Of a stretch of 64,000 nt of DNA, positions 1 through 64,000 are shown one piece after another (positions within the stretch are counted from its first letter, which is position 1; every line of letters starts with the position of its first letter). This DNA is from Escherichia coli (lineage in GTDB: Bacteria > Pseudomonadota > Gammaproteobacteria > Enterobacterales > Enterobacteriaceae). The stretch lies in assembly GCF_045037415.1 (NCBI RefSeq), contig NZ_CP173438.1, one strand, 5' to 3'. The notes under the pieces were generated by a model, which made no database searches, was not told the DNA's origin, and worked only from the letters and a program-made list of their open reading frames with translations. The translations under genes and the position numbers were made by a program.

Positions 1-620
1 ATGAAAAAGGCAAAACTCGCCTCTCCAGCGTACTGATGCGCAACGAACTGTTTAAATCGATGGAAGGACATCCCGAGCGACACCGCCGCAACTGGCAGCT
101 GATTGCCGGAGAATTACAGCATTTTGGTGGCGATAGTATCGCCAACAAACTGCGCGGACACGGTAAATTGTATCGCGCCATTTTGCTCGATGTTTCAAAG
201 CGATTGAAGCTGAAAGCCGACAAAGAGATGTCTACGTTTGAAATTGAGCAACAGTTACTGGAACAATTTCTGCGTAATACCTGGAAGAAAATGGACGAGG
301 AACATAAGCAGGAGTTTCTGCACGCGGTCGATGCCAGGGTGAATGAGCTGGAAGAGCTGCTGCCGCTGCTGATGAAAGACAAATTATTGGCAAAAGGTGT
401 GTCGCATTTGCTTTCCAGCCAATTGACCCGCATTTTACGCACCCACGCAGCAATGAGCGTGCTTGGGCATGGTTTGCTGCGCGGCGCGGGTCTGGGAGGC
501 CCTGTGGGCGCAGCATTAAATGGGGTTAAAGCGGTCAGCGGCAGTGCCTATCGCGTGACAATTCCAGCCGTACTGCAAATCGCCTGCCTGCGCCGGATGG
601 TTAGCGCCACTCAGGTCTGA
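1..620 (+). CDS. yaaW: YaaW (UPF0174/DUF3944 family) protein, 5'-truncated at window edge; reading frame enters from upstream of position 1
   Basis: Open frame with no stop from position 3 to stop at 618-620; translation matches recalled YaaW C-terminal region; synteny next to satP. Confidence 0.8.
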   Translation, partial: EKGKTRLSSVLMRNELFKSMEGHPERHRRNWQLIAGELQHFGGDSIANKLRGHGKLYRAILLDVSKRLKLKADKEMSTFEIEQQLLEQFLRNTWKKMDEEHKQEFLHAVDARVNELEELLPLLMKDKLLAKGVSHLLSSQLTRILRTHAAMSVLGHGLLRGAGLGGPVGAALNGVKAVSGSAYRVTIPAVLQIACLRRMVSATQV

Positions 621-768
621 TACCGGAAACCGGGGAAAATTTTCATTTTCCCCTCAAAAGATCGTAGACACTGCCCCACTGGCTGATTATTATGCCGCGC
701 CCTGAAAACACTACAGTTATTCAGGGAAATTATTTCACCATTCATTCGATGATGATTTTTGAGGAATT

Positions 769-1335
769 ATGGGCAACACTAAGTTGGCTAATCCGGCACC
801 GCTGGGCCTGATGGGCTTCGGCATGACCACCATTCTGCTTAACCTGCACAACGTGGGTTATTTTGCTCTGGACGGTATTATTCTTGCCATGGGCATTTTC
901 TACGGCGGCATCGCGCAAATTTTTGCCGGTCTGCTGGAGTACAAAAAAGGCAACACTTTCGGTTTAACCGCATTCACCTCTTACGGTTCTTTCTGGCTGA
1001 CGCTGGTTGCAATTCTGCTGATGCCGAAACTGGGGCTGACCGATGCGCCAAATGCACAGTTCCTTGGTGTCTACCTGGGTCTGTGGGGCATATTTACGCT
1101 GTTTATGTTCTTCGGCACGCTGAAAGGCGCACGCGTTCTGCAATTCGTTTTCTTTAGCCTGACCGTGCTGTTTGCCCTGCTGGCGATCGGTAACATTGCC
1201 GGTAACGCCGCGATCATCCACTTTGCCGGCTGGATTGGTCTTATCTGCGGTGCCAGCGCAATCTATCTGGCGATGGGTGAAGTGCTGAACGAGCAGTTTG
1301 GTCGCACCGTTCTGCCGATTGGTGAATCCCACTAA
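769..1335 (+). CDS. satP: Succinate-acetate/proton symporter SatP (GPR1/FUN34/YaaH family), 188 aa
   Basis: ORF 769..1335; N-terminal NPAPLGLMGFGMTT motif typical of YaaH family; multiple TM segments; synteny. Confidence 0.93.
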   Translation: MGNTKLANPAPLGLMGFGMTTILLNLHNVGYFALDGIILAMGIFYGGIAQIFAGLLEYKKGNTFGLTAFTSYGSFWLTLVAILLMPKLGLTDAPNAQFLGVYLGLWGIFTLFMFFGTLKGARVLQFVFFSLTVLFALLAIGNIAGNAAIIHFAGWIGLICGASAIYLAMGEVLNEQFGRTVLPIGESH

Positions 1336-1345
1336 TTGTTTTGAG

Positions 1346-1373
1346 ATCCCCCCGCTCGGGGGGATTTTTTTAT
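1346..1373. terminator. Rho-independent terminator hairpin (atccccccgctcggggggat) plus T-tract, shared by convergent satP and mog
   Basis: Perfect GC-rich inverted repeat followed by T run immediately after satP stop; T tract overlaps the mog stop codon. Confidence 0.7.
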
Positions 1374-1957
1374 TCGCTAACTTCGCGTCTTGCACTCTTC
1401 GGTCTGAATGCTGCAACCACTTCCGGTGCCGTTTCAACGTATGGCCCTTCCAGCAACTGAATGCAGTACGGTACGCTGGCAAAAATACCGTGCACCACAA
1501 CGTTACCCTCAGCGTCCTTCACACCTTCCAGCGTCTCTTTAATAGACTTCGGTTGACCGGGTAAGTTAAGGATCAGCGCCTGTTTGCGAATCACCCCCAC
1601 CTGACGCGAAAGGATCGCAGTTGGTACAAAATGCAGGCTGATCTGGCGCATCTGTTCACCAAAGCCTGGCATCTCGCGGTCCGCTACTGCCAGCGTCGCA
1701 TCGGGCGTTACGTCACGACGCGCCGGGCCAGTTCCGCCCGTGGTAAGCACCAGATGGCAACTCATTTCATCCACCAGCTCACACAACGTTTGCTCGATGA
1801 TCGCCTGCTCATCGGGAATTAAGCGGGTTTCCAGTTCAAACGGCGTGGTTAGCGCCGATGTCAGCCATTCTTCCAGCGCAGGGATGCCTTTATCCTGATA
1901 AACGCCGCTGGATGCGCGATCAGAGATGGAAACTAAGCCAATACGTAAAGTATTCAT
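1370..1957 (-). CDS. mog: Molybdopterin adenylyltransferase Mog, 195 aa (start taken at second Met, MNTLRIGLVSISD)
   Basis: ORF 1370..1960; MogA/MoaB fold signature GGTGPARRDVTPDAT; synteny talB-mog-satP. Confidence 0.93.
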   Translation of the reverse strand: MNTLRIGLVSISDRASSGVYQDKGIPALEEWLTSALTTPFELETRLIPDEQAIIEQTLCELVDEMSCHLVLTTGGTGPARRDVTPDATLAVADREMPGFGEQMRQISLHFVPTAILSRQVGVIRKQALILNLPGQPKSIKETLEGVKDAEGNVVVHGIFASVPYCIQLLEGPYVETAPEVVAAFRPKSARREVSE

Positions 1958-2071
1958 CAAGATTTTTCCGTTTAAACAGTCTCGTTAAACAGAATGATAC
2001 ACTGCGAAGGGAGTGACAGACAGGTTTCAGAAGAGGTAGCGTGACCGACTTCCCGGTCACGCTAAGAATGA

Positions 2072-3025
2072 TTACAGCAGATCGCCGATCATTTTTTCCA
2101 GTTTTTCCTGGTCAACAGCAAACTTACGGATACCTTCCGCCAGTTTATCTACTGCCATTGGATCCTGGTTGTGCTGCCACAGGAACTCGGACTCAGTGAT
2201 ACGCGCCGGACGCGCTTTCACTTCACCAGTGTAAGACAGTTTACGTTCGATAGCCCCTTCGCTCTCCGCCAGCTCTTTCAGCAGTGCCGGTGCGATGGTC
2301 AGACGGTCGCAGCCTGCCAGTTCCAGAATTTCGCCGATGTTACGGAAGCTTGCGCCCATAACCACGGTTTCATAACCGTGCTCTTTGTAGTACTGGTAGA
2401 TTTCAGATACAGAAACCACGCCTGGATCTTCTGCCGGAGCGTACTCTTTCTTATCGGTATTCGCTTTGTACCAGTCAAGAATACGGCCAACAAACGGCGA
2501 GATCAGGAACACGCCCGCTTCCGCACAAGCACGAGCCTGAGCGAAGGAGAACAGCAGGGTCAGGTTACAGTTGATGCCTTCTTTTTCCAGCTGTTCCGCA
2601 GCACGGATACCCTGCCAGGTAGAAGCCAGTTTGATCAGAATACGATCGTTGCTAATACCTGCATCGTTGTAGAGTTTGATCAGGCGTTTTGCTTTCGCAA
2701 TTGACGCTTCGGTGTCATAGGAAAGACGCGCATCAACTTCAGTTGAGATACGGCCCGGAACCAGTTTCAGGATTTCCAGACCAATATTTACGGCCAGTTT
2801 GTCGGTCGCGTCCACGATCTGCTGCGCGCGATCGTTGCTCTGCTGTTTCGCCCAGGCGACAGCATCATCAATCAACTTACGGTATTCCGGAATCTGCGCT
2901 GCGTTAAGAATGAGAGAAGGGTTGGTTGTGGCATCCTGCGGTTGATACAGCTTCATTGCCGCGATGTCCCCAGTGTCGGCCACTACGGTGGTGTACTGAC
3001 GAAGGGAGGTCAATTTGTCCGTCAT
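2072..3025 (-). CDS. talB: Transaldolase B, 317 aa (start at [10 protein letters not shown], internal to the longer track ORF)
   Basis: ORF 2072..3088 contains recognisable TalB sequence; expected 317 aa length from MTDKL. Confidence 0.95.
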
Positions 3026-3303
3026 GATAGTATTTCTCTTTAAACAGCTTGTTAGGGGGATGTAACCGGTCTGCCCTGATGATATCACGACGCAACGTCA
3101 GCGCAACCGCCGACAAGACGGTTATCGCCAGGCGAGACTGTTTCGGATTTCTGACACTGCGTTGATATCGCCCGCCATTTTTATACAAAACCTCATGTAT
3201 GCTACGCAGAAGTTATCAAGTACCTCGTAGCGTATATACTTCTTAAACAATTGGTAACGTTTACACAGGAAAGTCATCGCGACCGGCAATAAGAGGGATA
3301 TGC

Positions 3304-4734
3304 ATGCCAGATTTTTTCTCCTTTATTAACAGCGTCCTTTGGGGTTCGGTAATGATTTACCTGCTCTTCGGCGCAGGTTGTTGGTTCACTTTTCGCACCG
3401 GATTTGTGCAGTTTCGCTACATCCGCCAGTTTGGCAAAAGTCTTAAAAATAGCATTCATCCACAGCCAGGCGGTTTAACCTCATTTCAGTCATTGTGTAC
3501 CAGTCTTGCAGCGCGCGTGGGTAGCGGCAACCTGGCCGGCGTTGCGCTGGCAATTACCGCCGGTGGACCTGGAGCCGTCTTCTGGATGTGGGTTGCCGCA
3601 TTTATCGGCATGGCGACCTCGTTTGCCGAATGTTCCCTCGCACAGCTTTATAAAGAACGTGATGCCAATGGGCAGTTTCGTGGCGGACCGGCATGGTATA
3701 TGGCGCGCGGGCTGGGGATGCGCTGGATGGGCGTTCTGTTCGCCGTCTTTTTGCTCATCGCCTACGGCATAATTTTCAGCGGAGTTCAGGCGAACGCCGT
3801 TGCGCGAGCCCTGAGTTTTTCTTTTGATTTTCCCCCGCTGGTGACAGGTATTATTCTCGCTGTCTTTGCTATGCTGGCGATCACTCGCGGTCTTCATGGC
3901 GTCGCCCGGCTCATGCAGGGGTTTGTCCCGTTGATGGCGATAATCTGGGTACTGACCAGCCTGGTGATTTGCGTAATGAATATCGGGCAACTTCCCCACG
4001 TCATTTGGTCTATTTTTGAGAGTGCTTTTGGCTGGCAGGAAGCGGCAGGCGGCGCGGCGGGATATACCTTAAGCCAGGCGATTACTAACGGTTTTCAGCG
4101 CAGTATGTTTTCCAATGAGGCGGGAATGGGGTCGACGCCAAACGCGGCAGCGGCAGCTGCGTCCTGGCCTCCGCATCCGGCAGCGCAAGGAATTGTCCAG
4201 ATGATTGGCATTTTTATCGACACCCTGGTCATCTGTACGGCAAGCGCCATGCTGATATTACTGGCGGGTAACGGCACAACCTACATGCCGCTGGAAGGTA
4301 TTCAGCTTATCCAGAAGGCGATGCGGGTGCTAATGGGTTCCTGGGGTGCGGAGTTTGTTACCCTCGTGGTTATTCTGTTTGCCTTCAGCTCCATCGTTGC
4401 CAACTACATTTATGCCGAAAACAATCTCTTCTTTTTACGCCTGAACACCCCTAAAGCGATCTGGTGTCTGCGGATCTGCACCTTCGCAACGGTCATCGGC
4501 GGCACCTTGCTAAGTCTTCCGCTGATGTGGCAACTGGCAGATATCATTATGGCCTGCATGGCTATTACCAATTTGACCGCCATATTACTGCTCTCGCCTG
4601 TGGTTCATACCATTGCCAGTGATTATCTACGCCAGCGTAAACTCGGCGTGCGCCCGGTGTTTGATCCGTTGCGTTATCCGGAGATCGGTCGCCAGCTTTC
4701 TCCGGACGCGTGGGATGATGTTTCGCAGGAGTAA
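3304..4734 (+). CDS. yaaJ: Alanine/glycine:cation symporter (AGCS) family transporter, 476 aa
   Basis: ORF 3304..4734; polytopic membrane protein with AGCS-family features; synteny. Confidence 0.9.
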   Translation: MPDFFSFINSVLWGSVMIYLLFGAGCWFTFRTGFVQFRYIRQFGKSLKNSIHPQPGGLTSFQSLCTSLAARVGSGNLAGVALAITAGGPGAVFWMWVAAFIGMATSFAECSLAQLYKERDANGQFRGGPAWYMARGLGMRWMGVLFAVFLLIAYGIIFSGVQANAVARALSFSFDFPPLVTGIILAVFAMLAITRGLHGVARLMQGFVPLMAIIWVLTSLVICVMNIGQLPHVIWSIFESAFGWQEAAGGAAGYTLSQAITNGFQRSMFSNEAGMGSTPNAAAAAASWPPHPAAQGIVQMIGIFIDTLVICTASAMLILLAGNGTTYMPLEGIQLIQKAMRVLMGSWGAEFVTLVVILFAFSSIVANYIYAENNLFFLRLNTPKAIWCLRICTFATVIGGTLLSLPLMWQLADIIMACMAITNLTAILLLSPVVHTIASDYLRQRKLGVRPVFDPLRYPEIGRQLSPDAWDDVSQE

Positions 4735-4803
4735 TCACAACTATCGATCAACTCATTCTCTTTTTTTGCTAAAGTCGGCATAAATTTCCTGCAAGGACTG
4801 GAT

Positions 4804-5580
4804 ATGCTGATTCTTATTTCACCTGCGAAAACGCTTGATTACCAAAGCCCGTTGACCACCACGCGCTATACGCTGCCGGAGCTGTTAGACAACTCCCAGC
4901 AGCTGATCCATGAAGCGCGGAAACTGACGCCCCCGCAGATTAGCTCCCTGATGCGCATCAGCGATAAACTGGCGGGTATCAACGCCGCTCGCTTTCATGA
5001 CTGGCAGCCAGATTTCACACCGGAAAATGCCCGCCAGGCAATTCTGGCGTTTAAAGGTGATGTCTACACTGGCTTGCAGGCCGAAACCTTCAGCGAAGAC
5101 GATTTCGATTTTGCCCAACAGCATTTGCGAATGCTTTCCGGCTTGTATGGCGTACTGCGCCCGCTCGATTTAATGCAGCCTTATCGTCTGGAAATGGGGA
5201 TACGTCTTGAGAATGCCCGAGGGAAAGATCTGTATCAATTCTGGGGAGATATCATCACCAACAAGCTGAACGAGGCGCTCGCAGCACAAGGCGATAATGT
5301 AGTGATAAATCTGGCGTCAGATGAGTATTTTAAATCGGTGAAGCCGAAGAAATTGAATGCCGAGATTATCAAGCCAGTGTTCCTCGATGAGAAGAACGGC
5401 AAATTTAAGATAATCAGCTTCTACGCTAAGAAAGCACGCGGTCTGATGAGTCGTTTCATTATTGAAAATCGGCTGACCAAACCAGAGCAACTAACTGGTT
5501 TTAATAGCGAAGGTTACTTCTTTGATGAAGCTTCCTCCAGCAATGGCGAACTGGTGTTTAAACGCTACGAGCAGCGTTAA
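4804..5580 (+). CDS. yaaA: Peroxide stress resistance protein YaaA (DUF328/UPF0246), 258 aa
   Basis: ORF 4804..5580; sequence [16 protein letters not shown] characteristic of YaaA; synteny. Confidence 0.92.
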
Positions 5581-5589
5581 GTTTGTAGT

Positions 5590-5615
5590 CAATGCCGGAT
5601 GGCAATCCGGCATTG
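5590..5615. terminator. 10-bp-stem hairpin (aatgccggat/atccggcatt) between convergent yaaA and yaaX; likely bidirectional terminator
   Basis: Perfect inverted repeat filling most of the 39-bp intergenic gap; no strong T-tract, so confidence moderate. Confidence 0.5.
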
Positions 5616-5619
5616 ATAT

Positions 5620-5916
5620 TTAGCGATGATGTTTGTCAGGCCCCGGACGATGATCGCCACGATGATCATTGTGCTTGTTATGGCGCGGCGATGGCGGCGG
5701 TCCATATGGGTGCCAGCGATTGCCTCGCCATTCATAATGTTGTTTCCACCAGCCGTGGTCGCGCCAGTGACCGCCATCCCAGTAATAGCCACGATTATCA
5801 CGATCGCCTATCTGTAATTTTACTGACGGGACTAGCGTAATTTCCGCAGCCTGCGCTGCCATGGGAGCGAACAGAACCAGGGAAAGTGCGAGTACGATAG
5901 ATTGCATCTTTTTCAC
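5620..5916 (-). CDS. yaaX: Small secreted His/Trp/Arg-rich protein YaaX (DUF2502), 98 aa with signal peptide
   Basis: ORF 5620..5916; N-terminal signal peptide ending AQAAE; low-complexity basic/aromatic tail; synteny downstream of thrC. Confidence 0.85.
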
Positions 5917-6073
5917 AGGTTACTCCTTTTATCATTGCCCGTTATGGGTCGATATCCGGAGATTACGCGATGAGAACGGCAGTTGTTATTCTCCGCAATC
6001 CTAATCTCTAAGTTACCGCATTTATTGAGAATTTCTCCTTTTTCCCTGTCGTTTTTCTCCATATTTTCTTCAT

Positions 6074-6107
6074 AAAAAAGCCGGGCTGCATAAAAGCAAA
6101 CCCGGCC
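6074..6107 (-). terminator. Probable thrC (thr operon) terminator: GC stem (gccggg/cccggc) followed by U-tract on the minus-strand transcript
   Basis: Inverted repeat followed by A-run on + strand (U-run in thr transcript) about 25 nt after the thrC stop. Confidence 0.5.
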
Positions 6108-6129
6108 TGATTGAGATAATGAATAGATG

Positions 6130-7416
6130 TTACTGATGATTCATCATCAATTTACGCAACGCAGCAAAATCGGCGGGCAGGTTATGCGAAAGCAAGGGTA
6201 AATCAGCACGTTCTGCCAGCTCTTTTGGCAGATCCAACGTTTCACCGAGAATCGCTTCCACGCTCTCTTTAAATTTTGCCGGATGCGCGGTGCCGAGGAA
6301 CAAGCCATATTCGCCTGGATTCAACTGGTCACGCAGCGCACGATAAGCTACGGCAGCGTGCGGCTCCGAGGTATAGCCCAGTTCTTTTAACTCACGCATT
6401 GTCTGTTGCGTGGTTTCATCATCCACGGCTGCATACCCCAGCTCTTTCAGTTGCCAGATTTTGCGGCGGAACAACTCTTCCACACGCGGCCAGTTGTTTG
6501 GCTGGCTAACATCCATCGCATTGGATAACGTCGCCTGAGTCGCTTTGGGTGACCACTGACCGCCGTGCAGGAAACGTGGCACGGTATCATTCACGTTGGT
6601 CGCAGCAATAAAACGCTTCACCGGCAGGCCAAGAGATTTCGCCAGCAGGCCCGCTGTCAAATCGCCGAAGTTACCGCTCGGCACCGAGACAACCAGCTGG
6701 TTGCGCGCTTCCTGCGGCAACTGCGCCACGGCTTCAAAGTAGTAGCAAATCTGCGCCAGCAAACGGCTGATGTTAATGGAGTTAGCAGAGTTTAGCCCCA
6801 GCGCCACTTTCAGCTCTTCATCATCAAACGCCTGCTTCACCAGCGCCTGACAGGCATCGAAATCGCCGTCGATGGCAACAGTTTCGATATTGCCGCCCAA
6901 TGTACAGAACAGTTTTTCTTGCAGTGGACTGATTTTGCCTCGTGGATAGAGGATAACCACTTTCACATTCGGTAAACCGTAGAAAGCATGAGCCACTGCC
7001 GCTCCAGTATCACCGGATGTCGCGGTCAGAATGGTCACTGGCTTATCGCCCGCAATATGGGTCAGCATTTGTGCCATAAAGCGACCGCCGAAATCTTTAA
7101 ATGCCAGCGTTGGCCCGTGGAACAATTCCAGACAACCGACATCGCTTTCAACATTGGCGACCGGAGCCGGGAAGGCAAACGCCGCACGTACGCGCTCTTC
7201 CAGGATTTCCTGCGGGATTTCATCACCAATAAACGCCGAGAGGATCTTCGCACTGCGGGTGACAAAATCCAGCTTCAGCATCTCATCAATTTCAGTCAGG
7301 CTGAATTCCGGCAGGTCGTGCGGAAAAAACAGCCCCTGATTTTTGCCTAACCCCTGGGTTACGGCTTGCGCAAAGCTGACCTGCTCATTGTGATCTTTCA
7401 GATTGTAGAGTTTCAT
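6130..7416 (-). CDS. thrC: Threonine synthase, 428 aa
   Basis: ORF 6130..7416; PLP-dependent threonine synthase sequence; last gene of thrLABC. Confidence 0.97.
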   Translation of the reverse strand: MKLYNLKDHNEQVSFAQAVTQGLGKNQGLFFPHDLPEFSLTEIDEMLKLDFVTRSAKILSAFIGDEIPQEILEERVRAAFAFPAPVANVESDVGCLELFHGPTLAFKDFGGRFMAQMLTHIAGDKPVTILTATSGDTGAAVAHAFYGLPNVKVVILYPRGKISPLQEKLFCTLGGNIETVAIDGDFDACQALVKQAFDDEELKVALGLNSANSINISRLLAQICYYFEAVAQLPQEARNQLVVSVPSGNFGDLTAGLLAKSLGLPVKRFIAATNVNDTVPRFLHGGQWSPKATQATLSNAMDVSQPNNWPRVEELFRRKIWQLKELGYAAVDDETTQQTMRELKELGYTSEPHAAVAYRALRDQLNPGEYGLFLGTAHPAKFKESVEAILGETLDLPKELAERADLPLLSHNLPADFAALRKLMMNHQ

Positions 7417-8349
7417 TTAGTTTTCCAGTACTCGTGCGCCCGCCGTATCCAGCTGGCAAATATGAACAAAACCTTCCTGATTTTGCAGGTAGTTCTTACC
7501 CAACCAGTCGGCAACGCGCTGAGCGGTATCCGGCTTGTCACACAGAGCGAACAAGGTCGGGCCGGAGCCGGAGATACCGCTCGCAACCGCGCCGATTTCC
7601 GCAACCGCCTGCCGCGCCTGCCGGAAGCCAGGCAATAACCGTTCACGGTAGGGTTCAGCGATAACATCTTTCATCAGCTTCGCGGCAAGCTCAGGCTGAC
7701 GGGAATAGCAGGCGTGAATGAATCCTGCCAAATGTCGCCCGTGCGCAATGCAATCCTGGCGGCGATACTGCGCCGGTAAAATAGCCCGGGCTTCTGCCGT
7801 CGAGACTTTAATCCCCGGATACGCCAGCACCCACAGCCACTCATCAAACCCTGGCACTTGCTGACTGATGATGTCGTTTTCTTCAATCATCAACTGCATA
7901 CCACCAAGAAAACACGGTGCCACGTTGTCGTAATGAATGCTGCCGGAGATACGCCCTTCCAACTCGCCCATCAAAGCCAGCAAACGAGTGTCATTAAGCG
8001 GCTTGCCGCAGTGTTCATTCATCGCCATCAGCGCCGCGACCACTGAACAGGCGCTGGAGCCTAAGCCCGAACCGATCGGCATATTCTTTTCCAGAGTCAT
8101 CGCCACTGGAATTTGCTTGCCAAGCTCCTGGCAAAAACGCTCCCAGCACTGATAAACGATATTTTCCCGTGGCTCTGACGGCAGCTTATCGGCAAAGCGT
8201 CCGAGGTTGTTGAGACTGAATGTCTCTGCTGCCTCAACCGTGACTACATCTCCGAGCAATGCACCATCAACAGGTGTCACCGCCGCCCCGAGCACATCAA
8301 ACCCGACGCTCATATTGGCACTGGAAGCCGGGGCATAAACTTTAACCAT
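7417..8349 (-). CDS. thrB: Homoserine kinase, 310 aa
   Basis: ORF 7417..8349; GHMP kinase motif [10 protein letters not shown]; abuts thrA and thrC. Confidence 0.97.
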
Positions 8350-8350
8350 G

Positions 8351-10813
8351 TCAGACTCCTAACTTCCATGAGAGGGTACGTAGCAGATCAGCAAAGACAC
8401 CGGCAGCTGTAACGTCATTGCCCGCACCATATCCGCGCAGTACCAACGGCAGCGGCTGATAATAGTGGCTATAGAAGGCCAGGGCGTTTTCGCCATTTTT
8501 CACTTTGAACAGCGGATCATTACCATCCACTTCGGCAATCTTCACGCGGCAGACGCCATCTTCATCAATATTGCCAACATAGCGCAAAACTTTTCCTTCA
8601 TCACGAGCCTTCGCCACACGCGCGGCAAAGAGATCGTCGAGCTGTGACAGATTCGCCATAAAAGCGGCAACATCACCCTCGGCGTTAAACTCTGCGGGCA
8701 GCACAGGTTCAATTTCAATATCCGCCAACTCCAGTTCACGTCCCGTTTCACGAGCGAGAATCAATAGTTTACGCGCCACATCCATACCAGAAAGATCATC
8801 TCGCGGGTCCGGTTCGGTATAACCCATTTCCCGCGCCAGTGTGGTCGCCTCGGAGAAACTCATGCCTTCGTCTAACTTGCCGAAGATATAAGAAAGCGAA
8901 CCTGAAAGAATGCCGGAGAACTTCATCAATTCATCACCAGCATTGAGCAGATTTTGCAGGTTCTCAATAACCGGTAATCCAGCCCCAACGTTGGTGTCAT
9001 AGAGGAATTTACGCCGCGATTTTTCCGCCGCATAACGCAACTGATGGTAGTAATCCATCGACGAGGTGTTGGCCTTTTTGTTCGGCGTAACAACGTGGAA
9101 ACCTTCGCGCAGGAAGTCGGCATATTGATCTGCCACAGCCTGGCTGGAAGTACAGTCAACAATGACCGGGTTCAGCAGATGATATTCTTTCACGAGGCGA
9201 ATTAAGCGCCCGAGATTAAACGGCTCTTTGGCTTGCGCCAGTTCTTCCTGCCAGTTTTCCAGATTAAGGCCATGTACATTGGTGAGCAGTGCCTTCGAGT
9301 TAGCAACACCGCAGACACGTAAGTCGATATGTTTATTCTTCAACCAGCTTTGCTGACGCTTCAGTTGCTCCAGCAGCGCACCGCCAACGCCACCGACGCC
9401 AATCACAAACACTTCGATAACCTGATCGGTATTGAACAGCATCTGATGAGTAACGCGCACGCCAGTGGTCGCATCATCGTTATTGACCACGACAGAGATT
9501 GAGCGTTCAGAAGATCCCTGAGCAATGGCGACAATATTGATGTTGGCGCGGGCCAGCGCGGCAAAGAATTTCGCCGAGATCCCACGTAAGGTGCGCATAC
9601 CATCACCTACCACCGAGATAATGGCCAGCCGTTCCGTCACCGCCAACGGCTCCAGTAAGCCTTCTTTCAGTTCCAGGTAGAACTCTTCCTGCATTGCCCG
9701 TTCAGCTCGCACACAGTCGCTTTGCGGAACGCAGAAACTGATACTGTATTCGGAAGATGATTGCGTAATCAGCACCACGGAAATACGGGCGCGTGACATC
9801 GCTGCAAAGACGCGCGCCGCCATGCCAACCATCCCTTTCATCCCCGGGCCGGAAACGCTGAACATTGCCATGTTATTCAGATTGGAAATGCCCTTGACCG
9901 GTAATTCGTCTTCATCACGGCTGGCACCAATGAGCGTACCTGGTGCTTGAGGATTTCCGGTATTTTTAATCAGGCAAGGGATCTGGAACTGGGCGATGGG
10001 GGTAATGGTGCGGGGGTGAAGAACTTTAGCGCCGAAGTAAGAAAGCTCCATCGCTTCCTGATAGGACATCGACTTCAACAACCTCGCATCGGGCACCTGA
10101 CGCGGATCGCAGGTATAAACACCGTCAACATCCGTCCAGATCTCGCAACAATCGGCGCGTAAACAGGCCGCCAGCACCGCAGCGGAGTAGTCGGAACCGT
10201 TGCGTCCCAGAACCACCAGCTCGCCTTTTTCATTACCGGCAGTGAAACCAGCCATCAGCACCATGTGGTCAGCCGGAATGCGGCTTGCCGCAATACGGCG
10301 GGTGGATTCAGCAATATCAACGGTAGATTCGAGGTAATGACCCACTGCCAGCAGTTTTTCGACCGGATCGATAACGGTAACGTTGTGACCACGCGCTTCT
10401 AACACGCCGGCCATAATGGCGATCGACATTTTCTCGCCACGGCAAATCAGCGCAGCGTTGATGCTATCCGGGCACTGCCCCAACAAACTGATGCCATGCA
10501 GGACATGTTTTATTTGGGCAAATTCCTGGTCGACGAAAGTTTTCAATTGTGCCAGCGGAAATCCCGGCTGGGCGGCGGCGAGTCCCGTCAGAAGTTCGGC
10601 AAAAATACGTTCGGCATCGCTGATATTGGGTAAAGCATCCTGGCCGCTAATAGTTTTTTCAATCATCGCTACCAGATGGTTGGTAATTTTGGCGGGGGCA
10701 GAGAGGACGGTCGCCACCTGCCCCTGCCTGGCATTGCTTTCCAGAATATCGGCAACCCGCAGAAAACGTTCTGCATTTGCCACTGATGTACCGCCGAACT
10801 TCAACACTCGCAT
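8351..10813 (-). CDS. thrA: Bifunctional aspartokinase I / homoserine dehydrogenase I, 820 aa
   Basis: ORF 8351..10813; begins [17 protein letters not shown]; full length bifunctional enzyme. Confidence 0.98.
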
Positions 10814-10839
10814 GGTTGTTACCTCGTTACCTTTGGTCG

Positions 10840-10880
10840 AAAAAAAAAGCCCGCACTGTCAGGTGCGGGCTTTTTTCTGT
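10840..10880 (-). promoter_or_regulatory. thr operon attenuator: intrinsic terminator hairpin (gcccgcac..gtgcgggc) with U-tract between thrL and thrA
   Basis: GC-rich inverted repeat flanked by A8 and T6 runs, positioned between leader peptide stop and thrA start. Confidence 0.85.
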
Positions 10881-10894
10881 GTTTCCTGTACGCG

Positions 10895-10963
<69 letters not shown>

Positions 10964-11173
10964 TGTTGTGTACTCTGTAATTTTTATCTGTCTGTGCGCT
11001 ATGCCTATATTGGTTAAAGTATTTAGTGACCTAAGTCAATAAAATTTTAATTTGATCACGGCAGGTAACCAGTTCAGAAGCTGCTATCAGACACTCTTTT
11101 TTTAATCCACACAGAGACATATTGCCCGTTGCAGTCAGAATGAAAAGCTGAAAATCACTTACTAAGGCGTTTT

Positions 11174-11860
11174 TTATTTGGTGATATTTTTTTCAATATC
11201 ATGCAGCAAACGGTGCAACATTGCCGTGTCTCGTTGCTCTAAAAGCCCCAGGCGTTGTTGTAACCAGTCGACCAGTTTTATGTCATCTGCCACTGCCAGA
11301 GTCGTCAGCAATGTCATGGCTCGTTCGCGTAAAGCTTGCAGTTGATGTTGGTCTGCCGTTGTGTCACTTTTCGCCGGTTGTTGTATTAATGTTGCTAATT
11401 GATAGCAATAGACCATCACCGCCTGCCCCAGATTGAGCGAAGGATAATCCGCCACCATCGGCACACCAGTAAGAACGTCAGCCAACGCTAACTCTTCGTT
11501 AGTCAGCCCGGAATCTTCGCGACCAAACACCAGAGCGGCATGGCTCATCCATGAAGATTTTTCCTCTAACAGCGGCACCAGTTCTACTGGCGTAGCGTAG
11601 TAATGATATTTCGCCCGACTGCGCGCAGTGGTGGCGACAGTGAAATCGACATCGTGTAACGATTCAGCTAGTGTCTTGAAAACTTTAATATTATCAATAA
11701 TATCACCAGATCCATGTGCGACCCAACGGGCGGCTGGCTCCAGGTACGCCTGACTATCGACAATCCGCAGTTCGCTAAAACCCATCGTTTTCATTGCCCG
11801 CGCCGCTGCCCCAATATTTTCTGCTCTGGCGGGTGCAACCAGAATAATCGTTATACGCAT
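11174..11860 (-). CDS. lasT: SpoU/TrmH-family RNA 2'-O-methyltransferase, 228 aa (start at MRITIILV)
   Basis: ORF 11174..11881; SpoU-type methyltransferase sequence; located between arcA region and thrL. Confidence 0.85.
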   Translation of the reverse strand: MRITIILVAPARAENIGAAARAMKTMGFSELRIVDSQAYLEPAARWVAHGSGDIIDNIKVFKTLAESLHDVDFTVATTARSRAKYHYYATPVELVPLLEEKSSWMSHAALVFGREDSGLTNEELALADVLTGVPMVADYPSLNLGQAVMVYCYQLATLIQQPAKSDTTADQHQLQALRERAMTLLTTLAVADDIKLVDWLQQRLGLLEQRDTAMLHRLLHDIEKNITK

Positions 11861-12259
11861 ATTGCCACTCTTCTTGACCAAATAACCGCGAACAGGGTGA
11901 TCACCGTCAACTTATTACGCGGTGAGAATTTACAAATTCTTAACGTAAGTCGCAGAAAAAGCCCTTTACTTAGCTTAAAAAAGGCTAAACTATTTCCTGA
12001 CTGTACTAACGATTGAATTGTTAAAAAATGCTACATATCCTTCTGTTTACTTAGGATAATTTTATAAAAAATAAATCTCGATAATTGGATTCACCACGTT
12101 TATTAGTTGTATGATGCAACTAGTTGGATTATTAAAATAATGTGACGAAAGCTAGCATTTAGATACGATCATTTCATCAAACTGTTAACGTGCTACAATT
12201 GAACTTGATATATGTCAACGAAGCGTAGTTTTATTGGGTGTCCTGCCCCTCTTAGCCTG

Positions 12260-12400
12260 TTATATTGCTGTTAAAATGGTTAGGATGACAGCCGTTTTTG
12301 ACACTGTCGGGTCCTGAGGGAAAGTACCCACGACCAAGCTAATGATGTTGTTGACGTTGATGGAAAGTGCATCAAGAACGCAATTACGTACTTTAGTCAT
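12260..12400 (-). CDS. yjjY: Small uncharacterised protein YjjY, 46 aa (MTKVRNCVLDALSINVNNIISLVVGTFPQDPTVSKTAVILTILTAI)
   Basis: Manual translation of minus strand; ATG at 12398-12400, TAA at 12260-12262; lies in the arcA upstream region; biological reality of this small ORF is not proven by sequence alone. Confidence 0.55.
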   Translation of the reverse strand: MTKVRNCVLDALSINVNNIISLVVGTFPQDPTVSKTAVILTILTAI

Positions 12401-12495
12401 GTTACGCCGATCATGTTAATTTGCAGCATGCATCAGGCAGGTCAGGGACTTTTGTACTTCCTGTTTCGATTTAGTTGGCAATTTAGGTAGCAAAC

Positions 12496-13212
12496 ATGCA
12501 GACCCCGCACATTCTTATCGTTGAAGACGAGTTGGTAACACGCAACACGTTGAAAAGTATTTTCGAAGCGGAAGGCTATGATGTTTTCGAAGCGACAGAT
12601 GGCGCGGAAATGCATCAGATCCTCTCTGAATATGACATCAACCTGGTGATCATGGATATCAATCTGCCGGGTAAGAACGGTCTTCTGTTAGCGCGTGAAC
12701 TGCGCGAGCAGGCGAATGTTGCGTTGATGTTCCTGACTGGCCGTGACAACGAAGTCGATAAAATTCTCGGCCTCGAAATCGGTGCAGATGACTACATCAC
12801 CAAACCGTTCAACCCGCGTGAACTGACTATTCGTGCACGCAACCTGCTGTCCCGTACCATGAATCTGGGTACTGTCAGCGAAGAACGTCGTAGCGTTGAA
12901 AGCTACAAGTTCAATGGTTGGGAACTGGACATCAACAGCCGTTCGTTGATCGGCCCTGATGGCGAGCAGTACAAGCTGCCGCGCAGCGAGTTCCGCGCCA
13001 TGCTTCACTTCTGTGAAAACCCAGGTAAAATTCAGTCCCGTGCTGAACTGCTGAAGAAAATGACCGGCCGTGAGCTGAAACCGCACGACCGTACTGTAGA
13101 CGTGACGATCCGCCGTATTCGTAAACATTTCGAATCTACGCCGGATACGCCGGAAATCATCGCCACCATTCACGGTGAAGGTTATCGCTTCTGCGGTGAT
13201 CTGGAAGATTAA
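12496..13212 (+). CDS. arcA: Aerobic respiration control response regulator ArcA (OmpR family), 238 aa
   Basis: ORF 12496..13212; [28 protein letters not shown] receiver domain plus winged-helix output. Confidence 0.97.
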
Positions 13213-13228
13213 TCGGCTTTACCACCGT

Positions 13229-13266
13229 CAAAAAAAACGGCGCTTTTTAGCGCCGTTTTTATTTTT
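13229..13266. terminator. Bidirectional intrinsic terminator between convergent arcA and creD (A-run, hairpin aacggcgct/agcgccgtt, T-run)
   Basis: Symmetric hairpin flanked by A8 upstream and T-rich run downstream. Confidence 0.75.
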
Positions 13267-13271
13267 CAACA

Positions 13272-14624
13272 TTATTTCCAGATACGTAACTCATCGTCCA
13301 TGGTAACTTCTTTACTGGCTTTCATTTTCGGCAGTGAAAACGCATACCAGTCGATATTACGGGTCACAAACATCATGCCGGCCAGCGCCACCACCAGCAC
13401 ACTGGTTCCCAACAACAGCGCGCTATCGGCAGAGTTGAGCAGTCCCCACATCACACCATCCAGCAACAACAGCACGAGGGTAAACAACATGCTATTACGC
13501 CAGCCTTTCAATACCGCCTGCAAATAAATACCGTTCATTAACGCCCCAATCAGACTGGCGATTATCCATGCCACAGTAAAACCGGTATGTTCAGAAAGCG
13601 CCAGCAAGAGCAAATAAAACATCACCAATGAAAGCCCCACCAGCAAATATTGCATTGGGTGTAAACGTTGCGCGGTGAGCGTTTCAAAAACAAAGAATGC
13701 CATAAAAGTCAGCGCAATCAGCAGAATGGCGTACTTAGTCGCCCGGTCCGTTAATTGGTATTGATCGGCTGGCGTCGTCACTGCGACGCTAAACGCGGGG
13801 AAGTTTTCCCAGCCGGTATCATTGCCTGAAGCAAAACGCTCACCGAGATTATTAGCAAACCAGCTACTTTGCCATTGCGCTTGAAAACCTGACTCGCTAA
13901 CTTCCCGTTTGGCTGGTAGAAAATCACCTAAAAAACTGGGATGCGGCCAGTTGCTGGTTAAGGTCATTTCGCTATTACGCCCGCCAGGCACCACAGAAAG
14001 ATCGCCGGTACCGCTTAAATTCAGCGCCACATTCAGCTTCAGGTTCTGCTTGCGCAAGTCCCCTTCGGGTAAAGGGATATGCACGCCCTGCCCGCCTTGC
14101 TCTAACCCGGTGCCGGGTTCAATGGTCAGCGCCGTACCGTTAACTTCAGGCGCTTTCACCACACCAATACCACGCGCATCCCCGACGCTAATCACAATAA
14201 ATGGCTTGCCTAAGGTGATATTTGGCGCGTCGAGTTCGCTAAGACGCGAAACATCGAAATCGGCTTTTAGCGTTAAATCACTGTGCCAGACCTGACCGGT
14301 ATAGATGCCTATCTTGCGTTCTTCCACATTCTGATTGCCATCAACCATCAATGACTCAGGTAACCAAAAATGAATAAAACTTCGTTTCCGCTCCACGGTT
14401 TTATCGTCTTCCTGCACCGTATAAAGCTCGGTCACAGGAATAGCGATGAGCGGCCCAACGAGTTTTTGCGGCCCGCTGGTACTTTGGCGAATCACATCTT
14501 CCACATCGCTACGGTAATCGGCACGTTCGACAATCACCTGCCGAATCAGCATTATCGGAATCAACAACAGCAATACTGCACCAAACAAGGTGGTCATTTT
14601 CCAGAACAGGGGGGATTTCAACAT
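13272..14624 (-). CDS. creD: Inner membrane protein CreD, 450 aa
   Basis: ORF 13272..14624; multi-TM protein; last gene of creABCD. Confidence 0.9.
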   Translation of the reverse strand: MLKSPLFWKMTTLFGAVLLLLIPIMLIRQVIVERADYRSDVEDVIRQSTSGPQKLVGPLIAIPVTELYTVQEDDKTVERKRSFIHFWLPESLMVDGNQNVEERKIGIYTGQVWHSDLTLKADFDVSRLSELDAPNITLGKPFIVISVGDARGIGVVKAPEVNGTALTIEPGTGLEQGGQGVHIPLPEGDLRKQNLKLNVALNLSGTGDLSVVPGGRNSEMTLTSNWPHPSFLGDFLPAKREVSESGFQAQWQSSWFANNLGERFASGNDTGWENFPAFSVAVTTPADQYQLTDRATKYAILLIALTFMAFFVFETLTAQRLHPMQYLLVGLSLVMFYLLLLALSEHTGFTVAWIIASLIGALMNGIYLQAVLKGWRNSMLFTLVLLLLDGVMWGLLNSADSALLLGTSVLVVALAGMMFVTRNIDWYAFSLPKMKASKEVTMDDELRIWK

Positions 14625-14681
14625 AGTCTTCTCCTTTGCAATGACAGCAGGATACGAAGGCTATGTGGGAAGAATTTGAAG

Positions 14682-16106
14682 CTATGTGAAGTGACGGTGA
14701 AGTCGAAGCGAGGCCAGCACGCCACCTTCCTGCACGTTGCGCAGCGTGACTTCGCCGTTAAACAAACGGGCGACCTCACTGACAAACGCCAACCCCAGAC
14801 CGCTGCTTTTTTGCCCATTTGCACGCGGCAAAGAGTAAAAGCGTTCAAAAATACGTGACAGCGCGTAGTCAGGAATCCCACTACCGGTATCCAGCACCTT
14901 AAGGGTGACGTATTCCTGATCCACTTCGGCGCTTAGCGTTATGCGACCGCTCTCGGGAGTAAAATCGATGGCGTTATCCAGTAAATTCCCCAGCGCCTGC
15001 TCCAGTAACGCCGGTTCAGCAGCAACGTTAATCTCAGTAGGCATAACATGCAAAGTGATGTTTTTTTCTGCCAACTGCACGGTGCGCGCTTCGCTGACGC
15101 GGCGAAATAATGCCGCCACATCAACAGCAGTCAGAACGACTTCCTGACGATTCTCCAGTCTTGCCTGGCGTAGTAACGTTTCCACCAGTGCCTGCATTCG
15201 CGCATTTTGCGTCAGAATGTTGTCGGTAAAACGAGCCACCACTTCCGGCGGCGGACCTTCGCGTAAAATTTCCGCCGCGCCACGAATCGCCGCCAGTGGG
15301 CTTTTTAGCTCATGAGTTAACGCATAAACATACTGCTCAATATAGTTTTTCCCTTCCAGCTTCACGCGCATACTTTCCAGCGCCTGCGCGAGTTTACGCA
15401 GCTCGCTACTACCGAGATCGGGGAGAGGAACGGGCTTATTGTCAGTGACGGAATCAGCATAGCGAGTGAGCCGGGCAATAGAGCGGTTGATCCACCAAAC
15501 CATGCCTGCGCCAATCACCAGTGCAATCCCCAACAAAATGGCGCTGGCCCATAAAATTCGCCGCTCGCTACGCTTAATGACCGGGGCCATCGCCGCGTTC
15601 GGTTTGCCTACGCTCAAAACGCCAATAAGCCGCGAGCCGTCCATAATCGGCGCGGCAACATACATCACAGAACTTTCGGGATCGGCAGGATTTTGCAACG
15701 TGCTGCGCGCACCATACTGACCACGCAACGTTAGCCAGACGTCATTCCAGCGCGAATAATCCTGTCCAACGGCTTTATTTGCCGAATCAAACAATACTTT
15801 GCCCTGCGCATCGGTCATATAGACATGATATTCGTTGCGCACTTTGTTAATGCCACCGATATTGGCGCGAAACGGGCGATGTTGTAGCTGATTAAACGCC
15901 TGCGCCAGTTGCCCATGCGTTGGGTCCCCAGAGAGCAAATCGGGACGCGCCAGCTCCGCCAGCAACGTTGCGGTGTCGATTAACGTCCCCTCGGTTGCTC
16001 TTCGCACGCCCGGTTTAACTTCTTTGACAAAAATAGCCAGTACGAACCAGGCCGCCACCGCCACCAGTAAAAAATAGCCCAGCAACAACCGCATGCCGAT
16101 ACGCAT
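14682..16106 (-). CDS. creC: Sensor histidine kinase CreC, 474 aa
   Basis: ORF 14682..16106; HisKA motif ELKSPLAAIRGAAEIL and HATPase domain; start overlaps creB stop by 1 nt. Confidence 0.93.
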   Translation of the reverse strand: MRIGMRLLLGYFLLVAVAAWFVLAIFVKEVKPGVRRATEGTLIDTATLLAELARPDLLSGDPTHGQLAQAFNQLQHRPFRANIGGINKVRNEYHVYMTDAQGKVLFDSANKAVGQDYSRWNDVWLTLRGQYGARSTLQNPADPESSVMYVAAPIMDGSRLIGVLSVGKPNAAMAPVIKRSERRILWASAILLGIALVIGAGMVWWINRSIARLTRYADSVTDNKPVPLPDLGSSELRKLAQALESMRVKLEGKNYIEQYVYALTHELKSPLAAIRGAAEILREGPPPEVVARFTDNILTQNARMQALVETLLRQARLENRQEVVLTAVDVAALFRRVSEARTVQLAEKNITLHVMPTEINVAAEPALLEQALGNLLDNAIDFTPESGRITLSAEVDQEYVTLKVLDTGSGIPDYALSRIFERFYSLPRANGQKSSGLGLAFVSEVARLFNGEVTLRNVQEGGVLASLRLHRHFT

Positions 16107-16795
16107 TACAGGCCCCTCAGGCTATATCCCATGCCGCGATGAGTATTAATCGGTGAAAGATCGGGGTTGATGGCGCGCAGCTTGGCACGCAGCGTTTTAA
16201 TGTGGGTATCGACGGTGCGATCGTAGGTGTCCTGCGCATCTTCCCACACGCTATCCATTAGTTGCTGGCGGGACCAGACGCGGCCCGGCGACTTGAGTAA
16301 CGTCTTCAGCAATAAAAACTCATACCGCGTCAGCGTTAATGGCGTGTCAAACCAGCTGATCTGCGCCGCAGGTTCATTCAATTCAAAATGACCAATACGG
16401 ATAACGGGAGACGGCGTCGAGAACTTCTTCACCCGACGCAGTAAGGTGCGCACTCTGGCGCACACTTCGCGAGGTGAAAACGGTTTAGCCACGTAGTCGT
16501 CAGCGCCAATTTCCAGCCCAAGCAGGCGATCGACCTCTTCACTTCGGGCCGTCAGGAACAGTACAGGTAACGCCGGATGGAGCGCCAGTAACTGGCGGCA
16601 CAATTCAAAGCCGCTGATATCAGGCAAACCAACATCGAGAATCATGACATCGGGAACCTGCTGGCGAGCTTTATCCAGCACTGGCAAGCCTCGCTCAAAG
16701 ACCTCGACGCCAAAACCTTCCTGTTGCAACATGTAGACCAGCGTATCGGCTATCCCTTGCTCGTCTTCTACTAACCAGACCGTTTCCCGTTGCAT
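16106..16795 (-). CDS. creB: Response regulator CreB (OmpR family), 229 aa
   Basis: ORF 16106..16795; receiver domain plus winged helix. Confidence 0.93.
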   Translation of the reverse strand: MQRETVWLVEDEQGIADTLVYMLQQEGFGVEVFERGLPVLDKARQQVPDVMILDVGLPDISGFELCRQLLALHPALPVLFLTARSEEVDRLLGLEIGADDYVAKPFSPREVCARVRTLLRRVKKFSTPSPVIRIGHFELNEPAAQISWFDTPLTLTRYEFLLLKTLLKSPGRVWSRQQLMDSVWEDAQDTYDRTVDTHIKTLRAKLRAINPDLSPINTHRGMGYSLRGL

Positions 16796-16807
16796 AAATC
16801 GCCTCTG

Positions 16808-17281
16808 TTATTGCCGCCACGGCATGACAGGAACCGCGCTAATCGCGTTTTTCGGCGAACCTTCTACAACTTTGTCGGAGTAAGCCAGATAAGCGAGCGC
16901 GTTGCGTTTAGCGTCATAAAAGCGCACGACCTGTAACGACTTAAAGACCAGGGACGTGCGTTTTTTGAATACTACCTCGCCCTGAGCTTTGCCGTTTTTA
17001 ATACGATCCGACAGTTCAATCGGCCCGACTTGTTGACAAGAAATGGCCGCATCGGAGGTATCTTCTGCCAGGCCCAATCCCCCTTTAATACCACCGGTTT
17101 TCGCCCGGCTCACATAACAGGTGACATTTTTCACATCGGGATCGTCAAAGGCTTCAACAACAATTTTGTGATCCGGGCCGATCATTTTAAATACGGTGTC
17201 GACCGAACCAATCTCTTCTGCATGAGCCAATGGCCCCAGCATTATCAGGCTTAAAGAAAGGATTAAATGCTTGTATTTCAT
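16808..17281 (-). CDS. creA: CreA protein (DUF1090-like periplasmic), 157 aa, signal peptide
   Basis: ORF 16808..17281; N-terminal signal peptide; first gene of cre operon. Confidence 0.88.
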
Positions 17282-17491
17282 ATTGTTACCATTTTTATCT
17301 ATTACACGAGCAATTAGTTCGTCACGGTAAATAACATATTGATTAAGAACAAAATCTCAATACTTTTATTTCCGTCAAGCCCTAAAACATACTCGACTAA
17401 GAAAAAAACACTGAATGCTAAAACAGCAAAAAATGCTATTATCCAATTACCTGATGTCAGGTGCTCGTTGTTGAAAGGATGAGGATATTTT

Positions 17492-18361
17492 ATGGATCAG
17501 GCCGGCATTATTCGCGACCTTTTAATCTGGCTGGAAGGTCATCTGGATCAGCCCCTGTCGCTCGACAATGTAGCGGCGAAAGCAGGTTATTCCAAGTGGC
17601 ACTTACAGAGAATGTTTAAAGATGTCACTGGCCATGCTATTGGCGCGTATATTCGTGCTCGTCGTTTGTCGAAATCGGCGGTCGCACTACGCCTGACTGC
17701 GCGTCCGATTCTGGACATCGCGCTGCAATACCGCTTCGACTCTCAACAGACATTTACCCGCGCATTCAAGAAGCAGTTTGCCCAGACTCCTGCACTTTAC
17801 CGCCGTTCTCCTGAATGGAGCGCCTTTGGTATTCGCCCGCCGCTGCGTCTGGGTGAATTCACTATGCCAGAGCACAAATTTGTCACCCTGGAAGATACGC
17901 CGCTGATTGGTGTTACCCAGAGCTACTCCTGTTCGCTGGAGCAAATCTCTGATTTCCGCCATGAAATGCGCTACCAGTTCTGGCACGATTTTCTCGGCAA
18001 CGCGCCGACCATTCCGCCGGTGCTCTACGGCCTGAATGAAACGCGTCCGAGTCAGGATAAAGACGATGAACAAGAGGTATTCTATACCACCGCGTTAGCC
18101 CAGGATCAGGCAGATGGCTATGTACTGACGGGGCATCCGGTGATGCTGCAGGGCGGCGAATATGTGATGTTTACCTATGAAGGTCTGGGAACCGGCGTGC
18201 AGGAGTTTATCCTGACGGTATATGGAACATGCATGCCAATGCTCAACCTGACGCGCCGTAAAGGTCAGGATATTGAGCGATACTACCCGGCAGAAGATGC
18301 CAAAGCGGGAGATCGCCCAATTAATCTGCGCTGTGAACTGCTGATTCCGATCCGTCGTTAA
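17492..18361 (+). CDS. rob: AraC/XylS-family transcriptional activator Rob (right origin-binding protein), 289 aa
   Basis: ORF 17492..18361; N-terminal AraC-type HTH, C-terminal GyrI-like domain. Confidence 0.95.
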   Translation: MDQAGIIRDLLIWLEGHLDQPLSLDNVAAKAGYSKWHLQRMFKDVTGHAIGAYIRARRLSKSAVALRLTARPILDIALQYRFDSQQTFTRAFKKQFAQTPALYRRSPEWSAFGIRPPLRLGEFTMPEHKFVTLEDTPLIGVTQSYSCSLEQISDFRHEMRYQFWHDFLGNAPTIPPVLYGLNETRPSQDKDDEQEVFYTTALAQDQADGYVLTGHPVMLQGGEYVMFTYEGLGTGVQEFILTVYGTCMPMLNLTRRKGQDIERYYPAEDAKAGDRPINLRCELLIPIRR

Positions 18362-19005
18362 CGCTGCAGCTCATCTAATGCAGGGGCGTCCAGATGCGAG
18401 ATGTCCCCTGCGGTTTCAACCACCCAGCCAGACGCCAGCCACAGGCTTTCCTGATAATCCACGCGCGAAATAGAACAGTTACGCAGACGTAAGCGGCGCT
18501 CTGCCCATGCTGGTAATCCGAGAATCGTACTCACCAGGCATCCCAGTGCAATACCATGGCTCACCAGTAGCGGTCGGCTTCCCTGCGGTAAGTCCCGGCA
18601 AGATTCCAGTGCCGCATTAACGCGATCGCTGAGCTCCTGCATTGACTCGCCTTCAGGAATACGCCCGTCAACGGTGCCATTGACCAGTTGCCGACGCCAG
18701 TTCTCTTCTTCTTCGGTGAGTGAATCGATATTTCTTGTTTCCAGTACACCCATATTTAATTCACGCAGGCGAGAATCAAATATGATGTCACAGCCGCAGG
18801 CCTGGGCGATGATTTCCGCCGTGCGCCGGGTGCGTCCTAAATCGCTACTGATGATATGCGTAATGCCAAGCTCTTTGGCACGGGTTGCCACCTGCATCGC
18901 CTGTTGCTCACCTTTGGCGGTCAGCGGGCTGTCAGACTGGCCCTGAATACGTCGCTCGGCGTTCCACTGCGTTTCACCGTGGCGGACTAGGTATACCTGT
19001 AACAT
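18358..19005 (-). CDS. gpmB: Histidine-phosphatase-family phosphoglycerate mutase GpmB, 215 aa
   Basis: ORF 18358..19005; catalytic RHGETQWN motif; stop codon overlaps rob stop. Confidence 0.93.
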   Translation of the reverse strand: MLQVYLVRHGETQWNAERRIQGQSDSPLTAKGEQQAMQVATRAKELGITHIISSDLGRTRRTAEIIAQACGCDIIFDSRLRELNMGVLETRNIDSLTEEEENWRRQLVNGTVDGRIPEGESMQELSDRVNAALESCRDLPQGSRPLLVSHGIALGCLVSTILGLPAWAERRLRLRNCSISRVDYQESLWLASGWVVETAGDISHLDAPALDELQR

Positions 19006-19044
19006 GCTTTTTTTCCGTATACTGCTGTAACGTTAATTTTCTGA

Positions 19045-19584
<540 letters not shown>

Positions 19585-19587
19585 TTA

Positions 19588-19658
19588 GGCGTTCACGCCG
19601 CATCCGGCATTCGGTGCACGATGCCTGATGCGACGCTGACGCATCTTATCAGGCCTAC
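19588..19658. repeat. REP/BIME element (two inverted REP units) in yjjX-trpR intergenic region
   Basis: Contains cgccgcatccggca and gatgcctgatgcgacgc..atcaggcctac, matching the REP consensus seen elsewhere in the window. Confidence 0.75.
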
Positions 19659-19662
19659 AAAA

Positions 19663-20004
<342 letters not shown>

Positions 20005-20036
20005 TTAGCGGGGGAAGCAAAATGCCTCCCCCGGTT

Positions 20037-20054
20037 GTACTCGCTAAAGAGTAC
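20037..20054 (-). promoter_or_regulatory. Candidate TrpR operator in the trpR promoter (gtactcgctaaagagtac; autoregulation)
   Basis: Imperfect palindrome with GTAC...GTAC arms about 50 bp upstream of trpR start, resembling trp-type operators. Confidence 0.6.
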
Positions 20055-20078
20055 GATAGCATATCATAAACGTGTGGA

Positions 20079-22016
20079 TCAGTAACGACGTCCCCATTCC
20101 GTGGCGCTCATCAACGTCGGTTTATCCCCCATGAAATAGCGGTAGTAAGCGTCATAAGCCAGCACGTTTTTCACATAACCGCGCGTCTCGGAGAATGGAA
20201 TACTCTCGACAAATGCCACTGCGTCGATACGCCCTGCGCTGTTGCCAAGCCAGGTCCGCACCCGCCCTGGTCCGGCGTTATAAGCTGCTGAGGAGAAAAT
20301 ACGGTTATTGCCAAACTGCTGATAAACATATTGCAGGTAACTGGTGCCAATGTTGATGTTCGTTTCCGGATCCAGCAATTGCCCAGGGCTGCTATAACCG
20401 GGAATAGAGAACATCTTCACCGTATGGGTCGCGGTACCAGGCATAATCTGCATCAGGCCGCTGGCCCCTACCGGTGATTTCACTTTCGGATTCCAGGCAC
20501 TCTCCTGACGAGCAATCGCCATCGCATAGCTTTGCGGGATCTCCTTACCACTGGTGTAGCGTTTGAAAAGATCGTTGTAAGCCAGCGGGAATCGCTCTTC
20601 CAGATGATCCCACAGCTTCCCGGCGATCGTTGCCTGAACGCTAAGATCCCACCATTGGTTATTGAAAGCATACCGAGCCAGTTGAGCCTGCTCTGTTTTT
20701 GACTTGCTCTTCACCAGATTGGCCCACTCGCTACGCGCGGTGTTATCGAGATTCCAGTACATCAACTCGCGCACGCGCGCCATCTCCGGCCCCTGAGTCA
20801 GGGCGCTGTCAACATTCTGCGGCGCTTTATCAATCTTCAGCTCATACTCTTCGCCGATGCGTTGTGCAGCAACCATCGGGTAGAAACCACGCTGTTGCAT
20901 GAGTTGATGCAAAATCTCTTTTGCTTCAGCTTCACGTCCGCGTTCCAGCAGTAAATCCGCCTGCCAGTAACGCCATTCATCTTTCTCTTTCGCTTCCATA
21001 GGCAGACGCGCCAGCCAGGTATTCAGGCCGCGACGATCGCCGGTGCCAAGCGCCATTCGCACACGGCGTTCAATAAGCGAAGTAGATTGCGAGCGCATAA
21101 TCGCGTCATCGCGCCATTTCGCCTGCTCGTCGGTGACATCGTTGCCCATCAAACGCCAGGCGACAATATCGCGCAGCTCCTGAATCTGATCTTCATTAAG
21201 CTGCTGTGCCTGAGCAAGCGACGGGATCATCAGCCGTGCATTTTCAGCATCCTGCCGCGCCACACTGGCAAACGCCACCGCCGCCATTTGACGGGTAAAA
21301 TCGGTCGCGCCGGTTGTACGCGCGAAGGTCAGTACCGTATTAGGGTTGTTCGCCAGTGAAATGATTGCCGAAGCGATAGTCTGGTAATCGGCAGGCATCT
21401 GCCCTGCCAGCACTGTTACCAGGCCGGTGTTACCCGCTTTCATCGCCAGACGGATACGCTCTAAATACGCCAGCGGATCTTGTTTACCTGACGCACGCCA
21501 GACGCTAAATAACTTGTCACAGGCGTTAGGCTGGCTCTTGCCGGTTAGCCACAGCTCTTTCGCCCCTTGCCAGGCTTCTTCACTCTGCCCGGTGTTCCAT
21601 TTCGCATAGTAGTAATTACATTGCGCTTCGGTAGTTCCGGGCTTTTCCGGGCTAAAGGCTAACAAGCCACGCCAGTCTTCACGCCGCGCCAGTTCATTGA
21701 CGAAACGAGATTGCAGCGTGCGAGCGGGAGGAAGCGTGGGGTTAGCGCGAACAAAGTTAGTGACCGTCACCGCCGGTTGATTCATCAGGTCATCAGTGAT
21801 CTGGCGGTATTCCAGGTAGGGATAAAGTGGGTAATCTTTCAGTCCAGGCATCATTTGTTCGACCACATCCATTTGTCGATTATCCCAGGCCTGCTTAATT
21901 TGCGCGTAACGGCTACGCTGCTCATCCAGTGAGTCGGCTCGCGCCACGCTGCTGACCGTCAGCAGACAGACACCGGCAGCCAACAGCCGCCAGGTAACGT
22001 GTTTGGCTTTTTCCAC
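20079..22016 (-). CDS. slt: Soluble lytic murein transglycosylase Slt70, 645 aa, GTG start (MEKAKHVTWR), signal peptide
   Basis: ORF 20079..22046; GTG at 22014-22016 preceded by GAGGAT SD; catalytic motif ESAWNPKVKSPVGASGLMQIMP. Confidence 0.93.
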   Translation of the reverse strand: MEKAKHVTWRLLAAGVCLLTVSSVARADSLDEQRSRYAQIKQAWDNRQMDVVEQMMPGLKDYPLYPYLEYRQITDDLMNQPAVTVTNFVRANPTLPPARTLQSRFVNELARREDWRGLLAFSPEKPGTTEAQCNYYYAKWNTGQSEEAWQGAKELWLTGKSQPNACDKLFSVWRASGKQDPLAYLERIRLAMKAGNTGLVTVLAGQMPADYQTIASAIISLANNPNTVLTFARTTGATDFTRQMAAVAFASVARQDAENARLMIPSLAQAQQLNEDQIQELRDIVAWRLMGNDVTDEQAKWRDDAIMRSQSTSLIERRVRMALGTGDRRGLNTWLARLPMEAKEKDEWRYWQADLLLERGREAEAKEILHQLMQQRGFYPMVAAQRIGEEYELKIDKAPQNVDSALTQGPEMARVRELMYWNLDNTARSEWANLVKSKSKTEQAQLARYAFNNQWWDLSVQATIAGKLWDHLEERFPLAYNDLFKRYTSGKEIPQSYAMAIARQESAWNPKVKSPVGASGLMQIMPGTATHTVKMFSIPGYSSPGQLLDPETNINIGTSYLQYVYQQFGNNRIFSSAAYNAGPGRVRTWLGNSAGRIDAVAFVESIPFSETRGYVKNVLAYDAYYRYFMGDKPTLMSATEWGRRY

Positions 22017-22222
22017 AAGCGCATCCTCTAAGTGTAAATACATCAATGCAGCGTCATGCCGCGTAATAGATTTATGCTAACCAGTCATTGCCGTTTACGC
22101 CACGTTACGGACACTTTTTTACTTTTACGGGGTGATCGACTGGCTGGGATTAGACAGGGAAACAGGCTACACTTCGCCTTTGAAAACTCATCATCACGAT
22201 AAACATAGAGGCGAAGTCCAAC

Positions 22223-23890
22223 GTGGCTCAATTCGTTTATACCATGCATCGTGTCGGCAAAGTTGTTCCGCCGAAACGTCATATTTTGAAAAACATCTCT
22301 CTGAGTTTCTTCCCTGGGGCAAAAATTGGTGTCCTGGGTCTGAACGGCGCGGGTAAGTCCACCCTGCTGCGCATTATGGCGGGCATTGATAAAGACATCG
22401 AAGGTGAAGCGCGTCCGCAGCCAGACATCAAGATTGGTTATCTGCCGCAGGAACCGCAGCTGAACCCGGAACACACCGTTCGTGAGTCCATTGAAGAAGC
22501 GGTTTCTGAAGTGGTTAACGCCCTGAAACGCCTGGATGAAGTGTATGCGCTGTATGCCGATCCGGATGCCGATTTTGACAAGCTGGCCGCTGAACAAGGC
22601 CGTCTGGAAGAGATCATTCAGGCTCACGACGGTCACAACCTGAACGTTCAGCTGGAGCGTGCGGCGGATGCGCTGCGTCTGCCGGACTGGGATGCGAAAA
22701 TCGCTAACCTTTCCGGTGGTGAGCGTCGTCGCGTGGCGTTGTGCCGCCTGCTGCTGGAAAAACCAGACATGCTGCTGCTCGACGAACCGACCAACCACCT
22801 GGATGCGGAATCCGTAGCGTGGCTGGAGCGCTTCCTGCACGACTTCGAAGGCACCGTGGTGGCGATTACCCACGACCGTTACTTCCTCGATAACGTTGCG
22901 GGCTGGATCCTCGAACTTGACCGCGGTGAAGGTATTCCGTGGGAAGGTAACTACTCCTCCTGGCTGGAGCAGAAAGATCAGCGTCTGGCGCAGGAAGCTT
23001 CACAAGAAGCGGCGCGTCGTAAGTCGATCGAGAAAGAGCTGGAGTGGGTACGTCAGGGAACTAAAGGCCGTCAGTCAAAAGGTAAAGCACGTCTGGCGCG
23101 CTTTGAAGAACTCAACAGCACCGAATATCAGAAACGTAACGAAACCAACGAACTGTTTATTCCACCTGGACCGCGTCTGGGCGATAAAGTGCTGGAAGTC
23201 AGCAACCTGCGTAAATCCTATGGTGATCGTCTGCTGATTGACTCCCTGAGCTTCTCGATCCCGAAAGGAGCGATCGTCGGGATCATCGGTCCGAACGGTG
23301 CGGGTAAATCGACGCTGTTCCGTATGATCTCTGGTCAGGAACAGCCGGACAGCGGCACCATCACTTTGGGTGAAACAGTGAAACTGGCGTCGGTTGATCA
23401 GTTCCGTGACTCAATGGATAACAGCAAAACCGTTTGGGAAGAAGTTTCCGGCGGGCTGGATATCATGAAGATCGGCAACACCGAGATGCCGAGCCGCGCC
23501 TACGTTGGCCGCTTTAACTTTAAAGGGGTTGATCAGGGTAAACGCGTTGGCGAACTCTCCGGCGGTGAGCGCGGTCGTCTGCATCTGGCGAAGCTGCTGC
23601 AGGTTGGCGGCAACATGCTGCTGCTCGACGAACCAACCAACGACCTGGATATCGAAACCCTGCGCGCGCTGGAAAACGCCCTGCTGGAGTTCCCGGGCTG
23701 CGCGATGGTTATCTCGCACGACCGTTGGTTCCTCGACCGTATCGCCACGCACATTCTGGATTACCAGGATGAAGGTAAAGTTGAGTTCTTCGAAGGTAAC
23801 TTTACCGAGTACGAAGAGTACAAGAAACGCACGCTGGGCGCAGACGCGCTGGAGCCGAAGCGTATCAAGTACAAGCGTATTGCGAAGTAA
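22223..23890 (+). CDS. ettA: ABC-F translation factor EttA (energy-dependent translational throttle), 555 aa
   Basis: ORF 22223..23890; two ABC cassettes (GLNGAGKSTLLRIMAG and GPNGAGKSTLFRMISG) with no TM domain. Confidence 0.95.
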   Translation: MAQFVYTMHRVGKVVPPKRHILKNISLSFFPGAKIGVLGLNGAGKSTLLRIMAGIDKDIEGEARPQPDIKIGYLPQEPQLNPEHTVRESIEEAVSEVVNALKRLDEVYALYADPDADFDKLAAEQGRLEEIIQAHDGHNLNVQLERAADALRLPDWDAKIANLSGGERRRVALCRLLLEKPDMLLLDEPTNHLDAESVAWLERFLHDFEGTVVAITHDRYFLDNVAGWILELDRGEGIPWEGNYSSWLEQKDQRLAQEASQEAARRKSIEKELEWVRQGTKGRQSKGKARLARFEELNSTEYQKRNETNELFIPPGPRLGDKVLEVSNLRKSYGDRLLIDSLSFSIPKGAIVGIIGPNGAGKSTLFRMISGQEQPDSGTITLGETVKLASVDQFRDSMDNSKTVWEEVSGGLDIMKIGNTEMPSRAYVGRFNFKGVDQGKRVGELSGGERGRLHLAKLLQVGGNMLLLDEPTNDLDIETLRALENALLEFPGCAMVISHDRWFLDRIATHILDYQDEGKVEFFEGNFTEYEEYKKRTLGADALEPKRIKYKRIAK

Positions 23891-23898
23891 TGCGTAAA

Positions 23899-24003
<105 letters not shown>

Positions 24004-24010
24004 TTGGTTC

Positions 24011-25243
24011 TTACCTCTGCTCCCCCATCATCTCCCGCACCAGCTCCACGCAGCGCAGAAAACGGCTGTCGTAATCGTCCTCTTCAACCCGCACGAATTC
24101 GATATTGTTCTCTTCCAGCATCTCCACCAGCAAGTTCTGGAACTCTTTGCGATCCACCGAACTGCCGAGGCTGCGTAAACCATCCGCCACCCACGGCGTG
24201 TTGTTCTCCAGCAGGATCACCAGATCGAAACGGTATTCATCAATCAACGCCTGCACAAACGGATGCTCACGCCCTTCGTACTTTTTGCAGAACGCCTGGG
24301 TAGTGACAAAATCGGTGTCGATAAACGCCACTTTATTGGCATATTTCACTGCAAAATCAATATATTGCGCATGTCCCAGCGCGATTTTATCGTAGTCGGA
24401 ATACTGCAACGCGATCTCATCGCCACCGAGGTGCGAAAAGACATAATCACGACCATATTCCCACGCACTGGTAGTGTTGAAGATATTGGCAAGTTTGTTT
24501 ACCAGGGTGGATTTACCGCTCGATTCACCACCGAGGATCGCCACGGTACGCACAAAGAATGGCTTCACTTCCGTAGGAATATATTCCCAGTAGCGGAACG
24601 GGTTTTCGCGGATCTGCGCACCGCTGATACTCATAAAGGTACGCTTCGGATCGACCAGCACCGTCTCGATCCCCAGATGTTCCATATACTGTGGCGCATC
24701 GGCTTCTTCCGAGGTGTAGATCAGGTCCGGCTGAATCCCTTTTTCAGCCATAAACTTTTTGATGCCGTTGCTCCATACATCCCAGCCGTGTGGATATGGC
24801 TCCATGCCCTCTTCATTGAAAGCATGAATACGGATATTTTTCTGATATTTAAAGGTTTGCAATAGCCAGCGCAGACGATCCGGCACCGTGGGCTGCTGCG
24901 ACATGGCGCTGTCTTCGAACAATGCGCGGTCGCGGGTATCGTCAAAACCCATAATGATATGCAGCTCGTCAACCTGGCTACAGGCGCGCTGGATAAGGTA
25001 GATATGTCCGGTATGCAGCGGGTAAAACTTACCGAATACGACACCGATCGTTTTCTTCTGCCGGGGAAATTCAAGTCCCAAATAACGGTGCAATGCCTCC
25101 AGCTTTTGTGCGCTGGGGCTTTTAATTTTGGCATTCAGTAACTGGCTTAAATACCCTTTGGTCATACCGCTGGCATCAGCTACCTGCTGTAGCGTGCAGC
25201 CCTGTTGCTTGATGGCAGTTTTCAGGTAATCAAATGACGACAT
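24011..25243 (-). CDS. nadR: Trifunctional NadR (HTH regulator / NMN adenylyltransferase / ribosylnicotinamide kinase), 410 aa
   Basis: ORF 24011..25264; HTH N-terminus, GKFYPLHTGHIYLI nucleotidyltransferase motif, GGESSGKSTL Walker A. Confidence 0.93.
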   Translation of the reverse strand: MSSFDYLKTAIKQQGCTLQQVADASGMTKGYLSQLLNAKIKSPSAQKLEALHRYLGLEFPRQKKTIGVVFGKFYPLHTGHIYLIQRACSQVDELHIIMGFDDTRDRALFEDSAMSQQPTVPDRLRWLLQTFKYQKNIRIHAFNEEGMEPYPHGWDVWSNGIKKFMAEKGIQPDLIYTSEEADAPQYMEHLGIETVLVDPKRTFMSISGAQIRENPFRYWEYIPTEVKPFFVRTVAILGGESSGKSTLVNKLANIFNTTSAWEYGRDYVFSHLGGDEIALQYSDYDKIALGHAQYIDFAVKYANKVAFIDTDFVTTQAFCKKYEGREHPFVQALIDEYRFDLVILLENNTPWVADGLRSLGSSVDRKEFQNLLVEMLEENNIEFVRVEEDDYDSRFLRCVELVREMMGEQR

Positions 25244-25263
25244 ATCTCCCTCCGTATCTCTCA

Positions 25264-26646
25264 TTATAAGTCGTCGAACACGCTAAGCGCGTCGGAGAGT
25301 TTTTTAACGCCAAAAATCTGCATCCCTTCCGGCGTTTTTTTCGGCACGTTAGCCGCCGGAACAATCGCCCGGCGAAAACCGTGTTTCGCCGCTTCTGAGA
25401 TTCGTTCCTGGCCGCTGGGCACCGGGCGGATCTCCCCTGCCAGCCCGACTTCACCAAACACCACCAGATCCTGCGGTAGCGGTCTGTCACGCAGGCTGGA
25501 AACCATCGCCAGCAGTAACGCTAAATCGGCACTGGTTTCCGTCACCTTCACGCCACCGACCACGTTAACAAACACATCCTGATCGGCCATTTGTAGACCA
25601 CCGTGACGGTGAAGCACCGCCAGCAGGATTGCCAGACGGTTTTGCTCCAGCCCGACTGCCACGCGGCGTGGATTCGCCATCATCGAGTGATCGACGAGCG
25701 CCTGAATCTCCACCAGCAGCGGACGCGTTCCTTCCCACACTACCATCACTGAGCTACCGGAGGTCACTTCATCGCCGCGACTTAAGAAAATTGCCGAAGG
25801 GTTGCTGACTTCACGCAGCCCCTGCTCGGTCATTGCAAAGACACCCAGCTCATTCACCGCGCCGAAGCGGTTTTTATGGCTGCGTAAGGTGCGAAAACGG
25901 GAGTCGGCATCGCCATCCAAAAGCACCGAACAGTCGATACAGTGTTCCAGCACTTTAGGGCCAGCCAGCGAGCCATCTTTGGTTACGTGCCCAACCATGA
26001 CAATCGCCACACCGCGCGTTTTGGCGAAGCGCGTCAGATAAGCCGCCGTTTCACGCACCTGTGCCACGCTGCCAGGCGATGATTGTACATCCGCCATATG
26101 CATCACCTGGATGGAGTCAATTACCATCAGCTTCGGTTGCTCTTCTTCGGCAATCAGGCAGATCTGCTCGATGCTGGTTTCCGACAGCATATTAAGATTG
26201 TCAGTCGGCAGGCCAAGGCGATGAGCGCGCATTGCCACCTGTTGCAGCGACTCTTCGCCGGTGACATACAGCGTTTTCATCTGCTGCGCCAGTTTGCACA
26301 GCGTTTGCAGCAACAGCGTGGATTTCCCCGCACCAGGGTTACCGCCAATCAGAATGGCGCTTCCCGGCACCACGCCGCCGCCTAATACGCGGTCGAACTC
26401 TTTAAATCCGGTGGAAAAACGCGGCAGCTCTTCAAGGCTGATGTCGGAAAGTTTCTGGACTTTTGCCACTCCGGCGCTACCGGCATAGCCACTGAGACGC
26501 TCGTTACGCGCCACCGTTGGCGACGCTGCAAGACGCACCTCGGTGATGGTGTTCCAGGCATGACAGGCACTGCACTGCCCCTGCCAGCGCGGATAATCGG
26601 CCCCGCATTCATTACAAACAAAGGCGCGTTTTGGAGCTTTTGCCAC
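25264..26646 (-). CDS. radA: DNA repair protein RadA/Sms, 460 aa, GTG start
   Basis: ORF 25264..26694; zinc finger CNECGADYPRWQGQCSAC, Walker A GGNPGAGKST, KNRFG motif, Lon-like C-terminus; GTG at 26644-26646. Confidence 0.93.
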   Translation of the reverse strand: MAKAPKRAFVCNECGADYPRWQGQCSACHAWNTITEVRLAASPTVARNERLSGYAGSAGVAKVQKLSDISLEELPRFSTGFKEFDRVLGGGVVPGSAILIGGNPGAGKSTLLLQTLCKLAQQMKTLYVTGEESLQQVAMRAHRLGLPTDNLNMLSETSIEQICLIAEEEQPKLMVIDSIQVMHMADVQSSPGSVAQVRETAAYLTRFAKTRGVAIVMVGHVTKDGSLAGPKVLEHCIDCSVLLDGDADSRFRTLRSHKNRFGAVNELGVFAMTEQGLREVSNPSAIFLSRGDEVTSGSSVMVVWEGTRPLLVEIQALVDHSMMANPRRVAVGLEQNRLAILLAVLHRHGGLQMADQDVFVNVVGGVKVTETSADLALLLAMVSSLRDRPLPQDLVVFGEVGLAGEIRPVPSGQERISEAAKHGFRRAIVPAANVPKKTPEGMQIFGVKKLSDALSVFDDL

Positions 26647-26694
26647 GATGTACCTCGTTAATGCTGTGCCGCCCGCAGGATGACGGGCGGACAA

Positions 26695-27663
26695 TTACTT
26701 CTGATTCAGGCTGCCAGAGAGGATGCAGAATACCCCCATCAGGTCAGCGTGACGGATGGTGACTTCCGTCTTTTCATTCACTTTTGGCTTGGCATGGTAG
26801 GCAATCCCCAGCCCTGCCGCTTTGATCATCGGCAGGTCATTGGCTCCATCGCCAATCGCCACGGTCTGCGCCAGCGGGATTTCATACTCCTGCGCGAGGC
26901 GGGTCAGGGTTTTCGCTTTATATTGCGCGTCAACGATGTCGCCGATCACATTGCCGGTAAATTTACCGTCCATGATCTCCAGTTCATTGGCTACCACGGC
27001 TGTCAGGCGCAGCTTGTCGCGCAGGTATTCAGCAAAGAAAGTAAAGCCGCCGGAGGCAATCGCCACTTTCCAGCCCAGCGTTTCCAGCTTGAGTACCAGC
27101 TGCGTTAAGCCTGACATCAGCGGCAGATTTTCACGCACCTGTTGCAGAATATTGGCGTCAGCGCCTTTCAGCGTCGCCACGCGGCTGCGCAGGCTGGCGG
27201 TAAAATCGAGTTCGCCGCGCATCGCCCGTTCGGTTACCTCCGCCACCCTCTCGCCCGTTCCGGCCAGTTTGGCAATTTCATCAATACATTCAATCTGGAT
27301 GGCGGTGGAATCCATGTCCATCACCAGCAAACCCGGCGTGCGCAGGTGTGGGATTTTCCCCAGCGGTGCGACATCCAGTTGCGCTTCATGGGCCAGGCGC
27401 GTAGCCCGCGCAGTGAGTGAACCTGCCAGACGAATCACCTGATAATCTTCCACGCACCAGGCGGCAACAATCACCATAGCCGCGCCCAGTTTGCTCTGGT
27501 ATTGGGTCAGACGTTGTTTATCCAGCCCACGACCATACAGCAGCCAGCCGCTACGACCTGCGTGGTAATCCAGTGGCATCACTTCATCACCACTTAATGA
27601 AAGAGGCAGACCAGGCCATAAAGAGACATCTTCAGGCAAGTCGCACCAGGTAATGTTAGGCAT
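26695..27663 (-). CDS. serB: Phosphoserine phosphatase SerB, 322 aa (start MPNITWCDLPEDV)
   Basis: ORF 26695..27801; HAD motif DMDSTAIQIECIDE. Confidence 0.94.
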   Translation of the reverse strand: MPNITWCDLPEDVSLWPGLPLSLSGDEVMPLDYHAGRSGWLLYGRGLDKQRLTQYQSKLGAAMVIVAAWCVEDYQVIRLAGSLTARATRLAHEAQLDVAPLGKIPHLRTPGLLVMDMDSTAIQIECIDEIAKLAGTGERVAEVTERAMRGELDFTASLRSRVATLKGADANILQQVRENLPLMSGLTQLVLKLETLGWKVAIASGGFTFFAEYLRDKLRLTAVVANELEIMDGKFTGNVIGDIVDAQYKAKTLTRLAQEYEIPLAQTVAIGDGANDLPMIKAAGLGIAYHAKPKVNEKTEVTIRHADLMGVFCILSGSLNQK

Positions 27664-27768
27664 TAAGGCTCCTGTAAAATCGTTCGAAGCAGGGAAAATA
27701 ACGCATGAGGCTACCTTGTATCCATTGCTTCTGGCAACATTAAGTCTCAAATTTTCAAAGGGTGGAAG

Positions 27769-28413
27769 ATGGCTCGCACAAAACTGAAATTCCGGCTGCA
27801 TCGGGCAGTGATTGTCCTGTTCTGTCTTGCCTTGTTAGTGGCGCTGATGCAGGGGGCGTCATGGTTTAGTCAAAACCACCAGCGACAGCGTAATCCGCAA
27901 CTGGAAGAACTGGCCCGCACCCTGGCGCGGCAGGTGACGCTAAACGTTGCACCGCTGATGCGTACCGACTCACCGGATGAAAAACGCATTCAGGCGATCC
28001 TCGATCAGTTAACGGATGAAAGCCGCATTCTCGACGCAGGCGTATATGATGAACAAGGCGATCTTATCGCCCGTTCTGGCGAAAGCGTCGACGTGCGCGA
28101 CCGGCTGGCGCTCGACGGCAAAAAAGCGGGCGGCTATTTTAATCAGCAGATTGTCGAACCCATTGCGGGTAAAAACGGACCGCTCGGCTATCTGCGCCTG
28201 ACGCTCGACACCCATACGCTCGCCACCGAAGCCCAACAGGTGGATAACACCACTAACATTTTACGCCTGATGTTGCTGCTCTCGCTGGCAATCGGCGTAG
28301 TGCTGACCCGCACGCTGCTACAGGGTAAACGCACCCGCTGGCAGCAATCGCCCTTCCTGTTAACCGCCAGCAAACCGGTGCCGGAAGAGGAAGAAAGCGA
28401 GAAAAAAGAGTGA
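27769..28413 (+). CDS. ytjB: Smp-family membrane protein YtjB, 214 aa
   Basis: ORF 27769..28413; N-terminal TM segment; synteny between serB and lplA. Confidence 0.85.
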   Translation: MARTKLKFRLHRAVIVLFCLALLVALMQGASWFSQNHQRQRNPQLEELARTLARQVTLNVAPLMRTDSPDEKRIQAILDQLTDESRILDAGVYDEQGDLIARSGESVDVRDRLALDGKKAGGYFNQQIVEPIAGKNGPLGYLRLTLDTHTLATEAQQVDNTTNILRLMLLLSLAIGVVLTRTLLQGKRTRWQQSPFLLTASKPVPEEEESEKKE

Positions 28414-28440
28414 CCCATTACTACAAGAAAGGAAATCGTT

Positions 28441-29457
28441 ATGTCCACATTACGCCTGCTCATCTCTGACTCTTACGACCCGTGGTTTAACCTGGCGGTA
28501 GAGGAGTGTATTTTTCGCCAGATGCCCGCCACGCAGCGCGTTCTGTTTCTCTGGCGCAATGCCGACACGGTAGTGATTGGTCGTGCGCAGAACCCGTGGA
28601 AAGAGTGTAATACCCGGCGGATGGAAGAAGATAACGTCCGCCTGGCGCGGCGCAGTAGCGGTGGCGGCGCGGTGTTCCACGATCTCGGCAATACCTGTTT
28701 TACCTTTATGGCTGGCAAGCCGGAGTACGATAAAACTATCTCCACGTCGATTGTGCTCAATGCGCTGAACGCGCTTGGCGTCAGCGCCGAAGCTTCCGGG
28801 CGTAACGATCTGGTGGTGAAAACCGCCGAAGGCGACCGCAAAGTCTCAGGCTCGGCCTATCGCGAAACCAAAGATCGTGGCTTCCACCACGGCACTTTGC
28901 TGCTCAATGCCGACCTTAGCCGCCTGGCAAACTATCTCAATCCGGATAAAAAGAAACTGGCGGCGAAAGGCATTACCTCAGTGCGTTCCCGCGTGACCAA
29001 TCTGACCGAATTGCTACCGGGGATCACCCATGAGCAGGTTTGCGAGGCCATAACCGAGGCCTTTTTCGCCCATTATGGCGAGCGCGTGGAAGCGGAAATC
29101 ATCTCCCCGGACAAAACGCCAGACTTGCCAAACTTCGCCGAAACCTTTGCCCGCCAGAGTAGCTGGGAATGGAACTTCGGTCAGGCTCCGGCATTCTCGC
29201 ATCTGCTGGATGAACGCTTTACCTGGGGCGGCGTGGAACTGCATTTCGACGTTGAAAAAGGCCATATCACCCGCGCCCAGGTGTTTACCGACAGTCTCAA
29301 CCCCGCGCCGCTGGAAGCCCTCGCCGGGCGACTGCAAGGCTGTCTGTACCGCGCGGATATGCTGCAACAGGAGTGCGAAGCGCTGCTGGTTGACTTCCAG
29401 GAACAGGAAAAAGAGCTACGGGAGTTGTCGGCATGGATGGCAGGGGCGGTGCGGTAG
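28441..29457 (+). CDS. lplA: Lipoate-protein ligase A, 338 aa
   Basis: ORF 28441..29457; motif [21 protein letters not shown]. Confidence 0.95.
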
Positions 29458-30789
29458 TTACCCACCCATGCGGGTAACTTTCTCTTCGATTTGCCGGATT
29501 TTTTCCGGCATTTCTTGCGCAATGTGGCGAAACGCCTCGCTGATACGCGGATCTCTGGCGACCGTTTGCCAGAACTGCTGCGCCAGCGGGATCGCCGTTA
29601 ACCATGCGCTTTTACTGATGTTAAGATCAAACTTCACCTCAATGGCAGCATCACGCAGCATTCCGGCGCTGTTTGGCGCATAGGCCATCGGCAGCATGTC
29701 GTAGACGGGTGTCAGCGCAAATGGTGGTTCAGATAAATAAAATGATAAATTGCCTGCGTGCATATCGCTGTTGGCGATAAGTCGCCCAAACGCCCAGATC
29801 ACTTCTGTTTGCGCCACGCTCTGGTGAGTGACAAGTTGTTGCTCACACAAATGCCGCATTGCCTCCGGCCACGATCCCGGAGAAGAGATAAACTCACTTT
29901 GCACCGCCTCCAGCGACACAATGGGCAAGCGACCATCGTTACCTTTGCAGTCAAAGCGTTCCGCTTCCAGGAATACCTGCCTGTTACTTGTTACAAGCAC
30001 CGTTGACTCGATGGCGTGGATCCCGCCGTCACGCAGGATTTGCGCGGCAATAGATTCAGCAATTAGCAGGTCCCCCCAACGTTGGCTGACTGCGGTTTGC
30101 TGTGGCACGGTGAATTTCACCAACACATGTTTATTGCCTGACGGCGTTTGTGCATAGCAGGTAAATTTTGGCTGCTCGCCGCCCGCAGAAGAACCCACAA
30201 TTTCTCCAGCCAGAGCATCGCTTGCCAACTGTTCGTAACGGGTGAGTTTTTGATCCAAAGGAATTTCCGCAGGGCGTTGTGCAGTAATCCATCGCTGATA
30301 ATTCCCCTCCCCGACCAACCAACCGCCAGTATATTCACCGTTAAATACGGTCAGGGCGTAGAGCACATCTTCTTCCTGCCAGAGACGTATATCATCAGTC
30401 AGATTCAGTTGCGCGGCTAACTTTCTGCCCCACGCGCGCCCTAAAAAGCCCTGCGGTCGGAGATCGGTCAAATACCAGGGCAAACCATCAAACCACTGTT
30501 CGTCGCCATCTGCGCCTGTTACCAGACAACTTCCCTGTGGCCAGCACAACCGGATGTCGGCGAATTTATGCGCCTTTCCGGCATCGTCCACCCGCCAGAC
30601 GGGAATACGCTCAATTCCGCGATAAGGACGCAGCAGTACATATCGCGTTGCCCGTGCTTTACCAAAGCGAATCACCCGATTTTCTCTGGCAACAAGGCGT
30701 GAGAACGTCGCCTGACTGATTGCCAGACGCTGGCGCAATTCCGGGGCAGAACGCGGCCCTTGCAGTAAAAGATCGGTCAGTTCGCTCAT
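29458..30789 (-). CDS. yjjJ: HipA-like Ser/Thr kinase with N-terminal HTH domain (YjjJ), 443 aa
   Basis: ORF 29458..30789; HipA-like catalytic motif SDMHAGNLSF and nucleotide-binding GGEQPKF; N-terminal HTH-like segment; stop abuts lplA stop. Confidence 0.85.
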   Translation of the reverse strand: MSELTDLLLQGPRSAPELRQRLAISQATFSRLVARENRVIRFGKARATRYVLLRPYRGIERIPVWRVDDAGKAHKFADIRLCWPQGSCLVTGADGDEQWFDGLPWYLTDLRPQGFLGRAWGRKLAAQLNLTDDIRLWQEEDVLYALTVFNGEYTGGWLVGEGNYQRWITAQRPAEIPLDQKLTRYEQLASDALAGEIVGSSAGGEQPKFTCYAQTPSGNKHVLVKFTVPQQTAVSQRWGDLLIAESIAAQILRDGGIHAIESTVLVTSNRQVFLEAERFDCKGNDGRLPIVSLEAVQSEFISSPGSWPEAMRHLCEQQLVTHQSVAQTEVIWAFGRLIANSDMHAGNLSFYLSEPPFALTPVYDMLPMAYAPNSAGMLRDAAIEVKFDLNISKSAWLTAIPLAQQFWQTVARDPRISEAFRHIAQEMPEKIRQIEEKVTRMGG

Positions 30790-30955
30790 TAATGAATAGA
30801 TTCGTGAATAGATACTTGAATAGATTTATTAACATATTTCACTGAAAAGTATAGCGAAAATATTCAAGCTGGAGAGATAAATGAATAAATACTAAAAAGC
30901 CGGAGCAGTCTCCCACTCCGGCTTCACACGACAATCGCCTTTCAGCAAAACACAA

Positions 30956-31675
30956 TTACTCTTTATCGCCCAGCAGAACGGATTCCAGCGCGATTTTGAT
31001 CATGTCGTTGAAGGTGGTCTGACGCTCAGCGGCAGTGGTCTGCTCGTGAGTGCGGATGTGGTCAGACACGGTGCAGATGGTCAGGGCTTTCGCGCCAAAT
31101 TCTGCAGCGACGCCGTAGATACCCGCCGCTTCCATTTCCACGCCGAGGATGCCGTATTTTTCCATCACGTCGAACATTTCGCCGTCCGGAGAGTAGAACA
31201 GGTCAGCGGAGAACAGGTTACCAACGCGAGCATCAACGCCCAGTGCTTTTGCCGCGTCTACCGCGTTACGCACCATGTCGAAGTCAGCGATAGCGGCAAA
31301 GTCATGGTCTTTAAAACGGATGCGGTTAACTTTGGAATCGGTGCAGGCACCCATACCGATAACGACGTCGCGCAGTTTTACGTGCGGCAGAACAGCGCCA
31401 CAGGAACCCACGCGGATAATTTTCTTCACGCCGAAATCAGTGATCAGTTCTTTGGTGTAGATGGAGCAGGACGGGATACCCATACCGTGGCCCATTACGG
31501 AAATTTTGCGGCCTTTGTAAGTACCAGTGAAGCCCAGCATACCGCGAACGTTGTTCACTTCACGGGCATCTTCAAGGAAAGTTTCAGCAATATACTTCGC
31601 ACGCAGCGGGTCGCCTGGCATCAAAACTACGTCAGCAAAATCGCCCATTTCTGCATTAATGTGTGGAGTAGCCAT
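30956..31675 (-). CDS. deoD: Purine nucleoside phosphorylase DeoD, 239 aa (start [16 protein letters not shown])
   Basis: ORF 30956..31732; PNP-I family sequence; last gene of deoCABD. Confidence 0.96.
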
Positions 31676-31731
31676 CGTTTTATCCTTTTTGTGACATATT
31701 AAAGGCGGAGTCACTGCTCCGCCCAAATCCA

Positions 31732-32976
<1,245 letters not shown>

Positions 32977-33006
32977 TCAAATTTAAATGATCGGATCAGT
33001 ATACCG

Positions 33007-34329
33007 TTATTCGCTGATGCGGCGATAGACAGTTGGTGTGCTTTCCGGTGCTTTATCGGCAAGTTTAATTGCCGCTTTCACCGCTTTCGCCGCTTCCTGC
33101 CAGCTGTTTTCGTCTTTCGCGTGGATAACTGCCAGCGGACGCTGACCGTCTACCTGGTCGCCCAGACGCGCCATATCAGTAAAGCCGACGCTGTAATCGA
33201 TGGTGTCAGATGCCTGACGGCGTCCGCCGCCCATTGCAACCACTGCCATCCCCAGTGCGCGGGTATCCATTTCACTGACAAACCCTTCGGTATCAGCATA
33301 GACTGCTTTCGTCAGCATCGCTGTCGGCAGATACTTCGCGTAGTTCTCAACGAAGTCGGTCGGGCCTTTTTGTGCCGCGACCATACGACCAAAGACTTCT
33401 GCCGCTTTACCGTTGTCCAGCACCGCCTGCAATTTCGCGCGCGCTTCGGCGTCATTTTTCGCCAGTTTGCCGGAGATCAGCATCTCCACGCACAGTGCCA
33501 TCGTGACATCAAACAGACGCGGGTTACGATGTTCACCCGTCAGGAACTGCACCGCTTCACGAACTTCAACCGCGTTACCTGCACTGGAGGCCAGTACCTG
33601 ATTCATATCGGTGAGCAGCGCGGTGGTGCGCACGCCAGCGCCGTTAGCCACGCCAACAATCGCTTCGGCAAGGGCTTCAGAGAGTTCGTAGGTCGGCATA
33701 AACGCGCCGCTACCCACTTTCACGTCCATCACCAGCGCGTCCAGACCTTCCGCCAGTTTCTTCGCCAGAATAGAGGCGGTGATCAGCGGGATTGAATCCA
33801 CGGTTGCGGTAATATCGCGGGTCGCGTAGAAACGTTTATCCGCCGGAGCCAGTGAGCTGGTCTGGCCGATAATCGCCACGCCGACGTCTTTAATAATTTC
33901 GCGGAAACGGTTGTCATCCGGGAAAATGTCGAAGCCAGGGATGGATTCCAGTTTGTCGAGCGTACCGCCAGTATGACCGAGGCCGCGACCGGAGATCATC
34001 GGAATATAGCCGCCACAGGCAGCGACCATTGGCCCCAACATCAGCGAAGTCACATCGCCGACACCGCCGGTCGAGTGTTTATCAACAATCGGGCCATTCA
34101 GATGCAGGCTTTTCCAGTCGAGAACGGTTCCTGAATCTCGCATCGCCATGGTCAGCGAGACACGCTCAGGCATTGTCATATCGTGGAAGAAAATGGTCAT
34201 CGCGAGGGCGGCAATCTGCCCTTCGGAGATAGTGTTGTCGCGAATGCCGTTGATAAAGAAACGAATTTCTTCATCACTCAGCGCATGACCATCACGTTTT
34301 TTACGAATAATTTCTTGTGCGAGAAACAA
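33007..34329 (-). CDS. deoA: Thymidine phosphorylase DeoA, 440 aa (start [14 protein letters not shown])
   Basis: ORF 33007..34398; motif KHSTGGVGD. Confidence 0.96.
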
Positions 34330-34406
34330 GGTAACCTCCCGTGGAAAAGAGACGAGGTAATCGGGGAACCGGATGAGCATCGCTGCATCATCCGGCAAAT
34401 CAAGCC

Positions 34407-35186
34407 TTAGTAGCTGCTGGCGCTCTTACCGTCGCCGTGGCCCAGAGCTTTCAGCAGGCTTGCCAGCAAGCTGGAAGCACCAAAGCGGTAGTGACGCGCA
34501 TCAGCCCAGTCAGCACCGAACAGTTCATCTGCAATGGCGAGATATTTCTGCGCATCTTCCGCAGTACGCACGCCGCCTGCCGGTTTGAAACCAACGGTTT
34601 TTTCTACGCCCATATCGCGGATCACTTCCATCATGATGCGCGCGCTTTCCGGCGTCGCATTCACAGCCACTTTACCGGTAGAGGTTTTGATGAAGTCAGC
34701 ACCCGCTTTGATGGAGATTTCAGACGCTTTACGGATCAGCGCTTCGTCTTTCAGTTCGCCGGTTTCAATAATCACTTTCAGCAGTACGTTCGCCGCAGCG
34801 CAAGCCTCTTTACAGGCTTTCACCAGGTCAAAACCAACCTGCTCGTTACCTGCCATCAGCGCGCGGTACGGGAACACCACGTCAACTTCATCGGCACCGT
34901 AGGCGATTGCCGCACGGGTTTCTGCCAGCGCGATTTCGATGTCGTCGTTACCGTGTGGGAAGTTAGTTACCGTAGCGATACGGATTTCCGGGGTGCCCTG
35001 CTCTTTCAGAGTTTTGCGAGCAATCGGGATAAAGCGAGGATAGATACAGATAGCGGCGGTATTGCCGACCGGAGTTTTGGCCTGATGACACAGTGCGATC
35101 ACTTTCTCATCGGTGTCGTCGTCATTCAGGGTGGTCAGGTCCATCAATTTCAGTGCACGCAGGCTGCTTGCTTTCAGATCAGTCAT
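34407..35186 (-). CDS. deoC: Deoxyribose-phosphate aldolase DeoC, 259 aa (start [12 protein letters not shown])
   Basis: ORF 34407..35210; ATG at 35184-35186 preceded by AGGAGAA SD. Confidence 0.96.
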
Positions 35187-35224
35187 TTCATTCTCCTGGC
35201 TTGTCGCCAATAAAATTCACCTTG

Positions 35225-35340
35225 CGAGTTTGTTAGTATTCTAACATCTACTCCGCAACACACTTCGATGTACATCACAATTAAGGAAATCTACTTACAA
35301 GTTTGCATCACTGTAATGCGATCTGGTTCAAATAATTCAC
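35225..35340 (-). promoter_or_regulatory. deo promoter-proximal region (deoP2): DeoR operator palindrome tgttagtattctaaca at 35231-35246 overlapping a TAGAAT -10, plus two CRP-like sites (about 35263-35284 and 35309-35334)
   Basis: Palindrome matching DeoR operator consensus TGTTAGAA.TACTAACA; TGTGA-containing CRP half sites. Confidence 0.7.
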
Positions 35341-35443
35341 TTTCAAATGAATGCGTCAGTGGTGGCAAACGCATCAGGATCAAAGTGAACATCACGAAAC
35401 TTCTTACAATGGCGCATCACCTTCGGCATAAAAGGAAAAGAAG

Positions 35444-36994
35444 ATGCCCACTTCTCATGAAAATGCACTGCAACAACGTTGCCAGCAAATTGTCACCAGC
35501 CCGGTACTTAGCCCGGAGCAGAAGCGCCATTTTCTGGCACTGGAAGCAGAAAACAATCTGCCTTACCCACAGCTGCCTGCCGAAGCCCGCCGCGCGCTGG
35601 ATGAGGGGGTAATCTGCGATATGTTTGAAGGTCATGCGCCGTACAAACCGCGCTATGTCTTACCCGATTACGCTCGTTTTCTGGCGCACGGTTCCGAATG
35701 GCTGGAGCTGGAAGGCGCGAAAGACCTTGATGACGCACTCTCTCTGCTGACCATTCTTTACCACCATGTACCGTCGGTCACATCGATGCCGGTCTACCTG
35801 GGGCAACTGGATGCGTTGTTGCAACCGTATGTTAGAATTCTAACACAAGACGAGATCGATATTCGAATAAAACGTTTCTGGCGTTACCTCGACAGAACCC
35901 TGCCAGACGCCTTTATGCATGCCAATATCGGTCCGTCTGATTCGCCCATTACCCGTGCAATATTACGTGCAGACGCAGAGCTGAAGCAGGTTTCACCGAA
36001 CCTGACCTTTATCTACGATCCTGATATCACCCCTGATGACCTGCTGCTGGAAGTGGCGAAAAACGTCTGTGAATGTAGCAAACCGCACATCGCCAACGGT
36101 CCGGTGCATGATAAAATTTTCACAAAAGGGGGCTACGGGATTGTGAGCTGTTACAACTCACTGCCGCTGGCGGGTGGTGGCAGCACGCTGGTACGCCTTA
36201 ACCTGAAAGCCATTGCCGAGCGCAGCGAATCGCTGGATGACTTCTTTACGCGCACTCTACCGCACTACTGCCAACAGCAGATCGCCATCATCGATGCGCG
36301 GTGTGAATTCCTCTATCAACAATCACACTTCTTTGAGAATAGCTTCCTGGTGAAAGAAGGGTTGATTGATCCTGAACGTTTTGTGCCGATGTTTGGCATG
36401 TATGGGCTGGCGGAAGCGGTTAACTTGCTGTGTGAAAAAGAAGGGATTGCCGCACGCTACGGTAAAGAGGCCGCCGCAAATGAAGTGGGTTATCGCATTA
36501 GCGCGCAACTGGCGGAGTTTGTCGCCAATACCCCCGTGAAATATGGCTGGCAAAAACGCGCCATGTTACACGCACAGTCGGGGATCAGTTCCGATATCGG
36601 CACCACGCCGGGCGCGCGTTTGCCATATGGTGATGAGCCAGATCCGATTACCCATCTGCAAACTGTCGCCCCGCATCATGCTTATTATTATTCCGGCATC
36701 AGCGACATTCTGACGCTCGACGAAACCATCAAACGTAATCCGCAGGCGCTGGTACAGCTTTGCCTCGGTGCCTTTAAAGCCGGAATGCGTGAATTTACCG
36801 CCAATGTCAGCGGTAACGATCTGGTTCGCGTTACCGGTTATATGGTGCGTTTGTCGGATTTAGAAAAATATCGCGCCGAAGGTTCACGCACCAACACCAC
36901 CTGGCTGGGAGAAGAAGCCGCACGCAACACTCGTATTCTGGAACGCCAGCCGCGCGTGATAAGCCATGAACAGCAGATGCGCTTTAGTCAGTAA
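35444..36994 (+). CDS. yjjI: Glycyl-radical-enzyme-like protein YjjI (DUF3029), 516 aa; substrate unknown
   Basis: ORF 35444..36994; C-terminal RVTGY motif (codons at 36827-36841) resembling glycyl radical fingerprint RVSGY; followed by overlapping radical-SAM activase gene. Confidence 0.85.
35829..35844 (-). promoter_or_regulatory. Second DeoR operator palindrome (tgttagaattctaaca; deoP1-type) located inside the yjjI coding sequence, 598 bp from the proximal operator
   Basis: Perfect 16-bp palindrome TGTTAGAATTCTAACA containing TAGAAT; spacing to proximal operator matches the known ~600 bp separation of deoP1 and deoP2. Confidence 0.7.
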
Positions 36995-37829
36995 GATTAT
37001 CCCCTTCTCCTGCGTTGACGGGCCAGGCAGTCGTCTGGCTCTGTTTTTGCAGGGCTGCAATCTGCGCTGCAAAAACTGTCACAATCCGTGGACGATGGGA
37101 CGTTGCAATGACTGTGGGGAGTGCGTGCCACAGTGTCCGCATCAGGCGTTGCAGATTGTTGACGGCAAAGTGGTGTGGAACGCTGTGGTTTGCGAGCAGT
37201 GTGATACCTGCCTGAAGAGGTGTCCGCAACATGCCACGCCAATGGCGCAATCCATGAGCGTGGACGAAGTGCTTAGCCATGTCCGCAAAGCGGTGCTGTT
37301 TATTGAAGGGATAACGGTAAGCAGCGGCGAAGCCACGACCCAACTGCCGTTTGTAGTGGCGCTGTTTACTGCTATCAAAAACGATCCGCAACTGCGCCAC
37401 CTCACCTGCCTGGTGGACAGTAACGGTATGTTGAGCGAAACCGGCTGGGAAAAATTACTCCCGGTGTGCGACGGCGCAATGCTCGATCTCAAAGCGTGGG
37501 GGAGCGAATGTCATCAGCAATTAACCGGACGCGATAATCAGCAGATTAAGCGCAGCATCTGTTTGCTGGCAGAGCGCGGTAAGCTGGCGGAACTGCGTTT
37601 GCTGGTGATCCCTGGCCAGGTGGATTATTTGCAACACATCGAAGAACTGGCGGCGTTTATCAAGGGACTCGGCGATGTTCCGGTACGCCTGAACGCGTTT
37701 CATGCCCACGGCGTGTATGGCGAGGCGCAAAGCTGGGCGAGCGCCACGCCGGAAGACGTTGAGCCGTTGGCTGATGCGTTAAAGGTGCGCGGGGTGAGCC
37801 GGTTGATATTTCCGGCGCTCTATTTGTGA
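36966..37829 (+). CDS. yjjW: Radical SAM glycyl-radical-enzyme activating protein YjjW, 287 aa
   Basis: ORF 36966..37829; CX3CX2C motif (CNLRCKNC) plus two ferredoxin-like Cys clusters ([24 protein letters not shown]); overlaps yjjI by 29 nt. Confidence 0.88.
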
Positions 37830-37831
37830 CA

Positions 37832-38335
37832 TGCCGGATACGGCCTACGGTTCGGCACAGACTTGTAGGCATGATAAGACGCGACAAGCGTCGCATCAGG
37901 CATTATGCGCCGACTGCCGGATGCGGCGTGAACGCCTTATCCGGCCTACGGTTCGGCACAGACTTGTAGGCATGATAAGACGCGTCAGCGTCGCATCAGG
38001 CATTGTGCGCCAACTGCCGGATGCGGCGTGAACGCCTTATCCGGCCTACGGTTCGGCACAGACTTGTAGGCATGATAAGACGCGTCAAGCGTCGCATCAG
38101 GCATTGTGCGCCAACTGCCGGATGCGGCGTGAACGCCTTATCCGGCCTACGGTTCGGCACAAACCTGTAGGCATGATAAGACGCGTCAAGCGTCGCATCA
38201 GGCATTGTGCGCCAACTGCCGGATGCGGCGTGAACGCCTTATCCGGCCTACGGTTCGGCACAAACCTGTAGGCATGATAAGACGCGACAAGCGTCGCATC
38301 AGGCATTATGCGCCGACTGCCGGATGCTGCCTACG
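37832..38335. repeat. BIME/REP tandem array: about 5 copies of a 100-101 bp unit, each built from two inverted REP sequences
   Basis: Direct repetition of gccggatgcggcgtgaacgccttatccggcctacggttcggcaca(g/a)ac(t/c)tgtaggcatgataagacgcg(a/t)caagcgtcgcatcaggcatt(g/a)tgcgcc with period 100-101 bp between convergent yjjW and yjjV. Confidence 0.9.
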
Positions 38336-38344
38336 AAGGGTAAA

Positions 38345-39127
38345 CTACCCACTAACGCTAAACAACGCATACGTATTATTAAGCAACACTTCGGCAATCT
38401 CATCTTCTGGTTCCGGGCGCAACTCGCAAAGCACGTCAAACACCCGCACAGCCTGTTCCGGTCGGTTAGGCTGCCCCTGAAAGCCGTTGAGCGGCATATC
38501 CGGCGCGTCGGTTTCCAGCAACAACGATGCCAGCGGTAATTTTGCGATGACATCGCGGGTTTTACTGGCGCGTGGATAGGTGATAGTACCGCCTACGCCG
38601 ATTTTGTAGCCCAGCTGTACAAACCGCTCGGCCTGTTGCAGGCTGCCGGAAAAACCGTGAACCACGCCAGTGCACGGTAAATCGTGACGTTTAAGATGCA
38701 TCGCCAGTTTGTCGTGTGTACGCCGGGAATGAAGGATCACCGGCAGATCGTAGCGTTTCGCCAGTTTCAGCTGTTCGTCGAGTAACCACTGCTGCCTCTC
38801 AAATTGCGGATCGTCGCCGAAGAGATCCAGACCGATCTCCCCCACCGCCACCACCTTCGCCGGACGCCTTTCCAGCGCCTGCTGTAGCTGATCAAGAGAC
38901 ACATCGCTATGTTTTTCCAACATCCCCGGATGCAACCCCAATGCGGCATACAGCGGTTGATATTTTTCCGCTAACGCCTGCACGCGGGCAAAATTTTCCG
39001 CCTCTGTCGCCGGAACAATGATCTTGCCTACGCCCGCTTGTGCCGCGCGTTGCAGGCTGGCCTCTTCATCGCCACTAAACGGCGGGAAATCAAAATGGCA
39101 GTGGGTATCGATAAAACGGCAAATCAA
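38345..39127 (-). CDS. yjjV: TatD-family metal-dependent DNase/hydrolase YjjV, 260 aa
   Basis: ORF 38345..39127; MICRFIDTHCHFDF TatD signature. Confidence 0.9.
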   Translation of the reverse strand: MICRFIDTHCHFDFPPFSGDEEASLQRAAQAGVGKIIVPATEAENFARVQALAEKYQPLYAALGLHPGMLEKHSDVSLDQLQQALERRPAKVVAVGEIGLDLFGDDPQFERQQWLLDEQLKLAKRYDLPVILHSRRTHDKLAMHLKRHDLPCTGVVHGFSGSLQQAERFVQLGYKIGVGGTITYPRASKTRDVIAKLPLASLLLETDAPDMPLNGFQGQPNRPEQAVRVFDVLCELRPEPEDEIAEVLLNNTYALFSVSG

Positions 39128-40197
39128 GCCAGATCCTCATTGTTAAATGTCGGGTCGTTCGCCTGCGGAGCATCGCTCACTTCGGCAACCAGCGTATCGT
39201 TGGCGACTGGCGCAGGCGGAATAACGATCGATTCCGGCGTCACCACTGGCACCAGATGGCAGGTAAGCGGCGCTTTTTCAGTTAATAGCTTGCCAACCGT
39301 GGCGAGGAAATAACGACCGCATAAACGCCCAAGTTTATAGTCTTCACGCAGCGCCGGAATCCGACTGCCAAGCGCGATACTATGTAATGGCTTCGGTGGA
39401 TAAATTTCGAATATCCGCAGCTTGCCCGGTGGTTTCTCAATAAATTGCTGAATGTCACGATAGCTGGTTTCATGATGCTGCACCAGATTGACCAGCGGCT
39501 GCAGGCTACTGTCACCCAGCCAGCGTTCCATGCGTTTGAACCACTGCGGCGTGTAGTACATTTGTGACGGCACAGTGCGGATGACGACCAACGTTTTAGC
39601 GCCCTGCCTTGCCGCCTCTTTAACCGGAATCGCATCACTGATCCCGCCATCCAGGTAGTTAATGCCTTCCAGCGACACTCCGCTACGATAAAAGCCAGGT
39701 ATCGCACTGGAGGCGCGAATCACATCCAGCCAGTTTTGTTTGGTTGGTAAAAAGTAATTAGGCGCGTAGTCATCCTGACGACAGGCGCACATATAAAACG
39801 ATTTGCCGCTGTCAAACAACCGCGCGGCGGTATCCATTTGCAACGGCATCTGGCTTGCGGTGGCCTCCACCAGCCAGTCGAGATCGATAAGATTTCCTCC
39901 ACGGACAAAGCGCAATGGATCGAAAAATTCGCGTTTTGTGGTATAGCGCATGATGACTTTGCGCGCGTAACCGGGCTGATTGCAGATAAACGCCGAGAGG
40001 TTCTGCGCCCCGGCAGATGTGCCGAGATAAAGATCGAAAGGATTAAACTGCGCGCGCATAAACTCATCCAGCACGCCAGCCGTGAAAATTCCACGCTGTC
40101 CGCCGCCTTCGCACACCAGAGCTATTCGTCCAGGCTGGAACGGCCTTAGCGACAACGGCGCAATATTACCAAGCGTTACAGGTATTCGCTGCCCCAC
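39124..40197 (-). CDS. yjjU: Patatin-like phospholipase YjjU, about 357 aa, probable GTG start
   Basis: ORF 39124..40233 opens at a TTG; GTG at 40195-40197 has AGGAAGG SD 6 nt upstream; patatin motifs GGGQRGIF and GTSAG; overlaps yjjV start by 4 nt. Confidence 0.85.
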   Translation of the reverse strand: MGQRIPVTLGNIAPLSLRPFQPGRIALVCEGGGQRGIFTAGVLDEFMRAQFNPFDLYLGTSAGAQNLSAFICNQPGYARKVIMRYTTKREFFDPLRFVRGGNLIDLDWLVEATASQMPLQMDTAARLFDSGKSFYMCACRQDDYAPNYFLPTKQNWLDVIRASSAIPGFYRSGVSLEGINYLDGGISDAIPVKEAARQGAKTLVVIRTVPSQMYYTPQWFKRMERWLGDSSLQPLVNLVQHHETSYRDIQQFIEKPPGKLRIFEIYPPKPLHSIALGSRIPALREDYKLGRLCGRYFLATVGKLLTEKAPLTCHLVPVVTPESIVIPPAPVANDTLVAEVSDAPQANDPTFNNEDLA

Positions 40198-40318
40198 CTC
40201 TGCCTTCCTGTTTTTGTTGTGAAAGAATGACAAAGTAACGCAATTTATTATTCGCTAAAACCGCAAAAGCCAGTCCGCTGGACTGGCTTTGGATAAAATT
40301 TTCTTAATGATCTGAAAT

Positions 40319-40480
40319 CTAGGGTCGTTTTCGGCCCATGAACAAACTCACCAGGAACAGAATAATCCCGACGACAAAGACAATTTTAGCTGCGCCTGCA
40401 GCGGTACCGGCCAGACCACCAAACCCAAGTGCGGCGGCGATTAACGCGATAACCAGAAATATGATGCCCCAACGAAACAT
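40319..40480 (-). CDS. ytjA: Small membrane protein YtjA (DUF1328), 53 aa (start [10 protein letters not shown])
   Basis: ORF 40319..40510; single hydrophobic helix protein; synteny next to osmY. Confidence 0.75.
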
Positions 40481-40606
40481 AAGCGTCTCCTTTACCATAG
40501 TTAATGTCACCGCTTGATATGAGCGTGAAAATCACTCAATGCGATATTTTTAGTGTGGTGCACATCGCGCCTCCCGACAAAGTTCGGGAGGACGAATTAC
40601 GACGAA

Positions 40607-41212
40607 TTACTTAGTTTTCAGATCATTTTTAACGCTTTTCACACCATCTACCGCTTTGGCGATACTTTCAGCACGGTCGCTCTGTGCCTGGGAATCGACG
40701 GTACCGGAGAGCTGAACCACGCCGTCGGTGGTTTCAACTTTCACATGACGGGAAGGGACGATATCGTCCGCCAGCAGTTTGGCTTTGATTTCACTGGTGG
40801 TGGCGGTGTCACCCGCGTAGCCCTTCACAGAGCCTTCTTTAGCGTCGCGAACGTGCAGTTTGTCGCTGACAGAGGTCACCCCTTCAACGCCTTTCGCCAC
40901 TTTCACTGCCTCTTCGGCCTGAGCCTGGCTTTCAACGAAACCGCTCAGGGTCACGACTTTTTGATCGGTTTTGACAGAGATATCGGTGCTCTTGATGTTG
41001 TCATGATCCACCAGGGCCGCCTTCACTTTCGCGGTGATGGCGCTGTCATCCATGAAATTACCGACTTTATTCATAGAGCTATCGACTTTTTGCCCTGCGC
41101 TTTCATTGGTAGTCTGCGCGTTGTTTTCCGCGTAGGCAGAGCCTGTCGCGACGGCAGAGGTCAACATTACAGCCAGCAGAGTTTTCGAAATCTTCAGTCT
41201 TGTCATAGTCAT
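40607..41212 (-). CDS. osmY: Periplasmic osmotically inducible protein OsmY (two BON domains), 201 aa with signal peptide
   Basis: ORF 40607..41290; start [28 protein letters not shown]; tandem BON domains. Confidence 0.93.
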
Positions 41213-41604
41213 CGATTTATTCCTGTAAGTTTGCTCGTAATTTGAGCCTGGCAACACGAGGTTGCATTGCTGAATAGGGAGAGACTTCACCCTCTACAGA
41301 AGTCAATGGTCGCCATCACAAAAGCGATGGGTGATGAATAACGACCATTACAGCCTCTGAATCAGTTATTAATATCGGTAGAATGACAATCTACGGCTTT
41401 AGATACTGATATCTACGCATTGAACGGTATTTAACGCCGTCAGAAATGTCATTACTTTGTTAAATATAGATCACAATTTTGAAACCGCTCGGAATATCAT
41501 CGAAAACATAAGCAAAAGTGAATGTTTTAAGAACATTCCGTAAGCGGCTAATAAGGAAGGGAAATTGACAGGGCGCAGCGGCTACCGCGCCCTGGAGGCA
41601 AGAA

Positions 41605-43194
41605 TTAATGCTCGCGGGTCTGGTGGAACTGAACGTCCGGATAACGTTCCTGCGCCAGGCGCAGGTTGACCATGCTGGTAGCGATGTAAGCGAGGTTATC
41701 GCCGCCATCAAGCGCCAGTTGGCTTTCGTTCTTACGCTTGAACTCTTCGAATTTCTTCGCGTCTGCACATTCTACCCAGCGGGCGGTGGCAACGTTGACT
41801 GATTCATATACTGCTTCAACGTTGTATTCGCTCTTCAGGCGCGATACCACCACATCAAACTGCAGCACACCAACCGCACCAACGATCAGATCGTTGTTGG
41901 AGATTGGACGGAACACCTGCACCGCGCCCTCTTCGGAAAGCTGTACCAGCCCTTTGAGCAGCTGTTTTTGCTTCAGCGGATCTTTCAGGCGGATGCGACG
42001 GAACAGTTCTGGCGCGAAGTTCGGAATACCGGTGAACTTCATCATCTCACCCTGGGTAAAGGTGTCGCCAATCTGAATGGTGCCGTGGTTGTGCAGGCCG
42101 AGGATATCGCCCGGATATGCTTCTTCAACGTGCGAACGGTCACCTGCCATAAAGGTCAGCGCGTCGGAGATCACCACATCTTTCGCAGTGCGCACCTGGC
42201 GCAGCTTCATGCCTTTTTCATATTTACCGGATACCACGCGCATAAACGCCACGCGGTCGCGGTGTTTCGGGTCCATGTTGGCCTGAATTTTAAATACGAA
42301 GCCGGTAAATTTGTCTTCGCTCGCCTCTACGGTACGGGTATCAGTCTGACGCGGCATCGGCGCAGGAGCCCACTCCACCAGGCCATCCAGCATATGATCG
42401 ACACCGAAGTTACCCAGCGCAGTACCGAAGAATACCGGAGTGATTTCGCCCGCAAGGAACAGCTCTTTGTCGAACTCATTAGACGCGCCTTTCACCAGTT
42501 CCAGTTCGTCACGCAGCTGCTGTGCCAGATCTTCACCGACCGCTGCATCGAGATCCGGGTTATTCAGCCCTTTAACAATGCGGACTTCCTGAATGGTGTG
42601 GCCTTTACCGCTCTGATAGAGATAGGTTTCGTCTTTATAAAGGTGGTAAACGCCTTTAAACAGCTTGCCGCAGCCGATCGGCCAGGTGATCGGTGCGCAG
42701 CCGATTTTCAGCTCGTTCTCAACTTCATCGAGCAGTTCCATCGGGTCGCGGATATCACGGTCAAGTTTGTTCATAAAGGTGAGGATCGGCGTGTCGCGCA
42801 GACGGGTAACTTCCATCAGCTTGCGGGTACGATCTTCAACACCTTTTGCGGCGTCGATAACCATCAGACAGCAGTCCACCGCCGTCAGGGTACGATAGGT
42901 ATCTTCCGAGAAGTCTTCGTGCCCCGGGGTGTCGAGCAGGTTAACCAGGCAATCGTGATACGGAAACTGCATCACAGACGTAGTAATGGAGATCCCACGC
43001 TGCTTTTCCATCTCCATCCAGTCCGACTTAGCGTGCTGGTTGGAACCACGGCCTTTTACTGTACCGGCGGTCTGAATGGCCTGTCCGAACAGCAGCACCT
43101 TCTCGGTGATGGTAGTCTTACCGGCGTCCGGGTGAGAAATAATGGCAAAAGTGCGGCGCTTCGCCACCTCTTGCAAATAAGGAGACAACGTCAT
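41605..43194 (-). CDS. prfC: Peptide chain release factor 3 (RF3), 529 aa
   Basis: ORF 41605..43221; start [28 protein letters not shown]; translational GTPase. Confidence 0.96.
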
Positions 43195-43284
43195 AATTCT
43201 TTCTTCTTGAGTAAGCGGCATCGCGCCGCGCTTGTTGAAAACGAAAAATTGCGGCTATTTTACCCATCAACGGGGGGGAGGCAA

Positions 43285-43962
43285 TCAGTGTTTACACAGG
43301 AGCTGCTCCAGTTCGTGCAACGAAGAAACGGTCCAGGTGGGCGCGATGCCTTCTGGTTGCTCGCGATGGTGCGCATTCAGCCAGCAGGTCGCAAGCCCGG
43401 CGTTGATGCCACCGAGAATATCGGACTCGGCAGTGTCGCCAACCATCAGCACGCGTGAACGGTCAGGATTGCCCGCCTGTTCCAGCGCATAATCGAAAAT
43501 TTTCTTATTCGGTTTGGCAACGCCAACTTCTTCGGAAATCACCAGCAAATCGAAGTAATCACGCAGGCCCGTGCGTTCCAGACGCACTTGCTGCAAGGCG
43601 CTAAAGCCGTTGGTGATGATGCCGATTTTAGCGTTGCCACGAATGGCGTTAAGCAGGGAAACCGCCCCCGGCAACGGCGTACAGATTTCCGCCATCGCAT
43701 TAATAAAGGCCTCGTTGAGTTTACCCGGTTCGACGTTCAGCCGTTCGGCCCAGCTCTCAAACCGCCCGTGCTGAAGCTGTAATGAAGTGATCACGCCGTT
43801 TTGATAATCCACCCACAGTGGCTTGTTAACGGCCTGATAGTCCTGAAAATCTTCAGCGGTAAAGGTGACGCTGTAATCAAGAAACATCCGCTGCAGGCCG
43901 GTGAATGAGTCAAAGGTAAACAGCGTTTCATCGGCATCAAAGAAAATCCAGTCCCACTTCAT
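43285..43962 (-). CDS. yjjG: HAD-family pyrimidine 5'-nucleotidase YjjG, 225 aa
   Basis: ORF 43285..43962; [17 protein letters not shown] motif I. Confidence 0.93.
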
Positions 43963-43976
43963 TATTCCACCTTGTC

Positions 43977-44423
43977 TTACATACTGATTGGTAACGCCAT
44001 GATGATGGCGTCTTCGCGACCGTCCGTGGTGGGGTAGTAATTGCGGCGAATCGTCGCCTCGTTAAAGCCTAAACTTTCGTACAGGGCAATGGCGGCAGCA
44101 TTTGAGGCACGGACTTCCAGCCATAGCGTCGCCACGCCGCGTTTTTCCAGTTCGTCGATCAGATGTTCCAGCAGCGCCCTTCCCAGTCCCTGACGCTGAT
44201 AGTCAGGATCGACCGCAATATTGAACAATGTAGCTTCATCCAGCACCACTTGCGTAATCGCAAACGCCGCCATTTTGCCGTTTTGCGTTAACTGAAAGTT
44301 GAGATAGCGCTCGCCCTGGTTGCTGGCAAAGGTTTTTTCACTCCACGGAAAGGTGTGGGCGCGTTGTTCAATGTGGAAAGCCGCTGGTAAATCAGTCGTT
44401 TCGAGGGAAGAAATCGTGTTCAT
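43977..44423 (-). CDS. rimI: Ribosomal protein S18 alanine N-acetyltransferase RimI (GNAT), 148 aa
   Basis: ORF 43977..44423; GNAT motif [13 protein letters not shown]. Confidence 0.93.
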
Positions 44424-44805
44424 ATGTGCAAATTTGTTGCCATAACGCGGCGCGTGCCGTTGGGTTTGCCCGTAATTCGGTGAGCGCCGGTGATGTCACC
44501 TGAGCGCCTTCCAGTGATAGCGGTTCGTCAGTACCCAACCGCCAGCTGTTGCAGCGGCTGCCTTGCGGCAGCATCGCGATTTTTTCTGGCGTCAGTTGCA
44601 GCACTTGATCGGGGCTGACGGTTAACGCACGCAGAACATCGCTCACCAGAGGATCGGTCAGGGCGGGAAGATCGTTTGCCACCATCACCAGACGGACGTG
44701 TGGCGGGATCGCAATGGCAATCTCCCCCTGCAACGCGCCAGGGCGACGCAGCGACCACTGGGTAATGCCCAGTTGCTGTAACTGCCAGTCTCGTCGGGAT
44801 GTCAT
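44392..44805 (-). CDS. holD: DNA polymerase III psi subunit HolD, 137 aa
   Basis: ORF 44392..44805; 3' end overlaps rimI start by 32 nt. Confidence 0.92.
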   Translation of the reverse strand: MTSRRDWQLQQLGITQWSLRRPGALQGEIAIAIPPHVRLVMVANDLPALTDPLVSDVLRALTVSPDQVLQLTPEKIAMLPQGSRCNSWRLGTDEPLSLEGAQVTSPALTELRANPTARAALWQQICTYEHDFFPRND

Positions 44806-44907
44806 AGCGAATCGCTCCTGTTGTCAGGGGCGCAAATATAGCAAATTCGTCGATACCGCGCCAACATATGGCTATAATCGCCGCCAGTATCAATTGAGGA
44901 GCATTCC

Positions 44908-45939
44908 ATGTCTGCATTTACCCCGGCAAGTGAAGTCTTGCTGCGTCACAGTGATGATTTCGAACAAAGCCGTATTCTGTTTGCCGGAGACTTACAGGAT
45001 GACCTGCCCGCGCGTTTAGATACCGCGGCCAGCCGTGCTCATACCCAGCAATTCCACCACTGGCAGGTGTTAAACCGCCAGATGGGGGATAACGCCCGTT
45101 TTAGCCTGGTCGCCACGGCGGATGATGTCGCTGATTGCGATACTTTGATTTACTACTGGCCGAAGAATAAACCGGAAGCCCAGTTCCAGTTGATGAATTT
45201 ACTTTCTCTGCTTCCGGTGGGCACGGATATTTTTGTCGTTGGCGAGAACCGCAGCGGCGTGCGCAGCGCCGAGCAGATGCTGGCCGATTATGCGCCGTTG
45301 AATAAGGTAGACAGCGCCCGTCGCTGCGGCCTCTATTTTGGTCGTCTGGAAAAGCAGCCGGTATTTGATGCCAATAAATTCTGGGGCGAATACAGCGTCG
45401 ATGGCTTGACGGTCAAAACGCTGCCGGGCGTGTTTAGCCGCGACGGTCTGGATGTCGGCAGTCAGTTGTTGCTCTCGACGCTAACCCCGCACACGAAAGG
45501 TAAAGTGCTGGATGTCGGCTGCGGCGCAGGCGTTCTTTCCGTTGCTTTTGCGCGCCATTCACCGAAGATCCGCCTCACTCTGTGTGATGTTTCTGCACCA
45601 GCGGTAGAAGCCAGTCGCGCAACACTTGCTGCCAACAGTGTTGAAGGTGAAGTCTTTGCCAGCAACGTCTTTTCCGAGGTGAAAGGTCGTTTTGATATGA
45701 TCATCTCCAACCCGCCGTTCCACGATGGGATGCAAACCAGCCTGGATGCGGCGCAAACGCTGATTCGCGGCGCGGTGCGTCATCTTAATAGCGGCGGCGA
45801 GCTGCGAATTGTAGCGAACGCCTTCCTGCCTTACCCGGACGTGCTGGATGAGACATTTGGTTTCCACGAAGTGATTGCGCAAACCGGGCGCTTCAAGGTG
45901 TATCGCGCCATTATGACCCGCCAGGCGAAGAAAGGTTAA
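44908..45939 (+). CDS. rsmC: 16S rRNA (guanine1207-N2)-methyltransferase RsmC, 343 aa
   Basis: ORF 44908..45939; SAM motif [12 protein letters not shown] and [10 protein letters not shown]. Confidence 0.94.
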
Positions 45940-46069
45940 GTATCTGATATCTGTCGCCGCATACCGTGTTGGATGCGGCGTACACGCCTTATCTGACCGA
46001 CAAACGAATTATCCACAATCCGCTGATGGACATTTTTCCAGCAATTACACCTCTGTCGATAATTAACTA

Positions 46070-46097
46070 TTGACGAAAAGCTGAAAACCACTAGAAT
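46070..46097 (+). promoter_or_regulatory. Candidate sigma70 promoter for the tRNA-Leu operon (-35 ttgacg, 16-nt spacer, -10 tagaat), AT-rich upstream region
   Basis: Near-consensus hexamers about 40 nt upstream of first tRNA. Confidence 0.6.
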
Positions 46098-46138
46098 GCG
46101 CCTCCGTGGTAGCAATTCTTTTTAAGAATTGATGGTAT

Positions 46139-46225
46139 GCGAAGGTGGCGGAATTGGTAGACGCGCTAGCTTCAGGTGTTAGTGTCCTTACGGACGTGGG
46201 GGTTCAAGTCCCCCCCCTCGCACCA
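46139..46225 (+). tRNA. leuQ: tRNA-Leu (anticodon CAG), 87 nt, copy 1
   Basis: gcgaaggtggcggaattggtagacgcg...ttcaagtcccccccctcgcacca; long variable arm; CAG in anticodon loop; encoded CCA. Confidence 0.95.
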
Positions 46226-46253
46226 AAAACCACGTTGATATTGCTCGCACTGG

Positions 46254-46340
46254 GCGAAGGTGGCGGAATTGGTAGACGCGCTAGCTTCAGGTGTTAGTGT
46301 TCTTACGGACGTGGGGGTTCAAGTCCCCCCCCTCGCACCA
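46254..46340 (+). tRNA. leuP: tRNA-Leu (anticodon CAG), 87 nt, copy 2 (one-base variant: agtgttcttacgg vs agtgtccttacgg)
   Basis: Same sequence as copy 1 except a single C to T difference in the variable arm. Confidence 0.95.
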
Positions 46341-46374
46341 AACGAGGCAATATCAAAAAAAGTAAGATGACTGT

Positions 46375-46461
46375 GCGAAGGTGGCGGAATTGGTAGACGC
46401 GCTAGCTTCAGGTGTTAGTGTCCTTACGGACGTGGGGGTTCAAGTCCCCCCCCTCGCACCA
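46375..46461 (+). tRNA. leuV: tRNA-Leu (anticodon CAG), 87 nt, copy 3
   Basis: Identical to copy 1. Confidence 0.95.
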
Positions 46462-46499
46462 ATTATCTTTACTTCTTTTCTTGTCTCTTCACTGTTTTA

Positions 46500-46736
46500 T
46501 CACCCCTGATTCAAATTCATTATCATCAGCATGATGCCAGCAATAAGCGCCAGGCACGATGGTAGCAAAACGTAATGCCGTAACTGTTTGTGATACAGCA
46601 TCACCGGCGTCAATACCAATCCCATCAGAATGACAATCCGCCATTGATCCGGCGATAAATCCGCATACATCAGCCCTGTAATCAGCAATCCCGGCAGCAA
46701 CACTCCCCAGCCACTGCCCAGCGTACGTTGCAACAT
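46500..46736 (-). CDS. yjjZ: Small inner-membrane protein YjjZ, 78 aa (start MLQRTLGSGWGVLLPG)
   Basis: ORF 46500..46847; hydrophobic small protein divergent from fhuF. Confidence 0.75.
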   Translation of the reverse strand: MLQRTLGSGWGVLLPGLLITGLMYADLSPDQWRIVILMGLVLTPVMLYHKQLRHYVLLPSCLALIAGIMLMIMNLNQG

Positions 46737-46754
46737 GGTTTCATCTCTTTCATT

Positions 46755-46790
46755 GATAATGATAACCAATATCATATGATAATTTTTATC
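46755..46790. promoter_or_regulatory. Fur-box-like sequence (gataatgataaccaatatcatatgataattt) in yjjZ-fhuF intergenic region
   Basis: Repeated GATAAT/ATCAT hexamers resembling Fur consensus GATAATGATAATCATTATC. Confidence 0.6.
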
Positions 46791-46838
46791 ATTTGCAAGC
46801 CAGAGAAATCCCTTGCTATCGGATAAACCTATCGCTAG

Positions 46839-46858
46839 GATTAGCAATCATTATCATT
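46839..46858. promoter_or_regulatory. Fur box (gattagcaatcattatcatt) about 20 bp upstream of fhuF start
   Basis: Close match to the Fur consensus immediately upstream of the iron-regulated fhuF. Confidence 0.7.
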
Positions 46859-46876
46859 TAGATTACTATCCCGATT

Positions 46877-47665
46877 ATGGCCTATCGTTCCGCACCGCTC
46901 TATGAAGATGTTATCTGGCGAACGCATCTCCAGCCACAGGATGCTGGGCTTGCACAAGCCGTACGTGCGACGATCGCCAAACATCGTGAACATTTGCTCG
47001 AGTTTATCCGCCTGGATGAACCCGCTCCGCTTAACGCCATGACGCTGGCGCAATGGTCATCACCGAATGCGCTAAGTTCTCTACTCGCGGTCTATTCCGA
47101 TCATATCTATCGCAACCAACCAACGATGATCCGCGAGAACAAACCGCTGATCTCACTATGGGCACAATGGTATATCGGCCTGATGGTGCCACCATTAATG
47201 CTGGCGCTACTGACGCAGGAAAAAGCATTAGATGTGTCGCCGGAACATTTCCATGCTGAGTTTCACGAAACCGGCCGTGCCGCCTGTTTCTGGGTCGATG
47301 TGTGTGACGATAAAAACGCAACACCACATTCGCCGCAGCAGCGAATGGAAACGTTAATCAGCCAGGCGCTGGTTCCGGTTGTGCAGGCACTAGAAGCGAC
47401 CGGAGAGATCAACGGCAAACTTATCTGGAGTAATACCGGTTATTTGATCAACTGGTATCTCACTGAGATGAAGCAACTGCTCGGCGAGGCGACGGTTGAA
47501 TCGCTGCGCCATGCCATCTTTTTTGAGAAAACGCTCACGAACGGTGAAGATAATCCACTCTGGCGTACCGTGGTACTGCGCGACGGCCTGCTGGTGCGCC
47601 GCACTTGCTGCCAGCGTTATCGCTTACCGGATGTGCAGCAATGTGGCGATTGTACGCTGAAATGA
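46877..47665 (+). CDS. fhuF: Ferric-siderophore reductase FhuF (2Fe-2S), 262 aa
   Basis: ORF 46877..47665; C-terminal Cys cluster CCQRYRLPDVQQCGDC. Confidence 0.93.
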   Translation: MAYRSAPLYEDVIWRTHLQPQDAGLAQAVRATIAKHREHLLEFIRLDEPAPLNAMTLAQWSSPNALSSLLAVYSDHIYRNQPTMIRENKPLISLWAQWYIGLMVPPLMLALLTQEKALDVSPEHFHAEFHETGRAACFWVDVCDDKNATPHSPQQRMETLISQALVPVVQALEATGEINGKLIWSNTGYLINWYLTEMKQLLGEATVESLRHAIFFEKTLTNGEDNPLWRTVVLRDGLLVRRTCCQRYRLPDVQQCGDCTLK

Positions 47666-47702
47666 AAGCACTGCCGGGGAAGTAAACCCGGCATCATGCG
47701 GA

Positions 47703-48380
47703 TTAATAGGGATGCAACACATTACTTGCTTCGCAATGCCGCATACATAACAGAATATCTGCGGCCTCCAACAATCCTGCATCAGAACTGACGCCCAGTT
47801 TCGACATCACATTAAATTTATGCGCGCGGATCGTTTTGATATTGCGTTTAAGCTGCTCGGCAATTTGTGTCATTGAGTAGCCACGCGACATAAAGCGCAA
47901 TATTTCTCTCTCCGTCGGGCTTAGCGTCCGGCTTTGGTTAATGTACCACTGATTGTTCAGTCGGTCGGTCGCCTGACGTACACCATTTAATGACAAAAAG
48001 AGTTCCTGATGAAAAATCTCCAGCGTTGACGCTTTACTTAATACACCGTCCAGCGGTGATGGCGACAATGAACCAATCAGCCGAGCTTCAATATCATCAT
48101 CCGCAATAACTAAACGCCGGGTACGCGGAAACTTAATCGCCAGTTCAGTCAGGCAAGATAATCCCTCTCTGCGCTCACTTCTCATGGCAGAAAAAGAAAA
48201 AATGACCGCCGCAAACGAGATCCGCGACATGGCATCCTGAAATGACTCCTGACTGGTATAGGTATGGAGCTTATAAGGGTTGCCCGCAAACTTTCTGAAT
48301 AAACTCTCAATACCGATACTACTCATGACGCATTTTTCTATGAGTGCGACATTTCTCTTCTTAATTCGGCTGTGTTCCAT
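47703..48380 (-). CDS. bglJ: LuxR/FixJ-type transcriptional regulator BglJ, 225 aa
   Basis: ORF 47703..48380; C-terminal LuxR HTH; overlaps yjjQ 3' end. Confidence 0.88.
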
Positions 48381-49063
48381 TCTGCGGCATCTCCATAAAC
48401 AGAAGGCAAGTTAAGTTCTCTTGCACCCTGCGCGCTATTTATCCATGCATACATTTCAGCGTTGCTGTGAATTGCCAGTCGACGCATCGCACTGTTTTTT
48501 TGGGCGCTGATAGTTTTATTACTTTTCTTAAGCAATGAAGCTATCTGGTTGATGCCCCATCCTTTACCTAATAGCCGCAGTACCTTGCGCTCTGAAAGAG
48601 TGAGAATGACGGAGCGATAGCTAAAATCATGAGTTTCAGTCATTGCCGGAGAGGTCAGCATGGCGCTGATACGCTCTGCGTGCGTATTGCCGGAACGTAC
48701 GGTCTTGACCAGATTCTCAATGGGTTCAACATCAGACAATAACGTCGCCGTAGGGCACATGAGCAGTTCTACTGCCTGGGAATACCAGGAGCGTGACACC
48801 ATGAAAACCCAGTGAATTTCCCGATATTGTGAGATTAAAGAATAATAATGTTCACAAACAGAACGTGGATCTTCACTTTCACCGGCTAAATCAGCAATGA
48901 CTAATCCGGAACGACGTAATTGTAATAAGGTAAGGTCCTCCGCAGAGGCGCTGGATATTATTTCATATTCAGGGAAGTGAGTCCTCATGACCTCTTTTAA
49001 CCCTGCTTGCATAACAGGTATTTTACTGATAACAATTCCATTTTTGCAGCATCCTGGCAACAT
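48338..49063 (-). CDS. yjjQ: LuxR/FixJ-type transcriptional regulator YjjQ, 241 aa
   Basis: ORF 48338..49063; C-terminal LuxR HTH ([20 protein letters not shown]). Confidence 0.88.
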
Positions 49064-49683
49064 ATTTCCTCCACATCCACTGTCTAAAAATTATGATGGT
49101 TTATTCAGGATATTCATTCCTTAAATGTTTCCAGCAAATTAATAGATTAAGCGAATAAATTATCCTTAGCATTCACTTTCATATCAGCATACTCCTGCTG
49201 CACAACAACTCCACTGCATGTGTCAGAAGGTTAGCATCAAATGATAACCTGGTGAAATAGCCTGGAGACATTTAAAATATCTACATTAAGTTGTTAGGAA
49301 TACTTAATGAAAAACAGAAATCACATTCATTTAATTATAAATTAAATGATATCCCTTCCCGCAGAATGCGGGAATCACACAATCAATATTTATTCAATAA
49401 AATCTGATGATTTTAACTTGTTAACACTAAAAAACGCGCCCAGCTATCTATTATCCTGACCCGTAAAGGCTAAAACAATAAATTCATTATAGTGATAATA
49501 TTCATGTGATAGTTTGTTTGCGGCGAGAGATAATTCGCTTTTTATCACCGAGCTTGTCCCGATAACCAGGATTAATCAGCGCAATTTTGATCTTAACCTA
49601 CCTCAAAACAACCGTGCTTCATGATACAAATGGATTCTCATTATCTGAACAATACGCAGCACGTCTATGACAAAGGGCGAGTT

Positions 49684-50454
49684 ATGCAAACTGAGCAACA
49701 GCGAGCCGTAACGCGGCTTTGTATCCAGTGTGGATTATTTCTTTTGCAACATGGTGCGGAAAGCGCGTTGGTTGATGAGCTTTCCTCACGACTGGGTCGG
49801 GCGTTGGGAATGGACAGCGTCGAAAGTTCTATCTCTTCGAACGCCATAGTGCTGACAACTATTAAAGATGGGCAATGCCTGACATCGACACGAAAAAATC
49901 ACGATCGCGGCATTAATATGCATGTGGTGACTGAAGTCCAGCACATTGTGATTCTTGCGGAGCATCATCTGCTGGATTACAAAGGCGTAGAGAAACGATT
50001 TAGCCAAATTCAGCCATTACGTTACCCAAGATGGCTGGTAGCCTTAATGGTTGGCCTTTCTTGCGCCTGTTTCTGTAAACTCAATAACGGTGGCTGGGAT
50101 GGTGCCGTCATCACCTTCTTTGCCAGTACGACCGCGATGTATATCCGCCAGCTGCTGGCACAACGTCATCTTCATCCACAGATCAACTTTTGCCTTACCG
50201 CTTTCGCCGCCACCACCATTTCCGGATTGCTTTTGCAACTCCCCACTTTCAGCGATACACCCACCATTGCGATGGCCGCCAGCGTTCTGCTGCTGGTGCC
50301 GGGCTTTCCGTTGATTAATGCCGTCGCCGATATGTTTAAAGGCCACATCAATACCGGACTGGCACGCTGGGCGATCGCCAGTCTGCTGACGCTGGCTACC
50401 TGCGTCGGCGTGGTGATGGCACTGACGATTTGGGGGCTACGCGGATGGGTGTGA
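49684..50454 (+). CDS. yjjP: ThrE-family (DUF1212) inner membrane protein YjjP, about 256 aa (start MQTEQQRAV)
   Basis: ORF 49621..50454; start chosen by length expectation; polytopic membrane protein; paired with yjjB. Confidence 0.8.
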
Positions 50455-50918
50455 TCGAGTTTCTGTTTGCATTGGCGCAGGATATGATCCTCGCCGCCAT
50501 TCCAGCGGTCGGCTTTGCGATGGTGTTCAACGTTCCCGTGCGGGCGTTACGCTGGTGTGCGCTGCTTGGCGCGATTGGCCATGGTTCACGAATGATCTTA
50601 ATGACCAGCGGGCTGAATATTGAGTGGTCAACTTTTATGGCTTCTATGCTGGTCGGCACCATTGGTATTCAATGGTCGCGCTGGTATCTGGCGCATCCGA
50701 AAGTGTTTACCGTGGCGGCCGTTATCCCTATGTTCCCGGGCATATCGGCTTATACCGCAATGATTTCGGCGGTAAAAATCAGCCAGTTAGGTTACAGCGA
50801 ACCGTTGATGATTACCCTGTTAACCAACTTTCTTACAGCTTCATCGATTGTTGGTGCGTTATCCATCGGTCTTTCCATTCCTGGATTATGGTTGTACCGC
50901 AAGCGCCCTCGCGTATAA
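50445..50918 (+). CDS. yjjB: ThrE-family (DUF3815) inner membrane protein YjjB, 157 aa
   Basis: ORF 50430..50918; overlaps yjjP 3' end by 10 nt; hydrophobic. Confidence 0.8.
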
Positions 50919-51024
50919 AATTGCCTCGCTTAAGCACACGGATGAGAGACAGCCTCCTCTCCTCCGTGTGTTACTATAAAAGTTATCTCCCTTCTCGTTC
51001 ATCGTTCCATATTTGAGAAACAGT

Positions 51025-51564
51025 ATGTCTTCCAGAGTTTTGACCCCGGACGTCGTTGGTATTGACGCCCTGGTACACGATCACCAAACCGTTCTGGCAA
51101 AAGCTGAAGGCGGTGTGGTTGCCGTATTTGCTAACAATGCCCCGGCGTTTTATGCCGTCACGCCTGCACGCCTGGCTGAACTGCTGGCGCTGGAAGAAAA
51201 GCTGGCGCGTCCGGGAAGCGATGTCGCTCTGGACGATCAACTCTATCAGGAACCGCAAGCCGCTCCCGTTGCTGTCCCCATGGGGAAATTCGCCATGTAT
51301 CCGGACTGGCAACCCGATGCCGACTTTATCCGCCTGGCGGCGCTATGGGGCGTGGCGCTAAGAGAGCCGGTGACCACCGAAGAACTGGCCTCATTCATTG
51401 CCTACTGGCAGGCGGAAGGTAAAGTCTTTCACCATGTGCAGTGGCAACAAAAACTGGCGCGCAGCCTGCAAATCGGTCGTGCCAGCAACGGCGGACTGCC
51501 GAAACGAGATGTGAATACGGTCAGCGAACCTGACAGCCAAATTCCACCAGGATTCAGAGGGTAA
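51025..51564 (+). CDS. dnaT: Primosomal protein DnaT, 179 aa (start [12 protein letters not shown])
   Basis: ORF 51013..51564; immediately upstream of dnaC. Confidence 0.92.
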
Positions 51565-51566
51565 CG

Positions 51567-52304
51567 ATGAAAAACGTTGGCGACCTGATGCAACGCCTGC
51601 AAAAAATGATGCCTGCCCATATCAAACCTGCATTCAAAACGGGTGAAGAGCTACTGGCCTGGCAGAAAGAACAAGGGGCGATCCGCTCCGCCGCTCTCGA
51701 ACGTGAAAATCGGGCGATGAAAATGCAGCGCACCTTTAACCGCTCCGGTATTCGTCCACTGCATCAGAACTGCTCCTTTGAGAACTATCGCGTTGAGTGT
51801 GAAGGGCAGATGAATGCGTTAAGCAAAGCGCGCCAGTATGTCGAAGAGTTTGACGGCAACATCGCCAGCTTCATCTTTTCTGGTAAGCCAGGAACCGGCA
51901 AAAACCATCTGGCGGCGGCAATCTGCAACGAGCTGCTGCTACGCGGTAAATCCGTATTGATCATCACCGTGGCCGATATTATGTCGGCGATGAAAGATAC
52001 CTTCAGGAATAGCGGTACCAGCGAAGAACAACTGCTTAACGATCTGAGCAACGTTGATCTGCTGGTGATCGATGAGATCGGCGTGCAGACCGAATCGAAA
52101 TACGAAAAAGTGATCATCAACCAGATCGTCGATCGCCGCTCTTCTTCCAAACGCCCAACCGGGATGCTGACCAACAGTAATATGGAAGAGATGACCAAGT
52201 TGCTGGGCGAACGCGTGATGGACCGTATGCGCCTGGGTAACAGTTTGTGGGTGATCTTCAACTGGGATAGCTACCGTAGCCGTGTAACAGGTAAAGAGTA
52301 TTAA
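51567..52304 (+). CDS. dnaC: Replicative helicase loader DnaC (AAA+), 245 aa
   Basis: ORF 51567..52304; Walker A FIFSGKPGTGKNHLAAAI. Confidence 0.96.
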   Translation: MKNVGDLMQRLQKMMPAHIKPAFKTGEELLAWQKEQGAIRSAALERENRAMKMQRTFNRSGIRPLHQNCSFENYRVECEGQMNALSKARQYVEEFDGNIASFIFSGKPGTGKNHLAAAICNELLLRGKSVLIITVADIMSAMKDTFRNSGTSEEQLLNDLSNVDLLVIDEIGVQTESKYEKVIINQIVDRRSSSKRPTGMLTNSNMEEMTKLLGERVMDRMRLGNSLWVIFNWDSYRSRVTGKEY

Positions 52305-52349
52305 TCCCCGTTTCTGGCGGTATACTGCGACACAATTCCACCTTGAGTA

Positions 52350-52847
52350 ATGATGATGAAAACTGTTAAACATCTTCTGTGCTGTGCCATTGCCGCCAGC
52401 GCATTAATTTCCACCGGGGTGCATGCTGCGTCCTGGAAAGATGCGCTCTCCAGCGCCGCCAGCGAACTTGGCAACCAAAACAGCACGACACAGGAAGGCG
52501 GTTGGTCGCTCGCGTCATTAACTAACTTGCTTAGCAGCGGGAACCAGGCCTTAAGCGCAGATAACATGAACAACGCCGCAGGCATTCTGCAATACTGCGC
52601 GAAGCAAAAGCTGGCTTCGGTAACCGATGCCGAAAACATCAAGAACCAGGTGCTGGAAAAGCTGGGCCTGAACAGTGAAGAGCAAAAAGAAGACACCAAC
52701 TATCTGGATGGCATTCAGGGTTTGCTGAAAACCAAAGATGGTCAGCAACTCAATCTGGATAACATCGGAACGACTCCGCTGGCAGAAAAGGTGAAAACCA
52801 AAGCCTGCGATCTGGTGTTAAAGCAGGGGCTGAACTTCATTTCCTGA
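52350..52847 (+). CDS. yjjA: Periplasmic DUF2501 protein YjjA, 164-165 aa, signal peptide (three consecutive ATG codons at start)
   Basis: ORF 52350..52847; signal peptide ending GVHAAS. Confidence 0.85.
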   Translation: MMMKTVKHLLCCAIAASALISTGVHAASWKDALSSAASELGNQNSTTQEGGWSLASLTNLLSSGNQALSADNMNNAAGILQYCAKQKLASVTDAENIKNQVLEKLGLNSEEQKEDTNYLDGIQGLLKTKDGQQLNLDNIGTTPLAEKVKTKACDLVLKQGLNFIS

Positions 52848-53100
52848 ACCGCGAAACGCCGCGTTTTAGCTGTTACCCGGCTGACGCGGCTCTCTCCTGC
52901 CCTTTTCCCTGCTCCTGGACGGTTTTACCCCTGTTACACGGGAAGCGATCGCGATCAAAAAAGTCTGTTTATAAACTAATTCCTAACAACATCGCATTTT
53001 TTTGACACTAGAATTGCAGCAATATGGCGACGCCATTACATTGTGCTTCTCAAAAAGCTTAAACGTTGGCTAAACGGCCCGGTTTAGTGAGGATCGCCCG

Positions 53101-55392
53101 TTGTCAGAACTACTCTCTTTCGCCCTTTTTCTCGCCTCTGTGCTGATTTACGCATGGAAAGCGGGACGTAACACCTGGTGGTTTGCAGCCACATTAACAG
53201 TGCTGGGGCTATTTGTCGTTTTAAATATCACCCTGTTTGCCAGCGACTATTTTACTGGCGATGGTATTAACGACGCGGTTCTCTATACCTTAACCAACAG
53301 CCTGACCGGTGCTGGCGTCAGCAAATACATCCTGCCGGGTATCGGCATTGTGCTGGGGCTGACAGCGGTGTTCGGTGCGCTGGGCTGGATCCTGCGCCGT
53401 CGTCGCCATCATCCGCACCATTTTGGTTACAGCCTGCTGGCGCTCTTACTGGCGCTGGGTTCGGTGGACGCCAGCCCGGCATTTCGTCAGATAACGGAAC
53501 TGGTGAAATCCCAGTCACGCGATGGCGACCCGGACTTTGCGGCTTATTATAAAGAGCCGTCGAAAACTATCCCTGACCCGAAACTCAACCTGGTTTATAT
53601 CTATGGCGAAAGTCTCGAGCGAACCTATTTTGATAACGAGGCTTTCCCGGATCTCACGCCTGAACTGGGCGCGTTGAAAAATGAAGGCCTGGATTTCAGC
53701 CACACGCAGCAGCTGCCAGGAACGGATTACACGATTGCGGGCATGGTGGCTTCTCAGTGCGGCATACCGCTGTTTGCCCCCTTTGAAGGCAACGCCTCCG
53801 CCTCTGTCTCCAGCTTCTTCCCGCAGAACATCTGTCTGGGCGATATCCTGAAAAACTCGGGTTATCAGAACTATTTCGTGCAGGGCGCAAATCTGCGTTT
53901 TGCCGGTAAAGATGTGTTCCTGAAATCGCACGGCTTCGACCACTTATACGGCTCAGAAGAGCTGAAAAGCGTGGTAGCCGACCCGCACTATCGCAACGAC
54001 TGGGGATTCTACGACGATACCGTTCTCGATGAAGCGTGGAAAAAGTTTGAAGAGCTTTCCCGCTCAGGTCAGCGATTCTCACTGTTTACCCTGACAGTCG
54101 ATACCCATCACCCGGATGGTTTTATTTCTCGTACCTGTAACCGCAAAAAATATGATTTTGACGGTAAACCGAATCAGTCATTCAGCGCGGTAAGTTGCAG
54201 CCAGGAGAATATCGCGACGTTTATCAACAAAATCAAAGCGTCACCGTGGTTTAAAGATACTGTCATCGTCGTCTCTTCTGACCATTTAGCGATGAACAAC
54301 ACGGCGTGGAAATACCTCAATAAGCAGGATCGCAATAACCTGTTTTTTGTCATTCGTGGCGACAAGCCGCAGCAAGAGACGCTGGCAGTGAAGCGTAACA
54401 CGATGGATAACGGCGCGACGGTGCTGGACATTCTCGGTGGCGATAACTATCTCGGACTTGGTCGTAGCAGTTTATCCGGGCAGTCGATGTCGGAAATCTT
54501 CCTCAATATCAAAGAGAAAACATTGACGTGGAAGCCAGATATCATCCGCCTGTGGAAATTCCCTAAAGAGATGAAAGAGTTCACCATCGACCAGCAGAAA
54601 AACATGATTGCCTTCTCGGGTAGCCATTTCCGTTTGCCGCTGCTGTTGCGGGTTTCAGACAAACGCGTGGAACCGCTGCCGGAAAGCGAATACTCAGCAC
54701 CGCTGCGTTTCCAGCTGGCCGATTTCGCTCCACGCGACAATTTCGTCTGGGTTGACCGTTGCTATAAGATGGCACAACTCTGGGCTCCGGAACTGGCACT
54801 TTCCACCGACTGGTGTGTCTCGCAGGGGCAGCTTGGCGGTCAGCAAATTGTCCAGCATGTTGACAAAACAACATGGAAGAGCAAGACGGCATTTAAAGAT
54901 ACGGTCATCGACATGGCGCGTTACAAAGGCAATGTCGATACGCTGAAGATTGTTGATAACGATATTCGCTACAAAGCCGACAGTTTCATCTTTAACGTCG
55001 CCGGTGCGCCAGAAGAGGTGAAACAGTTTAGCGGGATTTCCCGTCCGGAGTCGTGGGGCCGCTGGTCCAACGCGCAGCTGGGCGATGAAGTAAAAATCGA
55101 GTACAAGCATCCGCTGCCGAAGAAATTTGACCTGGTGATTACCGCCAAAGCATACGGCAATAACGCCAGCCGTCCTATTCCGGTACGCGTAGGCAATGAA
55201 GAACAAACTCTTGTGCTGGGCAATGAAGTGACCACCACCACACTGCATTTCGATAACCCAACCGATGCCGACACACTGGTAATTGTGCCGCCGGAACCTG
55301 TCTCAACCAACGAAGGGAATATCCTCGGACACTCGCCGCGTAAGCTCGGGATCGGCATGGTGGAAATTAAAGTTGTGGAACGTGAAGGGTAA
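53101..55392 (+). CDS. opgB: Phosphoglycerol transferase I OpgB/MdoB (sulfatase superfamily), 763 aa, TTG start
   Basis: ORF 53101..55392 beginning at TTG ([20 protein letters not shown]); N-terminal TM segments plus periplasmic sulfatase-like domain. Confidence 0.92.
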
Positions 55393-55403
55393 TTCCTGAC
55401 TGA

Positions 55404-55434
55404 TGTGTAGGTCGCATAAGGTGCGACCTACACA
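55404..55434. terminator. Strong hairpin (gtgtaggtcgc/gcgacctacac, 11-bp stem) between convergent opgB and lgoD, followed by REP-like ccggcctac
   Basis: Perfect inverted repeat 12 nt after opgB stop. Confidence 0.6.
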
Positions 55435-55531
55435 CCTTCTCCGGCCTACAAAACATCATTGAGAAACAGAAAAAAAACAGCGCCCAACACTTCCCCGGAC
55501 GCTGCATGGCAACTTTAATAATCTCGCCTTA

Positions 55532-56554
55532 TCAGAAAGTAATTACGCCTTTAATTAACTCACGATTGTTAATCACATCGCGCTCGTAGGTTTCTGCCAG
55601 CGTGGCGAACGGATAGCGATGGGTTAACATCATGTCGGCAGTGATTTTCCCTTCCGCCATAAGTCGACCGACTTTAGCGAAATCTTCCGGCGTGGCGTTG
55701 CGGCTGCCCATCATCGTCGTTTCTTTTTTATGGAATTCCGGATCGGAGAACTGCAACTCACCTTTAAACAGGCCGACAAATACCACCGTGCCACCGTGAC
55801 GAATCAGATTCACGGTGTTATTCATCGCATGTTGATTACCTGTCGCGTCGATCACTTTCTGCGCCAGCGAACCACCAAACTGCGCCCGCAGCTGCGCGTC
55901 AAAATCTTCGGCTGACGGGTCCAGCACGGGCAACTCCAGACGCGTTGCCACATGTTCACGGCGCGCCGGACTGGTATCCGCCACCACCACCTGTGCGCCA
56001 TCGGCTTTAGCGATTGCCGCCGCGCCCAGACCGATTGGCCCCGCTCCGACCACCAGCACCTGCTCGCCGGGAGCAATGGCTGCGCGACGCACCGCATGAG
56101 CGCTAATAGCGAAAGGTTCAATCAATGCGGCCGCCTGCGGGTCAATACCGTCTGCGGGCAAAATGTTCGCCACCGGCACGCTCAAATACTCACTAAAACC
56201 GCCATCCTGATGCACGCCAATGACTGAAATTTTTTCACAGCAATTGGTACGCCCGCTTTTACACGCCGGGCATTGCTGACAGGCAACATAAGGGATCACA
56301 GCAACTTGCTGACCATTTTTAAGATCAGCAACATTTTTACCCAGCCCAACAACCTCCCCACATATTTCATGGCCTAAAACCCGTGGATAACTAAAAAATG
56401 GTTGATTTCCACCCCAGGCATGAATATCGGTACCGCAAATCCCGACAGACTTAATTTTTATTAATGCTTCATTGTCACCCGGAATAGGAATCTCGCGTTG
56501 TTTCCAGACTAATTCTTTCGGCTGCTGGCAAATTAAAACATTCATCGTAGACAT
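55532..56554 (-). CDS. lgoD: Zn-dependent L-galactonate 5-dehydrogenase LgoD, 340 aa (start MSTMNVLICQQ)
   Basis: ORF 55532..56569; MDR-family alcohol dehydrogenase motifs (GHEICGEV, VVGAGPIGLG). Confidence 0.9.
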   Translation of the reverse strand: MSTMNVLICQQPKELVWKQREIPIPGDNEALIKIKSVGICGTDIHAWGGNQPFFSYPRVLGHEICGEVVGLGKNVADLKNGQQVAVIPYVACQQCPACKSGRTNCCEKISVIGVHQDGGFSEYLSVPVANILPADGIDPQAAALIEPFAISAHAVRRAAIAPGEQVLVVGAGPIGLGAAAIAKADGAQVVVADTSPARREHVATRLELPVLDPSAEDFDAQLRAQFGGSLAQKVIDATGNQHAMNNTVNLIRHGGTVVFVGLFKGELQFSDPEFHKKETTMMGSRNATPEDFAKVGRLMAEGKITADMMLTHRYPFATLAETYERDVINNRELIKGVITF

Positions 56555-56692
56555 GATTCGGCTCTCCATTTTTTGTTGCCTTAGATATCAATGAAAATGA
56601 AAAATGGCAGCGGAACGGAAAATCTGTTTTGTGAAAACACGCGCATAAAAATGTTTTAAATCGGGTTTTAATGGACTCACAAGGAGGAAAAT

Positions 56693-57607
56693 ATGAGTCG
56701 TTCACAAAATTTACGCCACAATGTGATTAACCAGGTCATTGATGATATGGCGCGGGGTCATATCCCTTCCCCACTTCCATCGCAAAGTGCGCTGGCGGAA
56801 ATGTACAACATCAGCCGCACTACAGTGCGTCATATTCTCAGCCACTTACGCGAATGCGGCGTCTTAACGCAGGTTGGAAACGACTATGTTATTGCGCGTA
56901 AACCTGACCATGATGACGGTTTCGCCTGTACTACCGCTTCAATGAGTGAACAAAACAAAGTGTTTGAGCAGGCTTTTTTCACGATGATAAACCAGCGCCA
57001 GTTACGCCCAGGGGAAACTTTTTCTGAACTGCAACTGGCTCGGGCCGCGGGTGTCAGCCCGGTGGTTGTAAGAGAATATCTTTTAAAATTCGGCCGTTAT
57101 AATCTTATTCAAAGCGAAAAGCGCGGCCAGTGGAGCATGAAGCAATTCGATCAATCCTACGCCGAGCAGCTGTTTGAGCTACGCGAAATGCTCGAAACAC
57201 ATTCACTTCAGCACTTTCTCAACCTGCCTGATCATGATCCCCGCTGGCTGCAGGCGAAAACCATGCTCGAACGTCACAGGCTACTGCGTGACAACATCGG
57301 CAATAGCTTTCGCATGTTCTCGCAACTTGACAGAGATTTTCACTCCTTACTGCTTTCAGCTGCCGACAATATCTTTTTTGAACAATCGCTTGAGATCATA
57401 TCAGTCATCTTTCATTTTCACTATCAATGGGACGAAAGCGATCTTAAACAGCGCAATATCATTGCCGTCGATGAGCATATGACCATTCTCAGCGCTCTGA
57501 TTTGCCGCAGTGACCTTGATGCCACCCTTGCGCTCCGTAACCATTTGAATTCAGCTAAACAATCAATGATTCGATCCATTAATGAGAACATGCGTTATGC
57601 TCATTAA
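56693..57607 (+). CDS. lgoR: GntR/FadR-family transcriptional regulator LgoR, 304 aa
   Basis: ORF 56693..57607; N-terminal GntR HTH; divergent from lgoD. Confidence 0.9.
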   Translation: MSRSQNLRHNVINQVIDDMARGHIPSPLPSQSALAEMYNISRTTVRHILSHLRECGVLTQVGNDYVIARKPDHDDGFACTTASMSEQNKVFEQAFFTMINQRQLRPGETFSELQLARAAGVSPVVVREYLLKFGRYNLIQSEKRGQWSMKQFDQSYAEQLFELREMLETHSLQHFLNLPDHDPRWLQAKTMLERHRLLRDNIGNSFRMFSQLDRDFHSLLLSAADNIFFEQSLEIISVIFHFHYQWDESDLKQRNIIAVDEHMTILSALICRSDLDATLALRNHLNSAKQSMIRSINENMRYAH

Positions 57608-57823
57608 GTACGGATTAAAAACAGCAAACTATTAGCGGGTGCACGGTTTTATCAAAAGATAAATACCGGAAAATTCCCGCTTACCTATGCTCACAATCAG
57701 TCGACTAAAAATGTTTTTTTGTGAGCGGTAGTAAAGTCCTAAAACTTTAACCTGCCGTTAATGTCAACCTTGCGTAATGCACAATTACGTAAACAATTAA
57801 AATTATAAATACAGGAGTCCGGC

Positions 57824-59185
57824 GTGGAAAAAGAAAATATCACCCTCGATCCGCGTTCTTCATTTACTCCATCTTCGTCGGCAGATATTCCCGTGCCACC
57901 AGATGGATTAGTTCAACGCAGTACCCGAATTAAACGCATTCAAACCACCGCCATGTTGTTATTATTTTTTGCGGCGGTAATCAATTATCTCGACCGCAGT
58001 TCGCTGTCGGTAGCAAATTTAACGATTCGTGAAGAATTGGGATTAAGTGCCACCGAAATCGGCGCTTTGCTCTCCGTGTTTTCACTCGCTTACGGGATTG
58101 CGCAACTTCCTTGCGGCCCACTATTGGATCGTAAAGGCCCGCGCCTGATGTTGGGACTGGGGATGTTCTTCTGGTCACTGTTCCAGGCAATGTCTGGCAT
58201 GGTGCACAGCTTTACGCAGTTCGTGTTGGTGCGTATCGGTATGGGAATTGGTGAAGCGCCGATGAACCCATGCGGTGTAAAAGTCATTAACGACTGGTTC
58301 AACATCAAAGAGCGCGGACGCCCGATGGGCTTCTTCAACGCAGCTTCTACCATTGGCGTTGCCGTAAGCCCACCGATTCTGGCGGCGATGATGCTGGTGA
58401 TGGGCTGGCGCGGGATGTTTATTACCATTGGTGTACTGGGGATTTTTCTCGCCATCGGCTGGTATATGCTCTATCGCAACCGCGAGCACGTAGAACTGAC
58501 TGCCGTTGAACAAGCTTATCTCAATGCAGGTAGCGTCAATGCCCGCCGAGATCCGCTCAGTTTTGCCGAATGGCGCAGCTTGTTCCGTAACCGCACAATG
58601 TGGGGAATGATGCTCGGATTCAGTGGCATCAACTACACTGCGTGGCTGTATCTGGCCTGGCTTCCTGGTTACCTGCAAACAGCCTATAACCTGGATTTAA
58701 AAAGCACAGGGTTGATGGCGGCTATCCCTTTCCTGTTTGGGGCTGCCGGGATGCTGGTCAACGGTTACGTTACTGACTGGCTGGTCAAAGGGGGAATGGC
58801 TCCGATTAAAAGCCGTAAGATCTGCATTATTGCCGGGATGTTCTGTTCTGCCGCCTTTACGCTGGTCGTACCGCAAGCGACAACATCCATGACAGCGGTT
58901 CTGCTGATTGGTATGGCACTGTTCTGTATTCACTTTGCCGGAACATCCTGCTGGGGCTTGATCCACGTCGCAGTTGCTTCTCGCATGACTGCGTCGGTGG
59001 GCAGTATCCAGAACTTTGCCAGCTTCATCTGCGCCTCTTTTGCGCCGATCATTACTGGTTTTATTGTTGATACCACCCACTCATTCCGTCTGGCACTAAT
59101 CATCTGCGGTTGCGTCACCGCAGCGGGGGCACTGGCGTACATCTTCCTGGTTCGTCAGCCGATCAACGACCCACGGAAAGATTAA
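57824..59185 (+). CDS. lgoT: MFS L-galactonate:H+ symporter LgoT, 453 aa, GTG start
   Basis: ORF 57824..59185; GTG preceded by CAGGAG SD; 12-TM MFS protein. Confidence 0.9.
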   Translation: MEKENITLDPRSSFTPSSSADIPVPPDGLVQRSTRIKRIQTTAMLLLFFAAVINYLDRSSLSVANLTIREELGLSATEIGALLSVFSLAYGIAQLPCGPLLDRKGPRLMLGLGMFFWSLFQAMSGMVHSFTQFVLVRIGMGIGEAPMNPCGVKVINDWFNIKERGRPMGFFNAASTIGVAVSPPILAAMMLVMGWRGMFITIGVLGIFLAIGWYMLYRNREHVELTAVEQAYLNAGSVNARRDPLSFAEWRSLFRNRTMWGMMLGFSGINYTAWLYLAWLPGYLQTAYNLDLKSTGLMAAIPFLFGAAGMLVNGYVTDWLVKGGMAPIKSRKICIIAGMFCSAAFTLVVPQATTSMTAVLLIGMALFCIHFAGTSCWGLIHVAVASRMTASVGSIQNFASFICASFAPIITGFIVDTTHSFRLALIICGCVTAAGALAYIFLVRQPINDPRKD

Positions 59186-59192
59186 TCTCCCT

Positions 59193-59227
59193 ATGCCCGA
59201 TAACATTTTGCTTATCGGGCATTTTTA
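59193..59227. terminator. Bidirectional intrinsic terminator between convergent lgoT and tsr (atgcccgataa...ttatcgggcat + ttttat)
   Basis: 11-bp perfect stem with T-tract. Confidence 0.75.
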
Positions 59228-59233
59228 TGGCGA

Positions 59234-60898
59234 TTAAAACGTTTCCCAGTTCTCACCGCTATCTGCCACGGCCATTTTACGCGGCGCAGCTGGCATCACG
59301 GTTTTTACCACAGCCGATGTTTCACGCTGCTGTTGCTGCTGTTGCTGAATCCGGAACACTGCCACTGCTTCGGTCAGGCGACTGGCCTGCTCTTCCAGCG
59401 CGGCGGCGGCGGCGGCAGATTCTTCCACCAGCGCGGCGTTCTGTTGAGTTACCCGGTCCATCTCAGCAACCGCTAAGCCAACCTGATCGATACCACGGCT
59501 CTGCTCATCAGAAGCAGAAGCAATTTCGCCCATAATGTCCGTCACGCGGGTCACAGCACTGACAATCTCCGCCATTGTTTCCCCGGCGCTTTCGACCAGC
59601 GTAGAGCCAACATCCACTTTCCCCACCGAGTCTTCAATCAGGCTTTTAATTTCACGAGCCGCCTGGGCGCTACGCTGGGCCAGATTACGCACTTCTCCCG
59701 CAACCACCGCAAAACCACGTCCTTGCTCACCCGCACGCGCTGCTTCAACCGCCGCGTTCAAAGCCAGAATATTGGTCTGGAAGGCAATGCCGTCAATTAC
59801 GCTGATAATATCGGCGATTTTCTGCGAACTGGTGGAGATATCACGCATAGTCTGCACCACGTTATCTACCACTTTGCCGCCGCGTTGCGCCGTTTCAGAA
59901 GCACTTAACGCCAGGTGGCTGGCCTGGCGCGCATTCTCGGCGTTCTGTTTCACCGTTGCGGTCAGTTGCTCCATGCTGGCTGCCGTCTCTTCCAGCGAAG
60001 CAGCCTGTTGCTCGGTGCGCGAAGAGAGATCGTTATTGCCGGTAGCGATTTCGCTGGCACCGCTATAGATGGCATTGGCCCCGTTGCGCACATCACCGAC
60101 GGTACGCATCAGCTCTCCCTGCATATGGCGCAAACTCTCTGCCAGTTGCCCCATCTCATTAGAGCCATCCACCTCAATCGGTTTCACCAGATCGCCGCCT
60201 GCAATATGACGAATGCTGTCAATCAGGCGATTCATTGGCGCTACCAGCGAGGCTTTAATACCGAACCAGACGGCGAAGATGACCGCCAGTACGACGATCA
60301 TCACGCCCACCAGAATCCACATCGCCTGGCTGTAGGAGGCATTGTTATCGCTGACGGCGATATCATGGAGCCGATCGTTTTGTTCCATGTAAGCCACATA
60401 CTGCTTCTCGAAACCGTCCTGATATCCCTGAGTCGGCTGATCAAAGAACTCGTTGATTTTGCCTGCACCTAACAGTTGGATCAGCTCCGCCAGCGCATTG
60501 TGATAAATATCGTAATTACGTTTGATCTCTGCCGCTGCGGCGGTGCTCTGACGCGGGTCACGCGGCAACGCTTCGTAATCCGCCCAGTTTTTTTCCGCCT
60601 GTTTCAGCGAAATACTGGCACTCTGCATCAGCTCAGCAACGGTTGAACCGCTACCAATATTATTCTGATCCATCATGTAGCGGATACCCGCGCGGTTGAG
60701 GGTGTTACGCGTCTGCAACAACGCGACCCAGCTGCCATTCAGCGTGGATTGCTGCTGGCGAATGGTTTGTAAAACAGTGAAATTTTCTTTGTCATTCTTT
60801 AAGGCATTAAAGAACAGACCGCCTGATGTCAGTTGTAAAAGGCCAAAAACGGCCAAAACCAGCAGTAAGCTGGTCACAATTTTGATACGTTTTAACAT
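59234..60898 (-). CDS. tsr: Methyl-accepting chemotaxis protein I (serine sensor) Tsr, 554 aa, C-terminal NWETF
   Basis: ORF 59234..60898; MCP signalling domain, methylation sites, C-terminal pentapeptide NWETF; 7-residue polyQ tract before the tether. Confidence 0.95.
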
Positions 60899-60928
60899 GG
60901 TTTCTCTTTCCTGTGGACCGATGCAAGA

Positions 60929-60955
60929 TTTTCGGCCTGGAAAGGAAAAACTTTA
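60929..60955 (-). promoter_or_regulatory. Sigma28 (FliA) class 3 promoter for tsr: TAAAGTTT - 11 nt - GCCGAAAA on the minus strand
   Basis: Reverse complement reads taaagtttttcctttccaggccgaaaa, close to FliA consensus TAAAGTTT-N11-GCCGATAA, about 30 nt upstream of tsr ATG. Confidence 0.75.
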
Positions 60956-61041
60956 TGAATATCCCGCGGAGATTACGCCGAGTAATTTTATTCACACTCT
61001 GAATTTAAAAAGCCATTATTTACATAAATTATTCACAATAT

Positions 61042-61067
61042 AAATATGTGATATGAATCACATATTT
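61042..61067. promoter_or_regulatory. Near-consensus CRP binding site (aaatatGTGAtatgaaTCACAtattt) in tsr-btsT divergent intergenic region
   Basis: Perfect 10-bp inverted arms with 6-bp spacer matching TGTGA-N6-TCACA. Confidence 0.6.
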
Positions 61068-61274
61068 ATCGTCACTTAAACGACGCCTTTGCCGCTCAAC
61101 CGCAAAACTGACCGCTTACATCCCTAAAATAACCACTCAGTTATTTACCTTACTTTACGCGCGCGTAACTCTGGCAACATCACTACAGGATAGCGGTCAA
61201 TTTACCTCCTCAAACGCAACGCAAACCTAGAACGGCTTCGGCCAACTATTAATCAATACATGCCAGGTTTTACT

Positions 61275-63425
61275 ATGGATACTAAAAAGATATTCAAGCA
61301 CATACCCTGGGTGATTCTCGGAATCATCGGTGCATTCTGCCTCGCGGTAGTTGCATTACGTCGGGGGGAGCACGTCAGCGCCCTGTGGATCGTGGTCGCC
61401 TCTGTATCGGTGTATCTGGTGGCGTATCGCTACTACAGTCTGTACATCGCCCAGAAGGTGATGAAACTCGACCCCACGCGCGCGACGCCTGCGGTTATTA
61501 ACAACGACGGTCTGAACTACGTTCCGACCAACCGTTACGTGTTGTTTGGTCACCACTTCGCCGCTATCGCCGGTGCTGGTCCGCTGGTGGGTCCGGTTCT
61601 CGCCGCGCAGATGGGCTACCTGCCTGGCACGCTGTGGCTGCTGGCGGGGGTCGTGCTGGCCGGTGCGGTTCAGGACTTTATGGTGCTGTTTATCTCCTCT
61701 CGCCGTAATGGCGCATCTCTTGGTGAGATGATCAAAGAAGAGATGGGACCAGTACCGGGGACTATCGCGCTGTTTGGCTGTTTCTTAATCATGATCATCA
61801 TCCTCGCCGTCCTGGCGCTGATTGTGGTTAAAGCCCTGGCCGAAAGTCCGTGGGGTGTCTTCACCGTTTGCTCAACCGTACCGATTGCGCTGTTTATGGG
61901 TATCTACATGCGCTTTATTCGTCCGGGGCGTGTGGGTGAAGTCTCTGTCATTGGTATCGTGCTGCTGGTTGCCTCTATCTACTTCGGTGGCGTGATTGCT
62001 CACGATCCGTACTGGGGTCCGGCACTGACCTTTAAAGACACCACCATTACCTTCGCGCTGATTGGCTATGCGTTTGTTTCCGCACTGCTGCCGGTGTGGC
62101 TGATCCTCGCACCGCGCGACTATCTGGCAACCTTCCTGAAAATCGGCGTTATCGTCGGCCTGGCGCTGGGTATCGTGGTGCTGAACCCGGAACTGAAAAT
62201 GCCTGCCATGACCCAGTACATTGACGGTACTGGCCCGCTGTGGAAAGGCGCTCTGTTCCCGTTCCTGTTCATCACCATCGCCTGTGGTGCGGTATCTGGC
62301 TTCCACGCGCTGATCTCTTCCGGTACGACGCCAAAACTGCTGGCTAATGAAACCGACGCGCGTTTCATCGGCTACGGCGCAATGCTGATGGAGTCCTTCG
62401 TGGCGATTATGGCGCTGGTTGCTGCGTCCATCATCGAACCGGGTCTTTACTTCGCGATGAACACCCCGCCTGCTGGCCTTGGCATCACCATGCCTAACCT
62501 GCATGAAATGGGTGGCGAGAACGCGCCGATCATCATGGCGCAGCTGAAAGACGTTACCGCACACGCGGCAGCGACCGTCAGCTCCTGGGGCTTCGTGATT
62601 TCGCCAGAGCAGATCCTGCAAACCGCGAAAGACATTGGTGAGCCTTCTGTCCTGAACCGTGCAGGTGGTGCGCCGACGCTGGCGGTAGGTATCGCTCACG
62701 TGTTCCACAAAGTGCTGCCGATGGCTGACATGGGCTTCTGGTATCACTTCGGTATTCTGTTCGAAGCACTGTTCATCCTGACCGCGCTGGATGCGGGTAC
62801 CCGTTCTGGCCGCTTTATGCTGCAAGACCTGCTGGGTAACTTCATCCCGTTCCTGAAAAAAACCGACTCTCTGGTTGCCGGTATCATCGGTACTGCGGGC
62901 TGTGTGGGTCTGTGGGGCTACCTGCTGTATCAGGGCGTGGTCGATCCGCTGGGCGGCGTTAAGAGCCTGTGGCCGCTGTTCGGTATTTCCAACCAGATGC
63001 TGGCAGCCGTAGCGCTGGTACTGGGCACCGTTGTGCTGATTAAGATGAAGCGCACCCAATACATCTGGGTAACTGTTGTTCCGGCTGTATGGCTGCTTAT
63101 CTGCACCACCTGGGCGCTGGGCCTGAAACTGTTCAGCACCAACCCGCAGATGGAAGGCTTCTTCTACATGGCAAGCCAGTACAAAGAGAAGATTGCTAAC
63201 GGTACTGACCTGACGGCGCAGCAGATTGCCAACATGAACCACATCGTTGTGAACAACTACACCAACGCGGGCCTGAGTATTCTGTTCCTGATTGTGGTGT
63301 ACAGCATCATCTTCTACGGTTTCAAAACGTGGCTTGCGGTGCGTAACAGCGACAAACGTACTGACAAAGAAACACCGTACGTTCCAATCCCGGAAGGCGG
63401 CGTGAAGATCTCTTCGCACCACTAA
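61275..63425 (+). CDS. btsT: CstA-family pyruvate/H+ symporter BtsT (YjiY), 716 aa (start MDTKKIFKHI)
   Basis: ORF 61260..63425; large polytopic CstA-family transporter. Confidence 0.93.
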   Translation: MDTKKIFKHIPWVILGIIGAFCLAVVALRRGEHVSALWIVVASVSVYLVAYRYYSLYIAQKVMKLDPTRATPAVINNDGLNYVPTNRYVLFGHHFAAIAGAGPLVGPVLAAQMGYLPGTLWLLAGVVLAGAVQDFMVLFISSRRNGASLGEMIKEEMGPVPGTIALFGCFLIMIIILAVLALIVVKALAESPWGVFTVCSTVPIALFMGIYMRFIRPGRVGEVSVIGIVLLVASIYFGGVIAHDPYWGPALTFKDTTITFALIGYAFVSALLPVWLILAPRDYLATFLKIGVIVGLALGIVVLNPELKMPAMTQYIDGTGPLWKGALFPFLFITIACGAVSGFHALISSGTTPKLLANETDARFIGYGAMLMESFVAIMALVAASIIEPGLYFAMNTPPAGLGITMPNLHEMGGENAPIIMAQLKDVTAHAAATVSSWGFVISPEQILQTAKDIGEPSVLNRAGGAPTLAVGIAHVFHKVLPMADMGFWYHFGILFEALFILTALDAGTRSGRFMLQDLLGNFIPFLKKTDSLVAGIIGTAGCVGLWGYLLYQGVVDPLGGVKSLWPLFGISNQMLAAVALVLGTVVLIKMKRTQYIWVTVVPAVWLLICTTWALGLKLFSTNPQMEGFFYMASQYKEKIANGTDLTAQQIANMNHIVVNNYTNAGLSILFLIVVYSIIFYGFKTWLAVRNSDKRTDKETPYVPIPEGGVKISSHH

Positions 63426-63433
63426 CCGTGTTT

Positions 63434-63460
63434 AGCCCCGCTTCGGCGGGGCTTTGTTCT
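63434..63460 (+). terminator. Hairpin (agccccgc ttcg gcggggct) with T-rich tail after btsT
   Basis: GC stem with tetraloop followed by ttgttctt; yjiX follows 15 nt later, so read-through is likely. Confidence 0.55.
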
Positions 63461-63474
63461 TATCAGAGTGAACT

Positions 63475-63678
63475 ATGTTTGGTAACTTAGGACAGGCAAA
63501 AAAATATCTCGGCCAGGCGGCGAAGATGTTGATTGGCATTCCAGACTACGACAACTACGTCGAGCATATGAAGACCAACCATCCCGACAAGCCGTACATG
63601 AGCTATGAAGAATTCTTCCGCGAACGCCAGAATGCGCGCTACGGCGGCGATGGTAAAGGCGGTATGCGCTGTTGTTAA
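63475..63678 (+). CDS. yjiX: Small DUF466 protein YjiX (YbdD/YjiX family), 67 aa
   Basis: ORF 63475..63678; [33 protein letters not shown]; downstream of CstA-family gene. Confidence 0.88.
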
Positions 63679-63688
63679 TGGAGAGAGC

Positions 63689-64000
63689 ATGAACCCGATT
63701 GCAGTTACCCTACTCACCGGTTTTTTAGGCGCAGGCAAAACCACCCTGCTGCGCCATATTCTTAACGAACAACACGGCTACAAGATTGCCGTGATTGAAA
63801 ACGAATTCGGCGAAGTCTCCGTTGATGATCAACTGATTGGCGACCGCGCCACGCAGATCAAAACGCTGACCAACGGCTGCATCTGCTGTTCGCGCTCCAA
63901 CGAGCTGGAAGACGCACTACTCGACCTGCTGGATAATCTCGACAAGGGCAATATTCAGTTCGACCGTCTGGTCATTGAATGCACCGGCATGGCCGATCCC
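63689..64000 (+). CDS. yjiA: CobW/P47K-family GTPase YjiA, 3'-truncated at window edge
   Basis: ATG at 63689 with GGAGAG SD; MNPIAVTLLTGFLGAGKTTLLRHILNEQHGYKIAVIENEFGEVS P-loop; frame runs off the end of the window. Confidence 0.9.
   Translation, partial: MNPIAVTLLTGFLGAGKTTLLRHILNEQHGYKIAVIENEFGEVSVDDQLIGDRATQIKTLTNGCICCSRSNELEDALLDLLDNLDKGNIQFDRLVIECTGMADP

Follow-up and report, generated by a model that had tools for sequence, protein, structure and literature searches.

The question raised by this locus is what the regularly repeated DNA between yjjW and yjjV is, and what it might do for the two genes that converge on it. The window, that is the whole stretch of DNA analysed, is 64,000 nucleotides long and comes from Escherichia coli. 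An earlier note on this DNA had placed a tandem array of paired REP sequences here, nearly filling the gap between two convergent genes. The gap and its neighbours are laid out as follows.

36966-37829, + strand: yjjW, glycyl-radical enzyme activase, 287 aa (ORF list; RefSeq annotation of 100% identical matches)
37832-38335, no strand assigned: the whole array, classified below as BIME-2, 504 bp, period 100-101
38345-39127, - strand: yjjV, TatD-like metal-dependent hydrolase, 260 aa (ORF list; RefSeq annotation)

The placement was confirmed. The array takes up 504/515 intergenic nt, counted from stop codon to stop codon, and the gene names yjjW and yjjV were taken from RefSeq records with 100% matches to the region. 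The yjjW stop codon TGA occupies 37827-37829, and the array begins 2 nt further on. On the other side the yjjV stop codon (CTA on the + strand) is found at 38345-38347, 10 nt from the Y REP remnant that forms the right edge of the array. The gene neighbourhood is yjjI, yjjW, yjjV, yjjU. The start of yjjW overlaps the 3' end of the upstream 516-aa yjjI ORF by 29 nt (36966-36994), which fits translational coupling of a glycyl-radical enzyme with its activase.

The repeat structure was examined with two programs. Tandem Repeats Finder reported a repeat at 37841-38327 with a period of 101, 4.8 copies, 97% matches, 0% indels and a score of 897. An independent seed-and-extend repeat search found five copies with start-to-start steps of 100, 101, 101 and 101. 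Both bear out the initial estimate of about five tandem copies of a 100-101 bp unit. With the units in register, the substitutions between them are GACAAGC/GTCAAGC, ATTATG/ATTGTG and CAGACTT/CAAACCT. All of these had been named before, and a 1-nt deletion (GTCAGC), owing to which unit 2 is 100 nt long, can now be added to them.

Tandem repeats are prone to misassembly, and repeated ORFs of 47-91 aa are listed across the array, either of which could mislead: the copy number might be an assembly artefact, or the ORFs might be real genes. However, at least five independent, complete genomes share a 1,501-bp stretch spanning the region at 100% identity. Since all of them have the identical sequence, an assembly error confined to one genome does not account for the five-unit length, and five units is also the commonest class in the E. 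coli sample described below. On both strands the ORFs are copies of each other, which would be expected of any G+C-rich tandem repeat, and no RefSeq gene is annotated under the array. Artefact and coding sequence were both ruled out on the identical independent genomes and the lack of annotated genes in the array, and we consider either one extremely improbable.

The REPs themselves were located by a blastn-short census using Y and Z2 REP consensus sequences. Nine intact REPs were identified in the array, 5 Z2 and 4 Y, with a truncated Y REP at each end.

37832-37848, - strand: left terminal Y REP remnant, TGCCGGATACGGCCTAC (strain 30821_1#117 has an intact Y here; fold)
37865-37902, + strand: Z2 REP 1, loop GACAAGC (blastn-short to Z2 consensus; hairpin -15.2 kcal/mol)
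37915-37949, - strand: Y REP 1, 100% to consensus (hairpin -21.3 kcal/mol, z = -4.7)
37966-38002, + strand: Z2 REP 2, loop GTCAGC with the 1-nt deletion (blastn-short)
38015-38049, - strand: Y REP 2 (blastn-short; exact core)
38066-38103, + strand: Z2 REP 3, loop GTCAAGC (blastn-short)
38116-38150, - strand: Y REP 3 (blastn-short; exact core)
38167-38204, + strand: Z2 REP 4, loop GTCAAGC (blastn-short)
38217-38251, - strand: Y REP 4 (blastn-short; exact core)
38268-38305, + strand: Z2 REP 5, loop GACAAGC, the variant of Z2 REP 1 (blastn-short)
38318-38334, - strand: right terminal Y REP remnant, TGCCGGATGCTGCCTAC (compared with the intact Y there in O104:H4; fold)

All Z2 REPs are GTAG-first on the + strand and all Y REPs are GTAG-first on the - strand. 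The two oppositely oriented REPs that had been proposed for each unit are thus Y and Z2 in alternating orientation. Read on the - strand, the 35-nt Y REP of a unit is followed by a 12-nt linker, the 38-nt Z2 REP and a linker of 16 nt. Agreement with consensus is 100% for 4/4 Y REPs and 95-97% for 5/5 Z2 REPs, and the exact 34-nt Y REP core was found 4 times inside the array and 0 times elsewhere in the 64-kb window. The copy number of five holds for the Z2 REPs. For the Y REPs it is refined to four intact copies plus the two terminal remnants, each of which is 17 nt long and short of 18 nt. Because other alleles have an intact Y REP at these positions, the remnants can be recognized as Y REPs minus their central 18 nt. 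On either side of the missing stretch, around the inner hairpin, are short direct repeats (CGGC).

All five Z2 copies (37865-38305) carry GCATGA, versus GCCTGA in the consensus and in the first K-12 unit. At the foot of the Z2 stem the variant adds a mismatch or non-standard pair (marked 'v' in the Rfam alignment), and its presence throughout the array, as read from the sequence, suggests concerted evolution.

Other REPs were noted in the window. A Y and Z2 pair with a 33-nt linker lies at 23900-24003, and a partial Y REP at 45971-45993 is situated just upstream of three tandem tRNA-Leu(CAG) genes (46139-46461, + strand). The threonine operon leader lies at 10840-10959 on the - strand. Since it contains both this leader and the tRNA-Leu(CAG) trio, the window spans the conventional K-12 numbering origin in reverse orientation.

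REP-containing elements are divided into two classes that are relevant here. BIME-2 elements consist of inverted Z2 and Y REPs with short linkers in multiple tandem copies (Ton-Hoang 2012, PMC3333891), and their copy number differs among strains (PMC3333891). Every one of the sequence-level features of BIME-2 was found at this locus: Y plus Z2, alternating orientation, tandem arrangement, short linkers, an extragenic 3' position and a strain-variable number of units. The array is very probably a BIME-2 composed of head-to-tail ~101-bp Z2+Y units in the shared 3' region of yjjW and yjjV, with likely roles projected from its class. Tests able to break this classification were run; the REPs matched their consensus, unique spacers were not found, and the BIME-2 assignment held. 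The element, its class and its presence in K-12 are already known, and it is an ordinary BIME-2. The RefSeq MG1655 record lists no REP features at the yjjV-yjjW locus.

BIME-1 (RIB/RIP) is similar in that it, too, lies outside genes on the 3' side and pairs Y with a Z-type REP of opposite orientation. It differs in that its Z REP is Z1, that the Z1 plus Y element occurs only once at a site, and that its long L linker frequently includes an IHF site (Ton-Hoang 2012, PMC3333891), whereas the locus examined here has tandem units of Y and Z2 with short linkers and lacks the IHF core. The IHF core consensus WATCAANNNNTTR was found 0 times in 37800-38360 versus 3 times across the whole window. IHF binding, which the earlier note had attributed to such arrays, is a trait of the BIME-1 L linker and does not extend to a BIME-2 with 12- and 16-nt linkers and no WATCAANNNNTTR. 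This was the single slip in a reading whose main points are all supported.

The regular spacing of short palindromic repeats is the sole feature that the locus shares with a CRISPR array, intact or degenerate. The superficial likeness had been pointed out from the start together with the lack of unique spacers, and rightly so, as the 'spacers' are themselves repeated: the inter-repeat segments recur at 97% identity. Furthermore, adjacent palindromes are inverted, with the repeats alternating in orientation, no cas genes are found near the array among the neighbours yjjI, yjjW, yjjV and yjjU, and Rfam found no CRISPR direct-repeat family here. A CRISPR array was ruled out on the absence of unique spacers, the inverted palindromes and the absence of cas genes nearby, and we assign it practically no probability.

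Copy number was then compared across E. coli using a query made up of only the two 700-bp flanks. 5,423 out of 5,426 complete E. coli genomes matched, 5,395 of them with the flanks joined. An evenly spaced sample of 60 rows yielded 59 loci that were scored for units and 1 disrupted locus. Flank-to-flank spans in the 59 sampled genomes form six classes ~101 bp apart.

5 units: 19 genomes
4 units: 8 genomes (the class of K-12)
3 units: 6 genomes
2 units: 10 genomes
1 unit: 15 genomes
0 units: 1 genome

The commonest class in the sample has 5 units, and none of the sampled E. coli genomes has more than 5. A full-region query produced a similar spread of copy numbers, and alleles with 0, 1, 2, 3, 4 and 5 units were all verified in the sequences of 11 representative loci. 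O157 and O104:H4 have two units each. ATCC 25922 has one, in the form remnant-Z2-remnant, and in strain 30821_1#117 one intact Y REP is present and zero Z2. Strain 1442 matches the window at 100% in 1,400 bp of flanking sequence, and its locus lacks exactly one internal unit. The order of unit variants is shuffled between alleles. Unit number shifts by whole units, as expected if near-identical units undergo unequal homologous exchange or slippage at replication. The strain variability that had been anticipated for this array was therefore observed in the cross-genome comparison, with 0-5 units in E. coli and one fewer in strain 1442.

Two loci have acquired insertion sequences. In ETEC1718 (3789-5060), which has a five-unit array, an IS3 interrupts a 12-nt linker and is accompanied by a 3-bp target duplication, AAC. 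In L1PEag1 (4720-6145), whose zero-unit allele has one Y REP, an IS1397 has entered the loop of that REP. IS1397 inserts specifically into REPs (PMC1525189), and its insertion into a Y REP at this locus is independent biological support for REP identity.

To follow the element beyond E. coli, one genome per bacterial species was scanned with a 27-nt pattern across the 16-nt linker. The pattern was found in two genomes only, both from Escherichia and both at yjjW-yjjV. Two units are present in Escherichia sp. E1V33. Escherichia sp. MOD1-EC7003, a member of a cryptic lineage, has 10.9 units with 11 Z2 REPs and 93% identity at 3258-4351, on a contig from a short-read assembly; this provisional count is twice that of the largest sampled E. 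coli allele. Because E1V33 and MOD1-EC7003 share the truncated left Y REP, both the element and the decay of its left end predate the split from E. coli. A search with a 51-nt junction, scored by the best place per record, suggests that the 16-nt linker is confined to yjjW-yjjV, with 1 to 6 places per genome.

These comparisons bear on whether the array benefits the host at all. It might be selfish or neutral repeat DNA that was seeded by RAYT/TnpA-REP, expanded by slippage and tolerated, with no host function at this locus. The spread from 0 to 5 units in E. coli with all classes common, the decay of both terminal Y REPs and the tolerated IS3 and IS1397 insertions are in keeping with such an origin. 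So are the REP sequences, which carry the GTAG, stem mismatch and CC|T contexts needed and used by TnpA-REP in vitro (PMC3333891). TnpA-REP (RAYT) probably seeded the element, the REPs being of the type that this transposase recognizes. Against a purely neutral repeat are its age, as the left Y remnant and linker in E1V33 and MOD1-EC7003 place it before the split of E. coli from cryptic Escherichia, the near-identity of the internal REP cores, and the class-level evidence for a regulatory role at 3' ends. We regard neutrality as possible, at clearly less than an even chance. It is compatible with the BIME-2 assignment and differs from it solely on host benefit. Healthy lineages commonly have zero-unit or one-unit alleles, so any function is dispensable or dose-tolerant.

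A second line of enquiry concerned Rfam, in which the array matches a small-RNA family, naRNA4 (RF02564). Four Y-linker-Z2 units on the - strand scored 76.6-79.1 bits, compared with a gathering score of 59.5.

37868-37946, 37969-38046, 38069-38147 and 38170-38248 (span 37868-38248), - strand: four naRNA4 matches (Rfam)

A fifth, partial unit scored 31.5 bits, and the + strand reached 54 bits, which is under the threshold. In the alignment a Y hairpin is followed by the linker and then a Z2 hairpin (CCUGAUGCGACGC...). naRNA4 is one unit of REP325, a BIME-2 between yjdM and yjdN (PMC4550694). It could be proposed that the array encodes a cluster of naRNA4-like small RNAs, processed two-hairpin RNAs, about 77 nt long in the naRNA4 family, that would bind HU, bridge DNA cruciforms and condense the nucleoid. 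The four - strand units do exceed the gathering score. Because the - strand is the sense strand of yjjV, read-through from yjjV would give the naRNA4 orientation. HU binding and DNA condensation have been reported for naRNA4, and ~80% of REPs are transcribed (Qian 2015, PMC4550694). However, the Rfam model approximates a generic BIME-2 unit, therefore a match shows membership in the repeat family and not small-RNA function. A lone Y-Z2 BIME elsewhere in the window (19577-19658) also passes the threshold, with a match of 69.8 bits at 19578-19655. Furthermore, deletion and overexpression of REP325 were without effect on nucleoid volume, and no REP-REP contacts were seen by Hi-C (bioRxiv 10.64898/2026.03.23.713779). 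The senior author of the original naRNA4 work is among the authors of the 2026 preprint that reports these negative nucleoid results (bioRxiv 10.64898/2026.03.23.713779). A nucleoid-associated RNA cluster at this locus appears very unlikely.

With the array taken as a BIME-2, its probable effects can be projected from the behaviour of other members of the class. Individual REPs were folded as RNA, yielding -21.3 kcal/mol for Y (z -4.7) and -15.2 kcal/mol for Z2 (z -3.7). The left remnant forms only a 4-bp hairpin (-6.8 kcal/mol) and the right remnant no stable hairpin. From either stop codon it is ~40 nt to the first stable hairpin of this allele. The minimum-free-energy fold of the whole 531-nt region favours long-range Y:Z2 pairing over local hairpins. 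REPs were folded singly, as the whole-region fold was judged a poor guide to co-transcriptional structure. The long-range pairing makes the in vivo structure uncertain.

A promoter and terminator scan found no intrinsic-terminator-like site in the yjjW-yjjV intergenic region. Two weak promoter-like matches were present on the - strand, one in the array and one just to its right at the yjjV 3' end, and these were given no weight. Since the transcription units converge without intrinsic terminators, RNA from either side would carry REP hairpins, and by analogy with other REP arrays a read-through RNA from yjjW or yjjV could contain up to nine stable ones. Such hairpins would be expected to block 3'-to-5' exonucleases and to cause partial, partly Rho-dependent termination. 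The array may in this way act as a two-way 3'-end element for yjjW and yjjV, as demonstrated for REP325. At REP325 the upstream mRNA is stabilized, attenuation is partly Rho-dependent and a ladder of truncated transcripts is produced (Harris et al. 2026, bioRxiv 10.64898/2026.03.23.713779). In the same study REPs between convergent genes were associated with higher expression of both genes, and terminal REPs did not generally lengthen mRNA half-life, their effects being highly context-dependent (bioRxiv 10.64898/2026.03.23.713779). In those parts of the supplements that were accessible, nothing usable on yjjV or yjjW was found for Ton-Hoang 2012 and Qian 2015, and the 2026 preprint contained a differential-expression row for yjjW only.

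In DNA, the Y REPs may serve as preferred gyrase cleavage sites by analogy with their class. Gyrase cleavage is enriched in BIME-2, mostly at Y REPs, and persists when transcription is blocked (PMC6379681). yjjV and yjjW are not named among the gyrase-rich BIME-2s in the accessible portions of that paper's text and supplements (PMC6379681).

Transcripts might also arise within the flanking genes. Intragenic sigma54 motifs have been described in K-12 for yjjW (CTGGCTCTGTTTTTGCA, with a strong ChIP signal) and yjjV (CTGGCATCGTTATTGCT) (Bonocora 2015, PMC4591121). In the window, the yjjW motif at 37035-37051 (+ strand) is an exact match to the K-12 CTGGCTCTGTTTTTGCA, and the yjjV motif at 38517-38533 (- strand) has one spacer change relative to the K-12 CTGGCATCGTTATTGCT. 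Both are sense-oriented and face the array from opposite sides. The sigma54 sites in yjjW and yjjV could feed the array with transcripts from both directions.

The importance of the locus is small beyond correct annotation, as the composition of the class, its variability, its link to gyrase and its effects on mRNA 3' ends have already been documented. For annotation, the region should not be taken for a CRISPR array or for small genes, and short-read assemblies may misjudge the length of the array. The length classes ~101 bp apart are a possible simple strain marker. The allelic series, with 0-5 units, decayed or intact terminal REPs and IS insertions, constitutes a natural panel for REP dose on convergent genes.

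The array can be compared with three further known systems. REPIN/RAYT (TnpA-REP) systems resemble it in having inverted REP pairs with a 5' GTAG that are recognized and cut by TnpA-REP in vitro (PMC3333891). The array is not a REPtron, because no tnpA-REP/RAYT gene adjoins it; the neighbours are yjjI, yjjW, yjjV and yjjU.

The K-12 MG1655 locus contains the same element, with the same genes, left Y remnant, Y and Z2 REPs, and 16-nt and 12-nt linkers. It differs in having 4 units versus 5 and another order of unit variants. The right edge differs as well. In K-12 the right-hand Y REP is intact and abuts yjjV, the stop codon TAG lies within the GTAG of the REP, and YjjV ends ...NVP* (K-12 locus 3238-3306). 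In the window strain (38318-38347) the right Y REP is degraded, the 3' flank is a different one, the stop codon is 10 nt off, and YjjV ends ...SVSG*. The right edge of the array determines where YjjV stops and which C-terminus it has. A REP that lies no more than 15 nt from a stop codon is reported to stall ribosomes and to reduce translation (Liang et al. 2015, as summarized in PMC12306157). Because the spacing between REP and stop codon differs, the alleles could differ in yjjV output under this rule (PMC12306157). It is conceivable, though we think it unlikely, that unit number and the state of the terminal Y REPs together form a fast-mutating expression dial on the yjjI-yjjW pair and yjjV. 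The natural variation beside the stop codons, with the K-12 stop within a Y REP versus a degraded REP here, is the mildly interesting thread at this locus.

The third system is REP325 of K-12, which encodes naRNA1-6. It sits between tandem genes of one operon, whereas the yjjW-yjjV array sits between convergent genes. Its linkers are 11 and 17 nt and of other sequence, compared with 12 and 16 nt here. The termination, stabilization and HU-binding data belong to REP325, whereas the yjjW-yjjV array is known from its sequence. The two are otherwise built alike. Both are tandem arrays of Y-linker-Z2 units, with a period of 100 and 5.8 copies in REP325 and a period of 101 and 4.8 copies here. Their units are identical at 85/103 positions, and their REP cores are near-identical.

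Follow-up and report, generated by a model that had tools for sequence, protein, structure and literature searches.

The leuV-leuP-leuQ operon of Escherichia coli, its leuP isodecoder of tRNA-Leu(CAG) and its variation among strains

Introduction

The closest described system is the leuQPV operon of Escherichia coli, which Mohanty and Kushner studied in K-12 derivatives. In their Northern data, a single precursor, named QPV, comprised the 5' leader and all three tRNAs (PMC2190699). This precursor builds up only when RNase P is inactive, the loss of RNase E having no effect, and its half-life exceeds 32 min once RNase P is inactive (PMC2190699). They presumed Rho-dependent termination because of the sequence and because pnp rnb mutants have a precursor that is longer by about 40 nt, and the 3' trailer is trimmed exonucleolytically by PNPase and RNase II (PMC2190699). 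The same authors mentioned, without showing the data, that the RNase P sites lie buried in stems according to structure predictions (PMC2190699).

Two other kinds of operon can be set beside this one. Like the leucine array, valV-valW and the other tRNA operons processed by RNase P only lack U-rich RNase E sites downstream of the CCA ends, terminate in a Rho-dependent manner and have their tRNAs separated by RNase P (PMC2190699); they differ by the tRNA encoded and by their copy numbers. The leuT gene encodes the same tRNA-Leu(CAG) as the array but, unlike it, occurs singly within a mixed operon and is RNase E-dependent (PMC2190699), and it has the C48 form in E. coli. Here, we describe an array of three tRNA-Leu(CAG) genes that corresponds to the leuQPV operon, and we look at its variant middle copy, at the pairing potential of its non-coding parts and at its variation among strains and genera.

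Results

The array and its variant base

We analysed a stretch of 64,000 nucleotides of E. coli DNA (contig NZ_CP173438.1), called the window below. When ARAGORN was run on this 64-kb window, three tRNA genes were found, all of them tRNA-Leu with the anticodon CAG and all on the + strand. The array is made of the following elements.

46139-46225, + strand: tRNA-Leu(CAG) copy 1, promoter-proximal (leuV in GenBank naming), with C at position 48 (base 46186); ARAGORN, Rfam and K-12 comparison
46226-46253, + strand: spacer 1, 28 nt; its 5' part is complementary to the transcript 5' end and its 3' part would pair with spacer 2
46254-46340, + strand: tRNA-Leu(CAG) copy 2, that is leuP, isodecoder Leu-CAG-2-1; ARAGORN, copy alignment, K-12 comparison and literature
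46301, + strand: variant base, T for C at tRNA position 48 (V13), inside agtgttcttacgg, in the third pair of the variable-arm stem
46341-46374, + strand: spacer 2, 34 nt; would pair with spacer 1 and with the trailer
46375-46461, + strand: tRNA-Leu(CAG) copy 3, promoter-distal (leuQ in GenBank naming), with C at position 48 (base 46422)

The array is 323 bp long and each tRNA gene 87 nt, and the coordinates agree with the 28- and 34-nt spacers of the original prediction, which had been made from the letters of the window. Each of the three copies scored 48.5 bits with the Rfam tRNA model (RF00005), for a gathering score of 29, and Tandem Repeats Finder detected one array at 46139-46462 with 2.7 copies and a score of 497. 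When the copies were aligned, 86 of the 87 columns were invariant, the sole difference being position 48, which reads C, T and C in the three successive copies. The triple tandem array with a divergent middle copy, as originally predicted, is thus borne out by ARAGORN and by the re-alignment, in which the copies are not identical. Three 87-nt copies at 99-100% identity cannot have originated by chance. Every one of the three genes ends with an encoded ACCA, and all have a long variable arm. This arm consists of a 4-bp stem (positions 46-49 with 54-57: G46-C57, U47-A56, C48-G55 and C49-G54) with the loop UUAC. The C to T change of the middle copy does lie in the variable arm, as had been claimed, at a position that is paired with G55 in the stem: T48 turns the C-G pair into a U-G wobble, and the cloverleaf energy goes from -30.0 to -27.1 kcal/mol, a cost of about 2.9 kcal/mol.

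A 1.4-kb query around the array matched E. coli chromosomes at up to 100% identity, with rsmC upstream and yjjZ and fhuF downstream, and three tRNA-Leu genes occupy this position in a K-12 record as well. Compared base by base with K-12, the tRNA genes are identical, T48 of leuP included, and so are spacer 1 and the 89-nt upstream region that contains the promoter and the leader. The leuQPV operon of K-12 also shares the 28/34-nt spacing and the rsmC and yjjZ/fhuF neighbours, but one base of spacer 2 differs (A here, G in K-12), the trailer has a few substitutions, and the region between rsmC and leuV contains fewer REP elements here and falls 68 nt short of its K-12 length. With the K-12 genes and spacers found at the rsmC-yjjZ/fhuF position, as expected of an orthologue of E. 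coli leuV-leuP-leuQ, and with identical genes, T48, upstream region and spacer 1 and a single substitution in spacer 2, the locus is the leuV-leuP-leuQ (leuQPV) operon. The operon, its three tandem genes and the leuP isodecoder are already known, and the finding is real but ordinary; the original prediction did not recognise the leuQPV operon, and the low interest that it gave to the array is therefore fitting.

The promoter-proximal gene is leuV in GenBank U00096 and in the promoter literature. Gene naming runs in opposite orders in the literature and in the annotation, the middle gene being leuP in both: Mohanty and Kushner labelled the promoter-proximal gene leuQ, according to the trailers in their Table 1 (PMC2190699). 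In the legend of their Figure 5, the nucleotide sequences of the leucine genes are called identical and the leuP difference is ignored (PMC2190699).

Whether the variant is expressed had been left open by the original prediction, which stated that it may or may not be. This point is settled positively in the literature. A tRNA-seq study used leuP as a reference apart from the identical leuQ, leuT and leuV, the variant is catalogued as isodecoder Leu-CAG-2-1, and both isodecoder populations were detected in cellular tRNA.

Promoter, leader, trailer and neighbours

The regions on both sides of the array contain the following features.

44908-45939, + strand: rsmC (16S rRNA m2G1207 methyltransferase), upstream neighbour; 343-aa ORF, RefSeq annotation of the identical stretch in strain 4/1-1, synteny in other genera
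45959-45998, - strand: REP-like palindromic element between rsmC and leuV; weak match to Rfam naRNA4 (REP-derived), 24 bits, below the gathering score
46070-46097, + strand: leuV promoter, -35 TTGACG (46070-46075), 16-nt spacer, -10 TAGAAT (46092-46097); 10/12 in a consensus scan
46098-46105, + strand: GC-rich discriminator GCGCCTCC; read from the sequence, invariant in the cross-genus alignment
46113-46131, + strand: putative leader hairpin CAATTCTT / AAGAATTG with a 3-nt loop; perfect 8-bp inverted repeat
46462-46541, + strand: 3' trailer, T/C-rich and G-poor; presumed zone of Rho-dependent termination
46500-46736, - strand: yjjZ (DUF1435), convergent downstream neighbour; ORF, RefSeq annotation of identical sequence
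46877-47665, + strand: fhuF, after yjjZ; ORF, RefSeq annotation of identical sequence

The near-consensus promoter that had been proposed at 46070-46097 matches the consensus at 10 of 12 positions and is identical in K-12, and its core, TTGACG-16-TAGAAT-GCGCCTCC, recurs without any change in each of the 34 orthologous arrays collected from other genera. Both features looked for in a sigma-70 stable-RNA promoter are found, namely near-consensus hexamers with a 16-18-nt spacing and a GC-rich discriminator. The invariant hexamers, the 16-nt spacing and the discriminator fit a strong stable-RNA promoter, and from the position of the -10 hexamer the transcription start is predicted near 46104-46106. 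GC-rich discriminators are typical of stringently controlled stable-RNA promoters, and the leuV promoter may be controlled by ppGpp/DksA and Fis, the response expected of this promoter class. The Holmes laboratory has reportedly published work on the leuV promoter. That this promoter drives the array, as was also claimed, is consistent with the Northern data, in which the three genes and the 5' leader make up one transcript (PMC2190699).

On the 3' side, a terminator scan of the + strand found no intrinsic terminator hairpin beyond 46461. Of the 80 nt that follow the array (46462-46541), 26% are C and 9% are G, so the trailer has the sequence expected of a Rho-dependent terminator, that is, no intrinsic hairpin and a C-rich, G-poor RNA. 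The missing hairpin and the excess of C over G agree with the published presumption of Rho-dependent termination.

Upstream, the region between rsmC and leuV (45940-46138) measures 199 nt here and 267 nt in K-12. The megablast matches of many strains break in 45940-46069, upstream of the promoter.

Predicted pairing between the non-coding parts of the precursor

In the precursor, the leader, the two spacers and the trailer could pair with one another to form three helices, in addition to the leader hairpin.

46105-46110 with 46229-46234, + strand: putative helix 1, 6 bp, CGTGGT of the transcript 5' end with ACCACG of spacer 1
46235-46247 with 46343-46356, + strand: predicted helix 2, 13 bp with one bulge, spacer 1 with spacer 2, enclosing leuP
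46364-46370 with 46463-46469, + strand: predicted helix 3, 7 bp, spacer 2 with the trailer

Over the 34 pairs of the three helices and the leader hairpin, 95.4% of the cells were standard-paired in the 34-sequence cross-genus alignment, as against 27-52% in a control in which the partners were slid by one to three columns. Compensatory changes were observed at two pairs of the leader hairpin (GC to AU in 5 sequences, AU to UA in 15) and, as double changes, in helix 3 (UA/AU and GU/UA), and one pair of helix 2 goes through the series UA, UG and CG. Calculated independently of the alignment, the helix 2 duplex reaches about -15 kcal/mol in 33 of the 34 taxa, where no more than 1 of 200 shuffles did as well. 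The corresponding values are -8.9 kcal/mol for helix 1 (z = -2.4 against shuffles) and -7.5 kcal/mol for helix 3 (z = -1.8). The predicted helix 2 pairing is thus strongly supported, covariation backs the putative leader hairpin and helix 3, and for candidate helix 1 the support comes from conservation only.

In the literature searched, we found no account of these helices being conserved or covarying, and Rfam has no family for the leader or the spacers. The bracketing helices around each tRNA may be a new observation. They resemble the leader-trailer stems of the rRNA operons in that the flanks of each mature RNA are complementary and would join its 5' and 3' ends. Compared with those processing stems, the helices are short (6, 13 and 7 bp), and RNase III-type excision is unlikely. 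We rejected this kind of excision for the bracketing helices on two grounds: the longest has 13 bp with a bulge, short of a two-turn duplex, and the uncut precursor persists without RNase P (PMC2190699). In our reading, the helices would prevent mispairing among the three repeated tRNAs and protect the 5' end and the spacers from RNase E.

Variation among E. coli strains

The comparison of copy number among strains, suggested as a check together with the original prediction, was run on 5,426 complete E. coli genomes, the variant being counted over 5429 records. With junction-specific queries, the junction between copies 1 and 2 was found in 4979 of the 5426 genomes and that between copies 2 and 3 in 4984 of 5426. 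Each inter-gene junction is therefore kept in about 92% of the genomes, and nearly all such arrays have three copies. About 8% of the genomes have neither junction; those that were inspected, such as O157:H7, have a single gene with the leader of copy 1 and the trailer of copy 3. Coverage of 80% or more of the array was useless as a count of three-copy arrays, joined repeat pieces giving 88% for one-copy loci. The exact 70-mer bearing the variant was present in 4791 of 5429 records (about 88%). This 70-nt homopolymer-free query replaced the full 87-nt copy (4536 exact records), because the 'non-exact' three-copy arrays of 25DN and ET474 carry T48 but have a miscalled C8 run.

Other forms of the array are rare. 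Two-copy arrays were seen in 1 of 30 and in 0 of 60 sampled rows. By direct inspection, we observed a two-copy T-C array in AVS0747 (NZ_CP124467.1), a homogenised C-C-C array in SW07096 (NZ_CM129859.1), a C-T-T array in 25DN, and a four-copy C-T-T-C array in EC7072022BGR (NZ_OY856299.1), in which leuP and spacer 2 are duplicated. These one-, two- and four-copy forms and the C-C-C and C-T-T forms indicate that the array is subject to unequal recombination and gene conversion. The array had been described as recombination-prone, and arrays of one, two, three and four copies and a homogenised array among E. coli genomes agree with this description.

In the public 'complete' genomes of 25DN, ET474, O157:H7 Z1814 and EC7072022BGR, the C8 run, which goes from the T-stem into the acceptor stem, is read as 5, 6, 7 or 9 C. 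Such miscalls give annotated tRNA-Leu genes of 84-86 or 88 nt and distort exact-match counts. The differences in length are probably long-read homopolymer errors. The 86-nt tRNA of O157:H7 Z1814 was rejected as a real acceptor-stem deletion (all its Leu-CAG copies are short of the intact sequence); O157:H7 RIMD 0509939 has a normal 87-nt gene, and the 86-nt gene is probably an assembly artefact. The survey thus shows clearly how a tandem tRNA array varies within a population, and it warns that long-read assemblies often miscall the C8 run.

Near-identical copies of tRNA-Leu(CAG) were also met at eight or nine places on E. coli plasmid records, for example at 248292-248380 of NZ_CP170379.1, a 294-kb record.

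The variant in other genera and in leuT

An exact-pattern scan for the variant, with one genome per species, returned at least 120 loci; it reaches only arrays with at least one T, and the rate at which the variant is lost is therefore not measurable from it. The loci listed belong to Enterobacter, Citrobacter, Klebsiella, Raoultella, Kosakonia, Salmonella enterica subsp. arizonae and Escherichia albertii, and also to Proteus, Morganella, Xenorhabdus, Photorhabdus and others. Outside the E. coli collection, and among the matches listed, the three-copy arrays read C-T-C in 33 of 36 cases, C-C-T in two and T-T-C in one. Wherever flanking sequence exists, rsmC and yjjZ flank the arrays in other genera, with identities outside Escherichia of 82-91% for RsmC and 55-72% for YjjZ, and these shared flanks make the arrays orthologous. 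Of the 34 distinct arrays, 32 keep the copy-specific state, whereas pairwise identity in the unconstrained trailer is only 43%.

In many Enterobacteriaceae, leuT has exactly the U48 sequence of leuP, and that of E. whittamii is U48 as well. Judged from these comparisons, C48 of E. coli leuT is the derived state, acquired in the E. coli lineage or in a close ancestor, and the variant is ancient rather than a strain-level mutation. The conservation of the C-T-C order, with rsmC/yjjZ synteny, across many genera of Enterobacteriaceae may be a new observation. That the C/T/C state is kept while the unconstrained flanks are saturated argues for some constraint, against pure neutrality.

In Enterobacter sp. 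EA-1 (CP025776.1), the middle copy is without three bases in the anticodon stem-loop region (GCGCTATCAGGTG versus GCGCTAGCTTCAGGTG); it is either a pseudogene or an assembly error.

Discussion

We regard it as almost certain that the region is the E. coli leuV-leuP-leuQ operon with the leuP isodecoder, processed and varying in the way outlined here. The operon contributes three of the four genes from which the cell makes tRNA-Leu1, its major leucine tRNA (anticodon CAG). Transcription from a strong sigma-70 stable-RNA promoter would give a single tricistronic precursor, with a leader that measures about 35 nt, and RNase P alone would separate this precursor into the individual tRNAs; Rho-dependent termination would occur in the G-poor trailer and be followed by trimming by PNPase and RNase II. 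The leuP allele is long-established, with U for C at V13 in a pair kept as a U-G wobble, outside the anticodon, and leuP is a second expressed Leu-CAG isodecoder, one without a known distinct function. Occasional unequal recombination and gene conversion among the repeats produce the copy-number and allele variants of the strains. In this account, the anatomy, the identity with K-12, the population frequencies and the cross-genus conservation come from the present analysis; co-transcription, processing, termination and expression of the variant come from the literature; and the functional neutrality of the variant is deduced.

The difference in the middle copy might be thought a sequencing error or a recent mutation private to the strain. 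Public assemblies do err in these genes, as the calls of 5-7 or 9 C for the C8 run in several long-read genomes testify, but this T also occurs in K-12, in 4791 of the 5429 E. coli records and, among the matches listed, at the middle position of 33 of the 36 three-copy arrays of other Enterobacteriaceae, so that we give this reading practically no credit. Hardly more probable is a failure of the variant copy to mature, as a silent or defective pseudo-tRNA. Its cloverleaf is some 2.9 kcal/mol less stable; against this, the copy scores as high as the other two in Rfam, a U-G wobble preserves the pair, and both isodecoder populations are detected in cellular tRNA.

A more serious question is whether the C-T-C order is a neutral relic or is kept by selection, either because the U48 isodecoder has a role of its own or because the mismatch cuts the homology of adjacent repeats from 87 to 47 bp and thereby guards against stepwise deletion. 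In favour of selection, the copy-specific state persists in 32 of 34 orthologous arrays in which the trailer has fallen to 43% pairwise identity and the neighbours of the arrays to 82-91% (RsmC) and 55-72% (YjjZ). Moreover, one-copy arrays, which arise via recombination between the two identical outer copies, are far commoner in E. coli (about 8%) than two-copy ones (1/30 and 0/60 sampled rows). These counts are nevertheless weakened by the dominance of the heavily sampled O157:H7 clone among one-copy genomes, genome counts not being event counts, and the cross-genus figure by an ascertainment bias, the scan having taken only arrays with at least one T. Arrays of the CCC, CCT, TTC and CTT types exist and are evidently viable, and the leuT of E. 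coli switched to C48 whereas that of E. whittamii is U48. The variable arm is not known to serve E. coli LeuRS in recognition or as an identity element, and we infer that the C to U change is neutral for charging. On balance, selection for the C-T-C order seems unlikely to us, though it is far from negligible, and the reading of leuP as a long-established isodecoder without known distinct function is preferred.

A broader idea, which we put forward tentatively and consider rather doubtful, is that the non-coding parts and the one variable base are under selection as a design at the RNA level, with helices that clamp the tRNAs, a covarying hairpin and a maintained C-T-C order. If it were true, the helices would explain both the processing by RNase P only and the high stability of the uncut precursor, and the maintenance of C-T-C would reflect a role of the U48 tRNA or a mismatch that limits recombination between adjacent repeats. 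The conserved helices would offer a testable structural answer to the puzzle of 2007, that is, buried RNase P sites and no role for RNase E.

Other observations

Elsewhere in the window, naRNA4 elements (REP325-type) are present as four tandem copies at 37868-38248 (- strand) and as one isolated copy at 19578-19655 (+ strand), with scores that all exceed the gathering score of Rfam. At 10840-10959 (- strand) lies the threonine operon leader (thrL attenuator); its presence indicates that the window spans the conventional origin of the E. coli map, with a K-12-like distance of 35 kb between thrL and leuV. Strain 4/1-1, which matches the window at 100% identity over the leu region, carries a lambdoid prophage with its integrase next to yjjG (NZ_CP023844.1, 5067212-5110405), followed by a TIR-domain reverse-transcriptase defence gene. 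An integrase or prophage beside the array, suspected from this strain, was rejected for the window: it is absent there, and the 35-kb spacing is that of K-12.

Follow-up and report, generated by a model that had tools for sequence, protein, structure and literature searches.

Fur sites of unequal strength between the divergent genes yjjZ and fhuF of Escherichia coli

Introduction

The genes yjjZ and fhuF of Escherichia coli are read in opposite directions from a short, shared intergenic region that contains two groups of Fur sites. Such an arrangement raises the question of whether the two groups form one regulatory unit or whether each belongs to the promoter that it lies on. The sites of the region are already known: Chen, Lewis, Shultzaberger et al. 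(Nucleic Acids Res 2007; PMC2189734) predicted both clusters and footprinted both with DNase I in K-12, and the sites are also catalogued in EcoCyc (cited in PMC10301672). The Fur titration assay has a fhuF::lacZ fusion as its classical reporter (PMC2189734), and the regulon tables of PMC10164565 include fhuF. An initial annotation of the DNA analysed here, made from the letters, described a canonical Fur box beside fhuF and a second, Fur-like cluster nearer yjjZ, and suggested that both genes may be regulated by iron. Here we locate and score the Fur sites in a 64-kb stretch of an E. coli genome (the window), place them relative to the two promoters and follow both through related genera.

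Methods

We built a symmetric 19-bp Fur matrix from 16 K-12 sites with footprint or gel-shift evidence, leaving fhuF out. The sites were reconstructed from the coordinates in Table 4 of Chen et al. (PMC2189734) after conversion to the current K-12 record, and each was checked both against the distance to the gene start given there and against the present K-12 annotation. The 16 19-mers align to AATGATAATcATTATCATT and score 17.3–29.3 bits when each is left out in turn. K-12 v2 positions were transferred by the relation window = 46877 + 4603686 − coordinate, anchored on the start-codon coordinates of fhuF and yjjZ in PMC2189734.

Two kinds of evidence are combined below. This analysis supplies the sites with their scores and conservation, the degree to which they exceed chance, and their placement relative to the promoter hexamers. 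Fur protection, transcription starts and derepression in a fur mutant or at low iron come from published work on identical sequence.

Results

The window is E. coli DNA. A 421-bp query across yjjZ–fhuF has a 100% identical counterpart in strain 4/1-1 and finds a match in 5424 of the 5426 complete E. coli genomes, where the flanking genes are annotated as yjjZ (DUF1435) and fhuF. Three of the 5429 matches to the region lie on plasmid-typed records, and at least one genome carries three copies. The gene order is rsmC, three tRNA-Leu genes, yjjZ (minus strand), fhuF (plus strand), bglJ and yjjQ, opposite in orientation to K-12. The tRNA genes stand in tandem at 46139–46458 (leuQ, leuP and leuV in K-12) and converge on the 3' end of yjjZ. 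An Rfam scan of 45900–47700 at a permissive E-value returned these three tRNAs and a sub-threshold naRNA4 match; the interval between yjjZ and fhuF gave no match to a known RNA element. The naRNA4 match, which is REP-like, lies in the rsmC–tRNA interval (45959–45998) and scores 24.1 bits against a gathering score of 59.5.

YjjZ matches DUF1435 (PF07256) over residues 1–75 of 78, with 125.3 bits against a cut-off of 22.9 (E = 1.1e-36). FhuF matches PF06276 (FhuF, 92.7 bits, cut-off 25.2) and PF11575 (FhuF_C, 29.5 bits, cut-off 20.5), and the C-terminal 2Fe-2S motif C-C-x10-C-x2-C reported in the initial annotation is present as CCQRYRLPDVQQCGDC, residues 244–259. The gap itself, 46737–46876, extends from the ATG of yjjZ (A at 46736, minus strand) to that of fhuF (46877) and has the annotated length of 140 bp. 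Its G+C content is 32%. It differs from K-12 by four substitutions (46738, 46805, 46823 and 46838), none of them within a Fur site. The features of the region are collected in Table 1.

Table 1 Genes, promoter elements, Fur sites and Fur-protected regions at yjjZ–fhuF, in window coordinates
Feature	Position	Strand	Basis
yjjZ coding sequence, 78 aa, DUF1435 small membrane protein	46500–46736, including stop codon	−	Open reading frame, Pfam, RefSeq annotation of identical E. coli sequence
High-affinity Fur-protected region 'fhuF1'	46748–46800		K-12 v2 4603763–4603815 (PMC2189734), mapped; sequence identical to K-12
Fur site A (ATTGATAATGATAACCAAT), 14.2 bits	46752–46770		Matrix scan
Fur site B (AATGATAACCAATATCATA), 22.9 bits	46758–46776		Matrix scan; contains the gataatgataaccaatatc core
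yjjZ transcription start, 27 nt before ATG	46763	−	K-12 v3 4,605,777 (PMC10301672), mapped
yjjZ −10 hexamer TATGAT	46771–46776	−	Direct count, consensus scan; PMC10301672
Fur site C (TATGATAATTTTTATCATT), 22.3 bits	46775–46793		Matrix scan
yjjZ −35 hexamer TTGCAA	46793–46798	−	Consensus scan; PMC10301672
Homology junction between the yjjZ-side and fhuF-side spacer of other genera	46799–46803, approximate		Alignments
Putative fhuF −35 hexamer TTGCTA	46813–46818	+	Published start and 17-bp spacing; CTTGC invariant across genera
Low-affinity Fur-protected region 'fhuF2'	46830–46883		K-12 v2 4603680–4603733 (PMC2189734), mapped
fhuF −10 hexamer TAGGAT (K-12: TATGAT)	46836–46841	+	Position relative to published start
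Fur site D (ATTAGCAATCATTATCATT), 14.0 bits	46840–46858		Matrix scan; the 'canonical' box of the initial annotation
fhuF transcription starts	46846–46847	+	K-12 v2 4603717 and 4603716 (PMC2189734, Figure 5 legend), mapped
fhuF coding sequence, 262 aa, ferric-siderophore reductase	46877–47665	+	Open reading frame, RefSeq annotation, Pfam, cysteine motif

Four of the five best matrix matches in the 64 kb fall within the gap. The ranking runs 22.9, 22.3, 14.2 and 14.0 bits for the four gap sites, followed by a 14.0-bit match in the yjjZ coding sequence, and the next best position anywhere scores 9.4 bits. Dinucleotide shuffles of the window (300) contain on average 0.3 sites of at least 14 bits and 0.007 sites of at least 20 bits. 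When the gap was shuffled 5000 times, any site of at least 14 bits appeared in 2.2% of the shuffles, 22 bits was reached in 0.06%, and four sites of at least 14 bits were never seen together. The classical consensus GATAATGATAATCATTATC, with up to three mismatches allowed, has a single match in the 64 kb, at 46755–46773 with two mismatches, against a shuffle average of 0.03. The consensus match, the matrix scores and both sets of shuffles confirm that the gap holds two groups of Fur sites, far above chance. The two strings quoted in the initial annotation were also correctly placed, gataatgataaccaatatc at 46755–46773 and gattagcaatcattatcatt at 46839–46858.

The two groups differ in quality. 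Sites B and C score inside the range of the validated sites, site B having two mismatches to the classical consensus. Both fit the 9-1-9 Fur box model AATGATAATnATTATCATT, and site C contains the 7-1-7 motif as TGATAATTTTTATCA, at 13 of the 14 specified positions. Sites A and B overlap at the 6-bp offset typical of classical Fur boxes. Site D falls below the validated range, yet it is among the top five in 64 kb, and it is marginal on its sequence alone. It has 7 mismatches to the classical consensus in 19 positions, a level that 75 positions of the window equal or better. Unlike a classical box, it is perfect in one half-site only: the right half, AATCATTATC, matches the consensus and the other half is degenerate. 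A site that overlaps it 6 bp downstream (46846–46864) reaches 4.5 bits.

The element that had been called canonical is thus half-degenerate and has a low-affinity footprint. For the cluster described as Fur-like, the location and the binding of Fur hold, but not the subordinate rank, since this cluster is near-consensus, high-scoring and of high affinity. The strength labels have to be reversed, because consensus, matrix score and published footprint all put the yjjZ-side cluster above the fhuF box.

The fifth-ranking match (ATTCAAATTCATTATCATC, 14.0 bits, 46509–46527) was considered as a third operator and rejected, as it lies in coding sequence, over the last codons of yjjZ, and outside the footprinted fragment. 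It is also found in K-12. The homologous sequence scores at most 2.2 bits in five other Escherichia loci, so the match is probably fortuitous. A separate observation concerns a sigma-70-like sequence on the plus strand (TTGATA-16-TATGAT, 10/12; 46753–46780), which lies within the strong cluster and faces fhuF. No transcription start has been reported at this place, and the match may simply reflect the resemblance of Fur boxes to promoter hexamers.

The published footprints give the same picture. Fur protected both regions in DNase I experiments on K-12 DNA that is identical to the window at every Fur site (PMC2189734). The model of that study scored the strong cluster at 22.3, 20.8 and 16.1 bits and the weak one at 14.6 and 9.3 bits, as compared with 22.9, 22.3 and 14.2 bits and 14.0 and 4.5 bits here. 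The clusters and their strong/weak order are the same, and the strongest published site, centred at K-12 v2 4603779, corresponds to window position 46784, the centre of site C (PMC2189734). An independently built matrix therefore recovers the published architecture. The window differs from K-12 in the four bases outside the Fur sites, one of which changes the fhuF −10 hexamer.

Relative to the yjjZ start (PMC10301672), the centres of sites A, B and C fall at +2, −4 and −21, which means that the high-affinity cluster blankets the yjjZ promoter; site A covers the start site to +12. The start and its sigma-70 promoter were detected in vitro and in a fur deletion and were absent in the wild type, according to the results of the ROSE study (PMC10301672). 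That paper is inconsistent on the in vivo signal in the fur mutant, which its results report and its discussion suggests was not seen. The promoter spacer measures 16 nt by direct count and by consensus scan, and is written as 18 (TTGCAA-18-TATGAT) in PMC10301672. In nine E. coli strains yjjZ forms part of the core Fur regulon, and its expression rises when fur is deleted (PMC10164565). It is also in the direct Fur regulon of the uropathogenic strain CFT073 (PMC7157518), and iron represses a PyjjZ-gfp reporter in Salmonella (PMC8432900).

Site D has its centre at +2.5 from the fhuF start (PMC2189734) and overlies the −10 and +1 positions, while the strong cluster lies from −62 (the centre of site C) to −85 relative to the same start. 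Each of the four sites overlaps the core promoter (−35 to about +10) of the adjoining gene, A to C that of yjjZ and D that of fhuF. With K-12 identical to the window at the Fur sites, published footprints, regulon data and reporters bear out the suggestion that both divergent genes are under iron and Fur control.

The base at window position 46838 distinguishes the fhuF −10 hexamer here from that of K-12. A 53-mer carrying the G of TAGGAT is exact in 3686 of the 5426 E. coli genomes, so the K-12 form TATGAT, which is nearer the promoter consensus, seems to be the minority allele. Other genera carry TAGGAT, TAGTAT or TATTAT at this place.

A scan for FhuF with one genome per species gave 12 loci. 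Six are from Escherichia (including E. coli, E. albertii and E. whittamii), and in all of these the two genes are direct neighbours, 140 bp apart, and share the sites of the window. The other six come from Citrobacter (four), Salmonella enterica arizonae and Klebsiella grimontii. In five of these six, yjjZ and fhuF are separated by a reading frame of about 350 aa on the strand of fhuF; in a second C. amalonaticus assembly the intervening frame is called as 205 aa only. Pfam places the two products that were scanned in the family GGDEF (E-values 4e-47 and 5e-46), and the gene occupies about positions 310–1390 in each of the loci L019–L022, L024 and L026. In Salmonella it is presumably STM4551.

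Each operator is kept beside its own gene in the 12 loci and four genera. Site B lies about 22 nt from the yjjZ ATG in the other genera, often as an identical 19-mer, and scores 18.2–25.5 bits across Escherichia, Citrobacter, Salmonella and Klebsiella. The fhuF site lies 28–37 nt from the fhuF ATG in the six non-Escherichia loci, at 14.0–21.0 bits. In a Klebsiella MAG contig too short to reach yjjZ, the fhuF site alone is visible (10.7 bits), so that site D spans 10.7–21.0 bits over the four genera. In nine enterobacterial sequences its core, AATCATTATCATTTAGATT, hardly varies, the one change being in Salmonella. Site C behaves differently: its position scores 22.3 bits in every Escherichia locus and at most 13.8 bits in L019–L024 and L026 (Citrobacter, Salmonella and Klebsiella). 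It may either have been strengthened in the lineage where fhuF became adjacent or have decayed in the others.

The strong 'fhuF1' cluster is best read as the operator of yjjZ, because the core promoter of yjjZ lies under it and it keeps its place beside yjjZ in the other genera. The interposition of the GGDEF gene likewise supports an assignment of the strong cluster to yjjZ and of the weak site to fhuF, and argues against one obligatory unit. Variation within E. coli points the same way. The two 53-bp footprint sequences are exact in 3738 and 3686 of the 5426 genomes, and only 825 have an exact copy of a 53-bp stretch that bridges the interval between the two, a crude count given that megablast needs a 28-nt exact word.

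Alignment of the Escherichia gap with the other genera suggests how the two operators came together. The gap follows the yjjZ side of their spacer to about 46800 and the fhuF side from about 46802, and it looks like the scar of a deletion. We consider it likely that a deletion of about 1.3 kb in an ancestor of Escherichia removed the GGDEF gene and fused the two control regions. A loss on the Escherichia side is favoured by the phylogenetic distribution of the GGDEF gene, with Klebsiella as outgroup. After the fusion, the −35 hexamers of yjjZ and fhuF stand back to back, 14 bp apart. Where the GGDEF gene is present, the strong Fur cluster stands between it and yjjZ, so this diguanylate cyclase gene might be iron-regulated too. 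Literature titles and abstracts were searched for control of the Salmonella GGDEF gene by Fur or iron and gave nothing relevant.

The assignment of one operator to each promoter has to be weighed against a different reading of the same clusters, in which both act jointly as a single fhuF operator and repression of yjjZ is a by-product. Fur bound at the strong cluster would then recruit or stabilise Fur on the weak site, by spreading or looping. We regard this as possible but rather doubtful. Chen et al. speak of both sites as belonging to 'the fhuF promoter region', name them fhuF1 and fhuF2, and report footprints that extend from strong sites at higher Fur concentration (PMC2189734). Sites C and D are also only 65 bp apart from centre to centre, and the second yjjZ-side site has its full strength of 22.3 bits in Escherichia, where the clusters are close, as against 13.8 bits or less for the homologous sequence elsewhere. 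However, the strong cluster sits exactly on the −35, −10 and +1 positions of yjjZ, the two footprints are separated by an unprotected gap at about 46801–46829, and 65 bp corresponds to 6.2 turns, so that helical phasing is not clearly in register. The clusters lie about 1.3 kb apart in Citrobacter, Salmonella and Klebsiella, and the site next to fhuF is still kept in all three genera, which argues that fhuF does not depend on the strong cluster.

The two operators would ancestrally have belonged to separate promoters, and it is also conceivable, though we think it unlikely, that the strong operator of yjjZ, newly adjacent after the deletion, alters the occupancy of Fur at fhuF as well. If this were true, the regulation of fhuF in E. 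coli, including its use as the sensitive reporter in the Fur titration assay, would be a lineage-specific result of the deletion.

A further alternative concerns the fhuF side alone. The element next to fhuF could serve mainly a function other than Fur binding, for example as part of an OxyR repression site or of a conserved 5' leader, and its resemblance to a Fur box would be incidental. This would account for the half of the 19-mer that does not match the Fur consensus, and for the invariant block, which runs past the Fur site into TTTAGATT and then to the ATC. Oxidised OxyR may repress fhuF, according to a review (PMC8115020), and the OxyR consensus ATAGnTnnnAnCTAT-N7-ATAGnTnnnAnCTAT matches 13 of the 20 specified positions at 46818–46854, among the top 10 of the window. 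This match overlaps the −35, the −10 and the start site of fhuF as well as site D. It is weak and not very distinctive, as ten positions of the window do equally well or better and 37 reach at least 12 of 20. Fur does protect the region in vitro, if weakly (PMC2189734), and site D was found among the five best of the 64 kb with a matrix blind to fhuF. The homologous site is a better Fur match in several genera (15.2–21.0 bits), and control by OxyR and by Fur can coexist. We therefore hold a mainly non-Fur role of this element to be very improbable.

That the matches are chance products of AT-rich DNA with no regulatory role might be argued from the low G+C content of the gap, the likeness of Fur boxes to generic AT-rich promoter sequence and the promoter-like match inside the cluster, but this reading is effectively refuted by the gap-composition shuffles (22 bits in 0.06%, four sites of at least 14 bits never), by the conservation across genera and by the published footprints (PMC2189734) and regulon data.

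Discussion

We conclude that the yjjZ–fhuF gap of E. coli very probably holds two back-to-back sigma-70 promoters, each shut by iron-loaded Fur on its own core promoter. Fur bound to iron would occupy each core promoter and, presumably by occlusion, block RNA polymerase. The yjjZ promoter lies under sites A, B and C (14.2, 22.9 and 22.3 bits), which jointly make up the high-affinity footprint. The fhuF promoter has a single, weaker site (D, 14.0 bits) over its −10 and +1 positions. With three sites forming a high-affinity footprint, yjjZ is expected to be tightly repressed when iron is plentiful. The fhuF gene is well known to be easily derepressed, and the weaker site D on its −10 and +1 would fit this behaviour.

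Back-to-back promoters under Fur are found elsewhere in the genome. At fepA–fes and fepD–entS, a single central Fur cluster is generally read as serving both promoters. These regions, and similarly fepB–entC, resemble yjjZ–fhuF in that iron-repressed sigma-70 promoters lie back to back in a short gap with clustered Fur sites overlapping at 6-bp offsets (PMC2189734, Tables 3 and 4). In contrast to them, each promoter of yjjZ–fhuF has a separate footprint of its own, the two footprints differ in affinity, and the two operators seem to have been joined in Escherichia only, after the loss of the GGDEF gene.

The sites discussed here have been footprinted and catalogued before and belong to the conserved E. 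coli Fur core regulon, so they hold little value as a discovery. The strengths given to them in the initial annotation are corrected, and the sole addition is the proposal that, in evolution, the promoters came to lie back to back when the GGDEF gene was lost. The more interesting question at this locus is the function of YjjZ, a 78-aa membrane protein tightly repressed by Fur. The comparison suggests that gene loss can bring independent operators into one short gap, and that clustered sites in a divergent region need not have evolved as one unit.

Follow-up and report, generated by a model that had tools for sequence, protein, structure and literature searches.

The AT-rich spacer between yjjP and yjjQ-bglJ of Escherichia coli as a probable shared control region silenced by H-NS and relieved by LeuO

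In E. coli, the genes yjjP and yjjQ are transcribed away from each other across a spacer of 620 bp, and the locus raises the question of what accounts for so long and so AT-rich a stretch between two divergent units. The window, i.e. the whole 64-kb stretch of DNA that was analyzed, was 100% identical to the reverse complement of positions 693840-757839 of E. coli strain 736 (NZ_CP183993.1). The spacer and the genes around it, the latter as annotated in RefSeq, are the following.

46877-47665, plus strand: fhuF
47703-48380, minus strand: bglJ
48338-49063, minus strand: yjjQ
49064-49683, not stranded: the whole divergent intergenic regulatory region between yjjP and yjjQ-bglJ, 34.5% GC, the longest of 47 intergenic regions
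49684-50454, plus strand: yjjP

Downstream of yjjP, the RefSeq annotation of strain 736 continues with yjjB, dnaT, and dnaC. The gene identities proposed in the sequence-only reading were confirmed. YjjQ and BglJ both matched GerE, the LuxR-type helix-turn-helix domain, and the coordinates of the two minus-strand genes gave the overlap of 43 nt that had been claimed for them. YjjP was assigned to the ThrE family by a domain search of the flanking proteins. YjjPB has been cited as a succinate exporter (PMC7236211) and YjjQ as a repressor of flhDC (PMC9962212; PMC5210515). No feature was annotated between yjjQ and yjjP in the two RefSeq/PGAP genomes inspected in detail, and a single IS1 was the sole feature annotated there among the E. 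coli matches listed. The 620-bp region was found in 5423 of 5426 complete E. coli genomes, with one copy per genome (median 1 place). The orthologous spacer of K-12 (DH1) was 96.6% identical over 620 bp, and its gene order was the same.

The spacer had been described from its letters as visibly AT-rich relative to its surroundings, and windowed GC content bore this out. The GC content of 49064-49683 was 34.5%, below the local average, as compared with a window mean of 52.1%; the standard deviation among 620-bp windows across the 64 kb was 4.1%. Windows of 620 bp this low in GC made up 0.27% of the total, and every one of them overlapped 49064-49683. The global 620-bp minimum of the window (33.7%) fell in the region between yjjP and yjjQ, and the lowest-GC 200-bp stretch was located at 49235-49434 (27.5%). 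TpA steps occurred at 8.9 per 100 bp versus 4.2 ± 1.2, placing the spacer in the top 0.7% of windows. A-tracts were not significantly enriched in the spacer over the window.

Low GC content might simply be the ordinary composition of intergenic DNA, in which case the spacer would be long and hold two ordinary promoters with no special silencing. The 64-kb window holds 47 intergenic regions that measure 30 bp or more; their mean GC content was 43.7 ± 7.9%, and five shorter ones lay below the spacer. Thus, composition alone is not diagnostic of H-NS silencing. Moreover, the high-affinity H-NS motif TCGATAAATT had no match with one mismatch or fewer in the 620-bp spacer. Four matches with two mismatches were present, about 5 times the density in the window, an enrichment that is expected from AT content alone. 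The distinctive trait of the spacer is its length combined with its AT-richness. With 620 bp against a median of 106 bp, it was about 6 times as long as the median region and was the most AT-rich among intergenic regions longer than about 210 bp. This excess length speaks against ordinary composition, as does the fact that AT-richness was kept over about 50 species while the central sequence was not (see below).

Published genetics point the same way. H-NS represses the yjjQ-bglJ operon and LeuO is its activator; in the laboratory the effect of H-NS prevails, so that the operon stays off (PMC5025477; PMC3950696). For this control, both papers cite the primary study, which came from their own laboratory, by Stratmann, Madhusudan, and Schnetz (2008, J Bacteriol 190:926). 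In genomic SELEX, the spacer was bound by RpoD holoenzyme and was flagged "HNS" (PMC3946193). An RpoS-holoenzyme SELEX peak in the spacer has K-12 coordinate 4601330 (PMC5493296), which corresponds by coordinate arithmetic to about position 49233 of the window. In view of the reported H-NS repression with LeuO antagonism and of the SELEX signal for H-NS, we consider it very improbable that the spacer is nothing but ordinary intergenic DNA. The view of the locus as H-NS-silenced, which had been taken from its composition, is instead supported by published K-12 work on the orthologous region. Stratmann and colleagues are said to have located H-NS binding in the middle of the AT-rich stretch, away from both promoters, and LeuO sites likewise in the center, with one overlapping the yjjP promoter; yjjP was reportedly H-NS-repressed as well. 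Following that study, the zone of H-NS nucleation and LeuO binding is presumed to lie in the center of the spacer at 49311-49564.

The spacer is thus very probably a shared control region, silenced by H-NS and relieved by LeuO, of both yjjQ-bglJ and yjjP-yjjB, the control itself, like MarA binding and the IS effects described below, being taken from published K-12 and ETEC experiments. Because the locus is orthologous and its flanks are 99-100% identical to those of K-12, a K-12-like regulatory logic is expected, and H-NS silencing and LeuO antagonism would be expected to operate alike in the strain analyzed here and in K-12. About 8% of the central positions differ from K-12, so that site maps made in K-12 may not transfer exactly.

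Alignment with K-12 and with other Escherichia divided the spacer into three parts.

49064-49310, not stranded: yjjQ-proximal block, with an identity of 100% to K-12 and of 79-95% to other Escherichia
49311-49564, not stranded: AT-rich, fast-evolving center, 91.7% identical to K-12 and about 51% to cryptic Escherichia clades, with many indels; GC minimum 27.5-29%
49565-49683, plus strand: yjjP-proximal block, which holds the core promoter, the 5' UTR, and the Shine-Dalgarno sequence, with an identity of 99.2% to K-12 and of 82-97% to other Escherichia

The 9 differences from K-12 in the 771 nt of yjjP were used as a silent-site reference. Divergence of the center from K-12 (about 8%) was equal to or higher than the rough silent-site estimate for the flanking genes. 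The center therefore looks free in sequence and appears to be constrained only in composition. A scan of species-representative genomes with YjjP gave 80 Enterobacteriaceae loci, and nearly all of them had yjjQ-bglJ upstream of yjjP in divergent orientation. The spacer of about 50 Enterobacteriaceae species measured 347-709 bp and had 30-44% GC, as compared with 48-56% for the whole locus. Thus, AT-richness was conserved even though most of the sequence was not. Horizontal acquisition of a low-GC yjjQ-bglJ island was also considered and rejected, since synteny over about 70 Enterobacteriaceae species argues that the arrangement is ancient. Klebsiella, Raoultella, Kluyvera, and the Citrobacter amalonaticus group had an insertion of two genes between yjjQ and yjjP, one for an FAD-dependent monooxygenase and one for an AraC-type regulator.

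The length of the spacer would also be accounted for if it harbored an unannotated gene, either for a small protein or for a small or cis-regulatory RNA. Several ORFs of 25-38 codons were indeed present, and one of them, a 30-codon ORF on the minus strand (49271 to 49179), was open in 5 of 6 Escherichia lineages. In addition, the promoter scan returned 7 promoter-like sites in the spacer where 3.3 ± 1.8 were expected, a mild enrichment of the kind expected for AT-rich DNA. None of the ORFs proved to be conserved as coding, in keeping with the earlier statement that the spacer contains no convincing ORF. In other E. coli strains, stops and frameshifts interrupted the small ORFs of the center. 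The 30-codon ORF was frameshifted in the sixth lineage, Escherichia sp. E1V33, had 13 of its 30 residues changed in sister species, and was not preceded by a Shine-Dalgarno sequence; it was rejected as a gene and appears to evolve neutrally. A scan of 47500-51200 on both strands with the covariance models of Rfam 15 gave no match at E ≤ 1. Together with the PGAP annotation described above, which has no gene here in the two genomes inspected and one IS1 only among the E. coli matches listed, these results make a hidden gene highly unlikely.

Candidate control elements were placed on the coordinates of the strain as follows.

49068-49072, minus strand: yjjQ Shine-Dalgarno sequence GGAGG, read from the sequence, 4 nt before the ATG at 49063-49061
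49159-49187, minus strand: candidate sigma-70 promoter of yjjQ-bglJ, CTGATA-17-GATAAT, predicted by promoter scan
49234-49248, plus strand: marbox (MarA binding site) GCATCAAATGATAAC, identical to the published ETEC site and situated inside an imperfect inverted repeat at 49223-49255
49307-49335, plus strand: promoter-like ATGAAA-17-TTTAAT, predicted and listed for yjjP in the SELEX work (PMC3946193)
49522-49549, plus strand: weak terminator-like stem plus T-run, one site versus 0.5 ± 0.8 in shuffles, i.e. at chance level
49587-49592, plus strand: TTGATC, at least 90% conserved among 77 aligned Enterobacteriaceae loci
49622-49630, plus strand: predicted extended -10 element of the yjjP promoter, TGaTACAAA, with the cross-genus consensus tG.tAaAa
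49674-49686, plus strand: yjjP Shine-Dalgarno sequence AGGG plus the start ATG at 49684, conserved across genera as cAgggc plus ATG

On the yjjQ side, GGAGG was the sole upstream element kept across genera. The predicted -10 hexamer was retained as GATAAT or GATAAA in Escherichia, Citrobacter, and Salmonella. Both CTGATA-17-GATAAT for yjjQ-bglJ and ATGAAA-17-TTTAAT for yjjP are given in the RpoD SELEX table, where they are predicted promoters (PMC3946193). It is doubtful that the latter, at 49307-49335, is the main promoter of yjjP because the site lies in the poorly conserved center. The marbox was conserved in 12 of 13 aligned sequences, the exception being strain E500002 with a single C>T substitution at the final position, and the block around it was almost invariant among the 13. 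MarA ChIP-seq in ETEC H10407 yielded a peak in this spacer, in which MEME found the marbox gcatcaaatgataac, and the purified protein bound this site at 0.3 μM (PMC5684230, Table 1). Another MarA ChIP peak was located between leuL and leuO (PMC5684230).

On the yjjP side, TTGATC was kept even where genes were inserted between yjjQ and yjjP. TTGATC, the -10-like motif TG-n-TAcAAa, and the Shine-Dalgarno sequence with its ATG all persisted despite the inserted monooxygenase and AraC genes, which indicates that they belong to yjjP. TTGATC and the -10-like motif are 32 nt apart, which rules out that they form one standard promoter; TTGATC may be an upstream promoter element or the site of a regulator. 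The exact promoter hexamers on both sides are to be taken as predictions.

The conserved ATG bears on where yjjP begins. The sequence-only reading had settled on 49684 and called the start ambiguous, with an ORF that opens at 49621. The choice of 49684 is borne out by the RefSeq start, the homologue alignments, and the conserved ATG plus AGGG. In most of the 80 loci, tblastn alignments to YjjP started at residue 1. A 277-amino acid isoform of YjjP initiated at 49621 was discarded, as an in-frame ATG at least 10 codons upstream of the conserved start was present in only 17 of 77 Enterobacteriaceae loci. In sister lineages, the ATG at 49621 was replaced by GTG, and the second ATG was AAG in two Escherichia lineages. 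In Escherichia sp. E1V33, a 1-nt insertion caused a frameshift with a stop inside the N-terminal extension of YjjP. The ATG at 49621 overlaps the -10-like motif, and its TG is part of TGaTACAAA. This overlap is probably the reason for the conservation of the ATG in E. coli, and from it we suggest that transcription of yjjP may start downstream of the codon. In the work of Stratmann and colleagues from 2008, the spacer between yjjP and yjjQ was reportedly given as 555 bp, which we take to be the distance to the older 277-codon start of yjjP, at 49621 here. For annotation purposes, 49684 is confirmed as the start of yjjP, and the misleading ATG upstream is suggested to be part of a -10 element.

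The preferred reading of the spacer can be put as a sequence of proposed steps. It would serve two divergent units, yjjQ-bglJ with two LuxR/GerE-type regulators and yjjP-yjjB with a ThrE-family transporter for which succinate export has been reported. The two conserved flanks would hold the core promoters and ribosome-binding sites, each adjoining its own gene. H-NS would nucleate in the AT-rich, TpA-rich center of about 250 bp, a geometry that we infer, and would spread or bridge from there over both promoters, so that both units would be nearly off. LeuO would bind the same region and loosen the H-NS complex. A strong MarA site adjoins the yjjQ promoters. An insertion sequence landing between the AT-rich center and the core promoter of yjjP would free yjjP from silencing, and its expression would rise.

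The last step concerns published insertions. During colonization of the mouse gut by K-12, adaptive insertions of IS1, IS2, and IS5 arose at -111, -185, and -256 from yjjP, the region being a recurrent target (PMC5094792). One evolved clone was assayed, with the IS1 -111 allele plus other mutations, and its expression of yjjP was increased about 2-fold aerobically; the selection coefficient was estimated at about 0.03-0.05 (PMC5094792). On the coordinates used here, the insertion of IS1 at -111 leaves the predicted extended -10 (49622-49630) joined to yjjP. A further insertion was found in a natural isolate.

49512-49520, not stranded: IS1 target site in the natural isolate TUM13064, with the 9-bp duplication GTTTGTTTG

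All four known IS insertions, i.e. the three experimental ones and that of TUM13064, lie between the AT-rich center and the conserved core elements of yjjP. These positions fit the idea that the silencing center loses its hold on the yjjP promoter once an element has inserted.

Published work already covers the locus, its control by H-NS and LeuO, the MarA site, and the part it plays as an IS target during adaptation to the gut, and the region between yjjP and yjjQ is among the better-characterized intergenic regions of E. coli under H-NS/LeuO control. Gene identities, base composition, the pattern of conservation, and the positions of motifs were established here on the sequence of the strain. 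What is added is modest and consists of the placement of the published MarA box and SELEX promoters on its coordinates, the backing for 49684 as the start of yjjP, a probable template-switch origin of the polymorphic hairpin described below, and the finding of two constrained flanks around a free AT-rich core, with composition and not sequence being conserved across the Enterobacteriaceae. The strain shares with K-12 the flanking genes, their order, and the overall and flank identities given above; it differs in that its spacer is 2 bp longer, in the divergence of the center, and in a palindrome at 49356-49374 that K-12 lacks. The regions upstream of bgl and leuO are likewise AT-rich, silenced by H-NS, and relieved by LeuO and/or insertion elements. 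They are also connected to the present locus in one circuit, in which yjjQ-bglJ responds to activation by LeuO, and BglJ-RcsB is an activator of both leuO and bgl (PMC5025477; PMC3950696). Unlike at bgl and leuO, one AT-rich center serves two divergent promoters between yjjP and yjjQ, and the adaptive insertions there activate the transporter side (yjjP) rather than a catabolic operon.

The palindrome had been noticed before as a short hairpin at about 49365-49380. The hairpin exists, but that position is some 8 nt too far to the right.

49356-49374, not stranded: perfect 8-bp palindrome TTCCCGCA-GAA-TGCGGGAA, found by inverted-repeat search, with 5 G-C pairs in the stem

Its core, cccgcagaatgcggg, occupies 49358-49372. 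As RNA, the hairpin folded with -12.2 kcal/mol (z = -3.7), as compared with -1.1 for the K-12 allele. A Rho-independent terminator was ruled out. A GC-rich stem-loop is present, but the stem is followed by TCACACAATC on the plus strand and GGGATATCAT on the minus strand, with no T-run or U-tract on either, and a terminator scan reported none at this place. A dispersed repeat of the REP/BIME or ERIC type was likewise dismissed, as both the 31-mer that contains the hairpin and the 620-bp region were single copy per genome.

In K-12, O103, and other strains, TGC-AAAATC is present where the strain analyzed here has TGCGGGAATC. Outgroup Escherichia also carried the A-run, and the palindrome was absent from every other Escherichia species examined. 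With the polarity set by these outgroups, the hairpin is evidently a lineage-specific derived allele. It was present once each in 2043 of 5426 complete E. coli genomes (38%), including O157:H7, ST131, UTI89, and Nissle 1917, and was missing from the remaining 62%. The alleles differ by a clustered change, AAAA>GGGAA, through which the 3' arm becomes the exact reverse complement of the 5' arm, and only two end states were seen in 17 sequenced alleles. A clustered change that perfects an imperfect inverted repeat is the signature of a quasipalindrome template-switch mutation. Ripley, as well as Lovett and colleagues, are credited with describing such mutations in E. coli. The change seen here agrees with them in making an imperfect inverted repeat exact; it differs in that the mechanism is deduced from natural polymorphism and not from an observed mutational event. 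The palindrome probably arose by template switching. We read the hairpin as a mutational by-product in the unconstrained center, and as such it offers a neat case from nature of what is probably a quasipalindrome mutation.

The hairpin could instead be functional, whether by terminating transcription, by stabilizing the RNA of a long yjjP leader, or as a site to which a protein binds. Its perfect 8-bp stem and the folding energy given above are in line with this, and a transcript from the predicted promoter at 49307-49335, if that promoter is active, would contain the hairpin at about +14 to +32. The sequence also varied little among the 2043 carriers. The 31-mer was exact in 1420, and 613 differed at one position (in 2 of 2 genomes checked, this was the loop variant GAA>GAG with an intact stem), and about 10 had further changes, stem breaks included; stem integrity among carriers could be interpreted as selection only with a phylogeny, and shared recent ancestry would give the same pattern. 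The hairpin is moreover missing from K-12, from most E. coli genomes, and from the other Escherichia examined, lacks a U-run on both strands, was not picked up by the terminator scan, and is placed in the least conserved part of the spacer. A function of this kind was thus judged improbable, and the reading as a by-product was retained.

We regard it as decidedly unlikely that the palindrome is a lineage-specific modifier of silencing, which it might be by interrupting the H-NS filament, by forming a cruciform, or by acting as a stem in a long yjjP leader. If it were, lineages would differ heritably in the expression of YjjQ, BglJ, and the YjjPB exporter, the genes of which have already been linked to virulence and gut fitness. 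The palindrome lies at the AT-minimum of the zone in which H-NS is presumed to nucleate, and the natural pair of alleles would allow a test of whether a GC island in that zone alters silencing.

Low GC content is not confined to the yjjP-yjjQ spacer (49064-49683). yjjQ and bglJ (47703-49063) have GC contents of 44.9% and 45.7%, respectively, against a window mean of 52.1% and values of 51-57% for neighbouring genes. Because both genes are GC-poor as well, the low-GC island extends over about 2 kb and is larger than the spacer. Synteny across the Enterobacteriaceae argues that this yjjQ-bglJ island is ancient and was not recently imported. Second in length among the window's intergenic regions, the yjjV-yjjW spacer (37830-38344, 515 bp) is by contrast unusually GC-rich (59%) and possibly represents clustered REP-type repeats. 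The window's other long AT-rich intergenic region lies between yjjY and yjtD (11861-12259, 399 bp, 34.8% GC); mutations in yjjY/yjtD, and others in the regulatory region of arcA, are among the gut-adaptive changes reported for K-12 (PMC5094792).

The elements located between yjjQ and yjjP were as follows.

Elements of the yjjP-yjjQ spacer and its counterparts in other genera
49234-49248, within the inverted repeat 49223-49255: marbox, exact match to the reported site
49273-49278, plus strand: TAAAAT hexamer, downstream of the marbox
49179-49271, minus strand: 30-codon ORF MSPGYFTRLSFDANLLTHAVELLCSRSMLI, intact in every sampled E. coli
1641-3723 in locus L058 and 1630-3708 in locus L007 (two of the compared genomes; locus coordinates): yjjQ-yjjP insert

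The marbox sequence derives from a MarA ChIP-seq peak between yjjP and yjjQ in ETEC H10407 (PMC5684230). As the hexamer follows the marbox on the plus strand, a MarA-dependent promoter directed to yjjP is conceivable as a prediction from these two motifs. Nearer to yjjP, at 49621-49630, the alternative yjjP 'ATG' (49621) shares bases with a -10-like motif, TGnTAnAAn, that different genera have conserved. When yjjP was formerly annotated as 277 aa, a promoter element was probably misread as its start codon. In Klebsiella, Raoultella, Kluyvera, and Citrobacter amalonaticus-type loci, about 2.6 kb of additional DNA separates yjjQ from yjjP. This DNA encodes a FAD-dependent monooxygenase (PF01494) as well as a regulator of the AraC family, and yjjP keeps its conserved core promoter block alongside it in these loci.

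The minus-strand ORF is also intact in two of three cryptic Escherichia lineages. A coding role was disfavoured, however, because 13 of the 30 residues are changed there, Escherichia sp. E1V33 carries a frameshift, and no Shine-Dalgarno sequence was found for this ORF, which is probably non-coding.

The hairpin at 49356-49374 proved to be a derived allele, in which replacement of AAAA by GGGAA made an imperfect palindrome perfect. It is present in 2043 of 5426 complete E. coli genomes, including O157:H7, ST131, UTI89, and Nissle; K-12, O103, and the other Escherichia species compared lack it. Quasipalindrome template switching converts imperfect palindromes into perfect ones. The perfected palindrome is read as its signature, and such a switch is the probable origin of the allele, judging from the sequence change.

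Among 5423 genomes matching the spacer, 13 (e.g. strain 203740) had no one location where the match spanned 80% or more of it, and in one genome only its last 45 bp remain. These genomes are candidate carriers of larger insertions or deletions involving yjjQ-bglJ. In the natural isolate TUM13064, IS1 is inserted at 49512-49520 with a 9-bp duplication, the rest of the spacer being identical. This site shares the yjjP-proximal zone with the adaptive IS1, IS2, and IS5 insertions found at -111, -185, and -256 from yjjP during evolution of K-12 in the mouse gut (PMC5094792).

Follow-up and report, generated by a model that had tools for sequence, protein, structure and literature searches.

In Escherichia coli, opgB, the gene of phosphoglycerol transferase I, appears to be translated from a TTG codon, and the genes slt, radA, yjjU and lgoT of the same chromosomal region appear to be translated from GTG codons. 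This raises the questions of whether ribosomes indeed start at these codons, whether the five starts belong together as a cluster, as a sequence-only reading of the region had proposed, and whether a weak start codon at opgB has been kept for a purpose. The region analyzed, here called the window, is a stretch of 64,000 nucleotides of contig NZ_CP173438.1 (assembly GCF_045037415.1).

Occurrence of non-ATG starts in the window

The window is oriented in reverse to the MG1655 chromosome and encompasses msyB, the thr operon, arcA, cre, slt, ettA, radA, deo, prfC, leuQPV, opgB, lgoT, tsr, and btsT. Positions 20000-44900 and 52800-55500 match several E. coli chromosomes at 100%, including those of strains E41-1 and 4/4. 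The annotation was taken from the RefSeq record of strain E41-1 (NZ_CP028483.1) and mapped onto the window, in which all of its complete CDSs (60/60) translate cleanly.

Several further features of the window were observed. Strain 4/1-1 (NZ_CP023844.1), otherwise identical to the window, carries a lambdoid prophage with integrase, terminase and tail genes beside yjjG, and a TIR-domain reverse-transcriptase defence gene adjoins it; the window has no prophage at the equivalent site (about 43962-44000), and yjjG runs straight to prfC. Three tRNA-Leu genes, leuQPV in K-12, are located in tandem at 46139-46458 (+), the middle copy of which has a 1-nt deletion in E41-1 compared to the window that shifts the coordinates by one. 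The Rfam family naRNA4 (CssrE) is present in four tandem copies at 37868-38248 (-) in the spacer between yjjW and yjjV, each approximately 77-79 nt long and repeated at a pitch of approximately 101 nt, and in a fifth copy at 19578-19655 (+) between yjjX and trpR. These copies look like a REP/BIME-type repeat array. In the Rfam scan of the whole window, no match coincided with or lay close to one of the five starts.

Counting the 60 complete CDSs and yjiA, the ATG start of which is inside the window, nine of 61 starts (15%) are non-ATG, i.e., six GTG and three TTG (Table 1). The sequence-only reading had listed five of these and missed yaaX, ettA, deoA and yjjV, which are also non-ATG in the annotation. 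For E. coli a background of 83% ATG, 14% GTG and 3% TTG starts was reported (10.1101/063800). Compared to the resulting 17%, nine of 61 is not an excess (binomial P(>=9) = 0.73), and the same is true if TTG is considered alone (3 of 60, P(>=3) = 0.27). Two pairs of adjacent genes both have non-ATG starts, slt/ettA and yjjV/yjjU (permutation P = 0.33), and the five flagged sites are spread over 36 kb at a density no higher than chance. A true regional enrichment, caused, for example, by a mutational bias of the region (close to the replication terminus or on the origin side) or by shared regulation, has next to nothing to recommend it: besides the existence of the two adjacent pairs, only the impression of the earlier reading points to it, while the observed 15% is slightly below the background, none of the three P values is low, and the genes have unrelated functions and belong to different transcription units, with both strands represented. 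The codons are therefore real, but, given the P values for frequency and adjacency, the proposed cluster does not go beyond chance.

Table 1. Non-ATG start codons of the window, with the Shine-Dalgarno (SD) sequences of the five genes in question; positions are those of the window and energies refer to the SD duplex.
Feature	Position	Strand	Remark
yaaX (DUF2502) GTG start	5914..5916	-	RefSeq annotation
slt GTG initiation codon (645 aa)	22014..22016	-	annotated; GTG in Citrobacter, Salmonella, Enterobacter
slt SD GAGGA	22024..22028	-	-5.8 kcal/mol vs -1.9 for upstream ATG/TTG
ettA GTG start	22223..22225	+	annotated; GTG in three other genera
radA GTG initiation codon (460 aa)	26644..26646	-	annotated; GTG in three other genera
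radA SD GAGGT	26652..26656	-	-7.3 kcal/mol; 'gaggta' kept in orthologous loci
deoA TTG start	34327..34329	-	annotated; SD GGGAGG, -11.5 kcal/mol
yjjV TTG start, 4-nt overlap with yjjU stop	39125..39127	-	annotated
yjjU GTG initiation codon (357 aa, patatin-like protein)	40195..40197	-	annotated
yjjU SD AGGAAGG	40203..40209	-	-6.5 kcal/mol vs -0.3 for upstream TTG 40233
opgB SD GAGGA, 7 nt upstream of TTG	53089..53093	+	-7.2 kcal/mol
opgB TTG initiation codon (phosphoglycerol transferase I, 763 aa)	53101..53103	+	RefSeq, K-12, conservation
lgoT SD AGGAG	57813..57817	+	-6.9 kcal/mol; kept in 17 loci
lgoT GTG initiation codon (453-aa MFS galactonate transporter)	57824..57826	+	annotated

Initiation signals of the five genes and the TTG codon of opgB

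The CDS starts of RefSeq and of K-12 MG1655 (NC_000913.3) coincide exactly with all five flagged codons, and the open reading frames counted from these codons have the lengths given in Table 1. The SD sequences were scored for all in-frame ATG, GTG and TTG codons between the upstream stop and codon +80, using the 18 nt upstream of each candidate against the 3' end of the 16S rRNA. In each of the five genes no neighboring in-frame candidate forms an anti-SD duplex as strong as that of the annotated start; the other candidates within approximately 25 codons reach only -0.3 to -4.8 kcal/mol. The gap between SD and start is 5-7 nt in all five genes and the SD core is kept in the orthologs. The annotation and the predicted N-termini of orthologs are partly gene-caller output and to that extent depend on SD or length heuristics, and conservation at the DNA level is the sole evidence that is independent of gene callers. 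At this level, a start-capable triplet is kept in 80/80 orthologous loci for opgB, in 17/17 for lgoT, in 4/4 for yjjU and in 3/3 extra genera each for slt and radA. Codon periodicity was measured at opgB only.

One could object that one or more of the five starts are misassigned and that translation truly begins at another in-frame codon. Such codons do exist, namely ATG 22043 for slt (resulting in 654 aa), GTG 53140 for opgB (750 aa), TTG 40233 for yjjU (369 aa), TTG 26694 for radA, and GTG +23 or ATG +43 for lgoT, and databases contain longer entries, i.e., a 369-aa YjjU of E. coli, a 656-aa Slt of Salmonella and 654-aa Slt proteins of Enterobacter. All of these alternatives, however, are weak in SD (-0.3 to -2.9 kcal/mol), and the evidence from the individual genes, which is discussed below, also speaks against them.

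In opgB, no start-capable codon lies between an in-frame TAA ten codons upstream (-10) and the TTG, and the candidates that follow downstream, GTG +13 (-0.3 kcal/mol) and GTG +33 (-2.7 kcal/mol), have poor SD sequences. Scanning one genome per species resulted in 80 Enterobacteriaceae loci with a full-length OpgB. At the codon orthologous to 53101, 53 of the 80 species have TTG and 27 have GTG; ATG or a non-start codon does not occur. The second and third bases of this codon are invariant in 81/81 sequences, compared to an entropy of 0.5-1.9 bits at other third positions. A fixed third base together with a first base switching between T and G would not be the behavior of an ordinary leucine or valine sense codon. 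Averaged by codon position, the entropy is 0.58/0.08/1.38 in codons 2-13 and flat in the 36 nt upstream (1.54/1.57/1.44); therefore, coding constraint begins right after the start codon, with periodicity from codon 2. Many of the 80 species have in-frame stops 1-4 codons upstream of the start. Nearly all of the 80 species retain the GAGG core of the SD, always at the same distance, with flanks and spacer sequence free to vary, and the G at -9 is invariant in 81/81 sequences. Within E. coli, an identical 60-mer centered on the TTG was found in 5340 of 5424 genomes, the remaining 84 having 1-3 mismatches, and 60-mer queries substituted with ATG or GTG had no exact match among the more than 5400 genomes. 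The GTG at 53140 was rejected as start, with an SD of only -0.3 kcal/mol and with codons 2-13, which lie upstream of it, showing coding periodicity and conserved residues.

In Citrobacter werkmanii the opgB TTG has lost one T, and together with the G in front of it the rest reads as a new in-frame GTG; the spacing from SD to start is 1 nt shorter and a start-capable triplet survived the indel. Scanning the intergenic region between yjjA and opgB for promoters and terminators revealed no consensus promoter or terminator. When the region around the opgB start (-60 to +40) was folded, no structure stood out from shuffled controls (z = +0.75), and the idea of a structured leader was dropped because of this.

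The product is in agreement with this start. OpgB is 100% identical to the RefSeq opgB product over the compared region and is built of an N-terminal membrane anchor, a periplasmic sulfatase-fold domain (Pfam Sulfatase, 163-446) and a C-terminal DUF7024 (616-759). It was reported that OpgB has three to four transmembrane segments within its first 162 residues, followed by the catalytic domain at 163-448 (PMC3818809), and the position of the Sulfatase domain fits this published numbering if counted from the TTG. Judged from their hydrophobicity, residues 2-20 would be the first membrane segment, and a start at GTG +13 would cut this segment in half. Taken together, the reported topology and the hydrophobic residues 2-20 therefore point to a membrane anchor and not to a cleaved signal peptide. 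The earlier remark that a misassigned opgB start would change the signal-peptide prediction is to be corrected in that OpgB carries an N-terminal membrane anchor and no cleavable signal peptide (PMC3818809).

Start codons of slt, radA, yjjU, lgoT and the remaining genes

The slt, radA and ettA loci of Salmonella, Citrobacter and Enterobacter were reached through Slt orthologs, so that the comparison for slt and radA covers three extra genera each; GTG is the start of each gene in every one of these genera. For slt, the 'gaggaagagctt' block ahead of the GTG is also kept in these genera. The upstream ATG 22043 (codon -9) was rejected: its SD is -1.9 kcal/mol, a stop is present at -5 in Citrobacter and no start exists upstream in Enterobacter, which means that this ATG of E. 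coli slt is not conserved. Salmonella slt does have upstream ATGs, which are used by its 656-aa database entry. Two downstream ATGs score well in SD but fall inside the mature protein. If residues are counted from the GTG, the solved mature chains of Slt70 (PDB 1QSA, 1SLY) have residue 28 as their first, which leaves a leader of 27 residues, MEKAKHVTWRLLAAGVCLLTVSSVARA. It had also been claimed that the slt start matters for the signal peptide, and for Slt this is apt.

In radA, the upstream TTG 26694 is excluded, as each of the three genera has an in-frame stop at -2, and the next candidate downstream, GTG +36, is excluded by the Zn-ribbon, which is located at residues 9-36. RadA of S. pneumoniae aligns from residue 4-5. 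The annotated ettA product has the same length as the EttA chain of PDB 4FIN (555 aa).

The yjjU start is GTG in the DNA of Klebsiella, Buttiauxella, Shimwellia and C. koseri (4/4). The patatin GGGxRG motif is present in 118 predicted YjjU orthologs, of which 105 have their first residue exactly at this codon, with (M/V)GQRIPVTLGNIAPL, and five entries print V as the first residue. Eleven predictions are longer; their extensions are mutually unrelated, also between genera, and all have V at the position of the GTG codon, where conservation starts. The N-terminally extended database entries of Slt and YjjU are probably over-extended gene calls from non-conserved upstream ATG or TTG codons. For lgoT, the 17 loci compared are those among the opgB loci that also carry lgoT. 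All of them (17/17) have GTG, 'caggagtccggc' as leader and VEKxNIT as N-terminus, and most have in-frame stops 6-9 codons upstream of the GTG. The longer N-terminal motif VEKxNITLDP is conserved from codon 1, which argues against a start further downstream.

As to the remaining non-ATG starts, the PDB chains of thymidine phosphorylase have 440 aa and align with DeoA over 1-440. As the start of yjjV, E. coli has TTG, and Klebsiella, Buttiauxella, Shimwellia and C. koseri all have GTG, the same TTG/GTG alternation as at opgB. In yaaX (5905-5916, -) an in-frame ATG is located three codons downstream of the GTG with a nearly equal SD (-8.2 vs -8.0 kcal/mol); judged from sequence alone, this start is truly ambiguous and the least certain of the nine.

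For each of the five genes, the claim that GTG or TTG is the best start agrees with the reference annotation, with SD strength and with cross-species conservation, and the plausible SD ascribed to each was borne out (-5.8 to -7.3 kcal/mol). We consider it very probable that the five starts are ordinary SD-led initiation sites at near-cognate GUG and UUG codons and independent features of unrelated genes with no functional cluster; that any of them is misassigned is very unlikely. The 30S subunit would be positioned by an SD with a GAGG/AGGA-type core 5-7 nt upstream and would initiate at the NTG, the near-cognate GUG or UUG being decoded by the initiator fMet-tRNA. In opgB, the UUG at 53101 would start the 763-aa membrane-anchored phosphoglycerol transferase I immediately before its first transmembrane helix. 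That ribosomes initiate at the annotated codons in vivo is suggested by the annotation together with the independent conservation at DNA level, and any of these genes may have a second, minor initiation site. The five starts had been put forward as inferred rather than shown, and this description still holds; neither opgB/mdoB, slt, radA, yjjU, lgoT/yjjL nor ettA occurs in the supplements on tetracycline start-site profiling (PMC4909307) or on TRAINSPOTTER N-terminomics (PMC13245402), and in these supplements no experiment was found that directly maps the initiating residue of any of the five genes. A reading of the sequence alone thus placed five non-ATG starts correctly, and these survive cross-species comparison. 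Correct starts are useful for the prediction of the signal peptide or topology of Slt and OpgB and have little importance beyond annotation quality.

Maintenance of the opgB codon and comparison with known starts

The only biological lead of the analysis is the long-kept weak start codon of opgB. Tentatively, the comparison of orthologs could be taken to mean that this start is held non-AUG by purifying selection across the Enterobacteriaceae, as a fixed limiter of how much phosphoglycerol transferase I is made, i.e., a functional setting rather than neutral drift, which could also make opgB sensitive to the discrimination of IF3 against near-cognate starts. If true, the limiter would perhaps cap diacylglycerol production or the membrane-protein load. 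No ATG was found in 80 species despite at least six inferred changes between TTG and GTG on the OpgB tree, although this count depends on a quick protein neighbor-joining tree; if ATG were equally acceptable, six changes with zero ATG would have a P of about 0.016 as a rough estimate. One of the changes from TTG to GTG, that of Citrobacter werkmanii, came about via the 1-nt deletion and still regenerated a GTG, and the otherwise identical 60-mer never has ATG in the E. coli genomes. AUG was reported to be the generally favored start under selection (PMC5622118), and the diacylglycerol formed by active OpgB is toxic to dgk strains (PMC3818809) and constitutes a plausible cost of OpgB overproduction; therefore, the weak start may be maintained to limit OpgB. 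However, the starts of lgoT, yjjU, yjjV, slt, radA and ettA are likewise non-ATG in all genera sampled. As every other non-ATG start that was compared also persists, persistence looks like the norm and opgB may not be special. On balance, selection for a limiter at opgB is possible but doubtful.

The five starts are already known and ordinary. In K-12 MG1655, opgB (b4359), slt (b4392), radA (b4389), yjjU (b4377) and lgoT (b4356) have the same start codons and the same lengths, the SD motifs match and the upstream sequences are near-identical. The differences are strain-level substitutions only, such as residue 6 of Slt, which is H in the window and Q in K-12, and residue 8 of LgoT, which is L in the window and I in K-12.

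Among the non-AUG starts that are regulatory or confirmed by experiment, the AUU start of infC plays a role in the autoregulation of IF3. This AUU start (10.1101/063800) and the experimentally confirmed UUG start of ftsH (PMC4909307) are comparable to opgB, the start of which is likewise sub-optimal and conserved in the orthologs, with UUG or GUG only in 80 species. In contrast to infC with its AUU, opgB uses a standard near-cognate codon, and no sign of feedback control or of a regulator was seen at opgB. In reporter assays GUG and UUG were shown to initiate at 10-100% of the level of AUG (10.1101/063800). Nothing sets the five starts apart from canonical GUG and UUG initiation in E. coli, which accounts for about 14% and 3% of the genes, respectively: the starts of the window show the same NTG codon with an SD at normal spacing, and they occur at the frequency of this background.

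Follow-up and report, generated by a model that had tools for sequence, protein, structure and literature searches.

An in-frame 9-nt tandem repeat with copy-number polymorphism in the tether-coding region of the Escherichia coli serine chemoreceptor gene tsr

Introduction

In Escherichia coli K-12, CheR and CheB-P bind the C-terminal pentapeptide of the chemoreceptors Tsr and Tar, and this tethering enhances both methylation and demethylation, as described in the literature. Published surveys of chemoreceptors reported pentapeptide linkers of 29–91 residues in which sequence conservation is absent. In Tsr, the tethering point was placed at R516 and the tether was counted from I517 onward, so that the tether of the K-12 protein comprises 30 residues (PMC10561060). 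When the Tar tether was set to 22, 29, 34, or 46 aa in the same study, the peak of the CheR position moved by 0.128 ± 0.048 nm per residue, and a difference was detected upon a 5-residue deletion in the Tar tether. Moreover, the shorter tether of Tsr, relative to that of Tar, was argued in that study to match the positions of the methylation sites.

Here, we analyzed tsr within a 64-kb stretch of E. coli DNA (hereafter, the window), in which the gene carries two copies of a 9-nt unit encoding part of a glutamine run. The closest described protein is K-12 Tsr (551 aa; sequence of PDB ID: 6s1k), which shares with the window protein its btsT-tsr-lgoT neighborhood, its domains, its NWETF end, and the last 149 residues up to the tract, all identical. 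It differs in having one unit (Q4, 30-aa tether) rather than two (Q7, 33-aa tether), and in its tail, where T532 and E545 stand in place of M535 and G548 of the window protein, respectively. The Af1503 HAMP-Tsr chimera (PDB ID: 3zx6) has a Q7 tail ending in SGENWETF, as in the window, although it is an engineered fusion protein and carries T in place of both M535 and A537. The engineered Tar tethers (PMC10561060) likewise differ in the length of the unstructured segment that links the helical bundle to NWETF; however, they are artificial changes of 5–12 residues near the pentapeptide, whereas the Tsr alleles are natural and differ in 3-residue steps at the bundle-proximal end of the tether. 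The locus also resembles bacterial in-frame coding variable-number tandem repeats (VNTRs, minisatellite-like) in its head-to-tail arrangement, whole-unit differences between strains, and preserved frame, but it differs from them in its very low copy number (1–4), short unit, and seemingly lineage-stable rather than hypermutable behavior.

Results and Discussion

The tsr gene of the window and its glutamine tract

The open reading frame at 59234–60898 (minus strand; 554 aa plus stop) is tsr, the gene for the serine chemoreceptor (MCP-I). It was 100% identical to the annotated tsr of many E. coli genomes, and its product, which ends in SGENWETF, was identical to the public-database E. coli methyl-accepting chemotaxis protein P0001, with the Pfam domains PF02203 (TarH), PF00672 (HAMP), and PF00015 (MCPsignal). 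The best 120 protein matches to full Tsr were all from E. coli or Shigella, were 96–100% identical, and all contained these three domains. The 12 kb around tsr showed 100% identity to many complete E. coli chromosomes, annotated as opgB-btsT-tsr-lgoT-lgoD, and the final 491 alignable nt of the gene were identical to those of the ST131 strain EC958.

Within this frame, the minus strand from 59347 to 59327 reads cag caa cag cag caa cag cag, encoding Q518–Q524 between att (I517) and cgt (R525), exactly where the original prediction had located a Gln7 tract. In terms of the repeat unit, which is defined by the allele series described below, the tract consists of copy 1 of CAGCAACAG (59339–59347, minus strand), a second copy of the same sequence (59330–59338, minus strand), which the alignment showed to be absent from K-12, UTI89, and strain 54, and a trailing partial unit CAG (59327–59329, minus strand) that the allele alignments showed to be common to all alleles. 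TRF reported the repeat at 59326–59347 with a period of 9, 2.4 copies, 100% matches, and a score of 44. A CAA at every third codon breaks up the CAG tract, and a pure CAG trinucleotide (polyQ) expansion was ruled out by these CAA interruptions together with the 9-nt steps between alleles.

The order of the codons might nevertheless be accidental, with a Gln-rich stretch showing 9-nt periodicity by chance and without any repeat dynamics. Given seven Gln codons and E. coli codon usage, we estimated that such periodic CAG/CAA order arises in ~11% of cases, so that the codon pattern alone is weak evidence of a repeat. Moreover, orthologues already possess a Gln-rich IQQEQQ motif at the tract position, and further short repeats of two copies, with comparable TRF scores, are scattered through the window. 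Against a chance origin, the tract was the sole perfect tandem-periodic stretch of ≥21 nt (periods 4–12) in the 64-kb window, compared with a mean of 0.04 in 100 dinucleotide-preserving shuffles, of which 4 contained any such stretch. The chance reading was refuted by the allele series itself, because Q4, Q7, Q10, and Q13 follow one another in exact 9-nt steps with a constant unit sequence, and we regard its remaining probability as practically negligible. The status of the tract as a true repeat thus rests on the population allele data, not on the CAG/CAA pattern alone.

Position of the tract in the tether

The C-terminal tether comprises the 33 residues I517–E549 (59252–59350, minus strand) when its start is placed according to PMC10561060, in agreement with low pLDDT and low conservation, and it is followed by the NWETF pentapeptide (59237–59251, minus strand), whose role is known from the literature. 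R516 is the last residue of the solved Tsr model 8c5v, alignment with the 1qu7 chain breaks off inside the tract, and Q4 is seen in 6s1k, a chain of the K-12 protein. We used an AF2 monomer model, built on an alignment of 81 sequences and of low confidence (mean pLDDT 66), for the helix/disorder boundary only; in this model, the last helix ends at residue 522, and pLDDT is <50 for residues 522–554. Across the 81 orthologues, the linker columns were variable save for R540–K541, while W, E, and F of the pentapeptide were invariant and N and T nearly so. The frame thus ends in a C-terminal xWxxF pentapeptide (NWETF) preceded by an unstructured, poorly conserved linker whose 33 residues fall within the characteristic length of about 30–35. 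Taken together, the ends of the solved structures, the AF2 model, and the published tether definition place the Gln tract as the first segment of the tether, at the helix/disorder boundary, and thus upstream of the NWETF docking pentapeptide, as the original prediction stated.

The R540–K541 pair (about 59276–59281, minus strand) was near-invariant within the otherwise variable tether, with R in 79/81 and K in 80/81 Enterobacteriaceae Tsr sequences. This pair agrees with the conserved positive central segment described in linkers (bioRxiv 10.1101/2024.03.07.583918).

Allele series across complete E. coli genomes

We surveyed the tract in complete E. coli genomes with one query per allele, each consisting of the tract together with 30 nt of flanking sequence on its left and 20 nt on its right, and with E-value cut-offs chosen to admit full-length matches only; among the matches listed, all were full-length save one 96% match for the 2-unit query. 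The tsr 3' end was present in 5382/5426 genomes. One unit (Q4, 30-residue tether) was found in 1209 genomes, the 2-unit length (Q7, 33 residues) in 4055, three units (Q10, 36 residues) in 59, and four units (Q13, 39 residues) in 3, leaving 56/5382 genomes outside the four allele counts. The count of 4055 takes in point variants of the same length: 3645 of the 2-unit genomes matched the 39-nt core exactly and 404 did so with one mismatch, and QQQQQHQ and QQQQQQH occurred among the best 120 Tsr protein matches. Comparison of the 4055 matches with the core counts limits alleles of Q6 or Q8 type, adjoining Q7, to ≤6 genomes. Because a length outside the series is therefore possible in ≤62/5382 genomes (6 + 56), 3-nt steps are rare at best. 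Three of the matches to the tsr 3' end were on plasmid-labeled records, and one genome had two copies.

These values are database frequencies, rich in laboratory strains and outbreak clones, and are not those of natural populations. Of the genomes matched by the Q4 query, 1029 were exact and 180 carried the flank mismatch of the UTI89 type, and several of the 25 Q4 matches listed were K-12, B, or other laboratory-derived strains; hence, Q4 probably has a frequency of less than 22% in nature. The 2-unit length was spread across O157, ST131, O111, O145, and many other groups. Q10 and Q13 occurred in particular lineages, including LF82 and NRG 857C, and also in isolates from rodents, dogs, and sheep; LF82 has Q10, and RM14723 and A13 have four units (Q13).

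Alignment of the tsr 3' end from eight strains resolved the same series at nucleotide level. The tract was CAGCAACAG-CAG (Q4) in K-12 MG1655, UTI89, and strain 54, (CAGCAACAG)x2-CAG (Q7) in the window, O157:H7 F8797, A10, and 500111, and (CAGCAACAG)x3-CAG (Q10) in R12, and all length differences at this site were exact 9-nt units. Every allele retrieved and read encoded full-length Tsr with an NWETF end. The tract is an in-frame coding tandem repeat with VNTR-like copy-number polymorphism, consisting of perfect head-to-tail copies and whole-unit alleles.

Several parts of the original prediction were borne out by these data. It had put the K-12 reference at 551 aa with a shorter Q run, and MG1655 tsr is 1656 nt long with CAG CAA CAG CAG (Q4); reference alleles are therefore not uniformly Q7 when their Gln codons are counted. 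Its view of the pattern as a tandem duplication of a 9-nt unit agrees with the 9-nt steps, which set the tract apart from a simple trinucleotide repeat, and the survey of tract length that it called for showed copy number to vary between strains over Q4, Q7, Q10, and Q13 in the 5382 genomes. In contrast, the unusual expansion relative to the reference that it implied did not hold, because the Q7 length is the major allele, present in about 75% of complete genomes. The window carries this major allele, and the short form of K-12 (551 aa, Q4) is in the minority.

A strain-specific expansion, in which Q7 arose recently from Q4 by duplication of one unit and the window tsr is unusual, would account for the Q4 tract of the 551-aa K-12 protein and for DNA that resembles a clean duplication. 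However, the Q7 length is found in ~75% of genomes from many lineages, the 12-kb identity around tsr is shared with many sequenced strains, and the Q7 tail appears even in PDB entry 3zx6. A recent, strain-specific origin of Q7 was ruled out by this prevalence together with the identity to many strains, and we consider the expansion reading as a whole very improbable, including in light of the family comparison below.

Other classes of explanation were also rejected. An assembly artefact was ruled out, since each allele occurs in many independent complete genomes. A phase-variable contingency locus was ruled out by the preserved frame, the 1–4 copies, and the full-length Tsr encoded by the alleles read. 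A10, retrieved as a 298-nt match, was rejected as a Q6 allele because the triplet that it lacks belongs to the GCC (Ala) run farther upstream and not to the Gln tract. A literature search for tsr repeat polymorphism or VNTRs found nothing relevant in the library searched, and a prior description may exist. The alleles themselves are already public records, and the receptor, the tether, and short in-frame repeat polymorphism are all of known kinds.

Family comparison and ancestral state

To place the alleles in the wider family, we compared the Tsr orthologues of 80 Enterobacteriaceae species, taking one genome per species, from Citrobacter, Enterobacter, Salmonella, Leclercia, Kluyvera, Buttiauxella, and other genera. 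Variation in Tsr length among them was confined to the tether. Measured from VF[R/H] to the pentapeptide, the tether comprised 33 residues in 49/80 species (the mode), 32 residues in 14, 34 in 9, 35 in 3, 30 in 2, and 31, 36, and 48 in 1 species each. The window tether, at 33 residues, is therefore at the family mode, and K-12, at 30, is at the low extreme of the orthologue range.

The orthologue sequence corresponding to the tract was I-Q-Q-[E/D/T/A]-Q-Q-[K/R]-x-[R/H]-[E/D], which aligned with the Q7 allele without gaps. None of the 12 orthologues whose DNA was inspected had a perfect 9-nt repeat at this position, and a comparable Gln run was found in no orthologue protein of the 80 other species. 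The two nearest outgroups, an Escherichia sp. and a divergent genome labeled "E. coli," encode Tsr of 554 aa with ~94% protein identity and read QQTQQRQH and QQAQQRQH at the tract, respectively. The Q7 tract differed from these outgroups at 7/24 nt; the corresponding divergence was 24% over the remainder of the linker and 11–12% gene-wide.

The simplest reading of these comparisons would be that the 2-unit length is ancestral, that K-12 arose by a 9-nt contraction, and that Q10 and Q13 are expansions; the Q4 tract of K-12 is more likely such a contraction than the ancestral state. The family mode and the gap-free alignment with 80 orthologues also count against a strain-specific expansion of Q7. 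The local divergence of 7/24 nt does leave room for a deep contraction and re-duplication within E. coli, and because of this divergence it is possible that the tract passed through a Q4 stage at the base of the species before being duplicated again.

Recurrence and mechanism of copy-number change

To see how alleles are distributed over haplotypes, we compared 491 aligned nt of tsr. UTI89 (Q4) differed by 1 SNP from FDAARGOS_1371 (Q7) and by 12 SNPs from K-12 (Q4), and LF82 (Q10) differed by 3 SNPs from RM14723 and A13 (Q13). The presence of Q4 on at least two diverged haplotypes indicates that copy number changed at least twice or was transferred by recombination. Diverged backgrounds with equal copy number, and near-identical ones with different copy number, fit slippage and fit short-tract recombination equally. 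The replication slippage proposed by the original prediction was thus upheld as to the allele pattern, which is that expected from repeated gain and loss of units, but not as the sole mechanism, since short-tract recombination between lineages accounts for the pattern just as well.

Our explanation of the locus is as follows. The (CAGCAACAG)n + CAG sequence at the tsr 3' end encodes a poly-glutamine run opening the unstructured tether, which connects the cytoplasmic helical bundle with NWETF, the docking site of CheR and CheB. Copy number would most likely be altered by slipped-strand mispairing or unequal exchange between direct repeats of 9–12 nt. A unit of 9 nt leaves the reading frame intact in every case, so that the length of the tether alone is altered. 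Any functional effect is probably small: the tethered CheR and CheB would reach slightly different positions along the receptor. We put the probability of this explanation as a whole, with n = 2 as the majority allele carried here, at roughly 85%.

Expected functional effect

When the displacement per residue reported for Tar is applied to Tsr, one 9-nt unit (3 residues) would displace the tethered enzyme by about 0.4 nm, against an overall scale of ~10 nm. An influence of tether length on adaptation, as raised in the original prediction, is plausible in principle for a 3-residue change but is predicted from the published slopes to be small. Since Gln is uncharged, the charge pattern described for linkers is unaltered by copy number. 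The effect of 3 residues need not be zero, because the 5-residue deletion in Tar gave a detectable difference. Therefore, a strong phenotype of copy number is not expected, and a subtle one is possible.

One could go further and regard the series of 30-, 33-, 36-, and 39-residue tethers as a tuning device, in which lineage-wise selection on copy number sets tether length and thereby the kinetics or precision of adaptation, each 9-nt step measurably moving the sites at which tethered CheR and CheB act, so that lineages would differ in their adaptation to serine, AI-2, and other Tsr signals. Tar tether length measurably alters CheR positioning and adaptation (PMC10561060), copy number has changed on several backgrounds, and Q10 and Q13 mark particular lineages (LF82 and NRG 857C) and the rodent, dog, and sheep isolates. 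These points are offset by the predicted shift of just ~0.4 nm per step, by the tolerance of the family for tethers of 30–36 residues and of surveyed receptors for linkers of 29–91 residues without sequence conservation, by the apparent stability of the alleles within lineages, and by a copy number (1–4) too low for high mutability. We consider selective tuning improbable. If it were true, K-12-based models of Tsr adaptation would describe an atypical short-tether variant.

Under the reading preferred here, of an in-frame repeat with a small effect, the polymorphism matters little in itself: the gene, like the tether and the docking peptide, is textbook material, and in most E. coli strains the Q7 protein is annotated as the standard Tsr. 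It bears on the use of K-12 Tsr in quantitative chemotaxis work, because this protein has a 30-residue tether, shorter than the usual 33 of E. coli and the Enterobacteriaceae, and the argument on Tsr and Tar tether lengths in PMC10561060 rests on the K-12 allele only. In addition, the natural Q4/Q7/Q10/Q13 series provides a minimal-perturbation set for tether-length models of adaptation.

Other observations in and around tsr

Upstream of the tract, a (GCC)5-GCG run at 59399–59416 (minus strand; TRF period 3, 5.7 copies) encodes the Ala6 run A495–A500, which sits between E493 and E502. We take E493 and E502 to be methylation sites by K-12 numbering. A10 lacks one GCC of this run and encodes Ala5 in a 553-aa Tsr; this one-residue deletion is in the helical bundle and not in the tether. 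In strain 500111, a 33-nt in-frame deletion of tsr, corresponding to window 59406–59438 (minus strand) and bounded by the 11-nt direct repeat CGCCGCGCTGG, removes about 11 residues (around 488–498), including E493, and looks like another direct-repeat slippage deletion.

The gene adjoining the tsr 3' end (window 57824–59185, plus strand) was strain-dependent in the nine loci compared. It is lgoT (MFS transporter) in the window, K-12, O157, and EC958, and a TRAP transporter large permease gene in UTI89, LF82, NC101, R12, and others; because the neighboring gene differs between strains, the tsr stop codon lies beside a variable-region junction. In A10 and 500111, lgoT is an annotated pseudogene with an internal stop.

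Elsewhere in the window, three tandem tRNA-Leu(CAG) genes at 46139–46461 (plus strand) were also picked up by TRF, as a repeat with a 121-nt period, and a 101-nt unit occurs 4.8 times at 37841–38327 with 97% identity and a TRF score of 897. The latter unit presumably contains a REP/BIME-like palindromic sequence.
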